Positions 1 to 22,923 of a DNA stretch of 22,923 nt are shown here, piece after piece. Made by a program: the position numbers and the translations under genes. How positions within the stretch are numbered: position 1 is the stretch's first letter; each line of letters begins with the position of its first letter. Under the pieces are notes generated by a model. That model was not told where the DNA came from. It did not search any database and saw only the letters and a program-made list of their open reading frames with translations. This DNA is from a virus: the IMG/VR virus record IMGVR_UViG_3300029922_000840. One strand, written 5' to 3'.

Positions 1-146
1 ACATTTCTGGCACAGAGTCTTTCCTTCCCACCTCTCGCCCCCACATCGTACGCACAACCCTTGCTTTTTGTACTGCTGGTACTTTTTGTTTATCGTTCGT
101 TTACGTGCCATCTCTCCACACACCTCTACTAGAGGAGAGACAAAGT

Positions 147-1202
147 TTATTTTCTTAAGCCGTTGTACCTAACTACTTGTTCTTTCCAGTGAGTTGATGT
201 CTGAACATGGCCTTTACGCACCCATTTCCCCACTAAACGTCTAAAATCCCCAAATTGAAAAGCAGCGGCAGGTCGGATAACGAACCCCTCTTGGCGGTTT
301 AAGTCAAGCGAGGCACTGAGCTGGCTCACGAGGCTATCTGACCACAACCCCCTGTATAAAACCGGGACTACTGGAAGATGGAGCAGGGTCGCATACTCAA
401 CGGTATCATCCCATGACAGGCATTTCAAATTCTCCCAGATGCCGAAGATGTAGAAGTACCCCTCTAGGTCGGTGTACTCGATGGAGTGTACGGCTGTTAC
501 GTTTTCTCCACACAAGCGAAGCCCCTCCGGGATATCGTGGGCAATTTCAGCCCAGATTCGTTTTATGAACGTGCGGGAGGGGTGAGGTTCGTAATCAAGA
601 GACCGGGCGTGCATATAGTCGTGGTACAAAGTTGTACACTCGCCGTCTAGTTTCTCAGTAGCGATAACCTCCATGCCCTGCCACTGGTCAGTGGAGGCAT
701 GGATTTTGTCATCGTCAGACGCACCGGGGGAGGTAGCGTAGTGAAATGTACGAGGATATTTTACCCGATTGGTGAATAGATGAAGGAGGGGTGCAAGCAT
801 TTTCTGCACTGGTTCTTCATCAAAAAGTTCTCCACGGAGGCGTAGTCCGCTTGGAAGAATGACGTTGCCCCACTTGTCGTAGCGGTCTTCGGGGCTAAGA
901 TGATCTGGTAGCCGAGGGGTTCCGACGTGAATAGCCGCCCGGATATCGTCGGCTGAGATAGTCGTGTTCTCCGCTCCCACATGACAGTCTGCACAGAGCG
1001 TGGCTCCGTTGTCGAGGTAGTATCCGCCATCGGTGAATAGTTTCCTTTCGATGATGTGGTGGGCAGCGTCTCCCGGCTGGCCGCAGATGACACACTTGTG
1101 CCCGTCTCTGGCGAAGACCCCTTCGCGGAACTCATTACGGGTTAGTAGTGTCGTTTCCATAGTTTTACCGAATAGTCGGGCAGTAGTCGTGGATGAAAGC
1201 AC
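147..1202 (-). CDS. Fusion protein: N-terminal HNH endonuclease motif plus C-terminal ATP-dependent RNA/DNA ligase-like nucleotidyltransferase.
   Basis: HNH signature in the first ~80 aa: CVICGQ...HHIIE...N...CADCH. The ligase part has motif I EKLDGE (KxDG), motif IV QEGFVIRP (EGxVxR) and a K-x-x-K motif GKWVRK near the C-terminus. The track start is probably GTG; an ATG (METTLL) at 1160 is an alternative start. Confidence 0.6.
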   Translation of the reverse strand: MLSSTTTARLFGKTMETTLLTRNEFREGVFARDGHKCVICGQPGDAAHHIIERKLFTDGGYYLDNGATLCADCHVGAENTTISADDIRAAIHVGTPRLPDHLSPEDRYDKWGNVILPSGLRLRGELFDEEPVQKMLAPLLHLFTNRVKYPRTFHYATSPGASDDDKIHASTDQWQGMEVIATEKLDGECTTLYHDYMHARSLDYEPHPSRTFIKRIWAEIAHDIPEGLRLCGENVTAVHSIEYTDLEGYFYIFGIWENLKCLSWDDTVEYATLLHLPVVPVLYRGLWSDSLVSQLSASLDLNRQEGFVIRPAAAFQFGDFRRLVGKWVRKGHVQTSTHWKEQVVRYNGLRK

Positions 1203-1297
1203 CGCACCTTCGACAAAGGATGACTGTGTCCACGGGGTTGTAGGGCTCGTGGGGCTTCCGCCAGAACGTTCTCCAGCATCTCTTGATTATAACCACT

Positions 1298-2233
1298 TTA
1301 CCACTTCCAACCGGGGTGGTTCATTCCAAGATGAGCAAAATACTTGAGGTCGCCCATGCTACCCGGAACGCTCACAAAGCTTTGGAACGACGCTGTCTTG
1401 GGCTCCTCCTTCTTCTCGGTCTCCTCTCCCGCAGGTTCAGACTCCTTCGCGGGGGCGTCATCCATGAAGAACTTGCTGGCATCCCCTCGGGTGGGTACCC
1501 CATCCTTGTCATGCTTATTCTTCAGCCGGGTGATTTCGGAGTAACCCCAACCTTGGCGTTTCAGGCTCGGGTCGGTGTCAGATTCTGGAACCTTGTTCTC
1601 GAATTCGTACTTCGCCTTCATCATCCCTTCGAACGCCTTCTCAATCCCGTTGTCAGTGGTAAGGGTGTTCCACACATCCCCTTGAGGGGTCTCCAGCGTG
1701 GTGACGCCGTTGAGACGAATAATGAATGCGGTCTGTTTGTATTCGCTTCCTAGCCGCACCGCCGCCGCGTGTAAGTCCTGAGGGGACACCGTCTCCGGGT
1801 CGCCATTGACGAAGAACCAAGAACGTTCGGTAGTCTCTACAACTGACCCTTGGTTATTGCCTTCGGTATCTTTAGGGCCTTTCCGTTCTGACCAGTGGCC
1901 GAACAACTCAAACGCCCCCACCTCAGCCGTACCCAATAGGGTTCTCAGTTTACGGGGCATCTCTTTGAAGTTGGCCTCATTGATCTGATTGACTTCAGCT
2001 TGAGTCTCTCCCTCCTCGGGTAGACGATAGGGGGTGATAATCATAAAGTCCACATTGGACTTGAAATGGGTCAGGAGACGGCTCAAGCCAGCCTTTGCCA
2101 ACCGAATAGCCCCCGCTACTTTTAGCTTCAGACGGTCACCAGAACAGTACACAGAATCTTCATCAAACGTGTCCAACAGTTTGGGAATTGGCTTAGCTTG
2201 CTTATTACTCAAAAACTTGGATTCGAATTTCAT
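1298..2233 (-). CDS. Hypothetical protein, 311 aa, acidic/Lys-rich C-terminal half; function not recognised.
   Basis: Long ORF with an SD GAGGTG 6 nt upstream of the ATG. Its stop is separated by about 95 nt from the downstream minus-strand gene. Confidence 0.5.
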   Translation of the reverse strand: MKFESKFLSNKQAKPIPKLLDTFDEDSVYCSGDRLKLKVAGAIRLAKAGLSRLLTHFKSNVDFMIITPYRLPEEGETQAEVNQINEANFKEMPRKLRTLLGTAEVGAFELFGHWSERKGPKDTEGNNQGSVVETTERSWFFVNGDPETVSPQDLHAAAVRLGSEYKQTAFIIRLNGVTTLETPQGDVWNTLTTDNGIEKAFEGMMKAKYEFENKVPESDTDPSLKRQGWGYSEITRLKNKHDKDGVPTRGDASKFFMDDAPAKESEPAGEETEKKEEPKTASFQSFVSVPGSMGDLKYFAHLGMNHPGWKW

Positions 2234-2245
2234 GTTGCACCTCTA

Positions 2246-2274
2246 CTTATACACTAGAAATACTATCTTGTCTG
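2246..2274 (-). promoter_or_regulatory. Variant promoter-like element (CAGACA-N17-TATAAG) immediately upstream of the 311-aa gene.
   Basis: Reverse complement of CTTATACACTAGAAATACTATCTTGTCTG, followed by TAGAGGTGCAAC-ATG. It overlaps the 3' end of the upstream ORF. Confidence 0.3.
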
Positions 2275-2580
2275 AACCGTGATGAGCATGTCACACGACC
2301 CCTCATAGTACACGAGGATGTAGCGATTCCCGGCTGTCAAACCGTAGCCTGGGAAGCCCCCGTCGCCACTACCTTCGGCGCAAAGACTAAGAGCACGGAG
2401 ATTGCCTGAATCCTCACGGATGACTGTGGGGTGAATCCCATAACCACCCTGCATATGGCCGATAGTAATTATCGTGCCAGTGACGACCCTCGTAGGGCGG
2501 TTAGGGCCGAGGGTACAGCCAGTAGTAACCCCGATAAAGAGGGCTATAAAAAGCGTGAAACACACAGGAAATAAGCGCAT
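2263..2580 (-). CDS. Small secreted or lipoprotein-like protein, ~105 aa from the internal ATG.
   Basis: The internal ATG at 2580 has a strong SD (AAGGAGATTG-ATG). The product begins MRLFPVCFTLFIALFIGVTTGC, a signal peptide with a Cys at a lipobox-like position, although -3 is not canonical. The track ORF extends to a GTG at 2619. Confidence 0.5.
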   Translation of the reverse strand: MRLFPVCFTLFIALFIGVTTGCTLGPNRPTRVVTGTIITIGHMQGGYGIHPTVIREDSGNLRALSLCAEGSGDGGFPGYGLTAGNRYILVYYEGSCDMLITVQTR

Positions 2581-2647
2581 CAATCTCCTTACCATTTCCA
2601 ACATACGGTTCTCCTTCACGACAATTTTACCACCATGTCTCTGTTCA

Positions 2648-2986
2648 TTACTTCACCGCTCCTTTGGTGCCCACATAGGTCAAGGCTCCCAAGTATGCTT
2701 TCCGGTATTCGGTTGGAACCTTCTGACCACCCCGGTAAAATAGGGTGCAGACCCCGTCTTCATTGTGGCAGGTTTCGGAGATTTCACCGGGGTGCCAGAG
2801 TATGCTCTCCCAATAGCCTCCACCTGCTGCTTCGATGAAAAGAGGGTAGCCGTCTGCCTCACTGAGGATGGTTCTCTCGGCGGCATGTTCAAAATCGAAG
2901 ATAATCGCACAGCCACAGGGTAGCTTAACGTCAACCAATAGCCGGGTGCGGTGGGTAATCTCTGCCATAGGAACCCAGTCTACCAC
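2648..2986 (-). CDS. Hypothetical protein, ~112 aa.
   Basis: ORF in an operon-like array on the minus strand. The start is either a GTG with AAGG upstream or the internal ATG (MAEITHRT). No motif recognised. Confidence 0.4.
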   Translation of the reverse strand: MVDWVPMAEITHRTRLLVDVKLPCGCAIIFDFEHAAERTILSEADGYPLFIEAAGGGYWESILWHPGEISETCHNEDGVCTLFYRGGQKVPTEYRKAYLGALTYVGTKGAVK

Positions 2987-3072
2987 AGGTGCCTTATTTT
3001 ATGAAATTTTTATTCGAGTCCATTTGTGTTTAGTGCAATAGGTGAAGTACCCCTTAAATTTTCCCTCTTTGG

Positions 3073-3858
3073 CTATAGTTGGTCTTTATGCTTAACAAGT
3101 TGATTCAACAAACAGTCATCGGCTCTTTTGTCGTTTCGTTTACGAAGAAGCACTGGCTGTACAATATGATTGCTTCGCGTGGCGTAAAGATAGCGGACTT
3201 CAACTACATCCAACTTATTCAATTGGAACTTTCCACGAAGAGACACCCCCGAGACCTCATATAGCCGTCCCCGTTCGTCGTAGACACCAATGCGAACGCT
3301 GTTGTGGCCTTCCGGGCTGGGTCCGATAACCACAGCATCTAAAGTGCGAGTGAACTTCAGCTTGAAGTGATTCCCAGAACGACCCTCACTGTAGGACTTA
3401 GCCATGTTTTTGATGACCACGCCCTCGGAATGGGACTCCAACAGGGCAATGACCAGCTTAATTTTGGCGGTATCGTCGCGGGTGGTCTTAACCGGGATGA
3501 TGCGAGGGCTGAATCCGTCGAACTCAGCATGATAGCGGGATTCGCGGTACTCGTAGGCATCGTGGATGATGGTCTCATCACCTAAAATTAGGGAATCGAA
3601 CACGTGGATGGTGCTCTTTACTAGCTCCACGTCGATGACGAATTGCTCAAGAGGGTGGGAACGAAGGGCGTTGATGAGAACCACGGGGAGGGGTTTTCCA
3701 CTCTCGCCTTCCCGGTTCCAGTTACGGATGGTTTTCCCCTGCTTGCAAATCGTCCGCCGTTCTCCGTTGAACTTCTCCTGAAATCCATAGTTGGAGTTAT
3801 GGATGAACCGCTCCAACTGCTCTTGCGTGATTTCAGTGAGTAGTTCAGACTTAATCAT
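3073..3858 (-). CDS. Minimal ATP-dependent ligase (DNA-ligase-like nucleotidyltransferase plus OB domain), 261 aa.
   Basis: Motif I EKFNGERR (KxNGxR), motif III-like FVIDVELV, motif IV EGVVIK, motif V FKLKF. The size matches small phage/viral ligases. SD GAGGCGAC-ATG. Confidence 0.75.
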   Translation of the reverse strand: MIKSELLTEITQEQLERFIHNSNYGFQEKFNGERRTICKQGKTIRNWNREGESGKPLPVVLINALRSHPLEQFVIDVELVKSTIHVFDSLILGDETIIHDAYEYRESRYHAEFDGFSPRIIPVKTTRDDTAKIKLVIALLESHSEGVVIKNMAKSYSEGRSGNHFKLKFTRTLDAVVIGPSPEGHNSVRIGVYDERGRLYEVSGVSLRGKFQLNKLDVVEVRYLYATRSNHIVQPVLLRKRNDKRADDCLLNQLVKHKDQL

Positions 3859-4000
3859 GTCGCCTCAACGGTGTCTCCATCTTTCGCTTAGAGCGTCCAG
3901 TGCCGCCACCAGAAAGCTGACCTTCTCGAACTCATCGAACAGTTTCTCGTACCGGATTTTGTTGAAAAGTGAAGTCAAACTCGGGATTGTCCATATTCAG

Positions 4001-4030
4001 AGTATACGGGGAGTACCGGGGGTTTGTCTA
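4001..4030 (-). promoter_or_regulatory. Copy 1 of the conserved promoter motif: -35 TAGACA, 18-nt spacer, -10 TATACT, read on the minus strand. It sits in the divergent 248-nt intergenic region upstream of the ligase operon.
   Basis: Plus-strand text AGTATACGGGGAGTACCGGGGGTTTGTCTA. The reverse complement gives TAGACA-N18-TATACT. The same architecture and spacer CCGG blocks recur at 14472-14500 and 20207-20236. Confidence 0.5.
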
Positions 4031-4106
4031 TTTAATTTCGAAAAAATCTCGACTATCAAATGTTAAGGAGTTTCCCGACTACTTCCCTTATTCTTAAGGG
4101 GACTTC

Positions 4107-7100
4107 ATGATGCAAATTGAAAACTGGCGTGGCCTGTGGAACCTATTGACAACCTATGCGGTCAACGACATCGCGTATTATGAGGGCTCATCCTACTTCG
4201 CTTTGGACATCAACACCGGGAAAGCCCCAATCCTTGCAAACATAGGGGTTTACTGGTCTCCAGTGGCCTTAGCCGGGGAGCAGGGAATTCAGGGTCAGCA
4301 GGGCGTTATAGGCCCCACTGGAATTCAAGGTGTACCCGGAATTCAAGGGCCAGCAGGGAACCCCGGAATTCAGGGAATTCAAGGAAATCAAGGTGACCGC
4401 GGGCCTGAGGGTTTGCCCGGAATTAAGGGCGATACCGGGAGTCAGGGGATTCAGGGAGTCAAGGGCGACACCGGAATTCAAGGTGTACCCGGGGTTCAGG
4501 GAGTCAAGGGCGATATTGGCGACACCGGCCAAGGCTTAGTTTGGCGGAACACTTGGGAGGCGATTGCCACCTACAACACCTATGACTGTGTCCCCTATGA
4601 GGGAGCATCATATATCTGCCTTGCCCCCAACGTCCTGAATGTGTCCCCAGATTCGGATGATTCAAAGTGGGGCTTACTAGCGCAGGGCGGCGGTACAATT
4701 GATTGGTCGGAGATTAAAGATGTTCCTACCACGGTAGCCGGGTACGGCATCACCGACCTATCCCCCGTGGCAACGTCGGGCTCGTACAACGACCTCAACA
4801 ACAAGCCAACCTTAAACTTCGACCCGGCTGGGTCAGCAAGTACGGTACAAGGGAGTCTTACAGCGGAGGTAACAAGAGCGGAGGGGGTTGAGGCTTTGAA
4901 GGCTAACACTTCTAGCCTTGCTCCAGTTGCCTTCTCAGGGGATTACGCTGACCTGAGTGGAACACCCACCCTCGGTACCGCCGCCACTCAGAACAGCTCC
5001 GCGTTCGACCCGGCTGGTACGGCCTCTACAGTTCAAACCAACCTCACCTCGGAAACTTCGCGTGCTCTCGCGGCGGAGGGTCTGCTCGTCCCGAAGACCA
5101 CAACTATCAATGGCAAAGCCCTCTCCAGCAACGTGACCTTGGCGATAACTGACTTTGGGGGAACGCTCCCGCACGCTCAATTGCCGACTTTGCTCAGCAC
5201 CGACATTCCAAGCATCCCCGAATCACAGGTCACCAACCTCGTCAACGACTTGGCCGCAACCGAAAAGACTGCGAACAAGGGCGCGGTGAACGGCTATGCT
5301 GGCTTAGACGCTAACGGGCAGCTCTATACTTCACAGCTCCCAGCACTTGCTATTGTGAGCACCTCTGTGGTCTCCTCTCAGACTGCGATGCTGGCACTCA
5401 CAGCTCAGCAAGGTGACGTAGCTATTCGTGAGGACATCAACGAAACGTTCATCCTTGCTGCGTCTGACCCCACCCTCCTCGCCAACTGGAAGCAAATTCT
5501 CACCCCGGCATCCCCGGTACAGAGTGTCAACGGACAGACAGGAATTGTGAACCTCGCCATCCCGGCAGCTCAGGTCAATAGTGACTGGGCATCGGGGAGC
5601 GGTGTAACTCAAATTCTCAACAAGCCCACCCTCGGCACCGCCGCAGCTCAGAATTCATCTGCCTTTGATTCCGCTGGCTCTGCTGCGACAGTGCAGACCA
5701 ACCTCACCTCGGAAGTCTCTCGTGCAACCACTGCGGAAGGTCTGCTGGTTCCAAAAACAACCACGGTAAATGGTCACGCCCTATCCGCTAATGTCACGGT
5801 CTCTGCTTCTGATCTTACAACGGGAACCCTGCCTGTTGGTCAACTTCCAACAATCCCATATAGCCAACTTTCGGGCACGCCAACGATTCCTTCTGTACCT
5901 CTCACGACCATTCAAAATAATGGTGTCACGGTCACCCCCGTCTCAGGAACGGTCAATCTCATACCCGGCTCGAACGTCACCTTGACCACCTCAGGTGACT
6001 CTATCACCGTTGCCTCCACGACAACATTCTCCGCCCTGACGGGTTCCACCAACACCACAGCCGCCATGGTGGTGGGTACAGGGTCGTCTATCGCTGCAAC
6101 TGGTACTGGTACCATCACTGCTACCTCCTGCCCAACGGAGACCACCCGCGCTGAGGCTGCTGAAGCTCTCCTGCTACCTATCACCACGGCAGCCAGCACC
6201 TATGCTACTCAGACCAACCTGACGGCTGAAGTTACTCGTGCAGAGGCGGCTGAGGCACTGCTTGTGGCCAAGACCACAACAATTGCTGGCCACCCACTGT
6301 CTGGCAACGTGACTGTTGCGTATACTGATCTAACCGGCCTTCCGACTCTTGGAACTGCCGCATCACACGCATCTACAGACTTTGATTCTAGCGGTGCCGC
6401 AGCGTCGGTTCAGACAACTGTAAGCGCATCCATCTCTGCCGAGACAGCGCGGGCTGAAGCTGCCGAAGCTGTCCTTACCACAGCCGTCGCTGGTAAGCAA
6501 TCTGCCCTCGGGTACACACCAGAGAATTTGGCCAACAAGGGTGTAGCAAGTGGTTATCCAACCCTTGATAGCACAGCGCACATCCCGATCAATCAACTTC
6601 CTGCCTCTGTGCAGGGAGCAATGTCATACGTTGGTGTGTGGAATGCAGCCACCAACACTCCGGCAATTAGTAGTGGAGTAGGAACTAAGGGTTTCTTCTA
6701 CAAGGTCAGTGTTGCTGGCTCGACAACAGTTGATGGCAACTCTATTTGGCACGTTGGCGACATGCTCATCTTTGATGGAGCTGCGTGGGATAAGATTGAC
6801 AACTATGAAGCTGTAACATCTGTTGTGGGGCGCACTGGTGCAATCACTCTTAGTGAGGCAGACATCACTGGGTTGGTTGCTGACCTTGGCACACTCACTG
6901 CGGGCATCGCCGGAGAAGTAACCCGTGCGGAAGGCATTGAGGCCACGCTGGCCGCAAACCTCGCAGCGGAAGTTACAAGGGCTGAAGGTGTAGAGAGCAC
7001 ACTTGCCCCGATAGCAGGGCCACTGTTTAATGGCCCTGTTGGTATTGATGTAGCTACTCCAGATCAAGCTCTTACTCTTGCCACTGGTGATGCTGTTGCG

Positions 7101-7796
7101 TGGATGCAACCGCAGAGATTTGGGGGTGGCGGTGGTACAATAGAAGGCGGAGATACATCCGATACGGGGCTTTCCAGAACGGATGTTGGAGTTGTGGCGG
7201 TTGGTAACGGTCAACCCGGCGATACTTCTGGGTCGTTGCAGTGTGCTGTAATCCTTGCTGGTAACCTTGCCAACTCGGCAACTACTGACACTACAAACGC
7301 AGCAAATATCACAAGCGGTGTGCTGCCTCTCGCGCAAGTCCCGGCAATCCCCGTTAGCAAGACCACTGGGTTTGCCACTGTCGCCACAACTGGCACATAT
7401 AGTAGCCTCACAGGTCTTCCGGCCATCCCGGTTGTAGGAACTGTCACCCCGGTTGTAGATGGAGCCGCCTCAATAGGCAGCACTGGTAAATGGGCAGACG
7501 CTGGACACATTCACCCAACTGACACCAGCCGTGTGGCCACCAGTACCACGGTCAATGGTCACACGCTAAGCAGCAATGTGGTTGTTTCCGCTTCCGACCT
7601 CACAACTGGCACGCTGCCCGTTGCCCAGCTCCCCACGATTCCATACAGCCAGCTTTCGGGCTCCCCCACTTTGGGTAACGCCGCACCTTTGAATGTGGGA
7701 ACCACAAGCGGAACTGTGGCGGCTGGGGACGACCCTCGGCTTAACGCTGCGGTATCCACCGCGAGAGCTGTAGCTTTCGCCATTGCCTTCGGTTAA
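4107..7796 (+). CDS. Long tail fiber / receptor-binding protein, 1229 aa, with a collagen-like domain and multiple diverged tandem fiber modules.
   Basis: SD AAGGGGA before the ATG. There are 29 uninterrupted Gly-X-Y triplets (aa 57-143). Repeated modules include PTLGTAA.QNSSAFD.AG.A.TVQTNLTSE..RA..AEGLLVPKTTT.NG.ALS.NVT and TGTLP.AQLPTIPYSQLSG.PT, and there are several AEVTRAEG.EA repeats. Confidence 0.85.
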   Translation: MMQIENWRGLWNLLTTYAVNDIAYYEGSSYFALDINTGKAPILANIGVYWSPVALAGEQGIQGQQGVIGPTGIQGVPGIQGPAGNPGIQGIQGNQGDRGPEGLPGIKGDTGSQGIQGVKGDTGIQGVPGVQGVKGDIGDTGQGLVWRNTWEAIATYNTYDCVPYEGASYICLAPNVLNVSPDSDDSKWGLLAQGGGTIDWSEIKDVPTTVAGYGITDLSPVATSGSYNDLNNKPTLNFDPAGSASTVQGSLTAEVTRAEGVEALKANTSSLAPVAFSGDYADLSGTPTLGTAATQNSSAFDPAGTASTVQTNLTSETSRALAAEGLLVPKTTTINGKALSSNVTLAITDFGGTLPHAQLPTLLSTDIPSIPESQVTNLVNDLAATEKTANKGAVNGYAGLDANGQLYTSQLPALAIVSTSVVSSQTAMLALTAQQGDVAIREDINETFILAASDPTLLANWKQILTPASPVQSVNGQTGIVNLAIPAAQVNSDWASGSGVTQILNKPTLGTAAAQNSSAFDSAGSAATVQTNLTSEVSRATTAEGLLVPKTTTVNGHALSANVTVSASDLTTGTLPVGQLPTIPYSQLSGTPTIPSVPLTTIQNNGVTVTPVSGTVNLIPGSNVTLTTSGDSITVASTTTFSALTGSTNTTAAMVVGTGSSIAATGTGTITATSCPTETTRAEAAEALLLPITTAASTYATQTNLTAEVTRAEAAEALLVAKTTTIAGHPLSGNVTVAYTDLTGLPTLGTAASHASTDFDSSGAAASVQTTVSASISAETARAEAAEAVLTTAVAGKQSALGYTPENLANKGVASGYPTLDSTAHIPINQLPASVQGAMSYVGVWNAATNTPAISSGVGTKGFFYKVSVAGSTTVDGNSIWHVGDMLIFDGAAWDKIDNYEAVTSVVGRTGAITLSEADITGLVADLGTLTAGIAGEVTRAEGIEATLAANLAAEVTRAEGVESTLAPIAGPLFNGPVGIDVATPDQALTLATGDAVAWMQPQRFGGGGGTIEGGDTSDTGLSRTDVGVVAVGNGQPGDTSGSLQCAVILAGNLANSATTDTTNAANITSGVLPLAQVPAIPVSKTTGFATVATTGTYSSLTGLPAIPVVGTVTPVVDGAASIGSTGKWADAGHIHPTDTSRVATSTTVNGHTLSSNVVVSASDLTTGTLPVAQLPTIPYSQLSGSPTLGNAAPLNVGTTSGTVAAGDDPRLNAAVSTARAVAFAIAFG
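4275..4535 (+). repeat. Collagen-like Gly-X-Y triplet array (29 triplets) encoded by a 9-bp periodic DNA repeat (GGAATTCARGG-like) carrying about 6 EcoRI sites.
   Basis: Peptide GEQGIQGQQGVIGPTGIQGVPGIQGPAGNPGIQGIQGNQGDRGPEGLPGIKGDTGSQGIQGVKGDTGIQGVPGVQGVKGDIGDTGQG. GGAATTCA(A/G)GG is visibly reiterated. Confidence 0.85.
4765..4811. repeat. Arm 1 of the 47-bp perfect inverted repeat (IR-A), shared with 12592-12638. It encodes VATSGSYNDLNNKPT in both fiber genes.
   Basis: Plus CCGTGGCAACGTCGGGCTCGTACAACGACCTCAACAACAAGCCAACC is the exact reverse complement of 12592-12638. The flanks are unrelated upstream and only ~70% identical downstream. Confidence 0.8.
7491..7517. repeat. Arm 1 of the 27-bp perfect inverted repeat (IR-B), shared with 11617-11643. 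It encodes WADAGHIHP in both fiber genes.
   Basis: TGGGCAGACGCTGGACACATTCACCCA is the exact reverse complement of 11617-11643. The immediate flanks are only ~55-60% identical. Confidence 0.8.
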
Positions 7797-7826
7797 GACT
7801 TTCGAGCCCTATATAGGAGCATTTTC

Positions 7827-9710
7827 ATGCAAGTAATGGTTGGCAACAACTACGGTTCGTACTCATTTAACGCCACAACAGGTGTCATTACCCTGTCAGG
7901 GTTGCCGACTCCTTTAACTCAAGAGCAGGTGAAGCTGATTATTTGTGCAGCGACCAACACAATCATATTCAACCTAGCCGACCCAACTCAGACAGCCGTT
8001 GTCTCAGGGGGTAACACCATTGCCCTATCATATAACACAACTGGGATGGACGGTCGCCCGCTTCAAATTTTCTTAGAGGTACCGGGTACTGAAGCTCAGC
8101 AGGGACAGAGCAATGAAACCCCGTTGATGACTGTAATCGCGGGGCTGACGCAGGATGTAATCCCCCAGTACCAAGAGATTCCCCTTACATCAGGGGCGAC
8201 GGCGGTAGTAACAAGTGACGCCCACATAACGTCGTCAACGGCGCAAGCCGGGGGTGTTACTCCTTCCCAAACCTTACTGGCCATCGCAGGTCTTACCAAT
8301 GACCCCACCCCCCAATATCAAGAGATTCCTCTCGGGCCGGGTGGGAACGCCGTTCTTGTTAATGGCTCCGCTTTCACGCAGCCTATCAGTGGTCAGTATA
8401 ACGCCGTGCCCCCTACACTCGGGTCAGGCAGCGTGGGTGTTTTGCAGACTGATGTAAACGGTAACCTAAGAGTCGTCTCTGGTTCTATTGACGGGACAAT
8501 CCTAGATACGCAGTCATCTGTTACCTTAGGGGCGGGGGCAACCTACAACGTTGCCGGGTATGGTTTTCTATCCTTTCAATTCAACGGTGCGTGGTCAGGA
8601 AACATCAAGATTGAAGCTAGCAACGATGGTGTGACATGGACTCAGCAGTATGTTCAGTACCTCGGCACAGGGTGGGTCTCGGACGTAATCAACCTTCCGG
8701 GTGCCATCGTACAAGTCACTGCCGCCAGCATCTACATGCGGTACAACGTTATTAAGTTGAGCGGCACGGCCACCGTTACAGTTGTAGGAAACACTGGTGC
8801 CATATCAACCACCAGTCTGCTTGGTATGGCATTTGATGCAGCCTCGGGTGTCCAGCTCAACACCAATATCACTAACCTGAATAAGGACACCAGCAACGCT
8901 CTGATTTTGAGCGATGCCCCTGCTCCTATACCCATCTCTGGAGGTATCGGCTCTACTATCACCATAGATACTCAAGGGTACGAGTCTCTGAACATTACAA
9001 CTCAGGGTTTGGCTGGGGCTGTTACCACCTCGAATGATAAGGTCACTTGGTCAGCTCTGTCTGGCACTCCTCTAGTGTTGGGAACTCTTGTAACCTCCGT
9101 TGCGGCCAACACTGGGTATAGCTTCCCCTGTATCGCACGATTCATCCGCTTCGTACTTACCGCCGTAGGTTCCGCTACCGTGTTTCTTCGTAGCACCCCG
9201 TGGCAGAGTGCCTATACCACTACGGTTCCCACCAGCACTGCTAATAACAACTTGAGCCAGATTAACACCACTACAGTGGCATCGGCTGGGGTTGGTGGCA
9301 TACTCGCAGTGGGGGGTAACGTCGCCCCTGGTTCAGCTCAGACGGCGTACCCTCTGGTGGTAGGTGGGGTTGACCCTACAAGTGCCACTCGTCGTATCCA
9401 GACAGACGCCACAGGACGCATCAATGCCAACATGGTGACTACGGATGCTGCCTCCGTTCAAAGAGGCGTGGGCGTCATGCCCCCGGCCACCACCAGTCAG
9501 AACGTTGCACCATTGGCAGTACAGGAGTTAACCCAATTTGAAGGGCAGTCCTTCGTTGAACTTCTTGGTCAGATTCTTACCGAACTGAGAATTTCCAACC
9601 ATTACAACTTCAACCTGCCGAGTTTGCTGACTACCGGAACTATTAATAGCACGGGCGACGAACCAGCAGCTCTTCGTAATGACCCGAATATTTCTACATT
9701 GTTTGGCTAA
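7827..9710 (+). CDS. Putative tail fiber / structural (receptor-binding-like) protein, 627 aa, Thr/Ser/Gly/Val-rich.
   Basis: SD TAGGAG 8 nt before the ATG, directly downstream of the fiber gene. An internal duplicated motif (VIAGLTQDVIPQYQEIPLTSGA / AIAGLTNDPTPQYQEIPLGPGG) sits at ~8115-8350. The composition is typical of beta-rich fiber proteins. No enzyme motif. Confidence 0.55.
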   Translation: MQVMVGNNYGSYSFNATTGVITLSGLPTPLTQEQVKLIICAATNTIIFNLADPTQTAVVSGGNTIALSYNTTGMDGRPLQIFLEVPGTEAQQGQSNETPLMTVIAGLTQDVIPQYQEIPLTSGATAVVTSDAHITSSTAQAGGVTPSQTLLAIAGLTNDPTPQYQEIPLGPGGNAVLVNGSAFTQPISGQYNAVPPTLGSGSVGVLQTDVNGNLRVVSGSIDGTILDTQSSVTLGAGATYNVAGYGFLSFQFNGAWSGNIKIEASNDGVTWTQQYVQYLGTGWVSDVINLPGAIVQVTAASIYMRYNVIKLSGTATVTVVGNTGAISTTSLLGMAFDAASGVQLNTNITNLNKDTSNALILSDAPAPIPISGGIGSTITIDTQGYESLNITTQGLAGAVTTSNDKVTWSALSGTPLVLGTLVTSVAANTGYSFPCIARFIRFVLTAVGSATVFLRSTPWQSAYTTTVPTSTANNNLSQINTTTVASAGVGGILAVGGNVAPGSAQTAYPLVVGGVDPTSATRRIQTDATGRINANMVTTDAASVQRGVGVMPPATTSQNVAPLAVQELTQFEGQSFVELLGQILTELRISNHYNFNLPSLLTTGTINSTGDEPAALRNDPNISTLFG

Positions 9711-9725
9711 TAAAGGAGATTTTCC

Positions 9726-10439
9726 ATGCAGATTCAGACTCAGGTTGGCCCCATCGCAACCACACAATCTATCGCTCCCGGCTCTATTGCCGCCGTGCGT
9801 TCGGGTAACCTTGGCGATACTATCGTTTCCGAGTTGCACGGAAGATTCTACGAACAGGCATATCGTCTCAACCTGTATTCCGCAGGTATGACGACCCTTA
9901 CCTCAATTTCCAACGCCACCTTCACCACGGCTACTGGCATGTCCGCTACCCTTGGTACCGCAGCTACTGGAACCCCGGTCATCGGCATTTGGAACCCGTC
10001 CACCTCCACCATCAATGCGGTCATCCTTCAAGCCACTCTCAACGTCACCCTCACCGCCCTCACCGCGACTGGTGCAGGTGGATTTGTTTGGGGTGTGTTT
10101 GCTGGTAACGGTGCCCTCACCTTAGGCAACGCTCCCATCAACCGCAAGACTTTGACGGCTGGTGGCTCACAGTGCAAGAACCTGTCTGGCCTAGCTCTTA
10201 CGGGTTTGACCAACGTCGGTGTTGTCGTTGCCGCATCTACCCTCAACGGGGGGCCTATCTACAACGTCTCCGAAGTGGGCACGGCTGCTGGTTTCCACAC
10301 GGTAGCTTTGACCTCAGTTGAGAACCTTGACGGCTCAATCATCCTGCCCCCGGGCGGTGTGCTTGCTCTCTTTGCGACGACCACCCCGGTGGCCTTGTCC
10401 GCAGTCGGCTCCCTGCTCTGGGAAGAAGTACCTGTGTAA
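9726..10439 (+). CDS. Structural / tail-fiber-associated protein, 237 aa, possibly a distal fiber component or assembly protein.
   Basis: SD AAGGAG. Thr/Ala/Gly-rich. It is the last gene of the plus-strand fiber operon, followed by a terminator. Confidence 0.45.
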   Translation: MQIQTQVGPIATTQSIAPGSIAAVRSGNLGDTIVSELHGRFYEQAYRLNLYSAGMTTLTSISNATFTTATGMSATLGTAATGTPVIGIWNPSTSTINAVILQATLNVTLTALTATGAGGFVWGVFAGNGALTLGNAPINRKTLTAGGSQCKNLSGLALTGLTNVGVVVAASTLNGGPIYNVSEVGTAAGFHTVALTSVENLDGSIILPPGGVLALFATTTPVALSAVGSLLWEEVPV

Positions 10440-10456
10440 CCTCCGCACCGCAACAA

Positions 10457-10483
10457 AAAGCCCCCAGAGATGGGGGCTTTTTC
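10457..10483. terminator. Bidirectional rho-independent terminator between the convergent fiber operons.
   Basis: AAAAAGCCCCCAGAGATGGGGGCTTTTT. A 7-bp GC stem with a 4-nt loop, an A-run upstream and a T-run downstream, so it can act on both strands. Confidence 0.8.
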
Positions 10484-10582
10484 AGCTCTTGATGCTGCCA
10501 GACTTATGTCGCCTCACGAGAACGGTATCTTCGCCTTCGAAACGCCAGCAGAACGGTATCACAATGTCCTCACCAGCAGGTT

Positions 10583-11110
10583 TTAGGTGCAGGTGCAGGT
10601 GGTGACATACTTCGCTCCACCAAGCGTGTAGTAGACAGTGATTTGGTAATCGCCCAAATAGGCTGTGTAAGAAGCTAATGAGGCAGTGTTTGTGATGTCA
10701 GTGTACACATATAACCCGAACCCCGAGTTATTAATGTCGCTGTACAGCCATGTGGTGCCCCACAAGCTGGTGCTTGTGCCCACCGTGTCGGTGCTCTGTG
10801 TTGCAGTCCAACTCGTTGACCCAGTTGTTAACGTTGCAGGTACGCTAGTCCCCGCCTTCATCAAGTAAACACTTACCTGATTCACCGTGAGATAGGAGAT
10901 GTTCTGGATTCTGCGCTGGTAGCTGGCGACGATACCGTTGATGGTTGCACCTGCGGGGATGGCGAACCCGAATCCCGACCCTTGCAGCGTGGCGATAGTC
11001 TCATTACCATGGGTTATGGACTGAGAAGCCAGTGTGGTGTTCGCCACGTTGTTGGGGTTAGTCCAACTCGATCCAATTCCTGATGTTGCTGTAAGCCCTG
11101 AGCTTGGCAT
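10583..11110 (-). CDS. Small fiber-associated structural protein, 175 aa, translationally coupled to the upstream fiber gene.
   Basis: The start overlaps the stop of the 570-aa fiber gene (TAATG overlap at 11108-11112). Ser/Thr/Gly-rich. The C-terminus is encoded by ACCTGC repeats (CTCT). Confidence 0.5.
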   Translation of the reverse strand: MPSSGLTATSGIGSSWTNPNNVANTTLASQSITHGNETIATLQGSGFGFAIPAGATINGIVASYQRRIQNISYLTVNQVSVYLMKAGTSVPATLTTGSTSWTATQSTDTVGTSTSLWGTTWLYSDINNSGFGLYVYTDITNTASLASYTAYLGDYQITVYYTLGGAKYVTTCTCT

Positions 11111-12822
11111 TAGCGCACCCCGTAGAGGCTGAGAGCAGCACCAGCAGCAGTGGTATCAGCAGATGAAGGAGCGGTCATGGTTAGCACATCGCCAACTGCA
11201 AAGCTCACAGGTGAACTGATGGTGAAGGTTCCCGTTGTTCCTGAGGCTGCTACTGCGATGGTTCCGAAGCTCGTGCCATTCTTTAGGAGCGTGAATGTGC
11301 AGGAGCCAGTAGCTGCTGTCATCAACGTGAAGTATTGGTTCGTGGTGCCGGATGCGATGGTGTACGCGATGCTGGCTTTGTTGTAATACAAGACCTGCGA
11401 TGCAGTGAAGATGCCCGTAGCGAAGCAGGACTTTTCAACTGGCTGCTGTCCAACCGTGGTGATGGTTCCTGAAGCCAGAGATAAGCCAGCACCTACTGTG
11501 GTGATAGCTGCGAGGGCGACACCGTTTATCTGGTGTGCCGTTGTGGCGTTGATGGTGGGTGCGGTAACCGTACCAGTGAACGTTGGGGATGCAAGAGGAG
11601 CCCTGCTCGTATCCGATGGGTGAATGTGTCCAGCGTCTGCCCACTTACCGACTGAGCCAATCGTGGCTGTACCATCCATAACCGGGGTCGTGGTGGCCAC
11701 GACGGGGACGGTAGGGGTACCTGTCACTTGACCATAAGGTAGTGATAGTACAGAGAGGGTAGTCAGGGTGCTGTTGGTGGTGGCGGTAACATTAGCCGAG
11801 GTACCCGTGGTGTTAGCCGCATTGCTTGGAATATCCCCTGACAATAATGTTGGGAGTTGAGCATGGGGTAATGTACCCGACACCTGTGCAATAGGTAGTG
11901 TGAATGTACCGATGTCACTGAGATCAGTGGTAGCCAACTGTGCGGCGGTGAATACTCCAGTGGATGAGTTATAAGAGTTAAGACACGTATGCGCCACGGA
12001 AGCAAACGTAGTAGCCAACGTGGTCGTGTTGGGTAATGCACTTACCATGACAGCGGTGATACCGCTGACCGTGCCTGTGAACGTGGGGCTGGCTTTGGGG
12101 GCTAGAAGAGCTTCAGCAGCTTCCGCTCTGGTTGTCTCCGTACTCGCAGCACCAGCAGCATCAAATGCGCTGGATGGTTGGAAAGCGGCCGACCCCAATC
12201 CTGACGTGGCGATAGTGACTGCATCACCGCTCGTGGTCAGGGCAATATTGCTTCCCGGAACTAAGTTGATGACACCAGAGGCCGGAGTGACCACCACACC
12301 ATTGTTTTGAATTGTGGTGATGGGTACGCTGGGAATGGTCGGCGTCCCGCTCAGGTTAGCGTAAGGAATCGTTGGGAGCTGGGCTACTGGGAGTGTGCCA
12401 GTTGTTATATCGCTTGCACTGACGGTAACGTTGGCTGAGAGAGCGTGACCGTTCACAGTGGTGGTCTTTGCGACTAGGAGACCCTCTGCCGTGGTTGCTC
12501 TTGTTACTTCTGAGGTGAGATTGGTCTGTACCGTTGCGGCGGAGCCAGCAGCGTCAAAGGCCGTGATGTTCTGGGCGGCGGCGGTGCCAAGGGTTGGCTT
12601 GTTGTTGAGGTCGTTGTACGAGCCCGACGTTGCCACGGTTGCAAGGCTAGACCCCCCACCGCCACCAACCGAAATGTCGAGTTTACCGTCAGACCCAAGA
12701 AGGGGTACCTTCCCGGCATCGGCTGAACCTTGAGAAATGGTGACCGCACCCACGAGTCCCTCAGTTAAGGGGCCTTGTGGATTCGGTTGTAGGAGTTTAA
12801 GAATTTTGAAGTCGTCGGCCAT
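11110..12822 (-). CDS. Second tail fiber protein, 570 aa, built from the same module family as the plus-strand fiber but with different N- and C-termini.
   Basis: It shares SGSYNDLNNKPTLGTAAAQN...TVQTNLTSEVTRATTAEGLLVAKTTTVNGHALSANVTVSASD.TTGTLPVAQLPTIPY...IQNNGV, TLPHAQLPTLLSGDIPS and GKWADAGHIHPSDTSR with ORF 4107-7796. The DNA is ~70% identical apart from the two perfect IRs. Confidence 0.8.
   Translation of the reverse strand: MADDFKILKLLQPNPQGPLTEGLVGAVTISQGSADAGKVPLLGSDGKLDISVGGGGGSSLATVATSGSYNDLNNKPTLGTAAAQNITAFDAAGSAATVQTNLTSEVTRATTAEGLLVAKTTTVNGHALSANVTVSASDITTGTLPVAQLPTIPYANLSGTPTIPSVPITTIQNNGVVVTPASGVINLVPGSNIALTTSGDAVTIATSGLGSAAFQPSSAFDAAGAASTETTRAEAAEALLAPKASPTFTGTVSGITAVMVSALPNTTTLATTFASVAHTCLNSYNSSTGVFTAAQLATTDLSDIGTFTLPIAQVSGTLPHAQLPTLLSGDIPSNAANTTGTSANVTATTNSTLTTLSVLSLPYGQVTGTPTVPVVATTTPVMDGTATIGSVGKWADAGHIHPSDTSRAPLASPTFTGTVTAPTINATTAHQINGVALAAITTVGAGLSLASGTITTVGQQPVEKSCFATGIFTASQVLYYNKASIAYTIASGTTNQYFTLMTAATGSCTFTLLKNGTSFGTIAVAASGTTGTFTISSPVSFAVGDVLTMTAPSSADTTAAGAALSLYGVR
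11617..11643. repeat. Arm 2 of IR-B, the 27-bp perfect inverted repeat of 7491-7517.
   Basis: See IR-B arm 1. Confidence 0.8.
12592..12638. repeat. Arm 2 of IR-A, the 47-bp perfect inverted repeat of 4765-4811.
   Basis: See IR-A arm 1. Confidence 0.8.
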
Positions 12823-13127
12823 TGTACCCTCAATTAAGAGGGTGATAGCCTTATTTTTTAGGACTTATCCGGCCTTACTCATCGCCAGCATAGGAGACGA
12901 TGTCACCGGGCTGAAAGTCGAAGCCCATGACTCCTGGGTGACGTTGCCCGATCCTCCCGGACACAAACCGGGCGACGACGAGGTCTCTGACGGATGAGAG
13001 CGAGCTGGTGAGGCACAACAGGAGAACCCTCCCCTCCTCCGGTGGTACTGTTGCTGGTGTCCACTGTTTCATCGTATTTTTCCATGGGGGGCGTCTTTGA
13101 CTTTGACAGCTACATTTGCCACGCCCA

Positions 13128-13715
13128 TCAGTACGTACCCCAGTAGGTTCTACCCGGCAAGTAAGGTGCCCATGCGGAGTCGAACTCACAGTTGGAGGGC
13201 GCGGCGGCGAACAGAGGGGCGACAACCTCAGCCTTCCACCCGGCCAAGCCGCAGCCAATCTGCGTCATCTGATAGGTCTTCTCTGGGTGCCGCTTTGCCC
13301 ACATGATGAAGCAGTCGATGTAGAAGCGGAGGGTTTCCAGAGCGATTTCGTACCCCGGTGAGTTGGCGGGTTTCGCACAGGTCGGGATGGCGAAGGTGTT
13401 CCCTTGAGGGCCGAACCCCTGATTCATCCTCGCGCCGTGAGTTACACGGGCGACCTTGGCAGCTCCGCCACCGTGGATACCCAGTTCATTGCTTCCGAAG
13501 ACGAACACCTTAGGCTCGGGTACCACTATGTCCATGGCGTTAAGGGCGTCATCCCATGCTTGAACTTCACAAGCAGCTACTCCCGGAATGCCCCACACCC
13601 AACCGAGGGAGTTCCCAGCTTCATCCAGAATTACCAGCCGGGAACCGGGGCTCAGGGTTTCGGCGTACAGGTAAGCACTCGGAACCGCCTCCAAAACTTT
13701 GGTTTTGCTGTCCAT
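13128..13715 (-). CDS. Hypothetical protein, ~195 aa from ATG 13715, with a Rossmann-like glycine-rich motif (KVFVFGSNELGIHGGGAAKVA ... GFGPQGNTFAIPT).
   Basis: Good SD TAGGAGACGAGAG-ATG at 13715; the track ORF extends further 5' to 13805 without an SD. The motif suggests a nucleotide-binding SLOG/DprA-like fold, but I cannot name the family confidently. Confidence 0.45.
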   Translation of the reverse strand: MDSKTKVLEAVPSAYLYAETLSPGSRLVILDEAGNSLGWVWGIPGVAACEVQAWDDALNAMDIVVPEPKVFVFGSNELGIHGGGAAKVARVTHGARMNQGFGPQGNTFAIPTCAKPANSPGYEIALETLRFYIDCFIMWAKRHPEKTYQMTQIGCGLAGWKAEVVAPLFAAAPSNCEFDSAWAPYLPGRTYWGTY

Positions 13716-13725
13716 CTCTCGTCTC

Positions 13726-14451
13726 CTAAAAGGGCACCACGTCATGCGGATTGAAGCCACGGGCAGCGGTAGCAGCCGCACGGTCTGTGGCGGCTTGAGC
13801 CTCACGCTTGGCCTTCTCGTCGGCGTACTGACGGGCGGCTATGATGCGTGCAGCAGCCTGTTCAGCCTTCTTGGCTATATCGGCGGTGAACTGGTCGCAG
13901 ATACGGGTGTAGTCGGCAGTCGCACGGGTGTAAAACTTGGCGTAGCTGACTTGATTTTTGTACTCAGGGACGCCCTTCTTAATGGACTCACCCATTACCC
14001 ACAGTTCGCGGGGGAGCCACATCGCCCAAGTGTTAGCGGCACGCCAGTCTTCAATCAGCTTGGTGGCACGGGCAACAGCCGCCTCGTAAGCGGGACGGGC
14101 TTCATTGGCTTCAGCGGTGCGCTTGGCAGTGTTCTGGGCAATCTTCTCGTCAGCCAGACGCCGCTCCAGCTTATCCACCGCAGCTTGCAGCTTGGCGAAC
14201 AGCTCGGGATTGTAGCTCTGGAAGTGATTGATGCATTCAGAGCCCACAGGGGCGGACTCTCCGGTCTCGGGATTGTAGATGAGGAATACGTAACGGATGG
14301 GGTGGTCGCAAGTGCATTTTCCAGAAGGACGACCAAGGTCAATGCACTCACCACGATACTCATACTTTGAAGGGTCACCCAGACGCTGGACAAACTTGGC
14401 TACGATGCCGAGGAAAGATAAAGTATTCCCAAGTTTGCTCGTGTCTGCCAT
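13726..14451 (-). CDS. Hypothetical protein, 241 aa, with a Cys/His cluster (C..CxCxH...C..H) and a long Ala/Lys/Glu-rich helical C-terminal half.
   Basis: Strong SD GGAGGG. It sits 20 nt downstream of conserved promoter copy 2. Confidence 0.5.
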   Translation of the reverse strand: MADTSKLGNTLSFLGIVAKFVQRLGDPSKYEYRGECIDLGRPSGKCTCDHPIRYVFLIYNPETGESAPVGSECINHFQSYNPELFAKLQAAVDKLERRLADEKIAQNTAKRTAEANEARPAYEAAVARATKLIEDWRAANTWAMWLPRELWVMGESIKKGVPEYKNQVSYAKFYTRATADYTRICDQFTADIAKKAEQAAARIIAARQYADEKAKREAQAATDRAAATAARGFNPHDVVPF

Positions 14452-14471
14452 TAGTGTTTCCCTCCATTTAC

Positions 14472-14500
14472 AGTATACCGGGACTCACCGGGTTTGTCTA
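14472..14500 (-). promoter_or_regulatory. Copy 2 of the conserved promoter motif (TAGACA-N17-TATACT).
   Basis: Plus text AGTATACCGGGACTCACCGGGTTTGTCTA. The reverse complement gives TAGACA AACCCGGTGAGTCCCGG TATACT, followed by GTAAATGGAGGGAAACACTA-ATG. Confidence 0.55.
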
Positions 14501-14535
14501 ACATTAATTTTCAAACGCGGAGCAATGAACGCCAT

Positions 14536-14772
14536 TTATGAGTCATTGTATTTTTTCCAGAGGACAACCTTGAGTTTGCCATCATATGACCATACATCAA
14601 GAAAAAAGAAAAACGCACCGAAAAGGCTAAGGACAGGGATGAGAGATAGGAAAACAAACCGGAGAGCGTCAGCCAAAGTCACATCCCTGCCATACCGGCC
14701 ATACCGCCATGCTTTCTGATACAAATAAAATGCGATCACCGCTTCCAAAAGCCACCACCAAAATATCGCCAT
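14536..14772 (-). CDS. Small membrane protein, 78 aa, with two predicted TM helices.
   Basis: Hydrophobic segments IFWWWLLEAVIAFYLY and FVFLSLIPVLSLFGAFFFFL. SD AGGAGA. It sits directly after the terminator of the MVP-like gene. Confidence 0.5.
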   Translation of the reverse strand: MAIFWWWLLEAVIAFYLYQKAWRYGRYGRDVTLADALRFVFLSLIPVLSLFGAFFFFLDVWSYDGKLKVVLWKKYNDS

Positions 14773-14780
14773 ACTTCTCC

Positions 14781-14809
14781 TAGAAAAAGCCGGGGAGGTT
14801 AATCCCCGG
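14781..14809 (-). terminator. Rho-independent terminator downstream of the MVP-like gene.
   Basis: The minus strand reads GCCGGGGA-TTAACC-TCCCCGGC-TTTTTCT, an 8-bp GC-rich stem with a 6-nt loop and a T-run. The SD of the next gene follows immediately, so partial read-through is plausible. Confidence 0.75.
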
Positions 14810-14829
14810 CTCGAAGTGTTCAGACGTTA

Positions 14830-22923: not shown

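Follow-up and report, generated by a model that had tools for sequence, protein, structure and literature searches.

The window, meaning the whole 22,923-nucleotide stretch of viral DNA that was analysed (IMG/VR record IMGVR_UViG_3300029922_000840), carries on its minus strand a gene whose product is a predicted member of a huge-phage family, in which an N-terminal HNH nuclease domain and a connector precede an Rnl2-like, ATP-dependent RNA ligase domain at the C-terminus. The fusion gene with its parts and the annotated genes around it lie as follows.

147..1160, minus strand: CDS of the HNH-RNA ligase fusion protein, 337 amino acids, with the stop codon at 147-149
963..1139, minus strand: HNH nuclease domain, residues 8-66 (Pfam HNH, PF01844)
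765..962, minus strand: conserved connector, residues 67-132 (66 residues), with a short helix, short beta-strands and a long helix
150..764, minus strand: ATP-dependent RNA-ligase-type nucleotidyltransferase domain, residues 133-337 (Pfam RNA_ligase, PF09414)
642..653, minus strand: ligase motif I, K170-L-D-G (from the translation and the profile alignment)
1298-2233, 2263-2619 and 2648-2986, minus strand: three genes between the small DNA ligase gene and the fusion gene, with no Pfam or PHROG match
3073-3858, minus strand: minimal 261-aa ATP-dependent DNA ligase (DNA_ligase_A_M, 38 bits)
4107-7796, plus strand: 1229-aa tail fibre with collagen repeats and a weak CBM_5_12 module (profile matches)
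14830-17289, minus strand: 819-aa protein with major-vault-protein domains (Pfam MVP_shoulder, 92 bits; Vault_3, 38.8 bits)
17420-17848, minus strand: archaeal/eukaryotic-type peptidyl-tRNA hydrolase PTH2 (26 bits, cut-off 23)
17947-18855, minus strand: R2K-clade ATP-grasp protein (R2K_3, 66 bits)
19196-20182, minus strand: Ku homologue (Pfam Ku, 74 bits)
20661-21893, minus strand: rIIB-like protein (phrog_609, E=2.3e-56)

The window is phage-like, and the rIIB-like protein and the collagen-repeat tail fibre, accompanied by other phage-type genes, identify it as phage DNA; as a whole it has no DNA-level match to deposited phages. The maximal open reading frame in the ORF list spans 147..1202 on the minus strand and would yield 351 aa from a GTG codon. 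The original prediction had taken 1202 as the 5′ boundary; the start codon is instead likely to be the ATG at 1160, since gene calling on 11 metagenome contigs yielded exactly the resulting 337-aa product (P0001) and the homologues begin at the same point, and the stretch 1161-1202 is probably untranslated. In a PHROGs profile search, phrog_24030 ('RNA ligase') matched end to end (E=3.7e-112, 376 bits), the alignment running over residues 19-351 of the maximal-ORF protein and positions 3-342 of the 342-position profile and covering both domains. The Rfam scan returned no family, the PADLOC scan no defence model, and no convincing promoter or terminator was seen near the fusion gene.

An HNH motif and ligase motifs I, IV and V had been predicted on one polypeptide, and all of them are present and are invariant or nearly so in homologues, a pattern far beyond chance. 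The two domain profiles first proposed for searching were both matched, PF01844 (HNH) with 28.8 bits (cut-off 21.4, E=1.3e-6) and PF09414 (RNA_ligase) with 100.2 bits (cut-off 27, E=1.9e-28), while the other suggested nuclease profile, HNH_3 (PF13392), had no match at E<=1 in Pfam. The HNH domain contains a complete Cys4 zinc site (C23, C26, C56 and C59, arranged as C23xxC26 and C56xxC59-H60) and a complete catalytic set (H34, H35, N51 and H60), and it has the beta-beta-alpha-metal fold of HNH nucleases. Among 180 homologues, the zinc and HNH positions are each kept in 169-178 sequences and the four catalytic residues in 169-176, with position 59 being Cys in 138 and His in 36; the strict HNH motif was found in 117 of the best 120 homologues. 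Some relatives, P0180 and P0159 among them, retain the zinc cysteines and have lost the catalytic His/Asn. The N-terminus matched 17 PHROG HNH families, and the NCBIfam match was confined to the HNH region of IscB, with no NCBIfam RNA-ligase model found at E<=1. The nearest HNH relatives are the DNA nucleases IscB, McrA, GVE2, TagI and Cap5. The beta-beta-alpha-metal fold, the Cys4 zinc site and the H-N-H catalytic set are shared with HNH enzymes of the McrA, IscB, Cas9 and phage GVE2 type (PF01844); however, those DNA nucleases have their own targeting domains or guide RNAs, whereas the sole partner domain here is an RNA-type ligase.

The connector had no Pfam match and no known family was found for it; it nevertheless contains seven invariant or near-invariant positions (P85, D95, W97, N99, R107, G110 and F129) and is kept where the HNH domain is replaced or degenerate, for example in P0173 and P0180. 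The ligase domain behind it comprises a pre-motif (K134-Y-P-R-T), motif I, motif III (E219), motif IV (E291-G-F-V-I-R296), motif V (K312-W-V-R315) and a conserved short tail (H318, H324, W325 and N333) in the 25 residues after motif V. K170 is the lysine predicted to accept AMP, and in a profile alignment motif I falls on the K-L-D-G motif of NgrRnl at chain residue ~170. Motif I is well preserved among the 180 homologues (K and D in 176 each, G in 179), and K170, D172, G173, E219, E291 and K312 are each kept in 176-179 of them.

The AlphaFold model of the fusion protein is confident (pLDDT 91.9, pTM 0.78), and the connector itself has a pLDDT of 87-95. The N-terminus of the model resembles the HNH nucleases of IscB, McrA and phage GVE2, and the ligase half resembles the nucleotidyltransferase domains of T4 Rnl2, NgrRnl (Naegleria) and REL1, being most like T4 Rnl2 and NgrRnl, so that the nucleotidyltransferase fold is closest to that of RNA ligases. 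A BFVD fold search gave no full-length relative. The protein ends 25 residues past motif V and has no Rnl2-type C-terminal domain; 175 residues align to full-length Rnl2 (2hvq) and 172 to the isolated nucleotidyltransferase domain (1s68). It thus differs from T4 RNA ligase 2 (gp24.1) and REL1 in lacking the Rnl2-specific C-terminal domain that marks the strict T4 Rnl2 family and, as far as the sequence tells, in a motif V of the K-x-V-R rather than the K-x-K form. It also differs from the Rnl5 ligases (NgrRnl of Naegleria gruberi and DraRnl of Deinococcus), in which an OB-like domain precedes the nucleotidyltransferase at the N-terminus, where the HNH domain and the connector are found here. 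PDB sequence searches with the protein and two profiles gave no significant ligase match: the best matches were an Aquifex ligase (E=0.004) and the IscB HNH (E~0.04), the similarity to Rnl5/NgrRnl was not significant (E~0.1-0.5 in the profile searches), and T4 Rnl2 was not listed by the profile searches.

Nuclease-ligase fusions had been regarded as unusual, a view that does not hold for this architecture, which is that of an abundant, catalogued huge-phage family (phrog_24030, with hundreds to thousands of homologue clusters). A 90%-identity database contained 3379 homologue clusters at E<=1e-5, the best 120 of which are nearly all ~335-360 aa long, 53-63% identical and located on contigs of up to 463 kb, the closest other cluster being 63% identical; a 50%-identity library contained 2617 representatives at E<=1e-3 and 486 at E<=1e-30. 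All the deposited phages with the full fusion (40-52% identity over ~95% of the length) are jumbo or huge, namely Salicola phage SCTP-2 (gene 101), Caulobacter phage CcrBL9 (gp226) with the CcrSC group, Ralstonia phage RsoM2USA, Acinetobacter phage ME3 (gp200) and two uncultured genomes of 462-485 kb, LR745208 and LR756500; haloarchaeal virus HGTV-1 carries the fusion at 30% identity. Among species-representative genomes, the full fusion was found on ~20 contigs, many of them MAG contigs of 200-430 kb that resemble huge phages, and on a 487-kb Achromobacter contig it lies beside a thymidylate synthase gene and another paralogue of the RNA ligase. The complete bacterial chromosome 1 of Leptospira sp. 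'Mane' (L016, 5986-7011) also encodes a full-length HNH-RNA ligase with 50% identity, whose neighbours belong to the normal repertoire of the cell (genes for an SPFH/Band 7 protein, a MatE transporter and a 7TM regulator of the AraC type), with no obvious prophage.

Both active sites are under selection: all their key residues are intact in 160 of the 180 full-length relatives; an HNH residue alone is lost in 13 and a ligase residue alone in 6. What the computation shows is the identity of the domains, that the catalytic residues of both are intact, that the fold is confident and that the protein belongs to the family. Iyer et al. (2021), with reference to Burroughs & Aravind (2016), mention Rnl2-family ligases of jumbo phages that have an HNH domain at the N-terminus, and place them among the jumbo-phage RNA-repair ligases (PMC7824862). 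We found no enzyme assay of any family member in the literature, and the architecture is thus catalogued and briefly described and, as far as we found, biochemically uncharacterised. The present protein, a fairly divergent new member, shares with phrog_24030 and the jumbo-phage HNH Rnl2-family ligases the two-domain architecture over its whole length and the conserved residues, and differs from them only in sequence divergence; the surrounding DNA has no deposited phage match. The original prediction was therefore right about the domains and plausible in proposing RNA repair, and wrong about the rarity of the fusion.

The ligase clade, at ~45-55% identity over residues 131-337, also occurs outside the HNH fusion. 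Stand-alone proteins of ~210 aa are found in Paenibacillus, Brevibacillus, Lysinibacillus and others, and proteins of ~520-600 aa join the ligase to a P-loop AAA_33 kinase, one of which (P0232) looks actinobacterial. In P0208 (940 aa) the ligase is fused to a type IB topoisomerase, and P0221 (2792 aa) combines it with a CCA-type nucleotidyltransferase head, a HAD_SAK_1 phosphatase, a 2H phosphoesterase and Topo IB; a Topo IB is an unexpected part of an RNA-repair polyprotein. Such partners make up the standard RNA end repair toolkit, and of the indirect arguments for RNA as the substrate of the ligase this one is the strongest. The ligase-domain tree requires ~17 gains or losses of the N-terminal module, compared with ~36 with shuffled labels; this NJ tree is crude (BLOSUM distances, midpoint root, some fragments) and was used only to judge that the module is not monophyletic. 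Because of this turnover, and because the HNH domain can be replaced or degenerate with the connector kept, the nuclease looks optional; the ligase is the constant part. Split-gene versions consisting of HNH and connector (176-250 aa) end in frameshift-like junk and were left out of the evidence. Five relatives (P0125, P0126, P0130, P0132 and P0134) reach ~530-740 aa through an insert directly after motif I (K-x-D-G-E), and the one that was scanned, that of P0125, is an intein with a LAGLIDADG endonuclease; intein insertion at an active site is typical of highly constrained catalytic sites. An intein-interrupted ClpB-like AAA protein is also encoded on the same contig as the fusion gene, downstream of the window's left edge (L003, 16781-19309).

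No neighbour gene is conserved across 25 fusion loci. A single neighbour recurs, and in four close relatives only: the small DNA ligase, which has a K-F-N-G motif I, an EGVVIK motif IV and an OB-like tail. In related huge-phage contigs it shows 43% identity, and at three related loci its synteny with the fusion gene is kept. The 311-aa gene directly upstream of the fusion gene is not conserved beside the fusion in relatives, and the 118-aa gene (2263-2619, minus strand) has, by eye, a lipoprotein-like N-terminus. The window contains no tRNA genes, and such genes were found near the fusion in 2 of 12 loci. Some of the more distant genes deserve mention in their own right. The vault-like protein, an odd possession for a phage, has deposited phage homologues only in LR756500 (462 kb) and LR756501/LR756503 (735 kb), all at 40-41% identity over the full length, and in LR756500 its gene lies ~2 kb from the HNH-RNA ligase gene. 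PTH2 adjoins the R2K-clade ATP-grasp gene, the two being further translation-rescue or modification genes in the phage. The Ku homologue and the phage's own ligase form an unusual pair for a huge phage, since Ku relatives in deposited phages are almost confined to mycobacteriophages (86 of 87 records, the other being an unclassified 'Bacteriophage').

The most likely role of the fusion protein, on this comparative evidence, is the repair of RNA breaks in phage-host conflict, with the ligase as the putative core activity; the RNA repair role follows from the place of the ligase clade in canonical RNA-repair fusions. Our best overall explanation, which we consider to have an even chance of being right, is that the HNH domain, the connector and the Rnl2-like ligase serve RNA repair, in our preferred version with both domains acting on the same broken nucleic acid. 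By the chemistry of the superfamily, the ligase would react with ATP to form a K170-AMP adduct, and by that of the family the AMP would then be passed to a 5′-phosphate end (AppRNA), after which attack by a 3′-OH would seal the break. The HNH domain would rely on a single metal ion and on H35 as the general base, and its cut in a phosphodiester would leave 3′-OH and 5′-phosphate, again as in its superfamily; these are precisely the ends required by an ATP-dependent ligase. From the context, the targets could be structured RNAs, such as tRNA cleaved by the host. By trimming or opening the broken nucleic acid the nuclease would provide ligatable ends, and the ligase would close it, and the fusion protein could thus be a self-contained repair device without a conserved partner gene.

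That both domains act on one substrate is the reading that we prefer and at the same time the least secure step, to which we give at most rather less than an even chance. On the one hand, we lean towards coupled action because the connector is conserved and ordered and no partner gene accompanies the fusion, and the fusion of the same ligase clade to Topo IB, another strand-breaking enzyme, was counted on the same side. On the other hand, the HNH kin are DNA nucleases and the ligase looks RNA-specific, so the substrates of the two domains may differ; the ligase clade works without HNH in many lineages, either alone at ~210 aa or fused to a kinase; and the HNH residues have decayed in 13 of the 180 full-length relatives. 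Ribotoxin breaks, moreover, leave a 2′,3′-cyclic phosphate and a 5′-OH, and nuclease trimming of these costs nucleotides.

The alternative that survives best, although we think it unlikely to be correct, is that two independent activities share one chain, the ligase repairing RNA cut by host RNases and the HNH domain being a DNase directed against host or competing-phage DNA. This is the reading stated by Iyer et al. 2021 (PMC7824862), and it fits the DNA-nuclease affinities of the HNH domain and its repeated loss about equally well as coupling does: the nearest HNH relatives (IscB, McrA, GVE2, TagI and Cap5) cut DNA, the ligase clade occurs without HNH in many lineages, and the HNH is often gained or lost. 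The genome of the closest deposited phage homologue, LR745208, also encodes a HAD_SAK-like phosphatase, and the HNH domain therefore need not replace end-healing enzymes. However, independent action leaves unexplained why a free-acting DNase remains attached, in hundreds of clusters, by a 66-residue connector that is both conserved and well ordered, and how the phage's own DNA would be spared.

Coupling in its strongest form, a cut-and-seal machine in which the HNH domain cuts RNA or an RNA-containing duplex beside a damaged or blocked end and the ligase reseals it at once, seems to us decidedly unlikely. It would amount to a kinase- and phosphatase-independent route of 'repair by trimming' or excision, to which the nuclease-ligase core of the trypanosome editosome bears a loose likeness; a characterised single-polypeptide RNA nuclease-ligase of this kind was not found in the literature.

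It is more doubtful still that the HNH fold is mainly a nucleic-acid-binding or clamp domain of the ligase with little or no nuclease activity. Such a domain would take the place of the C-terminal domain of Rnl2 or the N-terminal OB domain of Rnl5, both absent here, and relatives such as P0180 and P0159, in which the zinc cysteines outlast the catalytic His/Asn, speak for it. Nevertheless, the conservation of H34, H35, N51 and H60 in 169-176 of 180 relatives makes a purely structural HNH unlikely, as a purely structural module needs none of them, and nucleotidyltransferase-only forms of ~210 aa exist without any accessory domain.

We regard as very improbable a DNA end-joining system with the Ku and the small DNA ligase of the window, with the HNH trimming ends and the Rnl2-like ligase sealing nicks that end in a ribonucleotide, after the manner of bacterial LigD pathways. 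The window does encode Ku (19196-20182) and the minimal DNA ligase (3073-3858), the latter in synteny with the fusion gene at three related loci; however, this synteny is limited to close relatives, the fusion partners of the ligase clade are RNA-repair modules, and no Ku is detectable in the other deposited fusion-carrying phages. The co-occurrence with Ku across genomes that marks a LigD-like enzyme was not seen, and we rejected Ku-linked joining, as none of the 86 mycobacteriophage records and the one unclassified record with Ku has the fusion. Finally, a homing-type HNH endonuclease that landed at the 5′ end of the ligase gene and promotes its spread, one of the possibilities first raised, is hardly credible: HNH homing nucleases are common in phages and the family is a target of mobile elements, with LAGLIDADG inteins right after motif I in several homologues, yet the protein is not of the HNH_3/I-HmuI type, Pfam gave neither HNH_3 (PF13392) nor a NUMOD/AP2-type DNA-binding module at E<=1, and the in-frame fusion keeps one architecture with a conserved connector across the family, down to 30% identity in the haloarchaeal virus.

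RNA repair by the fusion protein, possibly with both domains on one substrate, invites comparison with the multi-enzyme systems of T4 (Pnkp and Rnl1), bacteria (Pnkp-Hen1) and fungi (the Trl1 ligase-kinase-CPD). It resembles them in its probable role, the resealing of RNA broken in host-parasite conflict, and in that members of its ligase clade are joined to a kinase or, in one polyprotein, to NTase, HAD and 2H modules. It differs in having no conserved operon partner and in that its own partner is a nuclease rather than a kinase or phosphatase, which makes classical healing of 2′,3′-cyclic phosphate and 5′-OH ends impossible for the fusion. The finding confirms an existing annotation class and does not change the picture; the family is large and conserved at both active sites, and the interest lies in what the nuclease does beside the ligase. 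The cultured relatives in Caulobacter, Acinetobacter, Ralstonia and Salicola phages make the family directly testable. If the two domains are coupled, the protein would be a compact break-and-rejoin enzyme for RNA, possibly a tool enzyme, and it would bear on how giant phages survive the RNA-cleaving defences of their hosts.

What the first reader, a model, noticed from the sequence alone, without database searches (positions are those of the whole stretch)
4765..12638. 47-bp perfect inverted repeat (IR-A) joins the two convergent tail-fiber genes at the boundary between their unique N-termini and shared body
The two fiber genes are ~70% identical at DNA level across shared modules, but 4765-4811 and 12592-12638 are 47/47 identical (VATSGSYNDLNNKPT), with all synonymous sites conserved. 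Upstream flanks are unrelated: a 220-aa N-terminus with a collagen domain in one gene and a 60-aa N-terminus in the other. This is the geometry of a crossover site in an invertible host-range segment (Mu G, P1 C, Min/shufflon). Inversion would exchange the entire fiber bodies and their downstream partner genes between two N-terminal anchors, keeping the frame.
Basis: seen in the sequence. Interest (0 to 1): 0.82.

Follow-up and report, generated by a model that had tools for sequence, protein, structure and literature searches.

The report
Perfect 47-bp repeat linking two tail-fibre genes
Two facing tail-fibre genes of an uncultured, probably very large, phage share one 47-base stretch that is identical far beyond chance, so the two copies must have exchanged DNA; however, nothing shows that it is a working Mu-type host-range switch.

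Summary
Positions 4765-4811 and 12592-12638 form a 47/47 inverted repeat, in the same codon phase (VATSGSYNDLNNKPT) in two convergent fibre genes. Elsewhere, identical residues of the two genes share a codon only about 33-44% of the time. The chance of 15 identical codons in a row is about 6e-8.

The closest foreign fibre gene shares no exact match of 17 nt or more with the window. The identity is therefore produced within this genome and is not forced by the peptide motif.

The Mu G / P1 C reading is not supported:
- No recombinase domain occurs in about 41.7 kb of contiguous phage DNA.
- The 13 junction-spanning contigs (window included), which I count as coming from about 11 samples, all show the parental junctions.
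- The predicted hybrid proteins are absent from a collection of about 15 billion proteins, while all three parental forms are present.
- The 47-mer has no significant dyad symmetry and does not resemble gix, hix or sfx.
- Both genes are complete.
- A second, unrelated 27-nt identity island sits at a His-box-like motif (KWADAGHIHP), next to a natural long/short polymorphism of fibre 2.

Best reading (about 0.5): a short homology box at a module boundary, kept identical by general homologous recombination or gene conversion. It could allow rare in-frame inversion. A programmed switch driven by a distant recombinase remains possible (about 0.2).

The parts
4765..4811 (+). IR-A left arm, the 47-nt perfect repeat. 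It covers 2 nt plus codons 221-235 of fibre 1 (VATSGSYNDLNNKPT).
12592..12638 (-). IR-A right arm, the exact reverse complement of the left arm. It covers 2 nt plus codons 63-77 of fibre 2, in the same phase.
4107..7796 (+). Fibre 1 gene, 1229 aa. Built from repeated modules, with a collagen region and many tail-fibre PHROG hits.
4107..4764 (+). N1, the unique 220-aa N-terminal part of fibre 1 (CBM5/12-like, then collagen, then CBM5/12-like). In other phages' fibre families this region aligns to internal positions, so its role as a virion anchor is not established.
   Evidence: (phrog_5073 profile positions 212-349 of 519)
11110..12822 (-). Fibre 2 gene, 570 aa (short form). A long form of 860 aa occurs in other samples.
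12639..12822 (-). N2, the unique 62-aa N-terminus of fibre 2. Residues 1-52 are 49% identical to the N-terminus of a fibre in a distant relative (L179) that has a different body. N2 therefore looks like a lineage-conserved attachment module.
7827..9710 (+). 627-aa protein downstream of fibre 1. Its N-terminal 228 aa are 70-72% identical to proteins on six IMG/VR contigs and the rest is variable, so it is probably another receptor-binding protein.
9726..10439 (+). 237-aa protein with no family hit. Last gene of the fibre 1 operon.
10455..10482 (.). Bidirectional hairpin terminator AAAAAGCCCCCAGAGATGGGGGCTTTTT between the two convergent operons.
   Evidence: read directly
10583..11110 (-). 175-aa beta-rich protein downstream of fibre 2, with distant homologues on IMG/VR contigs.
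7491..7517 (+). IR-B left arm, a 27-nt perfect identity island (WADAGHIHP, an HxH 'His-box'-like motif) in fibre 1.
11617..11643 (-). IR-B right arm in fibre 2, nested inside the IR-A pair. Its sequence is unrelated to IR-A.
11577..11697 (-). Polymorphic mosaic patch in fibre 2 (codons about 376-418), overlapping the His box. Here the short and long haplotypes differ, and the long form carries about 290 extra residues.

Best explanation
IR-A is a short homology box at a module boundary of two paralogous, convergently oriented tail-fibre genes.

Shown: the two copies have been made identical within this genome (concerted evolution). The identity is not imposed by the protein motif.

Inferred mechanism: general homologous recombination, by the phage's or the host's machinery, pairs the two arms. 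The heteroduplex can form only where the most conserved peptide motif keeps the DNA similar enough. Its repair or segregation leaves a short patch of perfect identity (gene conversion). That patch in turn becomes the preferred place for further exchange.

Because the arms are inverted and in the same codon phase, the rarer crossover outcome would invert 4812-12591. That would produce in-frame N1-body2 and N2-body1 fibres with their partner genes. This would be a low-frequency, recombinase-independent by-product on which selection could act. It would not be a dedicated Gin/Hin-type switch.

The same process at a second motif (IR-B, the His box) and with fibre genes of other phages explains the mosaic structure and the long/short polymorphism of fibre 2.
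For: - The identity is non-random. P = 6e-8 for IR-A. For IR-B, 0.005 such windows are expected by chance.
- The identity arises within the genome. The closest foreign fibre gene (L168, 68-76% DNA identity over the same modules) has no exact match of 17 nt or more with the window, even at the same motifs.
- Protein conservation alone does not give DNA identity here. Only 37 of 112 identical residues in the best module share a codon, and 5 of 20 in the longest identical run.
- There are two identity islands with unrelated sequences at the two most conserved motifs. This fits homology-driven exchange, not a single recombinase target.
- Recombination at such motifs is visible in the natural population. 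The short and long fibre 2 haplotypes (genomes otherwise at least 99.9% identical) differ by a cluster of 9 changed codons in codons 376-395 plus a module of about 290 aa next to the His box. The two fibre 1 polymorphisms (P163S, I1012L) occur in all four combinations.
- No recombinase domain occurs in about 41.7 kb, and only one orientation is seen. Both fit a rare, non-programmed event.
- Literature: lytic phages can recombine at short identities and can hold IR-flanked segments as isomers without a known dedicated recombinase (PMC8262927; bioRxiv 10.64898/2026.02.14.705889). Recombination at conserved 'His box' motifs in T-even adhesin genes is recalled from memory (Tetart et al. 1996, PMID 8637004, listed; Tetart et al. 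1998).
Against: - The flanks of IR-A give homologous recombination almost nothing to start from. The upstream side is unrelated and the downstream 60 nt are 32% identical without gaps. How the first 47-nt patch arose is therefore unexplained.
- 47 nt is at or below the 50-150 nt said to be needed for classical recombination (PMC8262927).
- No recombination gene (UvsX/RecA, Erf, RecT and similar) was identified in the 41.7 kb seen.
- No variant with a breakpoint at IR-A itself was found. The population evidence concerns the His box only.
- The short-form patch near the His box matches fibre 1 at only 5 of its 9 changed codons, so its donor is probably another phage's fibre gene and not fibre 1.
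- A patch whose edges coincide with the conserved peptide is also what a selected protein-binding site would look like.
- All available genomes are at least 99.9% identical, so recent conversion and long-term DNA-level conservation cannot be told apart.
Confidence: 0.5

Rival explanations
1. Programmed site-specific inversion. A serine or tyrosine recombinase encoded elsewhere in this probably large genome binds the two 47-bp arms and flips 4812-12591. This swaps the two fibre bodies and their partner genes between the N1 and N2 N-termini.
For: - The geometry matches Mu G / P1 C: convergent genes, arms in the same phase at the boundary between N-terminus and body, partner genes inside the segment, and a bidirectional terminator in the middle.
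- The identity is perfect and ends abruptly on both sides, as expected for a selected site.
- N2 is a lineage-conserved N-terminal module joined to a different body in a relative, so body exchange at this point is biologically sensible.
- Invertible loci without a nearby recombinase gene are known (PMC9881135).
- Only about 42 kb of the genome has been seen. A distant relative with some of the same neighbouring genes sits on a 340-kb contig.
Against: - No recombinase domain occurs in 41.7 kb, whereas (from memory) the invertase gene lies next to the segment in the characterised phage systems.
- There are 0 hybrid junctions among 13 junction-spanning contigs, and the 4 predicted hybrid proteins are absent from about 15 billion proteins while the parental forms are present.
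- No contig ends at the outer edge of the repeat. The one break nearby (12523-12577, sample 3300029955) coincides with SNPs.
- The dyad symmetry of the 47-mer is not significant (8 of 12; 107 of 1000 shuffles reach this), and it does not resemble gix, hix or sfx (consensus sequences recalled from memory).
- Both genes are complete with their own start codons, so inversion would not switch a fibre on or off.
- The second identity island (IR-B) has an unrelated sequence.
- None of 80 other viral loci carrying the same peptide motif has it on both strands.
Confidence: 0.22
2. A footprint of one past event with no continuing role. A single historical rearrangement or patch repair (for example repair of a double-strand break in one fibre gene using the other as template) copied 47 nt from one gene into the other. 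The identity simply has not yet decayed.
For: - All known genomes of this phage are at least 99.9% identical, so there is no evolutionary depth to show that the identity is maintained.
- The genome region carries several homing-type nucleases that could make breaks: an HNH domain fused to RNA ligase, a free-standing HNH, a T5orf172/MUG113 protein and an intein.
- It also encodes Ku and ligases.
- Only one orientation is seen.
Against: - Two separate significant islands, IR-A and IR-B, would need two independent accidents.
- A 47-nt copy that is exactly in frame, with no flanking homology to guide repair, is an unlikely single event.
- This reading overlaps with the best explanation and differs from it only on whether exchange recurs.
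Confidence: 0.15
3. A shared functional nucleic-acid element other than a recombination site. The same 47 nt in both mRNAs or both genes would be bound by a common regulator (small RNA, RNA-binding protein or nuclease), or would be kept for co-regulation of the two fibres.
For: Both mRNAs carry the identical 47 nt in the sense orientation. DNA-level or RNA-level constraint would explain the conserved synonymous sites.
Against: - No significant RNA structure: z = -1.3 for the 47-mer alone, -1.35 in the fibre 1 context and -0.3 in the fibre 2 context.
- No Rfam family match anywhere in the window.
- The element lies deep inside coding sequence, at nt 659 of one gene and nt 185 of the other, so at no common distance from the start codons.
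- No third copy exists, even allowing 3 mismatches.
Confidence: 0.06
4. Chance, codon bias or an assembly artefact.
For: The peptide motif GSYNDLxNKP is very common in phage fibres: at least 120 stretches in IMG/VR.
Against: - P = 6e-8 from the genes' own codon usage.
- 0 of 100 shuffles gave a match.
- A foreign gene with the same modules shows no such identity.
- Both junctions are reproduced in 12 other contigs from JGI and ENA assemblies.
Confidence: 0.01

Closest known systems
Phage Mu G segment / Gin, and P1/P7 C segment / Cin, e14 Pin
   Same: Inverted repeats lie inside tail-fibre coding sequence, at the boundary between an N-terminal part and exchangeable C-terminal parts. Two convergent sets of fibre body plus partner gene lie between the repeats. 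Inversion would keep the reading frame.
   Different: - Here no invertase gene is adjacent, or anywhere within about 42 kb.
- There are two complete genes with two different N-termini, so inversion would be a reciprocal swap and not an on/off choice.
- The repeat is 47 bp, GC-rich, without significant dyad symmetry and without likeness to the 26-bp gix/cix/hix consensus.
- No second orientation is observed.
Multiple-inversion systems: Min of plasmid p15B, the R64 shufflon (Rci), the Rin shufflon of Bifidobacterium prophages (PMC6109161)
   Same: Nested inverted repeats lie within genes for host-recognition proteins. Here IR-B is nested inside IR-A.
   Different: Those systems have several crossover sites that share one consensus, and a dedicated recombinase next to them. 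Here the two repeat pairs have unrelated sequences, each is present only twice, and no recombinase is seen.
'His-box' / conserved-motif recombination in T-even long-tail-fibre adhesin genes (Tetart et al. 1996, PMID 8637004; Tetart et al. 1998; from memory)
   Same: Short conserved motifs, including an HxH motif, punctuate otherwise diverged fibre genes and act as breakpoints for homologous exchange that reshuffles modules. Here IR-B is such an HxH motif and lies beside a natural module insertion/deletion. IR-A is a second motif of this kind.
   Different: - Here the partners are two paralogues in inverted orientation within one genome.
- The motif DNA is perfectly identical over 47 nt while synonymous sites around it appear saturated.
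- A crossover would therefore invert a 7.8-kb segment, instead of duplicating a domain or swapping it between phages.
IR-flanked genome isomers in lytic phages without a known dedicated recombinase (about 30-kb invertible region of Anabaena cyanophages; bioRxiv 10.64898/2026.02.14.705889)
   Same: A segment bounded by inverted repeats in a lytic-type phage. General recombination is considered as the driver.
   Different: There both isomers were shown by PCR and read mapping, and relatives differ in orientation. Here only one orientation is seen, and the repeats lie inside coding sequence.

Membership tests
Gin/Hin/Cin/Pin serine-invertase host-range switch | A serine recombinase (Resolvase-family) gene adjacent to or inside the invertible segment | tested here: not met
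   Pfam, PHROGs and NCBIfam scans of all window genes and the precomputed Pfam hits of the flanking contigs L026 (+9.85 kb left) and L169 (+8.97 kb right) show no Resolvase, integrase or transposase domain in about 41.7 kb. The rest of the genome has not been seen.
Gin/Hin/Cin/Pin serine-invertase host-range switch | 26-bp crossover sites with two imperfectly symmetric half-sites around a 2-bp core that match the gix/hix/cix consensus | tested here: not met
   The best 12-nt dyad is 8 of 12, reached by 107 of 1000 shuffles. There are 14-15 mismatches out of 26 to gixL and hixL, and 4-5 out of 12 to the half-site. The consensus sequences were recalled from memory.
Gin/Hin/Cin/Pin serine-invertase host-range switch | Both orientations of the segment coexist in populations | tested here: not met
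   13 junction-spanning contigs give 5 N1-IR-body1, 8 N2-IR-body2 and 0 hybrids. The four predicted hybrid proteins are absent from about 15 billion proteins, while the three parental forms are present. Raw reads were not available, so a minority isomer below the assembler's threshold is not excluded.
Gin/Hin/Cin/Pin serine-invertase host-range switch | One constant expressed N-terminal part outside the segment, with alternative promoter-less C-terminal parts inside | tested here: not met
   Both genes have their own ATG and a Shine-Dalgarno-like sequence. Each arm of the repeat has a coding N-terminus outside it.
Gin/Hin/Cin/Pin serine-invertase host-range switch | A Fis-bound recombinational enhancer | not testable with these tools
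   No recombinase gene is available in which to look for an enhancer, and the host is unknown.
Shufflon / Min multiple-inversion system | Several crossover sites that share one consensus, plus a dedicated recombinase (Rci or Min) | tested here: not met
   The 47-mer has only two copies even with up to 3 mismatches allowed. IR-B is unrelated in sequence. No recombinase was found (calls as above).
Conserved-motif (His-box-type) homologous recombination boxes in tail-fibre genes | Short conserved peptide motifs at module boundaries, shared by otherwise diverged fibre genes | tested here: met
   GSYNDLxNKP occurs in at least 120 IMG/VR stretches and begins the repeated module in both fibres. GKWADAGHIHP(S/T)DTSR occurs in both fibres and twice in the foreign fibre P0002.
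Conserved-motif (His-box-type) homologous recombination boxes in tail-fibre genes | Natural variants whose recombination breakpoints fall at the motifs | tested here: inconclusive
   Met for the His box: the short and long fibre 2 haplotypes differ from codon 376 through a module of about 290 aa that starts right after the motif. Not observed for IR-A itself.
Conserved-motif (His-box-type) homologous recombination boxes in tail-fibre genes | Exchange depends on general recombination functions, not on a site-specific enzyme | not testable with these tools
   This needs genetics. Only indirect support is available: two islands with unrelated sequences and no recombinase gene.
IR-flanked genome isomerisation in lytic phages | Two isomers demonstrable in one population | tested here: not met
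   at assembly level only.

The most novel reading that the evidence does not exclude
A reciprocal 'anchor-swap' inversion switch. A 7.8-kb segment bounded by 47-bp in-frame repeats flips at low frequency, driven either by a recombinase encoded far away in a jumbo-phage genome or by the phage's own general recombination system. This exchanges two complete receptor-binding fibre bodies and their partner proteins between a lineage-conserved virion anchor (N2) and a collagen/carbohydrate-binding N-terminus (N1). It would change fibre placement or display, rather than switching a fibre on or off as in Mu or P1.
Probability: 0.18. Interest if true: 0.75.

Novelty: new member of a known kind. Interest (0 to 1): 0.4.

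Why it matters
If the repeat is a homology box kept identical by recombination, it is a clean natural example of a phage keeping a splice point between the anchor and the receptor-binding parts of its fibres. All synonymous sites in the box are frozen, while those around it appear saturated. That is useful for understanding, and for copying in engineering, how host range is reshuffled in uncultured large phages from the environment.

If it does invert, it would extend fibre-inversion switches in two ways: to a lytic-type, probably jumbo phage with no adjacent invertase, and to a design that swaps two complete fibres reciprocally. The question can be settled with existing data, because the phage is present in at least ten public metagenomes whose reads can be mapped to both isomers.

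Tried and rejected
- Near relatives in INPHARED phage records: no DNA match. Protein matches were only distant, to fibre tips of jumbo and phiCbK-like phages.
- Exact 47-mer in IMG/VR and its 29-nt core in the JGI metagenome contig collection: no match. Those collections do not even hold this phage's own contigs.
- Homologues of fibre 2 among 5.8 billion proteins: only mosaic, partial relatives. Contexts of P0004 (Mu-like baseplate operon) and P0010 (SU10-like phage) are unrelated phages.
- Loci related to the 627-aa protein: only its N-terminal domain is shared, and these loci have no inverted repeats.
- Loci related to the 175-aa protein: distant, and not examined further.
- Loci related to the DNA ligase: none.
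- Loci related to the A1S_2505-like gene: both end just after the matching gene, so they carry no DNA on the side where fibre 2 lies in the window.
- Relatives found through the 241-aa gene: L179 and L180 share neighbouring genes. L180 has no fibre cluster at this position. L179 has an N2-type fibre with a different body, cut by the contig end.
- Literature search for the peptide motif: nothing.
- Assembly break near the repeat in sample 3300029955, considered as a sign of a second isomer: rejected. The 55-nt overlap (12523-12577) lies inside body 2, not at the outer edge of the repeat, and the contig end carries two synonymous SNPs. Those SNPs do not consistently match fibre 1, so they are not evidence of conversion either.
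- RNA element: no Rfam hit, no tRNA, no significant fold.
- Transposon terminal repeats, considered and rejected: the arms are in frame inside two genes that encode the same peptide.
- Diversity-generating retroelement, considered and rejected: no reverse transcriptase, and the repeat is not at a C-terminal variable region.
- Genome walking for a recombinase is limited by the rule that only window proteins can be looked up. The remaining 7.9 kb of the 28-kb contig and the rest of the genome stay unseen.

Full report
THE OBSERVATION. The window carries exactly two copies of a 47-nt sequence, at 4765-4811 (+) and 12592-12638 (-). They are perfectly complementary, and no match appears in 100 shuffles. 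Fibre 1 (4107-7796, +, 1229 aa) and fibre 2 (11110-12822, -, 570 aa) converge on a bidirectional hairpin terminator at 10455-10482. Fibre 1 is followed by 627-aa and 237-aa genes, and fibre 2 by a 175-aa gene.

The repeat covers 2 nt plus 15 whole codons (VATSGSYNDLNNKPT) in the same phase in both genes: aa 221-235 of fibre 1 and aa 63-77 of fibre 2. Upstream of it the genes are unrelated. Fibre 1 has a 220-aa N-terminus with a collagen region flanked by CBM5/12-like repeats. Fibre 2 has a 62-aa N-terminus. One refinement is needed: the bodies are built from repeated, shuffled modules and are not collinear. Fibre 2's first module is closest to fibre 1 aa 505-638 (84% aa identity), not to the sequence that follows the repeat in fibre 1.

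IS IT MORE THAN CHANCE? Yes, by a wide margin.
- The 84%-identical module is only 68% identical in DNA, and only 37 of its 112 identical residues use the same codon.
- Over all runs of at least 6 identical residues outside the repeat, 101 of 230 residues share a codon. The longest run (20 residues) shares only 5 codons.
- With the fibres' own codon usage, 15 identical codons in a row have probability 6e-8. The expected number of such windows over all runs is 2e-7.
- The next-longest inverted exact match in the whole window is 27 nt, and everything else is 15 nt or shorter.
- The peptide motif GSYNDLxNKP is very common in viral contigs, with at least 120 stretches in IMG/VR. The motif still does not force the DNA. 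The closest foreign fibre gene (P0002 on L168) shares the same modules at 68-76% DNA identity, yet has no exact match of 17 nt or more with the window.

The identity is therefore generated within this genome. The two copies have exchanged sequence, or are held identical by selection on the DNA itself.

WHAT THE ELEMENT SITS IN. The window is an entire 22,923-bp metagenomic contig. Its other genes include:
- an HNH domain fused to RNA ligase, a DNA ligase, Ku, an rIIB and a probable rIIA;
- PTH2 and an R2K ATP-grasp protein;
- an 819-aa protein with Major Vault Protein shoulder and repeat domains.

A distant relative with some of the same neighbouring genes sits on a 340-kb contig. This is probably a large lytic-type phage.

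The same phage, at 99.8-100% identity, was assembled in more than ten JGI, ENA and Logan samples. That gave three things:
- independent confirmation of both junctions;
- about 9.85 kb of extra sequence to the left (L026) and 8.97 kb to the right (L169);
- a view of natural variation.

TESTS OF THE INVERSION-SWITCH READING.
1. Recombinase. No Resolvase, integrase or transposase domain appears in any gene across about 41.7 kb. The genes inside the segment are beta-rich structural-looking proteins. From memory, the invertase gene lies next to the segment in the characterised phage systems. Loci without a nearby recombinase gene do exist (PMC9881135).
2. Orientation. The exact 47-mer occurs 14 times in the fetched loci, which correspond to 12 distinct contig junctions besides the window's own two. 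Counting the window, there are 5 N1-IR-body1 junctions, 8 N2-IR-body2 junctions and no hybrid.
3. Hybrid proteins. I built the four proteins predicted for inversion at IR-A (with short and long fibre 2) and for one product of inversion at IR-B, and looked them up by exact sequence in a collection of about 15 billion proteins. None is present. Fibre 1, short fibre 2 and long fibre 2 all are.
4. Contig ends. No contig ends at the outer edge of a repeat arm. The one break nearby (12523-12577 in sample 3300029955) lies inside body 2 and coincides with SNPs.
5. Site features. The 47-mer has no significant dyad symmetry (8 of 12; 107 of 1000 shuffles reach this). It does not resemble gix, hix or sfx, whose consensus sequences I recalled from memory.
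6. Design. Both genes are complete, each with its own start codon and Shine-Dalgarno-like sequence. Inversion would swap the bodies reciprocally rather than choose between an expressed and a silent one.
7. Recurrence. Among 80 listed viral loci with the same peptide motif, none has it on both strands.

These results do not exclude a rare inversion, because assemblers report only the majority path and most of the genome is unseen. They do remove all positive support for a Gin/Hin/Cin- or shufflon-type system.

WHAT POINTS TO GENERAL RECOMBINATION. The 27-nt match (7491-7517 / 11617-11643) is a second island of perfect identity: nine identical codons, WADAGHIHP, where 0.005 such windows are expected by chance. 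It lies at an HxH 'His-box'-like motif, nested inside the IR-A pair. Its sequence is unrelated to IR-A. One recombinase with one target does not explain two unrelated islands. Homology-limited exchange at the two most conserved motifs does.

The population shows such exchange directly:
- Fibre 2 exists as a 570-aa form (this window, L001, L002) and an 860-aa form (L026/L171, L046, L172, L040, L041).
- In genomes that are otherwise at least 99.9% identical, the two forms differ by 9 changed codons within codons 376-395, followed by replacement of about 10 residues with a module of about 290 residues starting right after the His box.
- The two amino-acid polymorphisms of fibre 1 (P163S, I1012L) occur in all four combinations. 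This fits recombination among co-circulating genomes.
- The N2 module (aa 1-52) recurs at 49% identity at the head of a fibre in a distant relative (L179). That fibre has a completely different body and lacks the SGSYNDL motif. The anchor-body junction just upstream of IR-A is therefore a real evolutionary exchange point.

MECHANISM PROPOSED.
- Shown: concerted evolution of a 47-nt box within the genome, a second 27-nt box, and modular recombination in the fibre genes of this population.
- Inferred: pairing of the inverted arms by general recombination. The heteroduplex is confined to the stretch where the conserved peptide keeps the DNA similar. Repair or segregation of that heteroduplex gives a perfect patch, and once formed the patch is the favoured site for the next exchange.
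- Consequence: non-crossover outcomes keep the arms identical. Crossover outcomes would invert 4812-12591 in frame.
- Literature support is indirect. T4 recombines at very short identities after breaks, while classical exchange needs about 50-150 nt (PMC8262927). Anabaena cyanophages hold an IR-flanked 30-kb segment as two isomers with no dedicated recombinase identified (bioRxiv 10.64898/2026.02.14.705889). T-even fibre genes recombine at conserved His boxes (Tetart et al. 1996, PMID 8637004, reference seen; the details are from memory).
- Weak points: the flanks of IR-A offer almost no homology to start the first event. No recombination gene has been identified in the sequence available. No variant with a breakpoint at IR-A has been seen.

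RIVALS. A programmed switch with a distant recombinase keeps about 0.2. A one-off repair footprint gets about 0.15; it would need two independent accidents to explain both islands. A shared regulatory RNA or DNA element gets about 0.06, given no structure signal, no Rfam hit and no common position relative to the start codons. Chance or artefact is effectively excluded.

COMPARISON AND NOVELTY. In geometry the locus resembles Mu G / P1 C. It fails every defining feature of that family that could be tested here, so it should not be filed there. It behaves like the conserved-motif recombination boxes of T-even fibre genes. The difference is that the partners are inverted paralogues in one genome, so the same process could invert 7.8 kb. 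I rate it a new member of a known kind (recombination boxes at fibre module boundaries), in a previously undescribed large environmental phage. The most novel reading not excluded is a reciprocal anchor-swap inversion switch without an adjacent invertase (probability about 0.18).

VERDICT. Interest is 0.4. The decisive test, mapping reads from at least ten existing metagenomes to both isomers, is simple and uses public data.

Noticed in passing
window 7491-7517 and 11617-11643: A second perfect inverted identity island of 27 nt (9 identical codons, WADAGHIHP, an HxH 'His-box'-like motif), nested inside the 47-nt pair. About 0.005 such windows are expected by chance, and its sequence is unrelated to the 47-mer.
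   Followed up: yes
window 11577-11697; L046 14468-16222, L172 11672-13576, L041 1-535, L171 12158-14319: Fibre 2 is polymorphic in nature. Besides the 570-aa form there is an 860-aa form, with 9 changed codons in codons 376-395 and an extra module of about 290 aa (including an FN3-like stretch) inserted right after the His box. The genomes are otherwise at least 99.9% identical. Many contigs break inside this gene.
   Followed up: yes
window 4107-7796 (fibre 1 residues 163 and 1012): Four fibre 1 haplotypes exist in public assemblies, carrying P163S and I1012L in all four combinations. This suggests recombination among co-circulating genomes.
   Followed up: partly
window 14830-17289 (-): An 819-aa protein with Major Vault Protein shoulder (PF11978, E = 3.5e-26) and Vault repeat domains, inside a phage-like gene neighbourhood. 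It has no PHROG hit and is identical across several samples.
   Followed up: no
window 12639-12822 (-); L179 15111-15636: The 52-aa N-terminus of fibre 2 is 49% identical to the start of a fibre gene in a distant relative (31.8-kb contig Ga0326728_10006379). That gene continues with an unrelated body and has no SGSYNDL motif.
   Followed up: partly
window 7827-9710 (+); L008-L013: The first 92-228 residues of the 627-aa protein are 70-72% identical to proteins on six IMG/VR contigs, while the rest differs. It looks like another modular receptor-binding protein with a conserved N-terminal attachment domain.
   Followed up: partly
window 4001-4030 (-), 14472-14500 (-), 20189-20217: A recurring promoter-like motif on the minus strand (TAGACA-N17/18-TATACT at the first two sites; a shared TTTACAGTATACCGGG core, read on the plus strand, at the last two). 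It lies just upstream of the DNA ligase, the 241-aa gene and the Ku gene. No promoter-like site was reported upstream of either fibre gene.
   Followed up: partly
window 147-1202 (-), 3073-3858 (-), 19196-20182 (-); L026 16781-19309: An unusual set of nucleic-acid repair genes: an HNH endonuclease domain fused to an RNA ligase, an ATP-dependent DNA ligase, Ku, and (left of the window) an 842-aa ClpB-like AAA protein interrupted by an intein, plus a T5orf172/MUG113 nuclease-like gene.
   Followed up: no
window 4107-10439 versus the rest: Fibre 1 and its two downstream genes form the only large plus-strand block in about 42 kb of otherwise minus-strand genes. In the distant relative L180 no fibre cluster lies at the corresponding place next to the 241-aa and A1S_2505-like genes. 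The fibre cluster looks like a lineage-specific insertion among non-structural genes.
   Followed up: partly
window 12523-12577; L047 end, L038 start: In sample 3300029955 two contigs end with a 55-nt overlap just inside the right arm. The L047 end carries two synonymous SNPs (TTT>TTC, GTA>GTG). This is strain microdiversity, not an inversion junction.
   Followed up: yes
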